Origin: Eremomyces bilateralis CBS 781.70 | Taxonomy: Eukaryota | Length of the DNA stretch: 64,000 nt | Reading direction: 5' to 3' (one strand) | Assembly (NCBI GenBank): GCA_010015585.1 | Contig: ML975171.1 | Shown: piece after piece, positions 1 through 64,000 of the stretch | Layout of the letters: each line of letters opens with the position of its first letter | Numbering within the stretch: position 1 is the stretch's first letter | Program-made: the position numbers and the translations under genes | Notes under the pieces: model-generated | What the model was told of the DNA's origin: nothing | The model's database searches: none | Seen by the model: only the letters and a program-made list of their open reading frames with translations

Positions 1-470
1 CATATGCTGGTGAGCATGAACGACGATACGATAAATCTGATGGTCATCGACACGGGGGAGGTGGTGCAGGGGTTTTACGGGCATAAGCAGTCCAAATTTA
101 TGATCCGGAGTGCGTTTGGGGGAGCCAATGAGAACTTTGTGGTCAGCGGCAGTGAAGGTATCATGGGCCCTCCTCTGCAGATCCAATGAAGTCACCTAGG
201 CTAACTGTGTGTTACTTAGATTCACGGGTACTCATTTGGAGAACTAACGGCCAGTTGGTCGAGACACTAGAGGCCCATCAACCTGCATGTGTTAATTCCG
301 TGGTCTGGCATCCGACCAACCCACACCTATTCGCATCGGCCGGAGACGATAAGGTGGTACGAATGTAAGTGGCTTCCCATCTCCCATTTCATCAACAAAT
401 CGTCTTACGAATACACAGATGGTCAATTCCGGGCACGAACTCCACGCACTCCAACGGCTTCGGCACCTAA
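1..470 (+). CDS. WD40-repeat protein, WDR26/Gid7-like (3' partial; exons <1-157, 220-364, 419-470)
   Basis: Spliced translation is ...GHKQSKFMIRSAFGGANENFVVSGSEDSRVLIWRTNGQLVETLEAHQPACVNSVVWHPTNPHLFASAGDDKVVRIWSIPG...*, which resembles the last WD40 blades of WDR26/Gid7. Introns are 158-219 (branch GCTAAC) and 365-418. Confidence 0.8.
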
Positions 471-898
471 GTTTTCTACATCCTTCGATCCAAGATTCCC
501 CTTCACTCAAGCCTGTTTCGTCGGCATTCTGAGCATTTCCCATCCCTGGTACTTGCATGATAGACTGGCGCTTTGATATCACCTTCGCACGCGTATTGGA
601 TTGGACACATGGTCATTTATGGGACAACCGAGGGTTTCAGCTGTTCACTTGCAGAAGGTGTGTGGTTTGCGGACAGAACGCGGTCAATTCGTAGATATCC
701 CGGCGGTTCTAGGAGCGGGGAGACAGCAATAATATTTTATCGCTCCATTCATGAGCCCCATGATAGTCTTTGATAATGTAGTCCATTTGTCTGGAAATGG
801 TGTATCCCATAATCGACTAAGATGGATGATCCGACCCTCCCTTCGAAATAACAACAACAGCCATCATCCGTCAACAACCCAAACATGCCGAATCTGAC

Positions 899-1492
899 CT
901 ACTCCGACTTGATCGACCCCATGAAGCTTGGTCGTTTGTGCTCAAATACCTCCTGCAGGGTTGGCTTCAAAGTCTCGAGCCTATTCCATTCCGATTAGTA
1001 GCCCCTCCAATAGAACGGTGCTCAGCGCGCGACTTACGTCCGATCCAGAATCGGTCCCCTGATACCGTACATCCGCCCTTCCTTTGGTCCGCCCTCCGAA
1101 TAGACGTGACACCCGCATGTCCCACAGAATATTCTGCGAAATCCAATTAACGCCGGGCCGCCTCGAGTTGGCAATCGTCCCATGAACTTACTTCGTCTTC
1201 GGGTTCCCACTCATCGTGTCCTCCATCGTATACCCCTTCCGCACGGAATCCGGATCCTCGATCTTGACCTGCTCGGACGTATAGAGGACTGCCTACATCA
1301 AATTATTAGCAACGGTTGCCAATGCAGGAATCCGCGTATCGTTGGACTTACCACCTGGCTCGACCCCCCACTGTTGATGCGGCAATGGCTGCAGAAACAC
1401 ATGTTTACACCGATTGGAACATCGGTCACGGTGACCTTGACAGCGCCACAGTCACAGCTGCCTGACATAGTTTCGGGTACTGAGGTCGACAT
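899..1492 (-). CDS. GFA/CENP-V/Mss4-like zinc-binding protein (4 exons: 1492-1352, 1292-1192, 1133-1038, 980-899)
   Basis: The motifs GSCDCGAV, CFCSHCR and FCGTCGCHVY join in frame after removing three GTAAGT...YAG introns. The ORF track shows only exon 1. Confidence 0.85.
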
Positions 1493-2249
1493 TCTTCTTG
1501 TTATTATAGCTGGATGCTTCTCGAAATGAACCTAGATCGTGGAAAGTAGCGACTCTGGTGATGATGGGATGTCGAAGGGGGGAGTGTGGTGTGCTGGCTG
1601 ATTGGCATGCTTAGCCGTGTGATAATGGCGGTTTATATATGCGAATGAAAGCCATCCTGAGTCGGGTCGGGCGGTGATAGCAATTCGCCGACCAACGCGC
1701 CCTATGCAGGTACTTGTAGACGCGTGGATAATGGCGTTGGGGAGCATCTTGAAATGGTCGAGATGTCGGCGTTTGGAAGAGAAATACACCGATATATGTA
1801 CAGGAACCTTACTTACCCCTTGTGTGTTCCAGGTGCAGATCACCCAAAAGAGGACTAAATAAAGCGATTGATGACAGATAAATTCGCTGATGAGACCGCG
1901 GCCTTTTGAATTCACATCGTCGTGGTTTTTATAATCGTGTCTAATACCGTATCCACAGGACGGAGATTCAGCTTATTTGCATCCGATGTGTCGGTGCTCT
2001 GGCGCCGGCTGTTGACACTCTCCTGTCACCGTCCAGTCTATGGGTAGCCGTCTTTGAATCTAGTTTTAGAATCTTTCGACGAGTGACAAGCGAGGCTCAG
2101 CGAATTCGTAATACGAACTGGTTCAGTACATATTGCAATTGTCCCTGGTATGTTTCTTGAAGTCCAACTTGACTTGTCCGTCGGCTGTGCAACGGGGTTG
2201 ACAAAATCGAACGACAATATATAGTAACAGCTGTGGCTTAAAAGGCAGC

Positions 2250-4235
2250 TCATCTCTTAACTCCAACGATGCAAAGGTTCCTTGGACTCATCCCATAGTC
2301 AAAAACCGGCTCCACCCAAGCCTCCTTGATCTCGTCCTGTTCCTTCAACCACAACCACCTATCCAGCACAATCGCCGACTCAACCACCCCAGCACTATAC
2401 GCCATCAAACTCCACGCGATGCTCAATTCATGCTTCCGCGGTAGATATCGTTGGTGGTAGTCCTCAATCTCCTCATCCGCGATCAATCCTAGCGCCGCTG
2501 CGATCTTCGCATACGGTACAGGAGGGTATTGCGATGTGTCAGCAATGGGCCTTCCAGTCCTGGGATTGACCCCATCTTCTGGGTGAACCTCCTCAGGGAC
2601 GCCATTCGACATTGCCATCGCCTCCATCTTCGCCTGGGCGCCGCGGACGTAACTGAGGAAGTTGCTGTAGCACGATTTGCGAAGCCCGCCGATGATGATA
2701 GGTTGGCCGGCGGTATCGCTGCCGCCGGCGGGACTGACGGCTCGGACTATTGGCGTCTCCGGGGATTGGGGCCGGGCAGAGGCTTTGCGGCACGTATCTA
2801 TGACGCCGATGTCAAGGAAAATGCGCTGGAGCACGGATCGGTAGAAGTGTCGAGTGAAGAAAGAGTCGCTGTCTTTCGGTCCCCAGTTCTGCGGTGCTTG
2901 GACGGCCATCATCCGCGCGGTGATGTTGAGCCGAATTCCCTCCTCTTCTTCCTCTAGGTCTCCGTCGACGCCATCTAGGCCATGCTTCTTCTTCTTCTTC
3001 GAATATTGGTAGCTACACATCCGCTCGCTCATCGGGAATCCCATCTCGTCCTTCGCGCTCGCTTCTCGCTCCATTCGTTTCACTGCATCGGGAATCCGCA
3101 GACTAGGATGCTTGTACGTCATCCCTTTCCCAAGACGCTCGGTCATGAGATTGTAGCAGCAGCCGATTAGTGCTACGGCGCGGACTTCAGGATTGGCGGT
3201 AACCGTACGGAGCGCATGGTGCAGGAGGTTGCCGCAGGAGTGGAGGGATATGGTTAGAAGAGAAGGCGGAGTTTGTGATTTCGAGCCTATTTGTGGCATG
3301 ATTGGACCTAATGATCCATTCACCACCCAATGATTGATATACTGAACGGTGCCTTTCGCGTCAGCTGGTATTGCCTCCAACGGCGTGTCTGGTGTGGCAT
3401 TTGGTGCAGCTGACACCATCCTCCCATCCTCGCAGAGAGTGCATTCTCCATCCTCTTTGGGCATCCGATCGTCCGTCTTCTCCTGACCTCCTGTGGTCTT
3501 CGGATTCCGTCGCTTTCCAGATTGAACTCCTCGCTGCTCCAGTAGCCAGAGCTTCTTGTTCCGCATGGTTCTGGGTCTCTCGACCAACTTTGCGAGCACA
3601 TCGAGCGTCTTTGCACCTTCGATGTTATGTGGCCTAGTCTCAATCGCAATGATATCCCTGTTGTACGGCTCGCTTGCCAATGCTCTTCCTAAATAATTCT
3701 GCCCCGACCCAAAATCGACCAGATGAGTGATCGGCTGCCCTGTATATTCAGCGATGTCACCCGTCAGCCTCTCGACGTATTGCGCAAAGTTCTGCACCTC
3801 GTGGACCTTTTTCACTTTCATCCCCGAGGCAACGGGGCGAGAGAGCTTGACTTCTTTTTGCGGTGGGTTAAAGTCACGCCGCATCAGGTGCATCCTCACA
3901 GTTCCCACATAGTCCAGCAGACTTTGCGGAGGGAACGGCCTCCCTCGCCATGCGAACCCTCCTGAGTCATCGTCACCGTTGAACTTTTGGAGATCTTCCC
4001 GCATCAGAAAGTCCAGGATGTCCGCGATCTGAATGTCGTGAAACCACTCTCGCCATTCCTGTGGAATCGCCGTCTCATAAAGGCTTGGACTTCGAGTAAA
4101 GAAATCGAGGACATGGATGCCTCCGCAGAATCGCTCAAGAAGTTCAGAGGTCGTCAAAAATTCTAATAAGGACTCGGAAAATTCATTAGGACCTGAAAAT
4201 ACATCAGAAATTGGCAACGGTTTCTCTGGCCCCAT
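2250..4235 (-). CDS. SAM-dependent methyltransferase, RRNAD1/METTL25-like
   Basis: 661-aa ORF with MKVKKVHEV, LVDFGSGQNYL, SLHSCGNL, IGCCYN and C-terminal FDYGMSPRN motifs. Confidence 0.85.
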   Translation of the reverse strand: MGPEKPLPISDVFSGPNEFSESLLEFLTTSELLERFCGGIHVLDFFTRSPSLYETAIPQEWREWFHDIQIADILDFLMREDLQKFNGDDDSGGFAWRGRPFPPQSLLDYVGTVRMHLMRRDFNPPQKEVKLSRPVASGMKVKKVHEVQNFAQYVERLTGDIAEYTGQPITHLVDFGSGQNYLGRALASEPYNRDIIAIETRPHNIEGAKTLDVLAKLVERPRTMRNKKLWLLEQRGVQSGKRRNPKTTGGQEKTDDRMPKEDGECTLCEDGRMVSAAPNATPDTPLEAIPADAKGTVQYINHWVVNGSLGPIMPQIGSKSQTPPSLLTISLHSCGNLLHHALRTVTANPEVRAVALIGCCYNLMTERLGKGMTYKHPSLRIPDAVKRMEREASAKDEMGFPMSERMCSYQYSKKKKKHGLDGVDGDLEEEEEGIRLNITARMMAVQAPQNWGPKDSDSFFTRHFYRSVLQRIFLDIGVIDTCRKASARPQSPETPIVRAVSPAGGSDTAGQPIIIGGLRKSCYSNFLSYVRGAQAKMEAMAMSNGVPEEVHPEDGVNPRTGRPIADTSQYPPVPYAKIAAALGLIADEEIEDYHQRYLPRKHELSIAWSLMAYSAGVVESAIVLDRWLWLKEQDEIKEAWVEPVFDYGMSPRNLCIVGVKR

Positions 4236-4376
4236 GATTGGTTACTCTGACATTGAGCGTCTTTTGTCTAAGAAACCCGTATCTCAATGGAAGGGTTGAA
4301 TTGAATTGAGAATTATTTGTGTTGGAAAAGATTTTGAACGGAACAGATCTGATGGACAGGATTCTGACAGTGAACC

Positions 4377-4440
4377 GGAACTGGAACAGGAACTGGAACA
4401 GGAACGGAACTGGAACAGGAACTAGAACTGGAACAGGAAG
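4377..4440. repeat. (GGAACW)n hexamer microsatellite, about 11 units
   Basis: The sequence reads ggaact ggaaca ggaact ggaaca ggaac ggaact ggaaca ggaact agaact ggaaca ggaag. Confidence 0.9.
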
Positions 4441-4631
4441 GACCATAAGGCAACAAGGCATGAATCCCTGTCTCAGTGGAACAACTTGCTCAAGCGAAGA
4501 GACCATCAGGGCATCAAAGAAATATTAACCAAAATATGTAAATTATTTGGAGCTATGCGATCGGATATCTTCCTCCTTGAACTCCGAAATACTCCATCCT
4601 CAAATCCTCGATCCATTAGCCAAACCCCAAA

Positions 4632-6196
4632 CTATTTTCGCCAAGCGCCAAACACGCCCCGTGGATGTATCCTTTCTGTAGAGTGGTCTCTTGAAGGTCC
4701 TTTAACAGATCCGTCACTCGAACTCCCGTCTTCCATGTCCTGATATTGCCGCTTCTTCATCCCCTCCTCTGCCTCGAGTCTTTCCATCTTCTTCACCGTT
4801 CGATATCGCAGGAGATAGAGGATGCCAATGACGCAGCAAGCAATGAAGGCAATGCCACCTATTACCCCTCCGAGAACCGCGCCAACGAGTCCGTTTGCTC
4901 CAAAGTCGGATTCCGACTCAGCAGACTTTGCGACGGGGATGGACTTCGGGCACCAGGTTGTCGGCATCACGTATTTGTTTTCCACGACGGCTTGAGCGAG
5001 GTGGAAGTTGTAGGCTTCATAGTCGATCATCAGGTAGACTTGGCTAAGCCATGAAGCGCCAAGGTAAAAGATGTTTTCTTCCATTGGGCTACCGTTCCAG
5101 TTGAAGTTTCCCGACGCCACTGGAGAGAGTCCGGTAGAGTTGGAAACCATCTCCGGTGGAAGAGTCACCCGGAAGCCATCAGACAGAACAATGGTCATCG
5201 TGCCGGCAAATGATTTGGTGATCCGTAATGAGTGATCCGGCACCTCGTTAGGGTCCGTCTCAACTGCCGTGAGAAGGGACATGAAATTCTCTGTGATCTG
5301 TGGAGGAAATGTCATGGGATATTGGTCCGTGGTGATCCGAGCCGTGAACCCCTGAGCCACGCTGCTAATATTAGGGAATCGCACCGAATCCATCAGGGAC
5401 ACGTTGCGCGTCAGCCCAGTTGGGTCGTCGAGGATGATATCCGTCACCGTGACCGCAAGGGGGTCCGCTGATGAAGTGTCAATCTGGTTGGTGAATACAG
5501 GACCGGTAAACCGACCGCTGTCGAATCCGCCGAATGTGTTCGAGCCGTTCACGACGCCACCAGCCCGGTCCATGCCGGCGCCAATGTATAATGAATAAGT
5601 CCTCCCAGCGATCAGACCGGCAGCGTATATCTTCTGCAGCAGAGTCGACGCCGCTCCGAACCCGATTACACCAGGGTTTGACGAACTGGATGATACCACC
5701 TCCAGTGAAAAATTGTCCACGGTGTTCACGGTAGCAGGATTGGTTTCGAAAAAGTGGGTATATAGATGGCCAGAATCGGTCCCAAACGTGCTGGCGTTAG
5801 ACAGCTGAGAACTGTCTAGCGAACGATATGTCTTGTCTTCTATCCATCTGTAGGGGATCAGTGTCCGGACTGTCCGACTTCTTCAGGCTCCACTTACGAT
5901 CTCGAGAACGACGCATCAAAGGTGCCATGAGTCTCGCCTTCGCAATTCCGCAGCTGACTTCTCCCGCAGAAGTCGCCGGAGGCAACTGAAGTTTCGTTCT
6001 GCCGTAATGATGGGAAGAGGCTCTGGTTCTGTGATGGCGTCCCGAACCCTATGAACGACCCATACTGGAGGATGTTCGTCCCGCGGACAGCACGCTTGTG
6101 GATATCCACGTAGATAGGCGGTTTGGAGCAGTCAAAAGCAAGGACAGTTGAAGCAATCAGCAATGTGAAAGGCACAGCCTTCTTTAAACCCGCCAT
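4632..6196 (-). CDS. Pepsin-fold (A1 aspartic peptidase-like) type I membrane protein, probably non-catalytic (exons 6196-5898, 5847-4632)
   Basis: Signal peptide MAGLKKAVPFTLLIASTVLA. Pepsin-family motifs IGFGTPSQ, TFDASFSRSW, YSLYIG, TFGGFDSGRFTG and LGASWLSQVYLMIDYE. C-terminal TM helix. Intron 5848-5897. Confidence 0.8.
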
Positions 6197-8042
6197 AATA
6201 AATTGAACGAAAAGGAACTGGAGAGAGATTTCAGAAACGCATAAGAAAAATGACGACTCTGGAGAACGAAAAACCAAGATGAGACAACATTGATCAGTAG
6301 ATTCCAAAGTAACGCGTACGTCGGCATCAAGTGGTGATATGCTTCCCTCCAAGAAAGCTGGTCGATATTCTTAGAACCGACAACCCACCCACCCGCATAT
6401 AGAACCCGACTGTTTCGTCTAAGGTCCTCCCGCACTTCGCACGGAGTCCTCCACCCCGCCACCTTAGACACCGACGCAATGGCTCTTGAACCAGATTGGT
6501 CAGCGAATAAGCGCCGAAGGACTTCTGAGACCGGGTGGACGAGGAGCTCGCCCCGGAAGGCAGCATCGCGGCGAGGAAGCCAGCGGCATTCTTAGAACCG
6601 GGTCGGGGCACGTGGTGCAAGAAACATTGTCGGATTCGGACAGGATTGGACGGGAATATGAGAGGAGATCTGCCGTGCTAGGGTTATAGGCGCGTCGTGA
6701 AGCTGCGGGACATTAGAAAGGTCCCTGGCGCTTAATTCATTCTCGATGCTAATGTCCAACCATATAGATATTGCGTCAATGGTCGCTGGTGATCTGCTGT
6801 TAATTCAACATCGAGATGAAGCTATTCGTAAACTGAACCCAACTGGGTATAAGCATAGAAAGCAATCATAATCTAGCAAATAATAATCAATACTCCTTCT
6901 AAAATCCAGCATCGTCGAAGTTGACGTTCGGCGGATGTCGAAACACGAGTGGAGACGACCAGGGCGACGTCTAAAAAAAGAACGCCACTAAACCGGAGAA
7001 GCCAGCCAACCAGATCGTCGTCCAAGACCCTCTCCAACAGAACTTTCCAACATATTATAACCGTTGTACACAGTGCATCGTTACCTCATTCCGGTCTCGA
7101 GCTGTGAATCGGCAACTGCCATCCAACCATTGTCTTATGTATTGATGAACATGAAGCGCATACATAGAACGGTAGTGCCTTAGTGGTGCCCTGATTCCTG
7201 TCCCAAATCCAACACCGTCCCAGGGTCCACTCACCAAACAAGGCGACGGACGAACAAGGCTACCATAGGAGAGGGAGCGAACGAGACTCACTCACGAGAG
7301 AGAGCAGGTACTGCGAAAGTCGGCCTTGACAAAGAGCGCTGTATCACCACTGAGATTTGCCGTTCCCCTTCGCGATCCCTTAGAAAACAGTTCGGTGCGG
7401 TCTGTAGAGTATGACGATGGGCCAGAGATCAGGAAGTTTGAGGGGAGACCTCGTGGATAAGACTTGTGGGCAGTGACATTGGATGAGGGTGGTAAGATGC
7501 GGGCGTAGAGGATAGGTCAACCGCAATATACATGCTTCTTCCACACTAAACATCCGCCTACGACCATTTACACCCTAGGCTCGGGCGATTCCACTCATCA
7601 AGACTTCCAACATATATCTAATATCTTCTGAACACGGATTGCCGAATGTATATATTCTCGTCGCTATTCGAAGATTGCTCAACAGCCATCTCATCAACGC
7701 TCACGACCGCCTTCTCCAGCCGTACGTACACGAGATGCAATCGTACACACCTAGATCGTTCACCAAATTCCCAAAATCGAACGGAAATACGTCCCGATCC
7801 AACAAGTGATATATAAAAAACAGGTATCCTGAACCCGAGGAAACAACGCAACCCGCTCGCTTCCCGGTGTGGATGCCCCGGCGGCCGTATTGCCTGGAAT
7901 CGGAAAACACCGAGAGAACAATCCAAACGCCCGCTAACCTAGCAGATATGAACCGCGAAAAATGCCAAAAAGTGGTGGTGTATCAGAGAAAGAGTGGTGC
8001 TGAAAAGCCCAGATGGAAGGGTGCTCCAGATCATGAAACCGA

Positions 8043-10575
8043 TCACCCCGTCGCGATCCCCTTCGATCCCGCTACCCGTCGAAGCATCCTCCGCATAAGC
8101 CCCCCCTCGCTCTTCGGCGGCTTGACCGCAAAGGCACCATGCTCCCCTGTCGCGTCGTCGGTGAACTGAGGGAGAGCCTCCAGAGCCAACGGATCGTACG
8201 GTTTCGATTGTCGATTCGCGGTGCTTCCAAAGATCGCCGCCGCACCGGACGTGGACAAGGTGGTTAAACCGTAGGAGATGCTGCCCGACCGCTTGCCGCG
8301 GCTTTTGCCGTCGTGCCAGCCGTAGATGGTCTCTTCGTCGGCCCGCAGGTCCGGTCGCGTGAGTGTCATCCGCAACGTCATCTCGCGGCCTCCAGGGGAG
8401 AGGGCTTCGTCCCACATGTCGCGTTCGGAGCGGGCGCCAGCACTGGTTTTTGGAGAAGGGGAGGTGAGCAGTGGCGCGGGCGCGACGGAGAGGTTGACTG
8501 TGAAAGGCGGGAGGATATCTTCGTGGATGTTGGCGAATTTGGAGGCGGTGACGCGATCGACGAAGGCGTGGACATTGGCGATGGTGTCGGTGTCGACTTC
8601 GGGGTTTGAGGGGTGACTGGAGAGTGGGTGGGTATCGTTAGGGGTGACTGGAGAGGCAGGAGCGCTGTCGGAGTCTGATGCGGAGTCGAGGTCGGCGGCC
8701 GGTGTAGTCGCGGCAGTGGAGCGATCGTGGTACACCATTGAACCGCTGTCATCAGAAAGGATATCGGAATTGTCGAGGAAGGAGAAATCGTCGTTGCGAA
8801 GGAAGGTTTGTGCATCATTGGCAGCGGAGAGTATCCGGCGTTGCCGTGAATGCGAGGTTGATATGCGGGTGGGCTCCGTCGAATGTCGGCCAGTGTTTTC
8901 GTTGTTTGCTGCAGACGCAGGAAAGCCAAACTCGATGGCTTCGTCGAACTTTTGGGGGGAGGCAAGATATTGGCGGAGCTTCATGCGGGCCTCGGGATCT
9001 TGATAGTGGAGTGCTGTTGCGTCACATCCTTGAGGGGTGGTGACGAATTCGAGAGGGGGAACGATGAGAGAATTGTTTCTCGATCGACGATGAGAGGGGA
9101 AGGCCGTGAATAAGGGCGATGGTAGGGCGGAGGGGGCAGATGAAGTCGAGGTTCGTCCGGTCGGGTTGGTTGTTGATATCGAAAAGTTGCGTCTCAGGGA
9201 GTACTTCCGCGCGTGTGTCGACGGCATCGAGCGGTCTACTGGCTCGTGGTCTTGAAAGCTATCGCGAGCCATCTTTGTGCTTCCGTCCCGGCTCGGTCCA
9301 ATGATCGAGTCCTCCCGCTGATCGTGTTGTTGGTAGTCCAAGGAAATTAATGAAACGGCCGTCAATGTTCCCGAGGCTTGATCGGAAATATTTCCGTCCA
9401 ACTTCTCCAAAAGTATTGACGTGCAACAACCTTCAAGCAAGTATTGCTCCTCTTTCGAGAATTGTGCCCGTTTCAATTTCTCTGGCAGCGCCAGATAGCG
9501 TTCGGCGTCGGCCCTGGTAATAACGCGGTCGTTCCCAACTGATACGGACCGCCGGCGCGAATGATGTCGACCTTTACGCACTCGACCCGAGGAGTGCTGG
9601 GCGGAGTGTGAGAGATAAGAATAACCGGTGCTAGGACGGGTGGATGGGGGGGAAACATCGATTCGATCCAGGGGAGTCGGTCGGCCAGGAACTACGAGCA
9701 GTTGCGACGCAGCATGGTTTTCTGCGATACGCAGGCGCTCCAGCGACGAGAAATACTTTTTTCTGCGGTGAGAGACCAGGTTAGCGTCAGATGATCCTTC
9801 GACGGTGTCGCAAAAATGCTGACAGCTTGTGACGGTGAATGAGGGGTGAAAAAAGTAACGTCTCGGCGATAAACGTCGGCGATGAAGTAAGGAGATAAAT
9901 GTAGGAGTAAAGGGTGGCTCGTTATGCAGCACGCTCAACCGGAAGGACGGCGTGAACAGGAGGGGCGAGAGGGTTTAGTAGTAAGGCACAAATTGTCTGA
10001 TTGTGTCGTGCGGCGCGAATAGATTGAGACGAGGAATGAAGCACGAAGGTCGCAGACTCGCAGCGAGGACGGTGAGGACAAGCACGCCAGAGTATGCACG
10101 AGGCGCCGATGAAGCAACTCGGTCGTAGCGGACCTGCATCCATTCCAGTGATTCCACGAACCACAGACTGGTACCCCTGTATATCAATGCCTTACTGCAG
10201 AAAACAATGGGGATTGATATACAGTATACACAGGACCATGGATGGGATCGTAGCAGGTAGGCCGACTGACCGAGGGCGGTATGAGTTCTTATTGCAAGTG
10301 CATGATTGCCGGACGCAATAACGCATATGAACGACCAGGCCAAGTCCAACAGATGGTGTGGTGGCTTGTAAATCACACGCAGACTTGACAGGGGGTCAAC
10401 CCTCTGGGATCTCTCACACCTGATGATCCCAAACCGTGACAGGAATAGTGACCTTCAAACCAACAACATGATAGGCAAAGGTGCAATGAAACGAGAAGAT
10501 CAACGAGTTGAAAACATACCTGATAGAAATCGGCAACGCTCCGTATTCATCAACAGATAGGACTGGTTGGGCCAT
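8043..10575 (-). CDS. Conserved fungal hypothetical Ser/Thr/Arg-rich protein (exons 10575-10520, 9762-8043)
   Basis: Long ORF with conserved-looking blocks YQDPEARMKLRQYLASPQKFDEAIEFGFP and REMTLRMTLTRPDLRADEE. The short exon MAQPVLSVDEYGALPISIR joins KKYFSSLERLR in frame across GTATGT(10519)...GCTAAC...CAG(9763). An alternative in-frame ATG lies at 10596. Confidence 0.7.
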
Positions 10576-13500
10576 CGCATCGTCGGGTCCCATCATCGAT
10601 AGGCGGTCAATCAAGGGATCGGGGCTTCGGCAGGGACTGAATTGCGACTCGCTTACTCCTGCAGTAGGCGGATCGAAGCTGCAGGTACCGGTACGGAGGT
10701 ACTCAAAGCGTAGACATGCGTCGTGCGATGATTAAGTTGTCCAAAATGGTTTGTTGGAGCAATACCCAGCCGATATTAATATATGCTGTTGTCGCTGCAA
10801 CAGTAAGTAATATGGCAAATCGATCGAGAGAACGGAGAGGAATTGACTGGAACCGGATCGCAAAGAACAACAATCGCAGTGATCCCAGGCAGTCACTGGC
10901 TCGCTGGACTTTTTGTCTCGCCAGGCAGATGATCATGTAGGTGGGAATTCCCCTCCTCCCTTCCGTGGTGTGGCCTGGTGGGAGCTTGCTGCTGTGTAAG
11001 GACCCCAGGGCAGTGGTACCTCAGGATTGAAATCTCCGGATTGGAAACACGGCTTCGTGCATGAGATGAAGCTGGCGGGGAGGAAGTGAGGGTGAGACAA
11101 AGCATCTAGCAGGTGGTGAAAGAGGAGTGCAGAAGTGAAGATGAGATGAGATGAAGAGAAGAAGGGCAATTGAAGTGAGCTTCTTCTCCTTTCGTCGGCC
11201 CTTTCCTCGAATGATACAGTATATTAGCGGAGTTTGCAACCAATGTAAAAATAACAGCGATGTCAACCATCAAGCGACTATATTTGATAGGGAGTCGTGA
11301 TGTCCGCCTGGGGGGCTATCTAGGGCTACAGCAGAGGGAGTTCCCGGTATGTACCAGTTACCAGTACTGTATCATCATTCTGATTGGCTGGGGCTCCCTC
11401 CATGTGCCTGAACTTCACCGGTCTTGGCAATTGCCCGTGCCTTCCTTGTCAGACCGTGGAGCCCCTTGGCCCCTGCCCCCGGCTGCCCTCCCCCGCGCTA
11501 CCCGGCTGCCCCTGCCTTGTCTCATGTCTGGCGTCAAGCACTGAAGCGTGGAGGACAATTAATTGTTGGAGAACGGCTGAACAGCCCAGGATGAAATCCT
11601 TCAGGGCACCGGCTGTGCCGCTGCACCGTTTCTGTTCTGTTCTGTTCTGTACACCGTTCTGGAATCTCTCTCGTGTTCAGGCAGCCAGAGTTCATTTCGA
11701 AACTCTTCGATGGACGAACGGGAGAACACAGGGACTGCCACGGTAGCACGAAGGTATCACTGTAAACTGATTCATCCCCACCAGAGCGGCTCAGTCTTTT
11801 CTTCCAGACAGACTCCAGTCTTTCTCTCGCTCTGACCTCTCTCTCGGCTGCTCGGGTGCCTTGAATGCATGCAATGTCCAGGATGCCTTCAAAGATTCCT
11901 CCAGGATTCCAGGCGCGTATCGAAAAGGAATATGCAGATCACTCTCCGGTTTGGATGCGTGGCTGCCATAAATCATCACTAGTACGCCAGATAGGAAACA
12001 AGTGCCCAGTAGAAGGCCGTGGAACATCTTACAGCCAAAAGCAACACCGTGTTAGTGATCGCTGGTCACTATGATGATCATTGATCACAGTCTATTCACA
12101 GATCAAGGGGGAATAATGTGATGGGCGCTAGACTCTGCGTCGGGTCGATGCCAATGAGAGCCCCAGATGCAGGAGGATGATACGGATTGGTCATTGGATG
12201 ACTTGCAGGACCAGTGGACGCCGTATTACGACTGTACGAGCTCATAGTTGATGAGTGATGAGGCGATGGCAGTTGTGAGTCGGCACTTGCCAGTTGCCAC
12301 CTTTGAATTCTGATGCTACAGGGGAATGGTGAGCGATGCAATCAGTCAATGCCAGCCTCTGCATTCCGCAATCTGTATCTTCCCTTCTGTTGGTAAAAGT
12401 CTTTTTGTTGCATCCTCTCCCGTCCCTAGTTCCTACCATTAATCCCGTGTTCCTGACCCATCACACATCCCCAATTTCCAACTTCCAACGCCGATTACCA
12501 AACAGAACAAATGATGGGCTGAAGCCTTAGCACGAACGCTGGTCCGACGGGAAAGAGCCACGGGACTGGAGCCACTGGAGCCACGCAGAACACGCGAAGC
12601 AAGGGAGTTCCCGGCCAGCCACGCGTGGGAGAACGCCAATAACGCTGACGACGTTCAAACTTCAAATTGTCCAACGGTTCCAACGTCCAAGAATCCAAGA
12701 TCACACAGACTGATTCGATAAACTAACATGCCATGAGCCAGTGACTCAGTAGGCAAAGACACCCAACAAACGTCCACATTTCCGCTAGCCTCAGCGTTCT
12801 GGGTATGCAGGCTGCCGTCCAAGTCTGCATCACAGCACCACCATCCTTACGCCGGACATGCCCTGTTGTTCGTGCCATATTCCTGCCATCCGTCCATACT
12901 TCATTCGCCTCCGCGTCCTGTTGCTGGCCTAAAGCTGCTCAAATGTACAACCTACTCCTTCCAGGAGCCAGCTTCCGAGTGGGAACATCTACAAGTCGAC
13001 ATGTCTCGTGGTCGCGTTTAAAACAGTTGTGCCACTCACGGTTTGGCTTGGGATATCGAGCTGGATTTTGGACACAGATCCTCAATGCGCCGCTTGACGT
13101 GGTCGTCGGATTTGGTCTGCACGCTTTAGAGTAGACCTGAATCGTTCGTATCTTAGTTTCTTCGGTAATTATCTACCTACTATCGCAGTTTGCTCCTTTG
13201 CTGGCAATAATGTCGTGTCGTGCCCATGGTAATGAGACTAGTGACGGTTAGATAGTCGATCTTCTCCGTTCCTGTAGCGTCTTCAACCTTTAAGACCTAC
13301 TATGTAATAGCTAATAGTCCCTAGCTACCAGCTAGTGATGACTGTATACTCCGTATAAAGAGGAGCCCTTGAAATTTTCAACAAGACCCAACATCACGAC
13401 AGCAAGGGCATTTCAACGTTCAGTTAAAACCCCAATCGGCATTACTCGCATCGAATTCTCGCCGCTGATAGACTGACATTATCTAGGTACCCAAGAAACT

Positions 13501-14496
13501 CTCCGAATCACAAACTTGCGCTGGGCAACGCAGTCGACGCTATTCGCATCGGGCTCATGGGTGACCGAAAGCGGTTGGGTTCAGATGGCAGTTGAACCGC
13601 CTGAACGCCATCAACGGGGGTAAATCACTAGTCCCAACAGCCGTTCAAGCCGCAAACCTCGATTTTCTGTCTTAGCTGTTCACGGCTCCACTGCCGGATT
13701 CTTAGGCACGAGAATTGACTATTGAGAATTGAGATGCGATCGTGCGAGTTTAGAGGGGCAACACGCTAATATCGCAGAAGAATAGGGGCCAGGTAGCAGT
13801 TTCCCCTATCCGAGAGACTACGTATCGCTTATTATTCAGATACTCCCAACTGCTCCAGGCTAGGCTTCGTGTCATTGATCCACTCCTCTTCTGGATCTGG
13901 TAACTGATCGCCTGATCGGCCTCCTTTGACCGTGTTACCGGGGCGAAGACATACCGAATACCAGAGGACTGGGCAAGAAACTAGAATCACTGACTCGGGC
14001 GGCGAGGTTCGCGTTACTGTCTTATTTCGTTGGACGGCCGTTGGAATGGAGAGTGGGAGCTTGGGGATAAGTGATATGAAGCAAGGGACTCCGGCTAGAA
14101 AATTTGAATACGAAAGGTTCAGAATCGTGTGGTGAGCGGTACTCTTATTCAAGGAATAGTTTGGTGGACGAGTGATATTGGTCATGTCTATCGCGATTCG
14201 CACCCCGATGCCCCTTCGATTGCACAGCAATCGTTCAAGGAGAGTAGGAGACCACTGTTTATCCAATGCTCAAGATCATGACCCAATCTCTCAAACCTTT
14301 AATGGCAAACGTGACCCTAATGCGATAAGATAGAACAGTCTATAAACCCCACCGATCCAGCCAAGAGCGCCGACAAATGGTCCCGTCAAAAGAACAACGA
14401 ACATGCTATTTGTTTACACTCGTCCAAGTTTACTACATGGAAGCAGAAAAAAATCGTAGCCCCCTTATAGGCAAATGTATCAACACGATTTCGCCC

Positions 14497-17400
14497 TCAC
14501 ACCTCCTCATCGCTATCCTCCCCCAGCAACTCCCCCTCATCATCAATCGGATCCACCACACCATAGTCACCCCTCCCCCTCGAAAACGAGCTCCGTGACG
14601 TATACGTCCGCCCCCCATAGCCCCTTCCAAACATATGCATCACGCTCCGATACAGTGACCCTACTACCAACGGCACCGCTGCCACCACCGCCACGATTCC
14701 CGACAGCGCCGCGATCGGCCACGCGATCCACGGCTTGTCGCTATCCCACACCGCGCTCCCGCTCCCATCGCCCAACCGAATCCGACCCAACTGGCTGAAA
14801 TCCCATGTGCGCCACACATAGTACCCGATCCCCCCCGCCGCCAGGAACGGGACGACGATGGCGAAGAACAGCCCGATGCCGCCGAGTCGCGTGCGGCGGG
14901 AATACTCTTCCTCGTGGCCGGGGCACGGGTGCGATTCGCCCGTGAGGTCGAGCTCCTTGCCGCCCTGGCACGTCGACAGTGGGATGCGACGGTAGCCGGT
15001 GACGTCCCAGTACTGGAATGCAGCGGGGTCGTCGCGGCAGATTTGCATGGGGTCGAGTTTCTGGAGGCCCGGGGCGAGCTTGCAGGTGCCGTCCTTTTGG
15101 CGCTCGTAGTTGTAAGCGCATTCGAAGTCGCGGCGCGTGCAGGTGCAGTTTTGCTGGATGGTGTGCAGGGTTGGGATTTCTGGGCCGTTGTAGCAGCTGC
15201 TTTCGGGCTTCTTGCGGACGTATTGGGCGATGTGGCCGAAGAGGCAGTCGTTGTCTTGGAGGGGGTGCTTGGGGGTCCACAGGTAGTAGTCGCTGTCGGG
15301 AGCGTCGATGTTCTCCCGATCCAGGTTGCATTCCCTGTCTGTCAAACCTGTGAAGTCGATGTTGATAGTCGCCTGGCCATTAATCAGCAAAGTATCACTT
15401 GGATATCTAGGGAACGTACGAGCTTGCCGTTCGCTGCCGTAGCCCATAGCAGGAACTGTCTGGAGTTGTCGCTCGGGACGGTGGTGATGTCCATGACGTT
15501 CATCGGGGACTTGTAAAACTCGTACATGGTCCAGTCCTTGCCCTCGTTAAGAGAGTAGTAAATAACGTTGGTAGGACTGTCTTCAGGAACGATCACAATG
15601 ATTGAGCCTAACTCAAGTTAGCCAGGGTCTTGTTTGGTGGGCTGAACCATCGTACCTTGATCGCCAAATTCCCACATGTGAGGTCCTTTCTTTGCCTCAT
15701 TCCAGCCCAGACCACCATCCGTAGAGATATAGGTGCTGCTGTCAGACTTGTCTCCCAGAGCGTCGCCAATATTTCCAACGCCGAGGAGCAAGCCGATTCC
15801 AGACGCTGACGAGAACGTGTCTCGAGGGTCCTTCCGTTCAGTGTAGCCATGGAGGTGGAGTTTCTGGCCATCCGGTCCAGATAATGGGCCCCAGTCTGCC
15901 CCATCGTTATGCGTGATTAAAGTCGACTTCTTCTTTCGGGCGCCCTGGAGTACTTCTTGCACATTGTCGACGACGTTGACGATTGCGACACCTTCGAGAG
16001 AGGTCTTTTCGAAGTCAACGTAGCCTTCTCGGTTGCGGTTGACTTCATTCAAGCTCAGGACATAGGCAGTGCCATTGCTGTTGCTCTTGACAATAGTGCC
16101 GTATTCCTGCTCCGGGTTATTGTTCACCGTTACGTGCATGAACACTGCGTGCGTGGAGCTGTCCAAGACGGTATATGCCTGCTGATGCTCGACGTGGAAG
16201 TTCGGTGGAAAATGTGCTTGAGCGAAGACATGTCCGTCGATGGATGCGTCCACTTTGAGCGACTTGTGGTCTTCGTCTCTGGCCGCCACCACGATGAACT
16301 CGGAGTCCGACATGGTTGCGAAGGCAATAACATCGTCCAGCAGGACCTGTTTGTGTTGGAACCAATCCTCGCTGGAGATCAGTTGCAACGGTTGGCTTGG
16401 GTCCTCATTCAGGTGTTGCTCGCAGTACACCAGCTGGTCATGCTCGCGCCATTTCTCCATGTACATGAACTGGCATTTTTGGACATACGGCATCAAAAGT
16501 TCCCACTCACGGCCGCCTTTGGTGGATACGTGAGCAACCGAGTGGCAGTCTTTGTTGGAACTCCCACGGCATCCCTCTCCGCCGATCCACAAAATCCAAT
16601 CCCGCTCGTGCTTGTGGAATCCAAGGATTTGCAGTCGCTCATGGTTCGGAGCCTCGGGAGCCTCGAAGGTCGATATACTGCCCTCCTTCGCGCGGGAGTA
16701 ACTGTAGTAAACTTTCTTCGATGGCGTGATGAAATAGACGGTGTCCGAATTGTATTGATGCGGGTAGATGGCCACAACTTCGTCGTCGATGGGCGTATCC
16801 CAAGTCTTTCCATGATCATGGCTGACATATACAACTCTCTCGTTTGTGGACATAACGATAGTTTCGTCTCCCGACACTTTCTTATCTTTGCGCTCCAGGT
16901 AATAGTGCTCCCGGAAGTTCTTGCCTCGGAACTCCGTATAGGTGGCAGTAATCTTGCCGGATGGAGCGGGTTTGAGGGTCTCTTTGCAAGGACGTTCAAC
17001 CTTCTTATCCTTTCCCTCCCCTTTCTGGTTGCAATCATTCCCAGGAATCAATCGCCACCCGGAGCTTCCCGTGAATGTATCATCCTCATTCTTGCATTCT
17101 CCGGGAGCAGGCTCGAGTGCCTGGATAGGTTTGCACTCGTCGCCTTCTCGGTCGAATCCGAAATCGCATTCGTAGTCGGCATCCGTGCATTCGCAAGGCT
17201 CATTTTGGGGCAGTGGATCCTTGAACTCTTCATCGACGAAGCAATCGGCGTCTGCCTTCCTGCGACGGAACCATTGTTTGTGGCCCATTACGCAAGTGGG
17301 TTCCCCTTCTTCATCAACGCGAGCAAACCAGTCCTCGAAGTCCTTGTCTTTGCATTTGCGCTCGTGGAGATCCGTGAAGTCGATGCAAAAGACATGATGT

Positions 17401-19009
17401 TCCATGTTGGAACCGCCTCCGATGGTGGCAACCAGGGTGAATTTCAAACTCGTGGAATCCGGAATCGTGGTCAAATCCCGAGCCCTGACCTTCTTACCAA
17501 GGCTGACGGTCTTCCAATCCTTTCCATGGTTCAGCGAATACTTGATCTCGTCCGTCGGACCCTCGTCATAGACAGCAACGAGCACTGCCCCTGCATCGCC
17601 CATTTCGTACATGTGAGCTTCCTCGAGAGCGTGCCTCCAGGTGAGACCTGCGTCGTCGGATACCCAAACATCCCCTTCCTGATATTCGCGGAGGAAATCG
17701 CCGGTGTTGCCGACTCCGAGAACGATTCCAGGCGCCGGACTGGAGAAGACCCTCCCCGAATTTCTCTGGTCAGTGACCGAGTGGAGGTGTAGCTTCTTGT
17801 CTCCAGCTCTTAAATCATGGAACGTCCTCCCATCGTCGAAGCTGATCTTCGACACGATCTTCTTATCCGCCAGCCAGGATTCCTCGACCTCCTTCCAGTT
17901 GTCCACAACGTTCACAAGCACGATGCCTTGTATGCCACCGCCCATCTTTTCGAAATCGACGTACCCTAGCTCGTCACGGTTGGTGTGAACGATGTTGCGC
18001 GTGAAGTGTCGTCCTTCGGAATTGGAAGTAAAGAGCGAGCCCATTTCGCTACCCCTATCGCTCATGACGTCCACCTGAACGCTATAATTGGTCGATTCGA
18101 GGACGGTGTATGCGTCTTCTTCGATGCGATGGTCGCCGAATTGTGCTCGATGCCAGACTTTCGCGTTCGGGGACACGTAAAGCGCCAGCTCCTTCGTTCC
18201 TCCGCTCTTCGCGGCTGCGACCAAGAACCCTTTGACGGGCGCCAGGTTCGCCATCCCAGCGACCGGACGCCCTTCCTCGGAGATGCTCACCTCCTTGGCG
18301 CTTTCAAAGTAGTCCTCCGATGATAGAAGCCGGAGGTCCTCCGATCGGTCGGAGTATTTCCCCTTCACGATGCAGTAGACGAGCTTCTTATCCAGCTCTT
18401 CATCGCCGGATGTGAACAGGGGCGTCGACTTCGCCCATACGCATGTTTTCCGGTCGCCAGTCAGAGGCTCCATGTCCGTCTTGAATCCATCGAGGGTATA
18501 AAACGTCTAGGGCAACGTCGTTAGCAAATGCGCCAGTTGCGGAAGCGTGATACCCATACTTCGCCCAAACAATGCGGGCATGGCTCGGCCGCGTGGAACA
18601 GTATCCGATTGCTATCGCTACCATGAAACGAGAGTGGATTGGCCAGACTGGGTGATTTGGACGACGTGAACTGCTTCCACGTCTCACCCCGATCTCTCGT
18701 TATCCAATGCTTTTTCCGCTTTCCCAATGCAACGGCGAGGGTCTTATCATACGGATGTCCAAGGACAGCAAAGGGTTCTCCCGTCGGGATATCGTCCACG
18801 ACCTCCCACTTCTCGCCGGCATCCTTCGTCCGGTGGATGACGCCACGTCTGCGCTCGATGGTCAGGATGGTCTCGGAATCGTCGAAGTAGAACAAGTCGG
18901 CAGGCCGCTCGTCGAACTTCTGGTCGGTAATGCCAGGCTCCTTGGAATCGGACAGCACTCCAGTGGCCAGCAGGAGGGCTGCCAGTGGGAGGAATCGCGG
19001 TATTCGCAT
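14497..19009 (-). CDS. VPS10: Vacuolar protein sorting receptor Vps10/Pep1 (sortilin family), 4 exons
   Basis: Signal peptide, two Vps10 domains with BNR/Asp-box repeats (SFDDGRTF, SDDAGLTW, STDGGLGW), Cys-rich 10CC modules, a TM helix and an acidic tail. Introns are 18507-18559, 15608-15655 and 15373-15419. Confidence 0.95.
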
Positions 19010-19524
19010 GGTGTGGTGAAGTTGCCAGATGGCATTGAGACGACGAGCTTCAGCCTTGGAAATAAAAGCACATGCATGGGAGCATCGAGGAATACGCGGC
19101 GATTCGCGGTCATGGAGACACAGTAGTGAGCCGCAGCACCCCTGCTCTGGTGCTGACCGGACGGCGGACTGGACACGAAGCTACTTCGTATTTAGCACGT
19201 GCTACGTCAGTCATGATCACCATTACGGAGTATGAAGTTATCAATAATTTGTTCAAGCAATCGACATCAGAGTTGCCATCTACAGCTTTAAGATTAGGAT
19301 CGGTAATTATTACAATTCCTACTGTCCATAAACAATGGACATTGTTGGAATTCAGCTCTGTGTCCTTTCCAGTAGACACTCGGAGATGACCCCTAACTTG
19401 CGGCCCCAGAAAACTCCATACTACTAAGCAGGTGAAATCGATCCCATCTCGTCCTCCAGAGTTGAGAAATGTTCTTCTGCTTGTCCCATTTTATTCTCTG
19501 TACAAGGCACCAGCTTCAAGATGG

Positions 19525-20894
19525 TTAAGATGTCGGCGACCTTCCGTTTCGATAGAGCCACAGCCGACTGAAATCCTTCACTCTATGAGTGTGTAGTGTC
19601 GCCGTATGCGTTGGACTGAGAGGACTATTGACGTCCGCAACGACAGGTTCTTCTACTTCATCTCCTCCTCTAGATTGCAATTCGGTCGTAAAGTGTTCTC
19701 TTTCCTCTGCTTCACCGGCGTGCTCTACAACCATATCCATGAACGGGTTTGATTCCAACACGCGATCGTTCTCGTCGAGCGGGAAGCACTCCGCGAGGTA
19801 ATGCTGGTTGAGCAAATGGCCGCTATTCGAGCTGCGAAATAGCCGGCCCATGAAGCGGTTTTTGTTCCAGAAGAAGTGCAGCACCCCGAAGTTCGCCACG
19901 AACTCGCCCTCGTTGGCGTAGTGCTCCACATGGCGAATGGCTTTGATGGCCTTCCGTCCGTTCGGACCCCCCTCGCTCCCTTCGCCTCGGAGTGGGTTAT
20001 TGAAGTGGTTCGCCGCGTTCCCGAAAGTGTATACCTCGAGTCGGTTCAAGCAGTCATGGGGAAGCTCGTCCAGGAGCCAGTCGATGATGAGACCACCCAT
20101 AATCCCCCCCTGGCTATGCAGAATGAAGATGATCTTTTCATAGCTCCGGTCTAGCAAGGCCTCTTTGATACGGCTGTGCGCGTTGCGCACGTCTGCGGTG
20201 GCGTAGCAAAAGTTCCGTTGGATCTGGTCAAGTGAGCACGTCGGAACTGAACATTGACTGACAGGGACTTACTAGGCATTCAATCATGTCGAACACGATG
20301 CCTGCCGTCGGGTTATGTACTCCCACAACTGGGCGGCGGAAGGTCATGGATAAACGGTTGATGTTGGCCTGAATCCAATCGCGTCTGGTAGGCGAGGCGT
20401 TAGCTCTTTTCGGCCAGCTGCATATCATAACAGTGTGCATACCCGACCGAGACGCCGTTGAGGTATATCCAATACTCTTTCTGATGGGCGGCCTTCTCCT
20501 GGATTGTCTTCGACGATTGCAGGGTGCGCTCCGTCCCATTCAACAGTCTGCATATCGCGGTGTTCAGGGCCACAAACCCAAGAATATATGTGATCACCCA
20601 AACCGCAGGGAACAGAGTGAACACTAGAACCGGAACGGAAACAAGGAAGCTCGTTTGGAGGACGATGAGGATTCCATGGATCACAATACATTTTATGTTC
20701 ACCAGTGAGAGGTGCAACTCGTCCGATTCATGGCTTGTGAAAGGGTTCCATGGGCGAATAATCCCCGGGATGGTATTAATATGGTGAAAACACAGTAGAA
20801 GGTCCTTCCATAGCAGCTTGAAGGGGTTTCCTGTGAAGGGCAGGTCTGCCTCGCCGGGTCGGCCTGTTTGAGACGGTGTAAAGGAGATGGGCAT
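19525..20894 (-). CDS. Conserved fungal membrane-associated alpha/beta-hydrolase-like protein (multi-exon)
   Basis: MPISFTPSQTG start, two hydrophobic helices, then WIYLNGV, VVGVHNPTAGIVFDMIECL, ILHSQGG (nucleophile-elbow-like), EVYTFGNAANHFNNP and HVEHYAN. Two introns lie between about 20226 and 20442. Confidence 0.75.
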
Positions 20895-22300
20895 GTTCGG
20901 AGGACGCAGCGAATTTTGGTCTTGGAAACCGGTCAGGAGGACATACGGTCTTGAGCACGTGGAACGATTCCGGTCTTTATGGTAGTCGGGGAACCGGCTC
21001 TCAAATATATCAACTCGTGCTCTCCTACTACGGATGTCACCATCCGTTAAAGGAAATTGCACCTTGAGGACAAGGATTGATATATCTGAAGCTTCTCAGC
21101 CCGTTCGTTGGGAACTGGGAATCCATGGAGAAGCTGATACTTGATACCTGCAGTGATATCACCCTCCTTCGAGAATTCATAGACATATTGTCTAGTTGGA
21201 GAGTCCAGCTGACCACTTCTTACAGCGTCAGCAGCCACCAACAGGGAGTAGACCGTAGGATACATCCTACCAGATTATGCGGATGCTGCTGCAATATAAG
21301 TTCAACATGATTGTTAAATATTATATTCCTTTCCATCAACGATGAGATGGAGTCGCGTGAGGCGCGATATGTGACGTCACACATGTAATTATAGAATCTC
21401 ATATGTTGCTACCCTATTTCAGTTTCACCTACCTCAGATATCTTCCCATCGAATCGCCATCTCCAAGGAAGTCCTCCATGGCGAATACCCTTGGTCCGAA
21501 TAGGCCATAAGAAATGGGAGGGAGGTAACCGGCTTGGGTAGGGTGGCATCCACCGCACGAAAGCTTTGAGATAACAACTCCTGAATATCTTTCCGTGGGA
21601 AGTCGCCAGGGGAATTAAGACTTTAAGAGACAATGATACTTGATAGTGATCGAATTGGGTGTAAACATTGTAGTACCACCGTGAGAAGGACCCCTTGGAC
21701 GGTATGTGGTGGCGGAAAGGCACACAGAATGGGAGCGTGACGTTGGTATACCATAGAACGTGCAAGTTGGAGAGATGAGAGCAAAAGCAGGCGGCCCTAA
21801 GTGTATTTTATTAATTTTTTTTATTGCATCGTACTAACTAGTCTGTTGTCATCGGAAACCAGACGTACAATATCATGTGGATCATGCAACTGATCTGATG
21901 CAAGCCGGTTTTAGACATTTTGAGTGGAGAGGAAGAATCTCGGCGTTGACGCACCGCAGCCGAGCAACAGAACGCAGGAGCGACCAGTCGACAACATCTC
22001 AAACGCTGTGACCTTGTGCCTTTAAACTACAGATATCCTCACCCAACATATTCCCCACCGCGTGCGCAACCCATCTGATGCTTTCGACGCGCTCCTCCAT
22101 TCTCCCACTCGCCTTCAATCCACTCCTTTTGGCCTTGACTGCCATTGTATATTGATCATCTACATTTCCTCCCGGTCGCGACGTGCCACTGTGGAAATCT
22201 GTAGTCGGGAGTCCTTGTTTACCCGACTTCAATAATACATCTCCTTTACCCTCAAATTTTCCACCATCTCTCTTTCGCTCATCAGAACGGAGTCGAAATC

Positions 22301-24885
22301 ATGGCGTCTCTCGGGGAGGATCTCCTGAACATCGTCAATAAGCTGCAAGACCTGGTCTTCAACACGATCGGGAATGATTCTCTGGATTTGCCTCAGATAG
22401 TACGTCACTTCTCCCCCGTCGATCTCCCCACTGAATAGCATCCTAATATTCCTTTCTCAAGGTCGTGGTCGGATCGCAATCATCGGGAAAATCCTCGGTG
22501 CTCGAGAATATCGTTGGCAGGGACTTCCTTCCTCGAGGAAGCGGCATCGTCACACGAAGACCTTTGATCCTCCAACTCATCAACGTCCCAAGCGATCGAG
22601 AAGACAAGCCCGGAAATGACGAAGTGCATATTCCTCATACTCCAGCGAGCGTGGCCGGGCAGAATGAATGGGCGGAGTTCCTTCATGAGCCGGGCCGTCG
22701 GTTCCAGGATTTCCAGGAAGTGAAGCAGGAGATCGAGCGCGAGACCGCAAGGATCGCGGGCAGCAATAAAGGGATCAGCAGACAGCCCATCAATCTCAAG
22801 ATCTACTCTCCCTCTGTATTAAGTTTGACATTGGTTGACCTACCGGGTCTCACGAAGGTACGAGCGGTTTCTTTTTCGAGCTCGAAATCCAGTTGACACG
22901 TTTAGGTCCCTATCGGAGACCAGCCAGGCGACATCGAAAAGCAGACCCGAAATCTCATCTCCGAATATATCGCAAAGCCCAACAGCATCATTCTAGCGGT
23001 CTCTCCCGCCAATGTCGATATCGTCAATTCCGAAGCATTGAAGCTGGCACGACATGTGGATCCTATGGGCAAGCGCACGATCGGTGTGCTCACGAAGCTG
23101 GACCTCATGGACCACGGCACCAACGCTCTGGACATCCTCTCCGGCCGTGTCTACCCTCTCAAACTCGGTTTTATAGGGGCGGTGAACCGGTCACAGCAGG
23201 ACATCCAAGGCAACAAACCCATGTCTGACGCGTTGGATGCAGAGAGGCATTTCTTCAGGTCACATCCGGCGTATCGAAACATGGCGAACCGATGCGGCAC
23301 ACAATACCTAGCGAAGACGTTGAACGGTACGCTCATGTCGCACATTCGAGACCGTCTTCCGGACATCAAGGCGCGTTTGAACACATTGATGGGTCAAACG
23401 CAACAGGAGCTTGCAAGCTATGGAGATGCAGCTTTCACCGGCAAGGAGCACCGTGGATCACTCATTCTGCAGCTCATGACGAGATTCGCAACATCGTTCA
23501 TCTCATCGATTGACGGTACATCGTCCGAAATCTCCACCAAAGAACTCTGCGGCGGTGCGAGGATATATTATATCTTCAACTCTGTTTTCGGAAACTCCCT
23601 AGAAACAATCGACCCAACAACCAACCTTTCCGTCCTCGACATCCGGACCGCCATCCGCAACTCAACCGGTCCACGGCCCAGTTTGTTCGTCCCCGAAGGG
23701 GCGTTCGACCTCCTCGTCAAACCACAAATCAAGCTCCTCGAGATCCCCGGGCAACGATGCGTCGAGCTGGTATATGAGGAGCTGATCAAGATCTGCCATA
23801 CCTGCGGCTCCAACGAGCTTAGCCGCTATCCTCGCCTCCAAGGCAAACTCATCGAAGTAGTGTCCGACCTCCTCCGCGAACGGCTCGGCCCGTGCTCCCA
23901 CTACGTCGAGTCGCTCATCTCCATCCAACGCGCCTACATCAACACGAACCACCCCAACTTCCTAGGCGCCGCCGCCGCAATGTCGTCCGTCATCAACGAC
24001 AAGCAGGAGCGCGAGCGAAAGATCGCCCTCGCCGAGGAGCGACGGAAACGAGAGCGCAGGCGCATGAAGGAGCTGAACGGCGTCAACGGGGTCGAAACCC
24101 CTGAAGAGGAGGAGGAACTGGGCGCGCAACACGTCGAACTCCCCATGCGGGGCCATGCGAGCAAGATGAGTCGGAGCCTGTCTCCGAACGGCGCCCGTGG
24201 AACAACACATAGTCTGGCCGCAACACTACAACAGGGGCGATCCGCATCTCCGGCTGCACGTCCCGGACAGGCACTGGGAGGACAGGTACCGGGAGGTGCA
24301 AGGGACAGCTTCCTCAACTATTTCTTCGGGAAGGAAGGGAACGGCAACACGATCCCTCCGACACATGTGGCGCTAGACCGACCCGTAAGCAGGCAGGTCT
24401 CGTCACACGCGGAGCCCAGTTTCGCAGGCAGTATCCGACGGGGAGACACCCGAATGCCGGAGAGCGTGCTGGAAGACATAGAACCTAACCTTCAAGGGGA
24501 GGACCCGCTTTTCGTAAGTTCCGTCACCCCTCCCATCCAATCCAAACCCACTAACAACCACCCCCCTTCCCAGCCCTACGACGACACCCCCGCGCTCAGC
24601 GAGCGCGAAGCCCTCGAAACCGAACTCATCCGCCGGCTCATCTCCTCATATTTCAATATCGTGCGCGAGATGATCGCCGACCAGGTCCCCAAGGCCGTGA
24701 TGCACCTGCTGGTCAACCACTCCAAGGATGTGGTGCAGAACCGGCTGGTCAGCTCGCTGTACAAGGAGGATCTGTTCGAGGAGCTGCTGTACGAGGACGA
24801 CAACATCAAGTCGGAGCGGGAGAAGTGCGAGAAGCTGTTGAATACGTATAAGGAGGCGGCGAAGATTATTGGGGAGGTGCTGTAA
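22301..24885 (+). CDS. DNM1: Dynamin-related GTPase Dnm1/Drp1 (mitochondrial and peroxisomal fission)
   Basis: [22 protein letters not shown] start, P-loop [19 protein letters not shown], middle domain, insert B with FLNYFFG, and GED. Introns are 22400-22461, 22858-22906 and probably 24514-24573. Confidence 0.95.
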
Positions 24886-26024
24886 ACGTGCGGTGGGGAA
24901 GGGTCGGGAAGGTGGTTGCGAATGCCTGTAACATCATGAATGTCGAGCGGAATTGGCGGGGTCATTTTCCATGGAGTGCCATCCCCTGGGACGGCGGACT
25001 TGTGTTGATCACGTTGCATGTGTTCCCCTGTTATTATTTCTTCGCGTCTCTCCAGTCTTCCACATGCGTTTCGGGCGTTCTCGTCTCCTTCTCGGCAACG
25101 ACCGAACTGTCACTCTGTATGGAATATGATGTCTTACCCCGGAATCACCTTTTGCGTCGGCCGGCTAGACATCGGTCGACAGATGTAGATATATGAAAAC
25201 ATGTCCACTTTCACCTTTCAGTCGCGGTCCCCTTGCGTGACGTTTGTCCGTCGACGATTCACCTCGCGTCCCCCCCGAGTCCGACCGTCAGCTTCAGGCG
25301 ATGGTTTCCATTTGACTACATGCGCGATCGGAAGAAAAGCTAGAAGAACGATCCCTGCCATTGCCCATTTCAGACCCAGCCCGCCCTTCGCCGTCGCCTC
25401 CCGAGAGGATCCCGGCCAATCTTGTGTTCGACTCCCGCGCGATTTGTTCCGAAAAGACCGATCCTCGATGATTCGCGCAATGTACAGGTATTAAGAAAGG
25501 GCTATGGTCACAGTACACCGACAAGGCCGAACGCCGCACCCACCGCGCTGAGGGGTTGGGTCACGAGCAGCGAGTGGCGGCTGGCGCTGAGCTCTGAGGG
25601 GCGGACGTTCGGGAAGAAGGAAAGCCGCGATGGGTACTTTTGACGCATTCCGCTCCCTTGATCGGTGTAGGAGGACGCGTGGAAGAAGATATGGATAATG
25701 AAACGAATGACGATGTGTGCGCACCCCTATATCCCGCTTCATTCTTTGGTTGCTTCTTGTCGAGCTGGGAGGTGCTAGCAGCGGTTAGTAGAGGCTTATA
25801 AACGTCGGGATGATACTATTGCTGGGGCGGATTAGTGTCGAATGCGAAGACTTACCCTAGTTGGCTCCTGATGTATACTTTTCGTCTTCTCTTACGATAT
25901 ATCAACCGTCGTATCAACCTGCTCTCCACACCCTCCTCTCCTATAACGTCATAGACCTCCCGCCCCTGCCTTCTCTTCTGCTGCCGACTCCTCCCCTCCG
26001 CCCCCGTCGCCGCCGCGACCTCCC

Positions 26025-27621
26025 CTAGAACCCCTCCGCACCCGTGCCGTTGTGGGCTACGGTATAGCCAAACGCTGTCGCCTGCTCCTCCGGCGAGCCG
26101 AGATCCCCTCCTAGTATGGCCGCAGCGGGTTGGCCGCCGTATGGGGCATCGGGCCCCGCGGCTGCAGCATCGTGGTCGCCGGGGCCAGGAGCGGATCCGG
26201 GTGGGAAGGGTCCGGTGGCGGGTTTGTTTTGGTTTGCAAGGAGGGTCTCGTGGCGCCAATCAATAGGAGGTTCAGAGATGGTTGTACATCTTTTATAGAG
26301 AGAAAATGGTGGGGACGGATATATCGAGTGGGGTGGGGAGGAAAGGGGAATGGGAAATGGGAAAATGGGTTACAAGACAGGAATAATGATGTGGAAGAAT
26401 GGAAATAGGGGATGGGTGCTCTTATGGGCAGCTTACCTCTCGATAACGTGCTAAGTAGATCTTCAATGCCTCCGAATAGTTCTCGAAGCCGAGAGATGTC
26501 ATCGCGTATAGGATGTCTTCCCCATTCACGGTCTTGCGCTTTTCCTGCTGGCATTTCTCTGACGCTAATGGTCGGAAAATACAAGGGTTAGCAGGGTGTC
26601 CTCAAGGGGGACTCAGGTATCGGACAATCGACACTGTCCAATAGAACAGGAAACACATACCTTCGCTGGTGATGAATGAGATGAACTCGCTGACGCATTC
26701 TTGCATGCATTCTTTTGCCTCTTTGGCAATCTTCGCGTTTTCGGGCAAGGCCGATTTCATAATGCGGGCGACTGGTGCAAAGTTGCGGATGTTAGCATCG
26801 GAGACCACATGATCCGCTGAGGTCGAGCGCCTGGACGAGCCGCGCCGCTGTTGCTGATGTTGATGCTCCTCCTGTTTCAAAGGAGGCGAGGATGAAGACT
26901 GGCTGGTGGAAGACATTGTCTGGTTGGTTGGTTGCCCGAACAAACACTGGTGTAGATGTGCCCGCGTCTGTGTGGTGCGTTGTGGGTGGTGGGAGAGTGC
27001 TTGAGCTCATGCACGTCGACCGTTTGAGCACCACGAAATCCACATGCACCCCAGACCGAGCCAAATGTAGATCGATGCTGATTTGATGAAAAAGGGCTGC
27101 CAAATGCGGCGTTTAACAGACGTGGCTGGGGAAGAAGACGTGGATTGGGCGAGGTGAGTGGAAAGCCGTGATGAGAGGACGCAGAAGCGCGCACCGCGTC
27201 GCCTTCACTTCCTCCGCATTGGTTGCAACTGAACAATAAACAAAAGAATTGAGACGATAGGAGGAAGGAATCGGACCAGCGCGCAAATCACAGCGGAGCT
27301 CGAGAAAACAGATGATTTCGACTGGAGCATCAACACCAGAATCCGGACCACAGCACCTGCACCAGCAACAAGCCGCGAGCCACGGGCATCTCACCCAACA
27401 CAACACAAAACGACACGACAGGAAAAACAGCAAACAATTGACAAATTTCACGTACCATTGGCAATGGGCAGCCATCGGTCCTGCTCCTTGACTTCGAATT
27501 CGTACCCAGTGCCCTGCCCTTGTGTTTCCTGAGCTTCGCGGTCCATAGGCGTGTCGGCTTCGTCCTGCGACTGGGCTCCAGGTTCCACGTCCGACTTCTT
27601 CACGGGTGGGGAGGCGGACAT
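26025..27621 (-). CDS. hapC: CCAAT-binding complex subunit HapC/Hap3 (NF-YB); exons 27621-27456, 26771-26661, 26564-26437, 26246-26025
   Basis: Spliced histone fold [93 protein letters not shown]. The last exon is inferred through a GAG acceptor. Confidence 0.92.
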
Positions 27622-29081
27622 GTTTATTTTCGGGAGCGCACAGCAGCTCCCTCACACAGATAGTCCTGGAGGCGTTCCTTGCCCCCGTGTTCTTGGCCGC
27701 TGGTGTATCGGTGACGCGACCGCTGCTGCGGTTGCTGCTGTTCGTAAGGCGAATACCGTCCGGCTATGCGGCTGGTGCGGATTCGCTGAGCTGGCAGGCC
27801 TCACGGATCGAAGATCTATTCGCTGGCAACCACGTCACAGCGCGAGATGAGCGGGCGGGCGATACGGCGACCGTTTCTGCGGCCCGTTAGCGTAGGTTCC
27901 TCTTTCCGTTCTCCAATCCACGCCCGGGTTTCCCAGGGTTGCGGCCGTGGTTCGTTCCAGGTGCTGCACACGCGAGGCCTGAGATAGGTGTATTGAAACC
28001 AACCCGGAGATGTTGTGTCACTCTCCACAGGGTTATGGCCCGGCGACCATGCGGGATGCGGCTAGCCGGAGTGTCAAGGGCCGTCTGATGCTGTACGGGG
28101 TCGCTCTGCAAGTCGCGGTGGTAGTGCAATCCGGATTATGGGGTTTGCGTCTTGCGATCAATGGGCAGCAGGGAATGAGCCGGATTCGGGGACGAAGGGT
28201 TGGGAATGACTGCAGCAGCGCCGATGCCAAATTCATCCACACACTGAAGCGGGCAAGGCGATGTAGGAATCGGGACGAGCCACGACGCGTAGAAACTGCA
28301 GGCGGATGGATGGGAGAAAGGATGAGGGATCTATTTCGAGACGTAACGTTACTAAAGCCCCCCGTACTTTCAAGGGACGATGCTTATCCAGTAGGAGGCA
28401 ATGGAGCGCAGAGGATAAGGGACGGGGTTCCGGGTGCATACAGACAACAGGGAATTCTGATGACGGCAATACAGGTATTCTAGGGCCGAATTGCGACTGA
28501 CCTTACGGATGAATATGGCACAATAAGCACAGTGTTGGCGGGGGCAGTACGATGACCGAAGTCAAGGCTAATCTTTCGCAACCGATCAAGAGGCGGCGCA
28601 TGCAGCGTGGGGACTGTCAAGCAAGGCGAACGAACTGGAAGACGTGTGAACCGATGAGCGGTGGAGAAGGTTGGCAAGTAGTATGGTGGTTCACGATGAA
28701 CTGATGCGAAGTTGAGCTGGTGATGACAAGGACAAGGGCAGCAACAGCGCGTCAAGAAGCTGCACTGAGGAGACACGCGCCTTGGGCGGCCAATTGCTGG
28801 GCGTTGGGCGGCTGAATGGGAGGGTCCTTGCTATTACGGTCCTTGGTATTGTTATGGCACGAGAGCTGCAGGTTCATGTGGAGGAGCGAATGGACGGATG
28901 GAAAGGTGGAAAGATGGAGGGAGGATGGAAGGGAAGCGGGAAGAGTGAAGCGAGAACGTGGAGGTGCGGAGGATGGAACATCTCTCTGCTGCTCTCTCCT
29001 ATCTCATTCTGTTGCTATTCTATCTGATTCTCTCGTTAATATTGTGACGAAGCCACATTACCGTATTCTGAAGCTGAAGTC

Positions 29082-29121
29082 GGGCTCACCCGTCCCTGGG
29101 CTCACCCGTCCCTGGGCTCCC
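29082..29121. repeat. 16-nt tandem duplication GGGCTCACCCGTCCCT x2 plus a partial copy
   Basis: Exact copies at 29082-29097 and 29098-29113, followed by gggctccc. Confidence 0.85.
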
Positions 29122-30698
29122 CATCGCAGCATTGACAACAATACTCTCTCCACCACCATCGATCATCGAGTCGATGGAAGAGGGATGCATGGAGAAGTGG
29201 GATGTTTGTTTTTTACTCTGCCAGCAGCTTGACATGTCCAATCGCCTTGCTGGACATGCACCACCATCCGGGGTCCTAGTTGGAATAAAAGGACGAATCC
29301 GACCGCGAGCTTCAGCTGCTGCATCGCGATTTGCTGGTTGGCGCTGATCGAGGGGGGCTTTTCATCATAAATCGTCGGTTTCTACTCGTCCATCGCCATT
29401 TGCTGCATTCACATTGGCTCATCGTTGAAATCACCAACGGATCCTGCTGACCTCTGCCCGTCCCGCGCTTCCGAATCCACATCCCCGTTCCTGGCTCTCT
29501 GCCGCTGCGGTTCGATCCTGGAGCAACCTGGCGTTTGGCGGGTAAGGGATACCCCTCTCTCCCAGTTCCGACTTGAAAGTTCATTCTTGATACAACCATC
29601 CCCTCATGTAGATATAAAAGCGGTCAAGTTGGACTTGCGGTCAATGACAACCAACCCAGTCTTAATCGGGAGCAGCAGCAGCTTCGCGTTTAGCCAGGAC
29701 CAATACCGGTCATACCGCGTGCATACTAGAAATCCCTTTCTTTCATTATGCGATTATCTGACGGGCGGAGCGACGCTAGCAACGCTATGGTTGTGCTGTG
29801 TTGTCCATGAACCCCCTGGCTAGCAATGGGCATCGATGACGAGGCTGCGATAGCTGACAGAGGGCTCGAGGGGGATGATGTTTGGAAGCTAGCGGCAGCC
29901 TTGAAAGCACGCCTCATTCAAGATCCCCCTTGGGCTGCATTGCATCATTTTCAAGTGTGAGGCAGCTCATCCATATTCCTGCCTCATCGGAATAGAGCTT
30001 TCAAATGGGGTCTCCCAACGGAGCAGAGGCCATATCCTCATTCGACAGCCCTAACAATCAGCCCCACGACGTCTCCGACGAGAGCTTTCAGGTTCGCTGC
30101 ATGCTGTGCTGTCTATCTATCATGTTCCTGGCACGGAAAATTAGCCTTGGGTATCCTATGAGCTCATGTTCCATGTTCATAGGTAATAGGGAAAGTCTGT
30201 TGACTAGCATCAAGGTAGCGCTGGCGTCATGCATGTCCTGCGTCGCCAACACATCGATGGGTATGGCCAAATTTCAAGTCCATCCATGGCAGTATGTAGC
30301 TATTGCATCGGTTTTGACTTGTGACATCGTTGCTTTATCGAAGTGGATCAAGTAGGAAAATCGATATGCGTTGCGGCAGTGAGCACAGGGGATTTATCAA
30401 CTCTTGTTGAATGAAATACTTGCATGAAACAGGTGCAAATCGGTGTATGTTTGGGTACTATACAATATATATCCGGCTTTGATGGTAGGACGTCATCCGC
30501 AATAGCACGTTCGATGTAAACAGCCTACGTGCGCGACAGTAAGTCGGAATCCGCATTCATTTCTACCATGAACAGATCCTCGCCGCTACCACCATCAAAC
30601 CACGTCTCCCATACCGCGCAAGCGGTTCATCCGTTTACGAGAGACGATTTACTTCTCTCAAACGAGCTCCACACACCCCATCTCTCGTCCGGCTTGCC

Positions 30699-31389
30699 TT
30701 ATTGCTGCACTATCTGAATATTGTTGTCCTTCTGCTCGGGTGGTTAGCACCGCGAAAATATGCCCGTATGCGCGAGAGATAGCCTGGTACTACTCACCTT
30801 CCACTTCTCCATCTCCGCTTCCTTGGTTTTATACTGGCCCACAAGGTCCTCGAGCACCTTACTTAGTCCATCCGCATTGGTTGTCAGCGCTGGGACGACA
30901 TCCTTCACCGTCCGCTGCACCAGCACGCCGTTGATGAGCCGGAAGCACTTCCGGTCGTCATCCAACGGCGTGAGGGTTTCGAGAACGAGTCTGATCGGGG
31001 AGGCGGGTCAGTTGGAGTCTTGGGCAGTGGAAAGAGAGGCGGTGAAACACCGCTACTTGGGAGATATGTGAAGAAGACAAGAATGACCACGGTAGGGAGG
31101 ATTTGTGTGCGATAATTCTGAAATGGAGAGGGAAATATGGTAACTGAAAACACGGTGAAGAAAAGAGGATAGGATCACGCATACTTGTGCTCTTCCGTCT
31201 CTTGTTCAATGTCCCCGATCTTCTGCGCTATGGTCTGGAGCGTGTTTTTGTAGTTTGAATACTGCGCCTGCAGGTCTGTCGGTCCATCAGCATCGGCATC
31301 TTGGATACACGGCTCTGATCTCTCTCCGAGATTCAAGGCTTCCGAAACCTACCTTGCTGCTTCCTCGCCGGTACCTTGTTCTGTGACAT
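30699..31389 (-). CDS. GIM4: Prefoldin subunit 2 (exons 31389-31353, 31275-31185, 30990-30798, 30731-30699)
   Basis: Spliced protein is MSQNKVPARKQQDLQAQYSNYKNTLQTIAQKIGDIEQETEEHKLVLETLTPLDDDRKCFRLINGVLVQRTVKDVVPAL...KWKKDNNIQIVQQ*. Confidence 0.92.
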
Positions 31390-32135
31390 GGTTGCAAAAT
31401 TGATATCTCGCCTGACGTTCCTTGGTTCTCTGGATGGAGGATGGGATCACAAAATACTCATTATGACGGCTGAGATCAAATGGTCCCAGTCGTAACAGTA
31501 AGGGTAGAAATGGAAGGATGGACTCGACGTACTCGACCCGTATCAATATGAGTTCTTGGGCTGATCCACTCATGTGAAATGGAGGAGCTGTGGGTTGAGC
31601 AGGACCAAATTTTGTTGCCTTAATTCCTGAGGCATCAACTACCCAGTATATTTGTGATCCGATGAATTCAATCAATTCAGCCGAAGTGAACATGGCCATG
31701 AATTCATGAAGTTTCTAGTAGTCGGAGATCATTAATATCACTCACCAAAATAAATCAACCCAGGCTTGCCGCTGGATACCACTGCAAAAGGGAATCCAAA
31801 GGAAGTCTTGTGCAAAACTGCCATTCAGTGAGAAGACCACTGGCACCCTTCCTCCACCGTCCCCCTAGACGACTAAGAGCCACCGCCGCCCATTCTTGTG
31901 GATTTGAGTTTATTAGGGTATTTCCAGAATAGTATTCTCCGTTTCCATGATCCAAGACAACATGCTTCCTTTCTTCCTCTCCTCCACCCCGAGGAGAGCG
32001 TAACGTCTAGCTGCCACCACTCCTGGAGTTTGGTACTACCTAATGATATCCTTCACCGGAACCTTTATAGTCACACCGGTCTCCCTTACTTGATTGTGTC
32101 ACACCGGTCACCAGCCATGTCTTCGGTTGGCACCA

Positions 32136-32205
32136 CTTCTCAATCGTTTCTCTTCAATCGTTTCTCCTTAACCGTTTCTTCTCAATCGTTTCTTCTCGAT
32201 CGTTT
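32136..32205 (+). repeat. 14-nt tandem repeat, 5 copies (consensus CTTCTCAATCGTTT), upstream of the RNase III-domain gene
   Basis: Units are cttctcaatcgttt, ctcttcaatcgttt, ctccttaaccgttt, cttctcaatcgttt and cttctcgatcgttt. Confidence 0.9.
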
Positions 32206-32273
32206 CTCCACTTCCTCTTTCCTTCTCTCAACACTGTCTCTCAACATCGCCTAAACAACGCCTATCTTCTACC

Positions 32274-32924
32274 ATGGCCAGCTTGGAGGGAAAGGTCACC
32301 ATTTGCGAAACCATTGTCTCTTACGATTTTGGTGACAAGCTGCTTTGTGCAATCGCGCTTAGTACATTCCCATATAGTGGTCCCTTTCACGGGGTCTTTC
32401 AGGCGCTTCCACGCAACGACCGCATGGCCGTGTATGGAGATTCGGTGGCCTCGAGCTACCTTTGTCGAAGGTGGGTTGATACTGATCTGCAAAAAGGTAC
32501 TGTGAGCTTTTGCATAGCTGTTTCCAATGACAACATGCTCATTTTCATAGGTGAATGGGATACAATTCGCCAGGCTGTCCTGGGAAACCGCAATCTTGCG
32601 GCTATCGGATTCGCGCATGAACTCCGACCTTGCGTGATGCTCAATCCTGGAACCACAACCCTGTCAGCGAAAACAATGGCTACTACGGTGGAGGCAATCC
32701 TTGGTGCCGTCTTCATCGATGGTGGCGATGCTGCCCTGGCGCAGGTGATGGGAACACTCGGCCTAACCCATACTCTCCTTGAAGTTGTAAGTTCACCAAG
32801 TACTATCTCACTCATGTCATTGGTGCTATTGTTCAACTCACATGGTCTTTGTCTTGGTCCCTTGATAACCGCGCCCAACATCTCTCTCGCGATCAGAACT
32901 GGGGTTTCTCTGTATAATAATTAA
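32274..32924 (+). CDS. Stand-alone ribonuclease III-domain protein without a dsRBD (Mini-III-like); 3' end uncertain
   Basis: YDFGDKLLCAIALS, NDRMAVYGDSVAS (compare NERLEFLGD), LGNRNLAAIG and KTMATTVEAILGAVFIDGG. There is an in-frame 54-nt intron at 32497-32550. A further GTAAGT donor at 32787 makes the C-terminus uncertain. Confidence 0.85.
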   Translation: MASLEGKVTICETIVSYDFGDKLLCAIALSTFPYSGPFHGVFQALPRNDRMAVYGDSVASSYLCRRWVDTDLQKGTVSFCIAVSNDNMLIFIGEWDTIRQAVLGNRNLAAIGFAHELRPCVMLNPGTTTLSAKTMATTVEAILGAVFIDGGDAALAQVMGTLGLTHTLLEVVSSPSTISLMSLVLLFNSHGLCLGPLITAPNISLAIRTGVSLYNN

Positions 32925-33133
32925 TTGTTGCATAATTACTCCGTAATGACGTATGTACTACTCTTCTACAGAGCCACCTTGGCGAAGCTATGTTATTATA
33001 TAATCATAACCCAGGCTAATGCCATAGCGTCGCCGAGGTGGCTTTCGTAGCAAAGAGGGATACAATTATACAGAGAAACCCCAGGTATAGGGCGAGAGAG
33101 ACGTCGTTCGCGTTTATGAGGTCTCGGACCTCA
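32865..33133 (+). ncRNA. Long fold-back RNA structure (candidate miRNA-like hairpin or RNase III substrate)
   Basis: Nested inverted repeats: 32881-32890/33092-33101 (10 bp perfect), 32899-32918/33065-33084 (20 bp perfect), and 32970-32992/33023-33045 (23 bp with 2 G-U pairs and 1 mismatch) closing a 30-nt loop. An adjacent 7-bp hairpin lies at 33117-33133. Transcription is not shown. Confidence 0.6.
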
Positions 33134-33543
33134 CTCGCCGGAGGACAGTCCATCTCAGAGGTGCTCGGGGAGGCTGCTCCACCGTGCCGGTGACGACACT
33201 CATTAAGATCGCTCTATCTGTTCGTATCCAAGCATCCCGAGTGGCTTCTAATGAGAATTTGATAGGAGACATCTACCCCGCCTGCGGGTTCTTAGAAGTA
33301 ACAATGTGACAGGGTGGAAGTGCGGGTGGAGGTCGCGGTATGAGAAATATATCCATCCCTGTTCGCGCTAAAGTATTGGAATTGAGGTTTGAAAGCAAAT
33401 TTGCTTCCGAAGCCACGAATCGACAGCTCTTAGACTTTTATTGAAGTTTGTATACATGACATTCCACGAAGTGTAGTCTTCTGGCACACAACAAGCAAGT
33501 TAGCCTATCTTAAAGCAATGATTTGCCTATGTTCCTATAGAGA

Positions 33544-34292
33544 CATGGCTCGAGCTCCAAGATGACCACACGTCCACTTCCCGTATTATGAACTTCGAGA
33601 CGGAGCCGAAGAAGGCGATTTGTGGTTCAATTCATATGAGGGATATAACTGCGTTTTACTCTGGATTTCAGCCATGAATACCTTTGACGACGGGCGCGGT
33701 CTTATCATGAAGACGACGATGGCCCGGACTACGAATTTACTTGGTCATCGTGGATTCCCTTTGAACATGCACTCCAATACTACTGGCAATTAATCGAAAT
33801 AGGAAAATTTGTCGTGAGTCCGGATCCAGACCACGATACTTTCGAAGAGCAACCCAATGCCTCATTTGGATGGTTCGGGCCCGAGCAACTTCACCAAAAC
33901 CAAATCGAAGGCTTCACTCGAGAGTTCGTCCTGAAGTCTCGTCGCCCACCCATCCGATTCATTGTTCCAGGATCCCTAGCGAACTACGGTCTCACCAGAA
34001 CTTCCAATTACCAGAACAAGAATTCGTAGGGCTCTTTCTAAGCCCGTGTTATAACGCGCTACCAACACCAAGGCACTGATCTGATGCCGTGTGCTTGTTC
34101 TACCGTGCAGGATGGATGGGAAGACTGATAGGCTTTTCAGTCATGATCCTCGTCCCGTCACGATGGACCATTAGAAAATGGATAGAGTTTTTGGATGATG
34201 GCTTCTGGATAGTCGTCGACTCGGAAGGAATTGAGGGAGGAATTGAATTTTGGAGACGATTTGAAGATGGGAAAATGAGACGCGTAGGCTGA
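33544..34292 (+). pseudogene. Degraded fragment of a fungal hypothetical-protein gene
   Basis: Protein-like blocks lie in different frames separated by frameshifts and stops: WIPFEHALQYYWQLIEIGKF, FTREFVLKSRRPPIRFIVPG and KWIEFLDDGFWIVVDSEGIEGGIEFWRR. They resemble an uncharacterised ascomycete family (from recall, not searched). Confidence 0.5.
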
Positions 34293-35473
34293 AGAACACT
34301 ACTGCGCCATAGGCATTGCGATGCATTAAAGCCTACATGTAGCGTATGATATGATGCTTTCAACTTTCCACTACGCTCTCGCCGATCAAACTGCGCTCCT
34401 TTCTATGTATTTAAATAGTGTCGAAGCTGTCGTCGAATAGTTTCGTGATGGAGAAGGATGTCGGAGGCAGTGATGATGCTGCGGATAAGTGTAAGTCTTT
34501 TAGATCCTCATTGAACGTCCGGCCGGGTGGATGCAATATGATATCATTTCTGAATTTCATCGAAAAGCTGTACAAATGCGAAGAAAAAAGGACAACTAAG
34601 AATCGTAACGCGGCCTGTTGCCGGGAGCAACGCCCAAACATGCATGTGGATTGTGGCAGTGCACATCAGCTTCGATATTATTAGCCTGCTCCGCTCCCCG
34701 TTCAATCTGAGCCTATCGCCCCAGCCCAGCTCTTCATTCCAGGCTCGTGAGTTATTTCTTTCGATGAATTACACGACGCTAGGGTTCCTCCCTCGCCTGC
34801 AAACGATAGACAGGTTGAACCAGCCTGAGAGACCGATAACATTTTTTTATCAAAACCTATTGGATGTCCCACGATTCGAAACTGCATCTGATCGTGATGA
34901 GAATGGATTCTCTTGTGTTACGAGCATATTCTGCGCAAAATGTCGTCCAGTAGCCCTTTTTCCCGTTGCTCCACGCCTTGGTCAACGACGGGTACACGCC
35001 CACGAAATCAGATTGGCCACTGCCTGTGCCTTTTTATCGACTTCATCCCGATCTAAACGTTGCAGCGAAGCACCGTTTAGAGAGTCGGTTGAGGGCGAAC
35101 AAGACTTGAGCGGCAAGCTGGGCTTAAATTTGGATGAACACGACTCAAAATCTATGGATTGGGAATTCTCCTACGTGATGACGCTGCCGTCGTGGCGTGG
35201 GATGGGGGTATGAAACGATAGAAAGCGGCTGTTTCACGCTTCCGAAGGGCTTCACGCATTTGCGAGATATGGGCGATTTCGAGGGGTTGCCAAGGGACGT
35301 GGCGTTGTGGTTGGGCAGGAAGCAATTGAAAATTTGAAGGTATGATCACCTACATAGGTACACCACAGGATTCATGAGAGATATTGACCCAGCGTTCTTC
35401 TGCAGATTAGAGTTTATTGAGGTTGATAATGTACATAGACGTAGTTCGCTATTTCCCCCTTCTCGGAGACCCC

Positions 35474-36024
35474 ATCGTTGCATCTTTTCCTGCAGCGACC
35501 TTTCTGGGACGAAGGCTGCACCATCCCCTGACACCCCGCAGGCGGTCGCGGCCGGCCTGGATGGCGCTGGTTTTCGCTGGGTAGAACCCTCTCCGCAAGC
35601 ACTCTAGAGTTGAGGACCAGGGATGCCAATCCTCCTTTTCCAGTGGGTTAGTCACCCAACGATAGGTTGAACTGTTGGAAGGACACCTACAGGCAGACGG
35701 GAGAGCTTTTCCTCAGTCTTGGGACGCACGCCGGAGATTGGACGGTATTGCGGGTTCATTTCGACGATCTGCGTGTAGACGTCCACGATGTCGACTCCGT
35801 TCGATGTGATATTCGGACCATCCGCCCGGATCTGCCCCGTCCAGGTCAAGTAGCCAGAAACCGTGTAGTCGGAATCGCCGAGCTGGACGTCGGGCTCGTC
35901 GTCAATATCTGGGTATCTGCGCATGTCCACTGCGCGAGACTCCTCAAAGAAGTTGGCCGCAGTGAAGGCTAGGTTTTACAAGGCATATAAAGGAGAGAAA
36001 GGCGAACCGGAAGAACCAGTTCAT
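35474..36024 (-). pseudogene. Frameshifted gene for a small secreted Cys-containing protein
   Basis: The signal peptide MNWFFRFAFLSFICLV needs a 1-nt shift to continue into NLAFTAANFFEE...LTWTGQIRADGPNITSNGVDIVDVYTQIVEMNPQY. An intact intron at 35635-35690 (GTAGGT, ACTAAC, AAG) precedes ECLRRGFYPAKTSAIQAGRDRLRGVRGWC, and CND follows in another frame. Confidence 0.55.
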
Positions 36025-38805
36025 GATGGTTGGCGTTCTTCGAAATACTGGGACTGCAATATGCAACGTTGGATCACCATGTTCAGAGCACCTCAAGACG
36101 GGGTTGCTCAAGCTGTACGCGGTGAGAAGTGAAGGGAAATGTGAAGAATATGGAACGAAGAAGGAGAGGTAAAACATGGCGGATATTTAAATATTTTAAT
36201 CAAGGCCGATCAGAGAAATGATGATGATATTGCCAACGAGGACGAAGTACTGAAGTTTACATTCAGCATCATTGAGTTAACTGGGTATGAGGCGGTGAGA
36301 GGCAAACGTAGACTCTGATGACGATGCTTGTGACAACAGACACGCTGATGCAGTGACGATGAACGAACTGGCGGTATGGTTAGTTAATACTGGTAGATCG
36401 ACCACAGAAGGAAGATATTAAACTCTTGTAGGCAAACGAAATTCACACGCAAGAGGATCGAGGCTCATATGAGCATGGCATGCACTGCAGCTGGTGGAAA
36501 TGCTCTGCAATGGATTTATAATATCCCTATCCAGTACGGAGTACACGATTCTGTACTAAATCATGAAATATTCCTGCAGCCTTCCTGGTTAACGAGCTTC
36601 CATCGTCTAACTTTACCAGTGATATATATCGTGCACTCACTGGAGAGGCTGTAGGCCAGACGTTCTATCTCACTCAGCAGGTATCTCGAGCGACAAGAAC
36701 ACGGAGTGGCTAGGGGGGGATATAAATGGCACGATAGTACGGATTCATGGCAAAAACTTGGCGATGAATATCTTGAAAAGCCACGTCCCATGACGGTGAC
36801 GTTGAGTCCCTTCTCGCAGATCTGGCTAACCCAAGTATTATATCCCTTTAGTGTAATTGGTTCCGTAGACTATACCTGACGTTGCGGCAATATTCGAAAT
36901 AACATCCCCTTGATGGCCAACAGGGATTACAGTGCTTAAACTTTTTGGTGATTTTGGATACTCCTCCGAGATATCTAAGTTCCTCGTGAGACCATGTGAT
37001 ATCATATTAAAACTAAGTGGTCAAAGGAGAGTAAGAGGGTCACGCAACAAGCAGTTCATCTTTGCTATTGACTGCAAGACACTTGAGAATTTAAACTTTC
37101 GGTATGAACATGACCAAGGTTGTAGAGCAAGGAGATATGAAGTGTCGAAAGTCCTTGAAGGGTGCTAACTCAGGAGATACTCTAATGGTGGACGGAAGGA
37201 TAGATTGAATGTAGGACATTAAAATGAAAGATACTGAAATGCTGTAGGGACTGGCTTAGATCACTAATTTAAGGAAAAGGAACCCAAGTCGCATCTGTGA
37301 AGCATTCGGAGGACACGTCTGAGCAATGAAACAAATATGACTTTCCAGGTGGATGACTATGCATGAGAGTCTGGATATGCGCCATACTGTGACGGATACC
37401 GATGCCACATATGCCATTCACCACCTTCAGATTATCTTGGGCATACTGGCTACTCGACTCAGGAAGACAGGGAGTTGTATTCGACATAAAGCACCCTAAC
37501 GAGGAGATATAGAAACCAGGCTACTAGCCTCGGGATAGAACACAACATGAAGACAACCGATCGAGGCAAGAGTGGGAAAACTGGAAGGACAATGCTGACG
37601 CAAGTCCTGGAGAGAGGTAGCTAACCAAGCATATCACAGGTCTACGTCAAGGAGGCATGTTGAGGTGTGGATGCTTCACTGAAGTGCGACATTCCAATTA
37701 AGAGCAAGATGAATCTATTCCATGAAGGACTGGCAAAAAGGCCGTGTAGTAGCTAACTATCAGGTACATCAGTTAGCCTTCGGCTGTAGACAATTGTCAT
37801 TATCAGATGTCACCAATGCCCAAGAGCAATGTTCCTATCAGATATAGCCTATTTCTCCTCAACAGCAACCAGCGTCTTCCCGAGGGAAGATAAATATTGC
37901 GGCTGCTTCTGGATTACCAGAGATTGATTTCCTCCCGCAGGTAGTGGGATTGAGATGAAAGTTCAGGACTTACATCGAATAGCCCAAACTATATCAGACA
38001 ATATGATCCACGCCGGATCCATTACACGATTCGACATTCAGTGAACCTCCAAGGGCTCTCTCACACACACAGGGTGCAGAAACATAGGATATGTCCCTTC
38101 TTTCAGGTCGTCACCAGGTCATGGAAGCCGCACAATGGGACCCTCGTGACAACGGTTTTAGAAGAGGGATGAGCGTATTCTCGACACACATACGGAGTTA
38201 CCGACCAAACCAAGTTCAGATGAACTATCAGCCGGCAAATAATATGAAATGTGGTCTTGTTGTGAAGAGAAAGAAAAGTTTGAGGTTTTGTTGTTTTAAA
38301 GCAGAATCCTGGTCGGGCCGGCAGATTGTCGGTTAATAAACGCTCAGACCAAGTGATCAGGCCTCCAGGCGTGAGGCGAGGCTGAGGCACTAATTCAGGC
38401 ATTAAGGCCATAATGGACTCCGGTGGCTCCTGCTTCTTGTGCGAGAGATCACTTTCCTTGTCACATTCGAAGCTGGTCGATACTGTACGATCTGCATACG
38501 ACAAGCTTTCAACAACGCAACGAACCACCAACATTCCCCCAACCATATCGAAATCTCTTCTTTCTTCACGTATCCAATTCCTCCCTTATATGGCTTCCTG
38601 CCCCGTGAAGTACAGCGTAAACCACCAATCTCCCGAACTGCAACCAACCGCCGCGTTTTCTTCGCCGCCATTTCGTGACATCAACTCCTCTCCCACCGCG
38701 ACCCCTCGATCAATTGTCATACGGCCATCTCTCGAATCTCTATCCCATCAACTTGGACGCTCGCTTGGAGTGGTCCTCGAGCCTTGTAATCGCAGTCACT
38801 AGTCA

Positions 38806-39992
38806 ATGGATAAGGAAAGAGACAACTTATGGACTCGCCGCTCGAAGTAAGGGCCCTCGCCGATGGGAAAATGCGCAATCACGACTAACCATCTCGTTTG
38901 TTTCGCAGTTCCAGCAAGCTCTCGCTGAGCACTTCCCACACCGCTGGCCATGATAAGAATGACCCCTTCTCCCGACCCTACAACAAACGATACGACTCCC
39001 ATGGCCGCTCAAATCCCTTCAACGCCGTCTCTCCTCTCCCCACGAGCTCTATTGCCACTCCAACATCTGCCTCCAACGCATTTGGTTTAGGGTCGGGAGC
39101 ATTCGCATCCTTTGGGTCGGCCGCGAAGACACCAAAGACACCCGGAACCGCTTTCGACTTCGAGAAAGCGGCAGCATCCGGGGACATGGCCACGGCGCCT
39201 GGGGAGAAGAAAGAATCGAGATCCACCTCGAAGCCACCTGGAATGCCCGCAAAACCATCCCGCCCGAGCTCTATCCCTGAAGGAAAAGCCGTTACGTCTA
39301 GTGGAGTGCGAGACCCTTCGGTGCCGTGGCCGTTACGGTATACATGGGTAATCTGGTACCGACCCCCCACATCCAAGAACTCCGACTACGAGAAGTCGAT
39401 AAAGCCCGTCTGCAAAATATCTACCGCGCAAGATTTCTGGAAAGTTTACACACACCTCAAACGGCCGTCGGAACTTCCAACGGTGTCGGACTACCATTTC
39501 TTCAAGGAAGGGATCCGACCGGTCTGGGAAGACGAAGAGAACAAGAAAGGCGGCAAGTGGATTCTTCGTTTGAAGAAGGGAGTTGCGGATCGATACTGGG
39601 AGGATCTTCTGCTTGCTATAATTGGGAACCAGTTCGCTGAAGCTGGGGAAGAGGTGTGTGGAGCGGTCCTGAGCGTCCGGAGTGGCGAGGATGTTTTCAG
39701 TATCTGGACGAAGAACGATGGTGGCAGAAATGTCAAGATTCGGTAACTTGCCCCGTACACCTGAAATTGTTTGTACACACGCTGATGGATGCATAGGGAA
39801 ACTGTGAAAAGATGCCTTGGGCTTCCGGCAGATACTATCATCATCTGGAAGAGTCACGATGATAGCATTGCACAGCGAAGTGCGATTGATCAAGCACGAC
39901 ATGAGAAATCCAGCCACCACCACGAGAAACGGCGCCCGACCTTGACAAGTGAGGAGAGCACTCCGGCGAAAGACCGTTCGAGTGGTTCATGA
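38806..39992 (+). CDS. Translation initiation factor eIF4E-family protein, class II (4EHP-like); exons 38806-38846, 38909-39742, 39797-39992
   Basis: PLRYTWVIWYR, QDFWKVYTHL, DYHFFKEGIRPVWEDEENKKGGKW, EEVCGAVLSVR and WKSHDDS, with a long N-terminal extension. Confidence 0.9.
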
Positions 39993-40962
39993 ACGAATTT
40001 CACCGTTTTAATTTTCACTCTTGGACTGCATTGCGACGGTATTTGGTTCACGAGCGCCTTCTGTTGCTGGGGAAAATCTTGCTTTGCTTATTGTATTCCT
40101 GGATGCCATCACTCTTGGTTGGATGAACGACTATTGTCGAACGACGATCATGGTTTCCGTCAGGAGCGCTAGGGGTGGTATTGTTTCGGACTTTGCTACC
40201 GGCAGCAATGGCTGTATTGTACATTATACATAGTGAATTCGGCTCGAGGGACGGCATGAAAAGCTACTTCCACGTTTACCAACCTAGTCCTCCAGCGAAT
40301 CTTTGCGGAATGGAAGCTTTTTGGCTGTCTCGCTGTAACAATCTGTAGCAATACACAGGCTCCTTAGCTGGGACCGAGAGGTAATGGTAGTCCAAGATAG
40401 TGAATCTAGAAAACGTAGGTATAGATTCCTTTGATATTGATGCGACGCTTGTTTGTCAGACTTTTAACAATAGCACTCTGCTTGCAGACGGACTTATTAC
40501 GGAGTATTCAAACTGCGTGGGGAAGAGATCAGCGAACAGTGCAAGGATCAGCGCGCCATTCAACTTTCGAACTTCATGATCATATCGATCTCACCTCACA
40601 CGCCTTATATTTATATGACTTCTTGTCCTAGAACATACAGCAATTTCGCACCCTCCTGTCGCCTTCTACATGACCGCCAATGCCTTACCTAACTTCGATC
40701 CCGGGAATCTTGGGAGAAGAACCTGTTGTATAGGTTCGGTGGGTCTGGAACCTGTAGACCTCGATAATGAGGTCGATGGTCTCTGACCTCCTCTCTCCTC
40801 CCAACTCGGACGTTCGCATAGCCCAGATTAGCTCCGGAGAGCTTGTAGACAATCCTATCGAGAGCCATTCCCAGCCATCAACAGAAGCTGTGCCGTCTAC
40901 AGTGACCAACCGAAAGCAAACGGCCTCGAATTCGTCCTCCGCCCCGCGTCACCCGACGGGAC

Positions 40963-43900
40963 ATGAAGTGGATGACTTGAGACAAAAGGAATGGTCTCTA
41001 ATGGTGAATAAATAGCCAATCACTAACATAAGCGAAGGAGGGGTGAAGCTTACATCCCGTAGGAGAATCGACAACGTCGGCGACAAGCGAAGTACGACGA
41101 GCGGCGACTCACGGGGGATTACACGTATGCGCGCCTCAAGATACGCCTTGGGGTACAGGTCTGACACTCTGGACTACAGAACTCCAGTTGGTGCTATTCC
41201 ACTCGGAACCCCGAATCCAACGGCACGGAAACCCAAACCTGGTCAGGTAACTCACCTTCCAATCCACCCAAACGCGCCACATGTTGATTGCTCTAGAACT
41301 ACGCTCTAAATCCCTCTGTGGACACCTTCGTGCCAACCTCCCACCATATCAAACATCCAACTAGTAACCAGAGAATCTCGGGTCCCAGTTCGCGGACTCC
41401 GACCCGAACAAATCGGCCCAACATCGCGAGGACCAGAGTATCGCCGAAACCAGATCATGAACCTCCCCATAAAAGAGCAAGGCATACATTCGAGACCATG
41501 CCCAAGAAAAGCAACGTCATCGACTTTACCAACGACGATGACGACGACCGACACGCTATGTCCAGTCCCCTTCCATCGAGAGCGCCGCCGAATCCTAACA
41601 GACGGGAATCGAATGGGGTGCTGGATAGCTTTGGATCCAACCAGGAATTTACATCTGTAAATGGGATCCTCCAGGTGGGTCTAGACTATCGTGAAGCGTC
41701 AAAAGAGCAAAATCAACAGATGAAGTTGCAACGCCTCAAAGGATCCAAATCAAACTCCCAGGGATCTCTGCGCTCATCCCAATTGGCGGATACCAGGAAT
41801 GGACATAAAATTGATGGTCCTCCGCAAAAGTTTGACCATGGCTTGCGCGGCTTCGGTTTCAATGTTCCGCCCCTGCCGCCCAACACACGGCGATGGAGCA
41901 AGTCCACAGCTAGCCCTCCATCCCGGGGAGGTGAGCCAGGAAGTAGAAGAACCGACCGAATTGACACGTTCGGAAGGGATCATAGAACATCGAATACTCC
42001 GGTAGCCGGTGAAGAGCCACGGAGAACACCCAAGGCCAAGCTCAAGGATGGAATGCGCAGTCACTCCGAGCTAGGCGTGGAGCAGCCAAGCGATTCCGAC
42101 GAACTCTGTGGTTCCGCAACGGTGTCAGACGTAGGAGACTCGAAGGGCCACAAACGGAGCCTGGTGACCGGGAGCACGCCCCTTGCCCAACGTGGTCAGA
42201 GCATCAAGACGAATGACGAATCTGATATTCCACAGTCAACGTTCACCTCCAAAGGGAAGCCTGGGGAAAGGGAGTCCGAATTGAAAGAGCGCATTGGCGG
42301 CAAAATCAGGAACCGGAACTCGCCCAGACATGCTGGCAGGAAACCCGAGTACTACTCATTAGTCTATTTTCGGTATGGTGCAAAATCTTGGGGAGATCTC
42401 GATGGCCTGCGTCTCTTCCGTAAGAATGAATATTCTCCTTCGTACTATATCGGATGCAAACGAAACGGCACGTGGGAACCATTGGTGGACCCTTATTCCA
42501 AAACCGACTTCTTGAAGGTAGAGGTCAAGCGGTTCCACAAGGCTTATACTGGCGAGGACCCCTCAAGCGACTTACGGTTGGCTGGATCACTTGATAACCG
42601 AACCCGACAGCGGCTTCAGTTCGATATTACATTCGGTGGGCGCAGAGAGCTGGAGAGATTCTTGGTCGCCACGAAGCTCGAAGAAGGTCGAAAAGTGGCA
42701 AAGAAATCACCGTAAGTTTACATCATCACCAATATTAAGACTCTGTTCCTAAATAGATCTCGTAGGGATGTCATGCGAAAGATGTTCAATCACGAACCGG
42801 CGGAAGAACATATCAGCCGAGACAATATCGATGAATTGGAAGCGAAAGAAGCACGTCGTTCACCCTCTCCGGATTCTGAGCGAGGGCAACTTGGCGGACG
42901 CGGGGCACACGAGGAAGAAATCGCTGGACAAGGGAACAGGAAGCTCGCCCATTCATTGAGGAGCAGGCCACGCGAGTCTACGGAGTATTCTCGATACTTT
43001 GGTTCCCGGAGAAAATTGACGCCTGATGACATGCCCGACGAGCCCCTTGTAAACGATACTCCTGTGCGACGGAGTACCCGCCGAGCGCCTGCGATACGGT
43101 ACGAAATTGACGAACCCCCTGCTAAGGTAGCCCCTGGATGGTGGGAGGTTCACGGCCCTCCGAAATGGAGCTCTCCTGTTGTATATCCGGAAACGGGGAA
43201 GCGGCGTGCCCAAGTTGCGATTGAAGACTTGCAGCGCTTGGATCCCGAGGAGTTCCTCAACGACAGTCTGATTGACTTCTACATGCTGTACCTCCGCCTT
43301 CAGAGCGAAGAGAAGGGATTGCGCGAGCAGTCAATCTATGTCTTCAACGCCTTGTTCTACACCGCCCTGACCAAAGTGTCTCCAGGACAGAGGGGGGTCA
43401 ATTATTCAGCCGTGCAACGTTGGACGGCGAAAGAGAACCTGTTCAATTACGAGTACGTGGTCATTCCGATCAACGAAAATTCGCATTGGTACCTTGCGAT
43501 CATTTACAATTTGCCTGCGCTGTTGAAGCAGGCCAGCCCGGAACGGGAGGAACCGGCAGTTCCCATTGTGGATGAAGAGGCACTTGGTAAACGAGGACTG
43601 AGCACACGAGTCGCGGTCACTCAACCTCCTACTCTCCATAGAGTTGACTATGTGGATGGTCCAGCTGCGAGTATTGGCAACACCCAGGAAGAGGACTCGT
43701 CATATCCTGTGGAACGGGACCAGCCAGGGAGAGAAGAGTCATCGCAGCCGACCACTAAAGTTACCGAGTCTCAAGAGCAAGAGCGACAGCAATCCGGTCC
43801 GACGCAACGATCACCAGCCTCGGCTCGGAAATCCAAGAAGAAAGGTCCTCAACCGCGGAAAATGAATCCAGACCACGCGTACATCATACTTCTCGACTCG

Positions 43901-45067
43901 ATGGGGGTGACTTCGCGACCGAAAACCACGAGGAACATCAAAGATTACCTTCATCACGAAGCAGATGCGAAGCTCGGCATTGATCTCGATGACCAGCGTC
44001 TACAAGGTATCAATGCCAAACAGCTTCCGCGACAAGACAACTGGTACGATTGCGGCGCCTTTCTCCTGTTCTACTTTAGCCTCTTTATGAAAGAGCCGCG
44101 TGCATATGTCACCAAAATCATCACCAACGAAACGGATCTACCTAAGTGGTGGTTCAAGATCGATGCGGATCAGATGCGGAACACCATCCGGGATATTGTC
44201 CTGGAAATTGGGGATTTGCAAGAGGCTCGCCGGAAAGAGGTGAAACTGTTGAAGAAAGCCGGGAAAATGTGTTCGCTCAACCAGGATGGAGAGAAAGGTT
44301 GCCATGCGGACCAACCTTCCAGTCCCAAGAATCCCCTCCAAGGAGGAGGGGCCACGGATAGGAGTTCACCCCCGAAGGAGCCGCCTCCCCCGTTAGAGCC
44401 AGCGCATCATAGTTGTCAGCATCCAAACGAGATACCTACCGCTCATTCAAACAGCGCGCATGATACCCAAAATCTGTCGCTAGATCACGGTCCCCCAATC
44501 GAAAAGCACTCTCCTCCTCTCCACCATGCCGCGGACCAGGAATCTCCCGATAAATCGTTTGTCCCCGAGACCTCACCAGAGGAATTAGAGCATGACGACC
44601 ATCCGGATTTGACCATGCAGCCTCAAATCCCGCGTCTTCCATCTCTCGTGGCTGCAACCTCACCGTCAGCGGGCGTGCATGATCTCTCAACCGGCGAGAA
44701 TGGCGTACCGGTACGGATCCACGACAGCAGCGAACCCAGGATTCGGAACACGGGGTCTGTCAAGTTGGCGAATGACGCTGTGATCAAAGAGGCCTCGCCC
44801 CCACCATTGGCGTCTCCTGGGCTTGCAAATCTGATGGGGACAGATCCACAGGGGCCGGCATCCAATGAGAATCACGACACGGAAATGATGGACTGGTTGG
44901 GTATTGGCACTGAGCAGCAGTCCCAAGGTGCGCCTGGTCCGGCTGACGTGCTTGAGCCCATGTCCTTGGACGGTAAAGATGAGGATACTGAGATGGTGGA
45001 TCAGGACGAGAGTACTGTTGACTTGTTGCCGTATGATGGGTCTATTAATGGTGCTCCAGTAGTATGA
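40963..45067 (+). CDS. Ulp1-family (C48) SUMO protease, Ulp2-like; start codon uncertain
   Basis: EFLNDSLIDFY, catalytic His in ENSHWYLAII, Asp in LLDSMG, and Gln/Cys in QDNWYDCG. Introns lie at about 41246-41297 and 42712-42765. The first micro-exon at 40963 is tentative. Confidence 0.85.
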
Positions 45068-45212
45068 CGAGTAGCGAGTACCGCTAGTTATGTCCAAATG
45101 AAACAGACGGAGAAGTCAGTCGCTTGGATGCTCTGCATTCACAACTTCTCCAATATCACTAATTCAAATTGATACCCTTATGCTCATTGTGCTTTCATGA
45201 TCAATGATACGC

Positions 45213-47323
45213 TCAAGCCGCTCGCCCAAATCTCCTTTCAACGTCCTCTATATCCCTGCTTGTCCCAGCATCTTTCAGCATCTCGACTCTCGACCGGATA
45301 TCCCGCACCAACGCTTTGGCATCCTCCACGTCGACCCCATCCTGACAAAGTTCGTTCGCATACTCCATCGCCTGCTGATATGACCCCCGGTCAAACTCAT
45401 ACCTCGACAACCATTTCCGCGCCTTGCTGGTCGTCTCGGTCACGCCCACACCACCCATCCCAACCGTTTCCGCCCCCTCTCCACCTCCCCCGCCGCCCGG
45501 AGATTCCGGACCCTCCTCTTGCGCGAGACACATCTCCATATACGCCGCCGCCTCGGGAATGTCGCTGATCCGCTGATACAGCACCGCGATCTGGAACAGC
45601 ACCTCCGGGTCCAGCACCCCGCCGCCGAGTTTCCCCGCGCTGCCCTGGCTGTCGCCGACGGAGGCGAAGCTCGCGCCCGCGCCCTCGTAGTAGCTCCCGG
45701 CCACCAGCGCCCGCTTGTACGCGCGGATGGCGTTCTCATACTTCCCAGTGCGATGCAGACACGCGCCGATCGCGCCCCACATTTTGGGGTCAAACGGGCG
45801 CAAGGCGGCGGCGCGTTGGAAGTAGAAAATGGCGTAGGAATATTGCTCGAGGAACTCGTAGGTCTGGCCGAGGCCGTACCAGGCGCGGTAATCGCGGCGG
45901 TTGATCTCCACGGCGCGGCGGTAGGATTCGATGGCAGCGTGCGTGTTTTTCATCTCGACGTATTCGTGGCCCATGAGGGTCCAGGCGCCGGCGAAGGAGC
46001 GGTCGAGGGACAGAGCACGGCGGAAGTAGACGACGGACTTCTCGTGGGCGGAGAGCATGCTGTAGTAGTTGCCGACGATGCAGCAGGTCTCGGGGCGGAA
46101 TTTGTCGGTGGCGGTAGAGAGGTGGGCGAGGAAGGAGAGGAGGGGGCGGTTGGACATGACGTAGAGGATGTTGGAGAAAACGTCGAGGGAGTCGAGGCGG
46201 TGGGGGTGGGTGTGGAGGAGGGTGGTGAAGATTTGGGAGGCGGTCTCGAAGTCTTTGGAGTGGTAAAAGAGGAGGGCGCGCTGGGTTTTGAGGAAGGCTG
46301 AGGCAGGGAATAGGGAGGAGATTTGGGTGAGTTGTGCGTGGATGGTTTCGGCGGACTGGTAGAGCTCTTGGTTTGCGTAGACGTGGAAGATGAATGTCAT
46401 GATGTTCTGCGGTAGGTGTTCGAGGATAGCAGTGAGCTACGGATGCAGTGATTAGCTGAATTCGAGCAGTCTCCAACAAACACTTACCTGTTCCACTGTC
46501 CCCATTAGACTGGCCAACTCTTGCCATGCACCCCAGTTATAGGGATACAGGTGCACACTTTGGACGAGCCACTTCTTTGCAAGTTCCTCATTCTTTTGTC
46601 GGGCCAGTATGATGCCGTATAGGTATTCAAGCCAACCCCCACCGTCCCGACCCTTTTCATGCTGCTCAGTAAACCAGCTTTCCAAAGTGGACGAAAGCCC
46701 CGTCAGCTCCTTGTTGACAGTCATACCGCCGTCCTGAGGCCCCAGGATCATTTCGCTTTCTTCATCCTTTCGTTTCTCTCCTGAGAGGTACTTCGCGTAA
46801 AGCGCAAGGAACAGTGATCTTCTGCTCATACTCTTGAGTGGTGTCTGAATGGGAGGAACCGTAGGGGTATTAGTCTTGGCCTTGCCTTTCGGGTCCTGTT
46901 TCGCACGAGGCGCCTCTGGGCCTGTTGCGATCGGGACCTTAGGAAGTGTGTATGGGAGGAAGAGTGCCGCACAACGATCGAACTCTCGGCAATCGAAGAA
47001 CGACTTTGCTAGAAGATATTTATTCCGTTCCCGAGCCTCAAGTGTAGCGTCCCATTGAGGTGGAGTCTTAGGAGACTTTAGAGAGGTTGGCTGGACATCT
47101 GCCATCGAAGAATCAGGATCTGTCTCCGAGCCGTACTCGCTAGCTGGTAATGAACTTAGCAGTTCAGCCGCCCTGGACCTGATCAGTAATCCGTTGACAG
47201 GAAAGAAAAGGAGATACTCTACCATTTCGCTGACTGATAGAGACCTCGCTCCGAGCAAGATACTACAGCATCCTGAAGATGTGCTTGGAGCTGCGCCGCA
47301 TCCGCCTCTGATAAGCTGGCCAT
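45213..47323 (-). CDS. CDC23: Anaphase-promoting complex subunit 8 (Cdc23/Cut23); exons 47323-47223, 47172-46488, 46436-45213
   Basis: CSERGLYQSAKWAAELL, YLLAKSFFDCREFDR, DKFRPETCCIVGNYYS, WTLMGHEYVEMKNTHAAIESYRRA and TPR repeats. Confidence 0.95.
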
Positions 47324-47900
47324 AATAGATCAATTCTATTTAGGACAAGTCGGAAGTCCCCGTACTAGAGCACAAGAAGGCCAGTTTCCTATAAAATGGC
47401 TCTATGCAAATTTCGCTTTCCTTGCTCTTTCTATCTCATTGATCTCACGGGTGGACTGGTTGCACGTGGCTTCGTGTCAAGGTCGCGCTCAAGGACATAT
47501 GGTCACTTGTGAGGTTATGACGCGCTGAAACTACTCAGAAATTGAGCACATGATGATGTAAAGAAGTGTTTACTTGAGAATTTAGACCGAAAACGCGTCG
47601 TTGACGCAGAACATGTTTGGTAAACATTTATATGCCATTGTACTCGAGCTTGCACTTTCAGATGTCATATAGTGAGGCCATAAGGCAGCAACGAGGCCCC
47701 GCCTCATCAGCCACACATCAGCCACAAATCAAGGGTCTTTCCCATTGATACATGTGGCTTGGCATCTGGACTCCCGCCAGGCGGTCAATATTTCGACATC
47801 AGAAAAGCCATGGGAATTTGATACCTGCCATTGAACTTCCAAATTCGCTCAATTCCTATTAACCTCCTCTTAGAATCTGGTAGAGGCCCATTCTTCCAAG

Positions 47901-49018
47901 ATGCCGACCACAAGGACCGAATTCGAGACGGCATTCCAGCCCCTTGTGGAGGACATGCTGCAGCTATGTAGGGACAACAAGCTGCCCGACAATGCGCGCG
48001 CCTGGTATGAAAAGGTGCAGATCATACAACTCGTCCTCGACGAGTATCAATGCGTAATAATGAGCCCGTAGGCTAAAGTTATATCCAGAACCTTCTACAC
48101 AACACCATGGGCGGAAAATACAACCGCGGCATGTCCGTCATCGACACCTCCTCCATCCTCCTCAACAAGTCTATCACACCCGGTACACCGGAATACCTCC
48201 GAGCCGGCGCCCTCGGCTGGATGATCGAGCTCCTCCAAGCCTTCTTTCTCGTCTCCGACGACATCATGGACAGCAGCAAGACGCGCCGGGGTTCACCCTG
48301 TTGGTACCTCATGCCCACCGTCGGCATGATCGCCATCAATGATGCCTTCATGCTCGAGGGCACCATCTACATGCTGCTGAAGAAGCATTTCCGGCAGGAG
48401 AAGTGCTACACGGACCTGCTGGAGCTGTTCCACGAGGTCACCTTCCAGACGGAGCTCGGCCAGCAATGCGACCTGCTCACCGCGCCCGAGGACCACGTCG
48501 ACCTGGACAACTTCTCCCTGGACAAGTACTTCTTCATCGTGCGGTACAAGACGGCGTTCTACAGCTTCTACCTCCCTGTGGCGCTGGCGCTGCATTACTG
48601 CGGCGTCGCCACCGAGAAAAATCTGCAGCAGGCGAACGACATCCTCATCCCCATGGGGGAGTACTTCCAGGTGCAGGACGACTACCTCGACGCGTTCGCC
48701 GATCCGGAGGTGCTGGGGAAGATCGGCACCGACATCCAGGATAACAAGTGCTCGTGGCTGGTCAACCAGGCGCTGAAGCGCGCGACCCCCGAGCAACGGC
48801 AGGTGCTGGATCAGAACTACGGACGGAAAGACGCGGTCAAGGAGAAGGCGGTTAGGAAAATATACGCCGACCTGAAGCTCGAGGCGGTGTACCATGCGTA
48901 CGAAGAGGAGACGGTGTCGATGCTCCGGAAGCGGATCGCGGACGTGGACGAGAGCGAGGGGCTGAAGAAGGAGGTGTTCGAGGCCTTCCTGGGGAAGATT
49001 TACAAGCGGACCAAGTAG
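47901..49018 (+). CDS. ERG20: Farnesyl pyrophosphate synthase (exons 47901-48014, 48089-49018)
   Basis: [53 protein letters not shown] and C-terminal KIYKRTK. Confidence 0.97.
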
Positions 49019-49293
49019 GGTCCTCTGGTATGAGGTACGCTATATTTATCCTTGTTGCATGGCTATAGACCTTTGCAACAAAACACTATCCGGTAGATTA
49101 CCCTAAGGGGACAAAAGGTTCTAGCACCTGAAATACATCCTTAGTCGTCATCGCGACATCCTCTCATTGTGCTCTCCCACACTGTAGGTGCATGTACATA
49201 ACAAGTGGTATCCCTTCCAAAATGTAGCATCAATCATCGCTGACCGACAAAACCAATCATCAAATCAGCACCGTACGCCAATTCCATCTTCGT

Positions 49294-51615
49294 TTACACC
49301 CCGCTCCGGTAGACTTGACTCCCCCCATGCCTCAGTTGGACCGTCTCCCTTCTCTGGAGCACGACCAATGCGCGATTCAACGACTGCTCCGTGTACCCCC
49401 TCCCCTCCACAAACTCCCTCCGCAACGTCGCCAGACTCGTGCTCCACCCAATCGGCAACCGTCTCCGCAGTTCATCCTCTACCTTCCCGACCTCGTCCAT
49501 CATCTCCTTCGACGCATGGCCCTCGCCTTGCGCCACGGCGTCCATGGTGCTGGCCAGGAAGAGGCGGATGGCTTCGTCGACGTGCGCTTCAGTGGCGATG
49601 GGGGAGAGGCGTAGTTTGGCGAGGGATTCGCTGATGCGGACGATGGCTTCCAGTTGGCGGACGGTGATGGGAATGGAGGAGCGGGCGTTGGCGGTGAGCT
49701 CAGCGGCGTGGACTTGCCGGCGGATGGAGACGAAGTGAGAGGAGAGCTTCTCGGCGGCTTCGGCAGAGAGGCGCGGTGCACATTTCCTAAAATGAGGGTT
49801 AGTGAGAGGGTTTCGAAGGCTTGGGTCCAACGTACTGTTTGCAGTAGCTGATATACCGCTTCATCTTATCGACCGGGATTTCGGCCTGGACTTGCTCTTC
49901 CACGCCTCGACCACCCATATGAATACCCATGACGTGCTTCGCGATCCGCTCGTCACGGCCCCGTTCGTGCTCATCCCGTACAATGAAGATCATATCGAAT
50001 CGCGACAGGATGGTCGTCTGGAAGTCGATGTTCTCCCCGGGCGTCTTCATATCATCATACCGGCCGAAGATGGGATTCGCAGCCGCCAGCACACTGGTCC
50101 TCGCGTTCAAAATGGTGGTGATGCCGGCTTTGGCGATGGAGATGGTCTGCTGCTCCATCGCTTCGTGGATGGCCACGCGGTCTTCATCGCGCATCTTGTC
50201 GAATTCGTCGATGCAAACGACACCACCGTCGGCGAGAACCATGGCTCCTCCTTCCAGATAGAACTCCCTGGTGGTACTGTCTCTCTGCACGGACGCCGTA
50301 AGACCAGCGGCGGACGAGCCTTTGCCGGAGGTGTAGATTGCAATCGGGGCAACCTTCTCGACGAACTTCAGAAGCTGAGACTTCGCGGTACCAGGGTCAC
50401 CGAGTAGAAGCACATTGATGTCTCCACGAAGTCTCATGCCGTCCGGAAGAATCTTCTTGGATCCTCCCATCAGTAAGCAGGCAATGGCTTTCTTGATGTC
50501 GCTGTTGCCGTAGATCGACGGAGCAATGCAGTTTGCGAAGACTTCATATAGGTCTGGCCGCCGGCTCATTTCTAGAAACTCCTGCTCTTCCTCCTCGGTG
50601 TAACTGACGTTTCCTTTCATCGTGTGGTCGACATCGGTCTGGATGCCCACTGCTCGTATGTAAGGATTCCGAATGGCAACAGCACCTGATGTAGAGCTCT
50701 TCGATCCCTTCGATTGGTATATGGAGAAGACACCCATGACAGTGCATCTTGACCCAGGAACAACTCTATTGGTCAAGTATCGGTCCGCCGAGATTAAGAT
50801 GTGTCGCGGAAGTTCTCCGACCGGGACCTGATCCGGTGCTTCTTGTAGCTTCAGAACTTGCTGGTCGATAAACTGGCATTTCTCGTGCACCACGAAGTAG
50901 GGGTCCATGGAGCATCGGTCCGACTTATCACCTTCGATCCTTTCTCTAAGGCAGACTCGAGGTAAGTTCGTGGACGAGAACCCGCTGTTGACCGCGACGT
51001 TGGACGTGTGTTGGCAGTCTCGGCATTGGATGCTTAGTCTCGTGGATTTCGAGGACAACGTCGATGCACCGATGATGATGCCAGGGATTCGAACTAGTCG
51101 TGAAACGTTGTCGGCGTTGAGATCGCGGATGGAAATCTGGGAGGCGCTCGAGTGGAGAAGCAGCTGGTGTTCGGGAAGTTGGATATCTCGCTGGGAGGGG
51201 TATACGATTCGTTGAGTGCAGTGTTTAAGGGCGGCCTCGAACTGATGCCGCATTAGCGAAGCTCCGAAAGATTGTAAAAGCGAGACGATCTCACTCACGA
51301 TTGGGATAATCTCTGCCGGCTCGGCATTCATGCGATGTGCCAACTCCTCATTGTAGGAGATGAGATGAGCGATGTCAATGTTGCAGTAGTATTGCTTGAC
51401 GAGGACATTCTCCCGGATCTGATCTCTGCGTCACAGTCAGTGCGAGTGCTTGGGTCTTCGTATGTGCGCGCTAACCTGTAGATGAAGATATTGTCGATAT
51501 GGAAGTCGAGGACGAAGTCTACCAGCTGCTGCTGGACGTTGGACCGTCTGCGGCTATCGTCATCCCCAAATTCGGCAGGGAGCACAGAAAGGGTATAGAC
51601 TGATTGACGATCCAT
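49294..51615 (-). CDS. MCM5: DNA replication licensing factor Mcm5 (4 exons)
   Basis: MDRQSVY start, [15 protein letters not shown], Walker [24 protein letters not shown] and a winged-helix tail [10 protein letters not shown]. Introns are 51426-51475, 51242-51298 and 49787-49835. Confidence 0.97.
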
Positions 51616-51739
51616 AGTTATTAATGGCGAACCGAGTGCCTTGTTCAGTAGAGGCTATAGTATCGGAATGGATTTCGTGTATATCTGTAGAGGAGTAGGA
51701 GGGGCTTGGGAACAAGACTTTGCTGGACAGGGGGGAAGG

Positions 51740-51770
51740 CGCGTCTGGTCGCGTTGCTGCTACGACGCGT
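51740..51770. promoter_or_regulatory. MCB (MBF-binding) element cluster upstream of MCM5
   Basis: A perfect ACGCGT at 51765-51770 plus CGCGT cores at 51740 and 51750, about 125-155 nt upstream of the ATG of a G1/S replication gene. Confidence 0.6.
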
Positions 51771-52080
51771 TAATGGGACCCGCTTTTCCTTCTAAAGGAG
51801 TCTCCAGTCACATGTTCATCTACTCCAACTTCACACCTTCACTAGGCACTCCTCAACCTTCCTACAAATACTTATCAATGGTCCTTGTCAGAGATTCTCA
51901 AGCTGTGGAATAATCTCTTTACAAGTATGCCAAAGTAGCGCTCCAATCCCTGGGTTATCCTGGTCGACCGCTGAAGGGAATCCTATCATACAAGATACGC
52001 CCGTTTTTTTAGCACGCTTTGACACTGCCGAGTCTTAACCCGTTGACTGTACGCCGTACGGTAACCAGAGGTTTTTCCCA

Positions 52081-53487
52081 CTAATGGGGTTGAGACAACT
52101 GATAGTCCATCTGATACGCCCTCACCGCCTCCTCTGCATCATCATCCTTTGACGTCTGTATGAACTCTCGATATGCCTGAATCCACTCCATCTCCTTCTC
52201 CATCTCATCCTTCTCGTCCGGATCCCCGCCAAACGCGTCCGCCTCCAGCACCGGGATGATGCTCGGATCCATCACGCTGTACATATCCTCCGGCTCGAGA
52301 TCCTCTCCGTAGAGGCTGCGGCTCTTCCGCACGCTCGGATGCCGGCTGAAGAACCCCTGCTTCATCTCTACCTCTGCCGCCCAGTCCTTCGCGCGCGCCA
52401 ACGCCTCTTGCGACTCGATGGTGGTAGGGATCATGTGTTTATAGATGGCCTCCAGCCACGTGTCCGGGTCGATGTCGCGGTTGACGAGCTCGCGTGTGAT
52501 GAGCTCGTCCGGCCGACGAAGATACTTGAAGCCGTTGCCCCATCCCTCGATGCAACCCTTTCCGAGTTCCCTGGACTGCAGGCCGAAGATATTCTGGCCG
52601 TGGTAGCGCGGCTTGGGGCGGAGGGCGAGGCGCGCCCATTCGCGGATGGTGTCGGCGTGATTGCGGCAGTATTTGTTGGTCGCGAAGTCGTAGGTGCGGC
52701 GCATCGTGCGTTGACCCATCAGGATCTTCCGGATGGTGACGCCCTTTTTGAAGACGAAGGTGCGCGAGGCTTCGTCGAGCTTGAAAAAAAAACACTCGGC
52801 GAGCTTGAGGTCCTCGTCCGTGAACAGGTTGCGGTTAGCGATCATCTCGGCTCGCGTTTCGGTGTTATCGACTTCAAGCAGGAACCAGATCTTCTGCATG
52901 GCTGCCTTGCATGCCTCAGGAAAGCAGAGCTCTCCCAGCTCCTTGTAGATATTAACGACCAAGGTTTGCCTTCGGCTGATCTTCTGAAGCCACGTCACAA
53001 AGAACTTCGAAGTATGCTTGCTAACGTGAAAGTCCTCCGGCTGCTTCAGCGACCCCGGCCCCCGATACGGCATCTCAAACGGCGTCTTCGCAATCATGAA
53101 CAGCGGATGCCCATCGTAGAAACTCAGCAGCGGCACTGCCCCCGGCACCCACACTTTCGCGTACGCGAACAGCAGCTGGTTCACGTACGCGCAGCAGAAC
53201 CGCTGGAACTTCTTGCTGATTGTGAACAGCTTGAGCATCTCCGCCGGTGGCACCCACAGCAGCGCCTCGAACGCCAGATCGAAGTTGTCCAGCAGCGTCT
53301 CGAGGAGCGGGAATTTTAGTTTTGGGGGGGGGCCCCTGCCGCGGCCGAGGAGGTCGGCCCATTCTTCGTTCCAGCGGTCGACGGTCGCGGGGCCGACGCG
53401 GTCGGTGAAGGTGTCGATTTCGGTGTTGATGGCGGATAGGTTGATCGCTGCGGTGCGGCGAGTTTTGACAGGGCGGGAGCGCAGCAT
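52081..53487 (-). CDS. Hypothetical protein with a possible divergent N-terminal F-box-like motif
   Basis: 468-aa ATG-initiated ORF with coding-like codon bias. LLETLLDNFDLAFEALLWVPPAEMLKLFTISKKF has F-box-like spacing. Confidence 0.7.
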   Translation of the reverse strand: MLRSRPVKTRRTAAINLSAINTEIDTFTDRVGPATVDRWNEEWADLLGRGRGPPPKLKFPLLETLLDNFDLAFEALLWVPPAEMLKLFTISKKFQRFCCAYVNQLLFAYAKVWVPGAVPLLSFYDGHPLFMIAKTPFEMPYRGPGSLKQPEDFHVSKHTSKFFVTWLQKISRRQTLVVNIYKELGELCFPEACKAAMQKIWFLLEVDNTETRAEMIANRNLFTDEDLKLAECFFFKLDEASRTFVFKKGVTIRKILMGQRTMRRTYDFATNKYCRNHADTIREWARLALRPKPRYHGQNIFGLQSRELGKGCIEGWGNGFKYLRRPDELITRELVNRDIDPDTWLEAIYKHMIPTTIESQEALARAKDWAAEVEMKQGFFSRHPSVRKSRSLYGEDLEPEDMYSVMDPSIIPVLEADAFGGDPDEKDEMEKEMEWIQAYREFIQTSKDDDAEEAVRAYQMDYQLSQPH

Positions 53488-54115
53488 GGTTGGATGCGAT
53501 GAGGACAGAAATAAGGGCTGGGTGATGTGAAGACTGATTCTGATGGGCAGCTGAGGTGGGATGAGTCGAGTGTGCGTTGAAGAAGAGAAGGGAGAAGTTG
53601 AAGCTTGATAGATGAGATGGGGAGTGACTTGTGGAAGGAAAATGTTGGGGATGAGTGAATGATTTGTGTGATTCGTGCTGAATCAATCCTTCACATTTCA
53701 TCGGGTATGGAGTTTGTTTGTTGACGGCATCACTCTGGGGGCGAACCCTTCATAGCTTCATATGCTAAGGTCCGGTGATTTCTCAATCAATCTGATCTCG
53801 AAGCGCCTGTTTGTCCGTCGAAAGCTAGGTGTCAGTGATCGTGGACAGGTGAATACGAAAACATTGCTCGTTACAGAAGAATTCTCCCTTTTATTAAGTG
53901 TTCGAAGTTAATTCTTATACAGTGATTTGCCTGTTGAAAGGCTGTAAAGTCAGCAATATCAACCTACAGTACAAGCGGTCGAGCTGGATGCAGAATTCCC
54001 CTTCTGGTTCTGTCCACTATAAGCTTATCTGCCCCCCTCTTTCGAGAGGTGATGATCAACCAAACGCCGTCACGTAATGTTTTCAAACAGCCAACGCAAT
54101 CGCAGAGTGCATCTA

Positions 54116-55122
54116 CTATCTTCGGTTGAGGAGGTTCAAAAACTCCTCCCTCGTCTTCGCCGTCGACCGCATCCTGCCAAGCATGCAGCTGGTTGTCGTG
54201 GTCGACCCGGTCTTCTGCACTCCACGCATTTCGATGCACAGGTGACTCGACTCCATTACCACGGCCACCCCCAGGGGCTGAAGGATTTCCGACAGGGCGA
54301 GCGCAACCTGTTTGGTTAGCCGCTCTTGGACCTGAAGCCGTCGCGAAAACATCTCGGCGATACGTGCGATCTTCGAGAGGCCGATGACTCGGCGATTGGG
54401 GATGTACCCGATATGCATCTGGGCACTGTCAGCACCGATGCATTGCCGTCGGCAGGTTCAAGCTTACCTTTCCTGTAAAGGGGACCAGGTGGTGCTCGCA
54501 AAGCGAGAAGACCTGGATGTCCTTGACGATGACCAGCTCGTCGTGGTCTTCCTGAAACACCGCCCCGTTGACGATGTCCCGAAGGTTCTCCTCGTAGCCC
54601 TTCGTGAAGAACATCATGGCCTCCGCATACCGCATGGGCGTCTTGTGGAGCCCCTCGCGCTCCGGGTCTTCGCCGATGCACTCCAGAATCGTCCGCACGG
54701 CCCCAGAGAGCTTCTGCATCCGCTCGACATCCTCCTCTGGACTGGCCTCAAGACGATTTCGGGTCCCGATGCCTGATTGAAAAATTCCGTTAGCCTGCGA
54801 GGGGCAATGCTATCGAAGATCGGCACTTACTGGGCCAGCTGAGACCATCGAAGTCGATTGTTGGATGCTGAGTAAACGGGCTCTCCGGACGGCTCGCCAC
54901 CTGTGTCGGAAGCACTGGCTCATCCCTCGCGTCTCTGGCAGGCTCATTGAATTCCACGGCGTGTCGCGTCGTGCTCGAATTTTTAATCGCCGCAAATAGA
55001 TTTTCCCGTTCTTTTACGTCGCGGGCGTCGAGCGGAGAGGAGGGGTTCAAGGAGGAATGGCCATTGAGGAAGCGAGGATTGACGCCCGACTTTGGTTTCG
55101 GACCTGGCGGAGGATGCTCCAT
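54116..55122 (-). CDS. FOL2: GTP cyclohydrolase I (exons 55122-54831, 54772-54468, 54418-54116)
   Basis: [51 protein letters not shown] and HLCIEMRGV. Confidence 0.96.
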
Positions 55123-55517
55123 CGGTTCTCTCAAAAGTAAGTTGGACTGCTCTGGATCGAAAGACTTTGCTGGGACTATGAAGACGATGTCCAACAAAGT
55201 ATGGAGGAGCAGTCAGAGAGGAGTGCAGGGATCAGGGAGATGTCGGGATTCTGCGATCAAAGAATTCAAGATGGAGCTCACAGGCTCGAAAGTCGGAGTG
55301 CTGACATTGTATATGAGGGATAGGAACTAAGGGTCATCTCAAATCTCAATCGCCGACTGCATGCTGTATGATCCCCAGATTTATAATTTTCGACCCCCGT
55401 GGCAATTCAGTCGTCCAGAGGAACGAAGGCGAGCAAAAACGGCCGGCGCCTTCCCTAAAAGAACGAAGGCCGATGTTGCAAGATCCGATCGGAGTTTGCC
55501 GGAGTCGGAGCCGCATG

Positions 55518-55552
55518 CACGTGATATTTCATATTATAGACATTATCACGTG
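55518..55552. promoter_or_regulatory. Two CACGTG E-boxes (bHLH, Cbf1-type) in the divergent FOL2/CTK1 intergenic region
   Basis: CACGTG at 55518-55523 and 55547-55552, the second in the context ATCACGTGAC. Confidence 0.35.
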
Positions 55553-57853
55553 ACTAGAGTTTCCGTGTCCCCTGCCGTGCCTGCCTTCACTTAGGCTTTG
55601 GCTTCCACCACCCACCCGCCAGTCCACCGCCTCCACAAGGAAACACATCGCTTCTGCACTCGGACTTCGATCCTCCATCATCCATTACCTATTGCTCCCA
55701 TCTGCGACTTCATCCTCCACATCCGTCCACATCCAACATCTGTAGGTATGTCTCAAAAGCCATCGGGGGAATTCTCCATCATGGCCACCATCTCACTCGG
55801 AGGGAACGGGGTCGTCGCTGCTGCGACGGTGGTCGACCCCCCGAGCTACCGGGAATTTGGATGTGAAACACTTGCAGCAAGCGACACATGAAGTGACAAC
55901 GGCGGACGCGGTCTATCATGCACCGAGTTATTATATTGCATGCACCTGGAGTCGACGCTTTCGGCATCTCTAATCTCATCGCCATGCCCTCCACGAGGGG
56001 TAACCGGCCTGGTTGTCACCGGTATCTGACAGCAGCATCACCACGTTATCGATGCCTCTCCATCTCTAGCCCTAGCCGCCTAAACAGACCCGATCACATT
56101 CACACGTTACCTGCTGAGCGACCCTCGACCGAAATCCACGACGATGGTTATCACAGGGCCTTAACTGCCTGGATAGCTTGAAGGTGTCGGGAAGTCATGT
56201 CGTGTACCGGAAATCCATAGAACGGCACGTGTACACGACGATGCCGCATGCTTCGACGGGGGACTTAGAATGGGCTTTTCTCATGTTTCCAGCATTCATA
56301 CATCCACCCCTTCGCCAGACGGGTCGAAATCTGGCTCGGAACGCACGTCATTGGGAACTTGACTCCGTCCATCTACCATTTCTCACCCACATTGAATAAT
56401 CCAGCGTCCCTCCTCTCCAACGGATCGTTTTCGAAAGGGCTCATTCTACGCACATACCCGCATATGGGCAACCGGTTCGGTGTGAACCAGCGAGGAGGTG
56501 ACGTACTCGCCGTCGTGGCCATCGCGTTGATTCCCTTCAAATCGGCAAATATGCTGTCGAAGACGATTCAATTTTGGGAATGCATCACTTTCCTCATGAT
56601 TCCCATTCCTCCGTGTGATAGCGCACGACGGGATGTGGGCAAAACCGGTCACCTCGTGTCGCTATCTGGGGAAGTCCTTGCTCAAAGCATGACCGGTTTG
56701 TGGCCTGGGGCGGAGTTGGGGATGCGATGCAGGTTGGATTGGCTGGGTGCTGGCCTGCTGGGGCATGGTCAGGTGTCTGGCGCCTGGCCTGGAAAGCTGT
56801 GGCTTTGAGGGGATTTGGCACCTGTCCAGAGCAGACCGAGACGCTGCGCGAGTTCTCGACAGGAGGAGGACATGCTCTGCATTTTGGTTAGATAGAGAGA
56901 TTCTATGCGTGATTCGTAACATCGTCGGCAGCAACGTCGGCAGCACATACGGTATGGTATGGAATGGGGCTGCAGAAGGTCGGGATGAAGCAGTGAACAA
57001 TGGACAGCCCAGCAGCGAGAGCTTCTGGTTCACCCAGTGGAATCACGGAATCGCGGGGCACGTGCCACGAGAGGCGAATTCGGCTTTTCCTTAACGTTTT
57101 CCTCTCTGGCTTCGGTTCTAAAGTGCTGAACGATTTTGGAACCATCGCAAGTTGCAACAGACACTGAGCGCAGCATGGGAGATAGAGTCCAGGGCACCCA
57201 CTAGTACTCCGTACTGTCCTGCACCGCTGAGCTTTGCCTACTTGGCACGGAATTCTGCTCAAGAGGAGGAACTCTCTGCTTGAACAGGCAATCTATCATT
57301 ATTGACCATTGGTGCCAGAAGTCGAAGCACGCAGCAGGCTTATTATTGCGGCAGACTATTGTCGATTGACACTGCGGAGGGTTAAAGTCACTTGAAAGTG
57401 TCCTGTTGTCTGGTGGTTGGAGATTTGGCGGTACACTCCCCAGTCCCCAGGGCCAAGTCCCAAGTGGACGCTAACTCCCGTCTGTCACTGGTTCGGTCAC
57501 TCAGTGGTCGTCACTCTCTGGTCGAGGAGCCGCATCTTCCCCGGCTGCATCCCCATTCTCTGTTTTTCCCCTTCCTACTGCCCTATCTACACTCTACACT
57601 CTTCGTCGCGTCCTTCAAAGACCGATTTACACTTCGATCACGAGAGTAGTACGTTGCAGAAATATCCCGAGCCTCGACTTTGCCGTCGACTCGGCCCGGT
57701 TGGTAGGTTGCAGCCTTTCGCTGGGTTTTCTCGTGTCCTTGCAGCGCTCGGATTTTCTTACACCTTTTCCTCGCCTGGATCCAATCTTCCCGTCCTCTTG
57801 CTTGACACATACCTACATGCATCACCTTCCCACTGCATGTCTTGACTGCCTAC

Positions 57854-60800
57854 ATGGCTGGGTCGCGACGTCCCACGAGTGCCATAGACCAGTACAGACC
57901 TGAAGAATCCTCTCGGAATTCGACCCGGAATTCTGCCCGGCATAAGGGAGGGAGTAAAGTGAACCGCAATCCTCCCCGAGGGCGGGGGCGCTCACCGGCT
58001 GCTGGGACGTATGGTCGGAGAGAGGGCCTGGATCAAGATTTGTTTCCCCCATCGCGCGATCTCTTTGACGACCCGAAACCATCATCACACACGGGTTCCA
58101 AGGCACGTTCACGTTCTCGTGGTCGCGTCAGATCTCGGACCCGCAGCAGGGAAAGGCATCACACCAAACGGAGGTCCCGTTCCCCATCAAATCACGACAC
58201 GCGAGAGGATTATTACCGACCATCCAAGCGCGATCCGACTCCGGAGAGGCCATCGAAATCTCACAGGAATCGAGAATCGTCCTTATCGTCGAAGCGGAAG
58301 CGCAGTCCCAGCTTGGGCAGGGTTGCTGGGGAGAAAGGAAGTCGAAGGCATAGTCCGAAGAGCGACTTATCCTTTTCACGATCTCAAGGAGACTTAACAC
58401 GGCCTTCAGATCGTGCATATTCACCAAAAATCGATCGAGCGGTGGTTAGGCAACGGTCGCCCGATTCTTACGTTCCTTCGGTTCGGCCGCGATCCCGGTC
58501 ACCTGCTTCCCCTTCGTACCGCCTAACAGCTTCAACCACCAAAACTCGCCTTCGCTCTCGATCACCTGAAAATCGACCTTCATCCATCCGCGCCGTCGAT
58601 TCGAGGCGTTCATCACCCACGAGACGCTCCCATCACCGGGACTCCATATCAGAAGGCAAGGGGCAGAGCACACATCGACACCGTGAGTGGGAATCATCGG
58701 AGCTCAAATCACGACACCGGGAAAAGGACAAATTCAAGTATCGAGAGCACCCGAGCCGCAAAGACTCTCGTCGCCCTTCTCCGCGTGGCTCGCGGCGTGA
58801 CAGGTCGCCAGCACCATTATTAAGCTCCACCCGTCGAGAGGTTTCGCCAAGACCTAGGCGAAGAGATCCCGAGCTGTCCAGGTCCCCATCACCTGCCCGC
58901 AACTATTCCACCCACCCATCCAAACCTCGCCGACACTCACACGCACGTTCGCGCTCGCGGCATCGCCACCGAAAAGCTCGCACCCCCTCCCCCGGCCACC
59001 GCGGTCAGCAGAGCCACAAAGCTCGAAAGGACCCTCGAGACCGATCCCGCACCCCTCGACGCGAGCGAGATTCTCGTTCTCGACACCACGAATCGCCTCG
59101 CTCTCGGCGGAAGACTAAAGAGTATCCCGCGCGGGAGGACGACGACGAGATGGATCCGCGATATATGCGAGGAGGCCGTCCGCCGCGGCCCAATATCAAC
59201 ACCAACTACGGACATTCGCCGCATTATCCGCCGAATCAGATCTCGCCTCATAGCCAGTCGCCGGCCTATAGTAATCGTGGCGGATGGGGAGGCAGTCCGT
59301 ACGGGAGTCACCAAGGGTAAGTTTATCATTTCATTTTGTCACGCACTTCAACTTTCCGGTGGTGCATGTATGAGTTGCAGATGCTGTATGGATGCTTTCC
59401 ATCATAGCTCACCCAACCACATGCTCTCACCTTGTTTTTGCATACTCACTGCACCTTCATGATTTTCTCTTCCGTTACCACCGTATGTCCGAGTGAGAGT
59501 CCCGAATGCTGACAACACAACAGAACGCCGGTGCACCAAGGCTATTCGTCCCAAGCACAGTCTCCGTACCAACAATACTCCCCCCATGGACAACCTCAAA
59601 ACCAATACTTCCAGCAACGTCCGTCCTATGATTCTGCATCTCCTCCAAACGGCCAATACCAACAAAGCTACCGCGGCGGACGCGGCGGCTTTCGAGGGAA
59701 CCACTTCAACAGCTCGGCACAACCGTCACCAAATAATGCTGCAAACAACACGCAGACGTTTGGAGGCGCACAGCCTTCACGAGGTCGCGGTGGTGCCGTT
59801 GCTGGACACTTCAGCAACCTCTCCTGGACACCCGCAACCGGGAGCCGCGGTGGACGGGCACCTATCGACAAAGATCGGAGCGTTTTCGTAACGCAGGCCA
59901 CGGGATCCCAATCGGACGCGGGTGCCAGCCAGAACGACGGCAACGGACCGGATGGCGACGACGATGACAACCCGTTCAGACCTTCCAAAGATCTCCGCGT
60001 AGAGGACGAAGGCGGAAAAGAAGAGGAGAAACAGGAACACACGGAGAAAGAGTCGACACCAAAAGGTTCCTCGCAGCCACCTGCATCGGATTCCCAGACG
60101 CAGTCTTCCGGCCCAAAGATCAGTTTCGCACTGAAGTCGAAGGCGGCCCAGCCGGTTAGTGAGAAACCAAAGCCTGATTTGACTCAACGCGTTAAAGCCA
60201 TGCAACCTCCTTTGATGCGCACCTCGAATAGCATGCGATTTAACCATGGACAGCCGCAGCCCCGACAGGAGTCCCGATTGGAGAGTCGCCTTGGCGGACC
60301 GGATCGTAAATCGGAGTTCAGACCGGACTACCGCTCCGACCATCGCCACGACCATCGCCACGACCATCGATCCGACCACCGCGATCGACACGACTCGCGA
60401 GGTGATTATCGGTCGGACCATCGTGGAGACTACCGAGATTCCAGAGACTCGAGGCGTGACGGGAGAGACTACCGTGATAGTCGAGATCACCGTGATGCAC
60501 GAGGACCGCGGGAACACCGCGATCCTCGCGATGCCCGCCACCCGCGAGATCGTCGTCCCGAACCGCGCTTTGAGAAAAGGCCGAAGCCGCCCCCGAAAGC
60601 TATATTCAGAATCGTCAAGAAAGCCAAGCCTCGACCATCCGTCAAGCCGGAATTCCAGGGTCCTGGATCCATCTACTACCGAAAGCCTGGTAATGAATCG
60701 GTTGTGGGCTCCGGAACGTATGGCAAGGTGTTTAAGGCGGACCATATCTATACCAACAATATGGTGGCCCTCAAGCGAATCAGAGTGGAGAACGAAAAAG

Positions 60801-61924
60801 ACGGCGTAAGTGCTGTGGTTCCGCTTCTTCAGTGCAAAACTAACTTTCTGCAGTTCCCGGTGACCGCTATTCGCGAGGTCAAGCTCCTGGAGCACCTGAG
60901 ACACGACAATGTCGTCCAATTGCTTGAGGTCATGGTCGAAGACAACCATTGTTATATGGTATTCGAATACCTCAGCCATGACTTAACTGGACTTCTAAAC
61001 CATCCGAGCTACAAGCTTGATGAGGCTCAAAAGAAGGATCTGGCGAAGCAGATGTTTGAAGGCCTCGACTATCTCCATCATCGAGGCGTCCTTCACCGCG
61101 ACATCAAAGCTGCCAACATCCTCGTCTCCAATAGTGGGCAGCTCAAGATTGCTGACTTCGGGCTTGCGAGATTCTATTCGAAGGTCCGCCGTCTGGACTA
61201 CACCAACCGCGTCATCACGATCTGGTATCGGAGCCCCGAACTGCTCTTCGGCGAGACCCAGTACGGCCCAGCCGTCGACATCTGGTCGGCGGCATGCGTC
61301 CTCGTCGAGATCTTCACGAACTACGCCATCTTCCCCGGTGACGGCACCGAGCTGAACCAGCTCCAGAAGATCTACGACGTCCTCGGCGCCCCCACCCTCG
61401 AGCAATGGCCGGGCATGCGCGACACCGCGTGGTACGAGCTCCTCATCAACGCCTGCAAGCCCCGCGCGTCGACCTTCGAGTCCAAATACCGCGACAAACT
61501 CACTCCCGCCGCCTACGAGCTCCTCACCAGCATGCTCGACTACGACCCGGCCAACCGCCCCACCGCCAACGACGTCCTCGAGCACCCCTACTTCACCGTT
61601 GAGCAGCCGGCCGCCTCCCGCGCCGTCGAACTGGCCAACATCCAGGGTGACTGGCACGAGTTCGAGTCGAAGGCGCTGCGCAAGGAGCGCGAGCAGAAGA
61701 AGAAGGAGAAGGATCGGCACGAGCGCGAGCGCGAGCGGCATCGGCAGAAGGAGCTGAAGCGGAGGGTCGACGACGGGGATGCGCACGACAAGGGCGGCGA
61801 ACATGATCGGAAGCGGATAAGGAGCGAGCAGGAGAAGGACGCGGAGAGGGATCCGTCGGGCGGGCTCCCCAGTCCGCGGATCGAGGACCGTAAAGGGGAC
61901 CTGATGGAGGTGGATCCGGTGTGA
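57854..61924 (+). CDS. CTK1: RNA polymerase II CTD Ser2 kinase Ctk1/Lsk1 (CDK12-like) with an RS-rich N-terminus; exons 57854-59316, 59524-60805, 60854-61924
   Basis: GSGTYGKV, VALKRI, DG|FPVTAIRE, HRDIKAANIL, ADFGLAR, DYTNRVITIWYR and C-terminal GDWHEFESK. Confidence 0.93.
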
Positions 61925-62496
61925 GCGGTCGTCATCTGCACCCCTCTACCGGACATTTGTATGCAATGCGAAGATCTTCTCTCCAGCGCGCACAGCGCAT
62001 TGATTTCGACGGTGGTTTTCGGTTGATTGTCGGCACACGGTATTACCAGATCTTAGACGACTCGCTTGGGTTGGCGAGAACGCAAAAGTTGAATGGGGCC
62101 GGGCGGGGCTCGATGCATTAGATATCCCGTTTAGTTTCCCGGCCGACGCAGTTGCGTGGCGCCGGTTGTACAGTATGGAAAAGGAACATTCAAATTAGGC
62201 TCCTTGGCGCGTGAGAGGGTGTGAACCGGCTCCAGAGCGTGTTTCGTCCAGATATCGATAAGTTCTAGCACCCGAACGGAGCGCAGACCGTTCGTCCACC
62301 CCGACAATCATGTCGTCCAACAAACACCTCCAAACTCACCCACGACCATCCTAATAGTCCCTCTTGAGCACTCCGTCCGTTTCCCATTGAATCATCTCCC
62401 CTAGTGACCCGTCCAACTTCCCTTGTGCAGTCTCTCGCCTCCGCTCCTCCTATCCGTTCTTCTCTGGGACGATACCGATCGCCAACCTCGGCGGCC

Positions 62497-63102
62497 CTAA
62501 CACGTCCATGCGGAGGCCGAGAAGTTCACCGTGTTGACGGAGGGAGCGCGAGAGGGGCGGGGATCGATCATGTGGTCTACACAGGAGGCGATCGGCTAGC
62601 TCTCGGGAAATTGGAAGAGGTGACGTCGGAGAACGTTGGAGAACGTCGTGAAGGCGGGAAGCATACGGTTCTATATACCGTTCTTGTTCGAGAGGTATAT
62701 CCGCCCACACTTGAATAAGGGCGCCGTGTTGGCCATCACCATTGCTACGGGCATGGTTCGTAGAAGCTGATGCCGGGTCGGATGGCGACTGGCGCGTTCG
62801 CTACCGGACTGACTAGCATGGTGAGGTGGTTGGCGCTGGATTTTTGCACCGGTCAGGGCGAATTCAGTGGCACTGGTGGTTGATGCGGCTTGCAGAACTT
62901 CATGGGCGAAGAAGCGAAGGTAGGGTTGAAGGCGTTTGGGCAGACGTTGCCGACGAAACGTCTGGGCGAGGTCGAGGATGTGGTGGAGGCGTATTATACT
63001 TGATGTAATCAGAAAAGGACTGGATTGATGGTTAGCACGAGCGGTCGGGGGTTGCTTGTTTGATCGAGATGTGGCAAGAGACAGAGTTGAACAACTTACC
63101 AT
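62497..63102 (-). other. Putative spliced transcript containing only short ORFs (micropeptide gene or lncRNA)
   Basis: A canonical intron at 63020-63099 (GTAAGT, GCTAAC, CAG) and a likely intron at 62577-62666 (GTATGC...TAG), but no spliced ORF longer than about 40 codons. Confidence 0.45.
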
Positions 63103-63226
63103 CTATGCCACCCGGAATATTTACTTACTTGTAATAAACGTCGTAGACACTCGGCCGACCTTACTCCTATTGCATCTTGCGGCGTAGACCATCTAGTCGA
63201 GAAAAAGAACCCGGAGACCATCCAGT

Positions 63227-64000
63227 TCATGTGAGCTCGAATACTTCCTTCATAACAGGAAATCGCTCCCTATCCATCGCCTCCCCATCCATAAGTCCAT
63301 GCACATACGCTTCCCCAACGAAACTGTGGGTACCATCCCCGTTCGGACGGATAATATACAGCAACTGACCACCAAGGAACAAACAGACCCTATCTCCAAC
63401 TTCGCATATTGCCGGGCCAAGGGACATAAATCCCTTCTTCGTATAGAACATTCTTCGGCCGTAAGTAGCGCACTGCAGAGCCGTTTGAGCGCTGTAACTC
63501 GTCGAGACCCATGACGTTGATGGGAACGCATAACCTCGTTTGTTGATCTTGAATGCACCACGATCCACATCCGCAACGACGCATCGGAGCCACGCTGAAT
63601 CAAGATCGCCTCCGCTGACGTATTTCTTGCGCTCATTTTTGGGCCGCCAAGATAACAACAGAGTATTGTTTTCTCCTGCGTCTCCTCGTTCACAGGACAC
63701 TAGCACTTTAGCAACTGTGTCGATGCAGAATCCTGTGACGCGTAGAACAGTGCCGTCAATTCGGGCCTGCTCAGCAGAATCACCACTGGCGGCATAGACT
63801 GGCTTGATTGTTCCTCTATCATTGATCGATTTGCCGAACGGATGGCCACTGTTCACTGACCAAGTCGGCACCCAGCTGGGACGATATGGTTTCCCTGACT
63901 CTTGCCGATTCTTCGGGCGGGAGGAGGTTCTCGGGCTCCAAACGAAACCAAGAAAGTCTAGCTTGGACTTGCGAGGAGACGTTGTGAACAGATATGTAGC
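63227..64000 (-). CDS. HET-6-like heterokaryon incompatibility protein, C-terminal part (5' end outside the window)
   Basis: PSWVPTW, LRVTGFCIDTV, RRMFYTKKGFMSLGP, GDRVCLFLGGQLLYIIRP and FVGEAYVHGLMDGEAM. Confidence 0.85.
   Translation of the reverse strand, partial: ATYLFTTSPRKSKLDFLGFVWSPRTSSRPKNRQESGKPYRPSWVPTWSVNSGHPFGKSINDRGTIKPVYAASGDSAEQARIDGTVLRVTGFCIDTVAKVLVSCERGDAGENNTLLLSWRPKNERKKYVSGGDLDSAWLRCVVADVDRGAFKINKRGYAFPSTSWVSTSYSAQTALQCATYGRRMFYTKKGFMSLGPAICEVGDRVCLFLGGQLLYIIRPNGDGTHSFVGEAYVHGLMDGEAMDRERFPVMKEVFELT

Follow-up and report, generated by a model that had tools for sequence, protein, structure and literature searches.

A long hairpin inside an intron of a stand-alone RNase III-domain gene of Eremomyces bilateralis, and recurring hairpins behind homologous genes, suggest a built-in control element or substrate

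Drosha reportedly cleaves hairpins in the DGCR8 mRNA, so that an RNase III controls its own pathway through a pathway mRNA. In that animal system the hairpin lies in the mRNA of the partner, whereas at the locus described here it lies in the enzyme gene's own transcript. Bacterial Mini-III, which matures 23S rRNA with the aid of ribosomal protein L3, has in common with the protein family described here the architecture of an RNase III domain alone; the fungal protein is predicted to dimerise. Mini-III is active without a dsRNA-binding domain (dsRBD), and in E. coli the 5'-UTR of the RNase III mRNA contains a hairpin that the enzyme itself cuts (both PMC3867540, in part). As in that system, rncO, a dsRNA element lies here within the transcript of the enzyme gene, but the negative feedback that it serves in E. 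coli is at our locus a proposal. Moreover, rncO is a bacterial, short and irregular 5'-UTR hairpin with decay via RNase E, whereas the present hairpin, a putative substrate, is long and belongs to a spliceosomal intron.

In plants, hairpins arose independently in intron 14 of AtDCL1 and in intron 7 of PpDCL1; their excision truncates the DCL1 transcript and competes with the functional mRNA (PMC4429486, in part). Like the hairpin reported here, those of Arabidopsis (MIR838) and Physcomitrella (MIR1047) are intronic, reside in an RNase III-family gene and are unrelated in sequence between lineages. However, their host is a large multidomain plant Dicer, here replaced by a 162-aa domain-only ascomycete protein, and any small RNA or truncated transcript from the present hairpin is hypothetical. 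Introner-like elements of Dothideomycetes are likewise spliceosomal introns of more than usual length with a stable predicted structure, but they occur as hundreds of near-identical copies per genome (PMC3609843, in part), whereas the present hairpin is single-copy and, in all lineages that have one, accompanies members of the same gene family. A literature search found no published description of a hairpin-bearing fungal RNase III gene. RNase III, ribonuclease, Dicer and Rnt1 are absent from the main text, supplements aside, of two fungal structured-RNA surveys (PMC5640933, PMC8216456), and the family is not treated in the available parts of the main text of a fungal hairpin-RNA re-analysis (PMC9757828) and a fungal Dicer survey (PMC12663654), again supplements aside.

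The gene lies in a 64-kb stretch of E. bilateralis CBS 781.70 contig ML975171.1, which as a whole is referred to below as the window. Its transcript structure was derived from the assembled contigs of one run, X3. The RNA nature of this run is a guess; we read it as cDNA because it has GT..AG joints that neither of the DNA runs, X1 and X2, shows. The features of the gene are as follows:

32139-32209 (+): tandem repeat, five copies of 14 nt, ahead of the start codon in the transcribed leader, within the X3 contig
32274-32496 (+): coding exon 1, start codon at 32274; X3 joint and match to protein record P0001
32497-32550 (+): intron 1, 54 nt, GT..AG, open in frame; joint 32494>32549, the cut being placed at +2
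32551-32786 (+): coding exon 2, remainder of the RNase III domain; Pfam match and X3 contig
32787-33265 (+): intron 2, 479 nt, GT..AG; joint 32786>33266 in X3; contains the whole hairpin
33266-33295 (+): coding exon 3, nine codons, then the stop codon TAG at 33293-33295
33296-33456 (+): 3' untranslated region, running to the end of the X3 contig, which is a contig end and not a mapped poly(A) site

The joint of intron 1 was found in run X3 only, and that of intron 2 is, like it, absent from X1 and X2. Intron 2 carries the donor GTAAGT, a branch-like CTAAT at 33248 and the acceptor TAG. Both forms of its transcript are represented among the X3 contigs, the spliced one (32786>33266) at a k-mer depth of 57.9 and the unspliced one (32783-33274) at 5.5. 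The unspliced contig spans the hairpin, and the spliced contig skips exactly 32787-33265. Thus, the hairpin is part of the primary transcript of the gene and, as had been proposed, is transcribed with it on the same strand. As position 32786 is followed directly by 33266 in the spliced contig, the hairpin is wholly intronic. The sequence-only reading had placed it at the gene's own 3' end; instead, it is terminal in neither gene nor mRNA but resides within an intron that is spliced out, and exon 3 follows it. The related statement that the gene runs straight into the hairpin does not hold: the open reading frame 32274-32924 only seems to enter it because both introns happen to be open in frame, and the coding exon ends at 32786. 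The public gene model, whose last exon had been placed inside the hairpin, is corrected here, and the spliced protein comprises 162 residues.

The hairpin itself is a nested fold-back of 253 nt (32865-33117, +) consisting of outer, middle and inner stems:

32881-32890 (+): left core of the outer stem, TCTCTCTCGC, pairing with GCGAGAGAGA at 33092-33101
33092-33117 (+): right arm of the outer stem
32899-32918 (+): left arm of the perfect 20-bp middle stem, partner at 33065-33084
33065-33084 (+): right arm of the middle stem
32972-32998 (+): left arm of the inner stem, 27 nt, 85% complementary to 33017-33043
33017-33043 (+): right arm of the inner stem

All three stems were recovered where the initial inspection had put them, the outer one with arms of 26 nt each (32865-32890/33092-33117) that are 81% complementary, the middle one without a mismatch and the inner one at the complementarity given above. 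In the inner duplex as originally delimited (32970-32992/33023-33045), the three imperfect positions are an A.G mismatch and two pairs that read G.U on the + strand, in line with the original description. The length of duplex in the hairpin is about 80 bp. Its folding was compared with dinucleotide shuffles on both strands, as had been suggested: the + strand of 32870-33115 has a minimum free energy of -113.1 kcal/mol (z -10.69) and the - strand one of -117.0 kcal/mol (z -10.90), with 0 of 200 shuffles folding as well in either case. The impression that nothing comparable exists elsewhere in the window also held, as two of the four inverted-repeat pairs of at least 18 nt within 400 nt that were found in the 64 kb are this hairpin. 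No Rfam family matched the window at its gathering score; the sole match below E 1 was to MIR476 (25.8 bits, gathering score 80), and a match so far below threshold reflects shape only. A 25-nt direct similarity (76% identity) between 32543-32567 and 33043-33067 was also observed and judged to be due to chance.

The encoded protein agrees with its first description as a small RNase III-domain protein lacking a dsRBD, and its best protein match is a record from E. bilateralis. The unspliced frame 32274-32924 matched Pfam Ribonuclease_3 (PF00636) at 27.7 bits (cut-off 27), with no dsrm match in the same scan, and both PF00636 and PF14622 are precomputed for protein record P0001. Longer members of the family carry no extra Pfam domains. 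The AF2 model (pLDDT 93.2) has the all-alpha RNase III fold, and its best Foldseek matches were the RNase III enzymes of E. coli, Aquifex and Campylobacter (probability 1.00, TM 0.60-0.67), with Drosha also among the top matches. A homodimer, which RNase III forms through its signature-motif helix, is predicted at a score of 0.74, compared with 0.00 for the best control, with interface residues 49-77 and a partner pLDDT of 93. Between runs, 92% or more of the contacts coincided. Of 30 proteins solved as pairs, 20 attained this mark, as did 1 of the 23 that were solved as single chains. This predicted pairing may, however, stem from the model's memory of solved RNase III dimers.

The metal-binding carboxylates of the canonical enzyme are E40, D44, D107 and E110 in Aquifex (PMC3867540, in part). 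When positions were mapped through an alignment with Drosha RIIIDb, Asp56 of the G-D motif was found in 109 of 125 family members and the essential Glu122 in 111 of 125, while the other two positions are occupied by Ala (114/125) and Thr (79/125), so that two of the four canonical carboxylates are kept. Since the other two are replaced, catalysis on dsRNA by this family is putative. Mini-III likewise has Ala and Thr at two carboxylate positions where the fungal family has them. The sequence matches recovered do not place the family with Mini-III: the best are Drosha (E 6e-15 with the family profile), plant DCLs and bacterial RNase III. Among NCBIfam models only TIGR02191 RNaseIII was matched, at 28 bits compared with a cut-off of 166, in a library that may be without a Mini-III model, and none of the 34 PDB matches at E <=0.01 was a Mini-III chain, this library too being possibly without one. 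Ascomycetes commonly encode such stand-alone RNase III-domain proteins: a search with the family profile retrieved 1380 cluster representatives at E <=1e-10 and 68 at <=1e-30. We know of no described function for these ascomycete proteins.

Whether hairpins recur behind homologous genes had been named as a test of the proposal, and its outcome was positive. The homologue set consisted of 10 distinct lineages, nine from metagenome contigs (14 loci, L001-L014) and the window. A hairpin of 183-277 nt with z between -10 and -14.6 lies 60-190 nt behind the coding end of the domain in 6 of these 10 lineages. In the window, L003, L004, L006/7, L008/9/10 and L013, no 240-nt fold within +-1600 nt is stronger than the one directly behind the domain; the z scores for the latter five are -12.7, -10.7, -14.6, -12.1 and -10.0, with 0 of 200 shuffles folding as well in each case. 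In L008 the hairpin has a perfect apical stem of 25 bp. A stop codon precedes the hairpin in L006, L008 and L013. No comparable folds were found in the flanks of the homologous loci, and an Rfam scan of five of these loci returned nothing at gathering score. No significant downstream fold (z -1.7 to +1.1) was present in L001/L002, L005/L012, L011 and both gene copies of L014, the sequence behind the gene being as short as 235 nt in L011 and 190 nt for the second L014 copy. The closest locus, L001/L002 (71% identity), is thus among the hairpin-negative lineages; in its alignment with the window the homology stops at the end of exon 2, where L001 is without a donor, and the comparison was uninformative about an empty site. 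Hairpin-bearing relatives range down to about 30% protein identity. We also considered whether the presence of a hairpin tracks the catalytic Asp. L001 and L014, which have Asn, lack the hairpin, yet so do L005 and L011, which have Asp, and the two do not correlate cleanly.

Except for L008 with L013, no similarity between the hairpin sequences of different lineages was detectable. That equally long hairpins unrelated in sequence occupy the same place indicates that the double-stranded shape is kept and not the sequence. In the alignable pair, L009 and L013 share a single 994-nt block of homology (68%) made up of the coding sequence and the hairpin; per 100 nt, identity is 0.62-0.73 in the hairpin, 0.54-0.78 in the coding sequence and 0.38-0.55 in the flanks, and the neighbouring genes differ. 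Of 94 pairs, 8 are altered on both sides and none is broken, compared with 0-2 altered in slid controls, in a count from two sequences whose consensus structure was derived from these same two. Family genes lack a conserved neighbourhood, their neighbours including malate synthase, 2-hydroxyacid dehydrogenase, dynamin, a Na/H exchanger and an O-methyltransferase.

The two G.U pairs of the inner duplex had been taken as a sign of selection on an RNA of the gene's own strand. At this locus the argument does not stand, as the whole hairpin has G.U and A.C at 4 to 3 and the - strand folds slightly better than the + strand. The family-wide count favours the gene strand: G.U pairs on it outnumber A.C by 61 to 30 (binomial p 0.0015), and in L003, L006 and L013 the + strand is the more stable by 11.6, 35.6 and 14.9 kcal/mol. 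Part of the family-wide excess of G.U could be due to a transcription-linked mutation bias and not to selection.

Recurrence of unrelated hairpins at the same spot suggests a built-in control element or substrate and not a stray transposon. Our preferred, if tentative, reading is that the fold-back is a conserved sense-strand RNA structure belonging to the gene, most likely a cis-acting dsRNA substrate in negative feedback based on cleavage. Under this proposal the pre-mRNA would either be spliced, the hairpin being removed to yield the mRNA, or be cut in the duplex first by an RNase III-type enzyme, either Dicer or the homodimer that the gene itself would supply. The cut would destroy the transcript, and more free nuclear dsRNA-cleaving activity would therefore mean less of this mRNA, a feedback of the rncO, DGCR8 or DCL1-intron-14 type in which any small RNAs from the stem would arise incidentally. 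That the hairpin is cleaved, which enzyme cuts it and how expression responds are what we infer here. The self-contained cassette of nuclease and hairpin that the sequence-only reading had envisaged is supported in part: the hairpin is on the gene's strand, transcribed with the gene, single-copy and recurrent behind homologues, but the 3'-end position and the strand argument at the level of the locus did not hold.

A long dsRNA element tied to one gene across lineages with about 30% protein identity is the first concrete handle on this family, since it provides both a candidate for the natural substrate and a feedback circuit that can be put to the test. Few RNase III genes are known to contain a substrate of their own (rncO, DCL1 intron 14); confirmation would extend them to fungi, with a case distinguished by the repeated turnover of the hairpin sequence.

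The hairpin could instead exist to give rise to small RNAs, as a hairpin-RNA or milRNA precursor that is diced by the linked RNase III protein or by Dicer and whose products act in trans on other genes or invading nucleic acids, gene and hairpin forming a two-part silencing module. Long near-perfect stems such as the 20-bp one here and the apical one of L008 would suit such a precursor, as would the joint conservation of gene and hairpin, in a single block of about 1 kb, at loci that are not syntenic; the best Rfam match is, moreover, a miRNA-precursor model, albeit below threshold and in shape only. A conserved target in trans should, however, hold one arm constant, whereas the hairpins are unrelated between lineages, and no complementarity to the hairpin was found elsewhere in the window and the 14 loci. 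We regard this alternative as unlikely. A bolder variant, in which a widespread and undescribed family of minimal RNase III enzymes in Ascomycota travels with its own hairpin as a unit of about 1 kb, the two duplicating and relocating together, and the enzyme dices the hairpin (in an intron or the 3' region) as a Dicer-independent small-RNA or dsRNA-sensing module, seems to us decidedly unlikely.

More doubtful again is that the structure serves the transcript itself and is unrelated to the nuclease, by bringing together the donor and branch point of a long intron or by affecting 3'-end formation or stability. Precedents from yeasts exist for the modulation of splicing by structures within introns. 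The host intron is 479 nt long, the other intron of the gene 54 nt, and of the sequence that separates the GTAAGT donor from the CTAAT branch site 253 nt are looped out as the hairpin. An intron lacking the hairpin would, however, be so short that it could do without such help, and a role of this kind leaves unexplained why hairpins recur behind one family while none comparable was found in the rest of the window or the flanks of the loci.

Selfish palindromic DNA (a MITE, foldback or introner-like element) inserted in the intron without function, with the hairpins of homologues being independent insertions or hitch-hikers, might be suspected from the nested terminal inverted repeats, the G+C content of 0.42 (below that of the flanks), the equally good folding of both strands at this locus, the DDE_3 transposase ORF adjoining the gene in L001 and the length and predicted structure of introner-like elements (PMC3609843, in part). 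The hairpin is nevertheless single-copy: the window holds no further copies, and in the whole of X1 and X2 only the locus contig covers 32865-33117 at a likeness of at least 80%, although contigs may collapse or drop repeats. This speaks against the multi-copy MITE on which the original interpretation would have foundered, and against an introner-like element, of which hundreds would be expected (PMC3609843, in part). Inspection by eye revealed no clear direct duplication of a target site at 32865/33117. The read-through of homologue P0007 is alike in frame up to 32891, into the left outer arm, and so this arm is not a recent insertion. As the G.U asymmetry also points to the gene strand, and as the hairpin of L009 and L013 is as conserved as the coding sequence and carries compensatory changes, an origin as functionless selfish DNA is very improbable.

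The open reading frame 32274-32924 matches Pfam Ribonuclease_3 with 27.7 bits (cut-off 27) and has no Pfam match to a dsRBD, as the sequence-only reading, which had described an RNase III-domain gene lacking a dsRBD, had it. Its top database match, a 168-aa protein of Eremomyces bilateralis CBS 781.70 that its source names ribonuclease III, differs from it solely by an in-frame 18-codon intron. When contigs from four public runs were compared with positions 32000-33500, two DNA runs (X1 and X2) covered the region colinearly, and a 1265-nt contig of run X3 (k-mer depth 57.9) skipped 54 nt and 479 nt. X3 had been labelled RNA by guess; as both joints are absent from the DNA runs, it behaves as cDNA. 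A second X3 contig (492 nt, depth 5.5) is unspliced across 32783-33274. The transcript features are:

32497-32550, + strand, intron 1 (54 nt, GT..AG, skipped in the X3 contig)
32787-33265, + strand, intron 2 (479 nt, GT..AG, skipped in the X3 contig)
33266-33295, + strand, exon 3 (nine codons and a stop, giving a protein of 162 aa)

Intron 2 has the donor GTAAGT, a branch-like CTAAT at 33248 and the acceptor TAG. Since the spliced contig skips 32787-33265, the hairpin, previously placed at the gene's 3' end, lies entirely within intron 2. The public model of the gene, P0001, puts its last exon within the hairpin (32972-33019, acceptor 32971) and is contradicted by the spliced X3 contig, which joins 32786 to 33266. 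The reading frame stays open through 46 codons of intron 2, and over 32787-32891 this read-through aligns with the read-through tail of the homologue P0007, up to the left outer arm of the hairpin. The explanation is either RNA-level conservation of the intron's 5' part or a retained-intron isoform that has a hydrophobic tail. The transcribed leader contains, 65 nt 5' of the start codon, a 14-nt unit repeated five times in tandem (32139-32209, consensus CTCAATCGTTTCTC). The RNA contig extends at least about 340 nt upstream of 32000, which makes for a long leader or for overlap with another transcript.

Inverted-repeat analysis and reading of the sequence gave the following structure and bore out the stem coordinates first reported:

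32865-33117, + strand, nested fold-back of three stems
32881-32890/33092-33101, perfect 10-bp core of the outer arms (26 nt, 81% complementary)
32899-32918/33065-33084, perfect 20-bp stem
32972-32998/33017-33043, inner stem (85% complementary)

The RNA fold of 32870-33115 reached -113.1 kcal/mol (z -10.69) on the + strand and -117.0 kcal/mol (z -10.90) on the - strand, and none of 200 dinucleotide shuffles was as good on either.

Scanning metagenome contigs with the family alignment yielded 14 loci, which collapse (L001=L002; L005=L012; L006 and L007, 99.8% identical; L008=L009=L010) to nine lineages, or ten with the window. Hairpins were sought by an inverted-repeat scan, a sliding 240-nt fold over ±1600 nt and targeted folds, with results that agree. 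At the window locus, L003, L004, L006/7, L008/9/10 and L013, no structure in the whole neighbourhood is stronger than one on the gene strand that starts 60-190 nt behind the end of the conserved domain. Each relative was compared with 200 dinucleotide shuffles, none of which was as good:

L003, hairpin of 245 nt, z -12.7
L004, hairpin of 263 nt, z -10.7
L006, hairpin of 277 nt, z -14.6
L008, hairpin of 191 nt, z -12.1
L013, hairpin of 183 nt, z -10.0

No hairpin was found at L001/2, L005/12, L011 or either tandem copy of L014 (z -1.7 to +1.1, 25 shuffles), the downstream DNA examined being 235 nt for L011 and 190 nt for the second L014 copy. Downstream hairpins in fungal homologues, which the sequence-only reading had proposed to look for, occur in six of the ten lineages, on either side of the family's deep split (N-D-R and G-N-K-R types, about 30% identity). 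The closest homologue, at L001, has neither the hairpin nor the intron donor, and its catalytic Asp is replaced by Asn; directly upstream of it lies an ORF with a DDE_3 transposase domain (L001:1849-2697, - strand, E 1.4e-10). The 1.85-kb contig L014 (1-1851) carries two family members in tandem (motif at 40, second gene 1131-1661); in the second, Asn replaces the catalytic Asp, and neither copy is followed by a significant fold. A second, weaker structured segment, conserved between the two loci, stands behind the main hairpin at L008:1120-1330 and L013:3477-3608, with 60-nt arms (73% complementary) in L013.

The most economical and most likely reading, to which we give somewhat less than an even chance, is that the hairpin would be a built-in substrate for negative feedback; beyond its location in the pre-mRNA, the steps are inferred. 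In the nascent transcript, the hairpin would either be spliced out, or its duplex of ~80 bp would be cut by an RNase III-type activity, that of the gene's own product or of Dicer; cutting would abort the mRNA and so close the loop. As set out below, the hairpin goes with the gene rather than with the locus, and its duplex shape persists as its sequence turns over; the host gene itself encodes an RNase III domain, a predicted dsRNA nuclease. This principle is established in the E. coli rncO system (PMC3867540) and has been put forward for hairpins in introns of AtDCL1 and PpDCL1, which are unlike in sequence and of independent origin (PMC4429486); the hairpins of this family are likewise unlike in sequence. 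Among the alternatives, a precursor of a trans-acting small RNA appears unlikely, and a part in splicing or transcript stability independent of the nuclease is still less probable.

Across lineages the hairpins are mutually unalignable, except for L009 and L013, which share a single 994-nt homologous block (68% identity) that runs from near the start codon to where the hairpin region ends. Counted per 100 nt, identity stands at 0.54-0.78 for the CDS and 0.62-0.73 for the hairpin region, against 0.38-0.55 outside, and the neighbours differ (malate synthase at one locus, 2-hydroxyacid dehydrogenase at the other). The 94 consensus pairs of this alignment, whose structure was derived from the same two sequences, include eight changed on both sides and none broken, compared with 0-2 double changes when the partner was slid by 1-3 columns.

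The earlier argument for selection on an RNA of the gene strand, drawn from G.U pairs at two of the three imperfect positions of the inner duplex (a correct count), holds for the family but not for the window locus alone. In seven hairpins, with the left arm aligned to the reverse complement of the right arm, transitions leaving G.U on the gene strand outnumber those leaving A.C by 61 to 30 (binomial p 0.0015), and folding favours the gene strand by 11.6 (L003), 35.6 (L006) and 14.9 (L013) kcal/mol. For the hairpin of the window locus the corresponding numbers are 4 and 3, and the - strand has a slight edge in stability; L004 also has the more stable fold on the - strand, by 2.7 kcal/mol. A mutation bias linked to transcription could contribute to the asymmetry.

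Selfish palindromic DNA is the least probable explanation, and a very improbable one: the contigs of both DNA runs hold the hairpin in single copy, not as a dispersed MITE, and inspection of its ends revealed no target-site duplication. In the window, a 20-mer search (up to 3 mismatches) matched just the two arms, blastn found no further copy, and two of the four inverted-repeat pairs (at least 18 nt, within 400 nt) in 64 kb are this hairpin, in line with the initial impression that nothing comparable was present. In both whole DNA runs at 80% likeness, hairpin bins hit the locus contig alone, bearing in mind that contigs can drop repeats. The sole other contig at this likeness is a paralogue touching only coding positions 32423-32474 and 32630-32710; it turns up in each DNA run as well as in X3 (k-mer depth there 214 vs 58 for the window gene), so at least two family members are expressed from this genome. 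In P0007 (53% identical), in-frame translation through the same intron can be aligned up to 32891; as this alignment passes through the left outer arm, a recent insertion does not account for that arm. The introner-like elements known from Dothideomycetes (PMC3609843) are also long, structured introns, but occur in hundreds of copies, unlike the single-copy intron seen in the contigs of the two DNA runs.

Full-text literature searches returned no description of the family or its linked hairpin, Rfam has no matching family, and a term search of the available main text of fungal structured-RNA, hairpin-RNA and Dicer surveys found neither (PMC5640933, PMC8216456, PMC9757828, PMC12663654). RNase III genes that carry a hairpin of their own are a known kind; the present one belongs to an uncharacterised fungal family.

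The family profile retrieved 9931 cluster representatives at E ≤1e-3, 1380 at ≤1e-10 and 68 at ≤1e-30, and the family clusters in Atlas are mostly from Ascomycota. Longer members showed no extra Pfam domain, and the only NCBIfam match was RNaseIII, far below threshold. The four carboxylate residues of the Aquifex enzyme are named in PMC3867540. The signature N-[K/D]-R-L-A-x-x-G-D ... A-T-T-V-E-A keeps its Asp in 109 and its Glu in 111 of 125 aligned representatives, and the other two canonical positions, mapped via a Drosha RIIIDb alignment, are occupied by Ala (114/125) and Thr (79/125). In E. coli RNase III, loss of the residues that correspond to the two retained ones presumably abolishes activity, and we take Mini-III to carry the same two substitutions (Ala, Thr). 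Among solved structures, the AF2 model (pLDDT 93) comes closest in fold to bacterial RNase III nuclease domains, Drosha and plant RTL4. A complex model speaks for a homodimer (score 0.74 vs 0.00 for the best control), a pass that may stem from solved RNase III dimers which the method had memorised; of proteins solved as one-chain pairs 20 of 30 attain the mark, and of those solved as single chains 1 of 23. Between runs, at least 92% of contacts agree (partner pLDDT 93), and the interface is predicted at residues 49-77.
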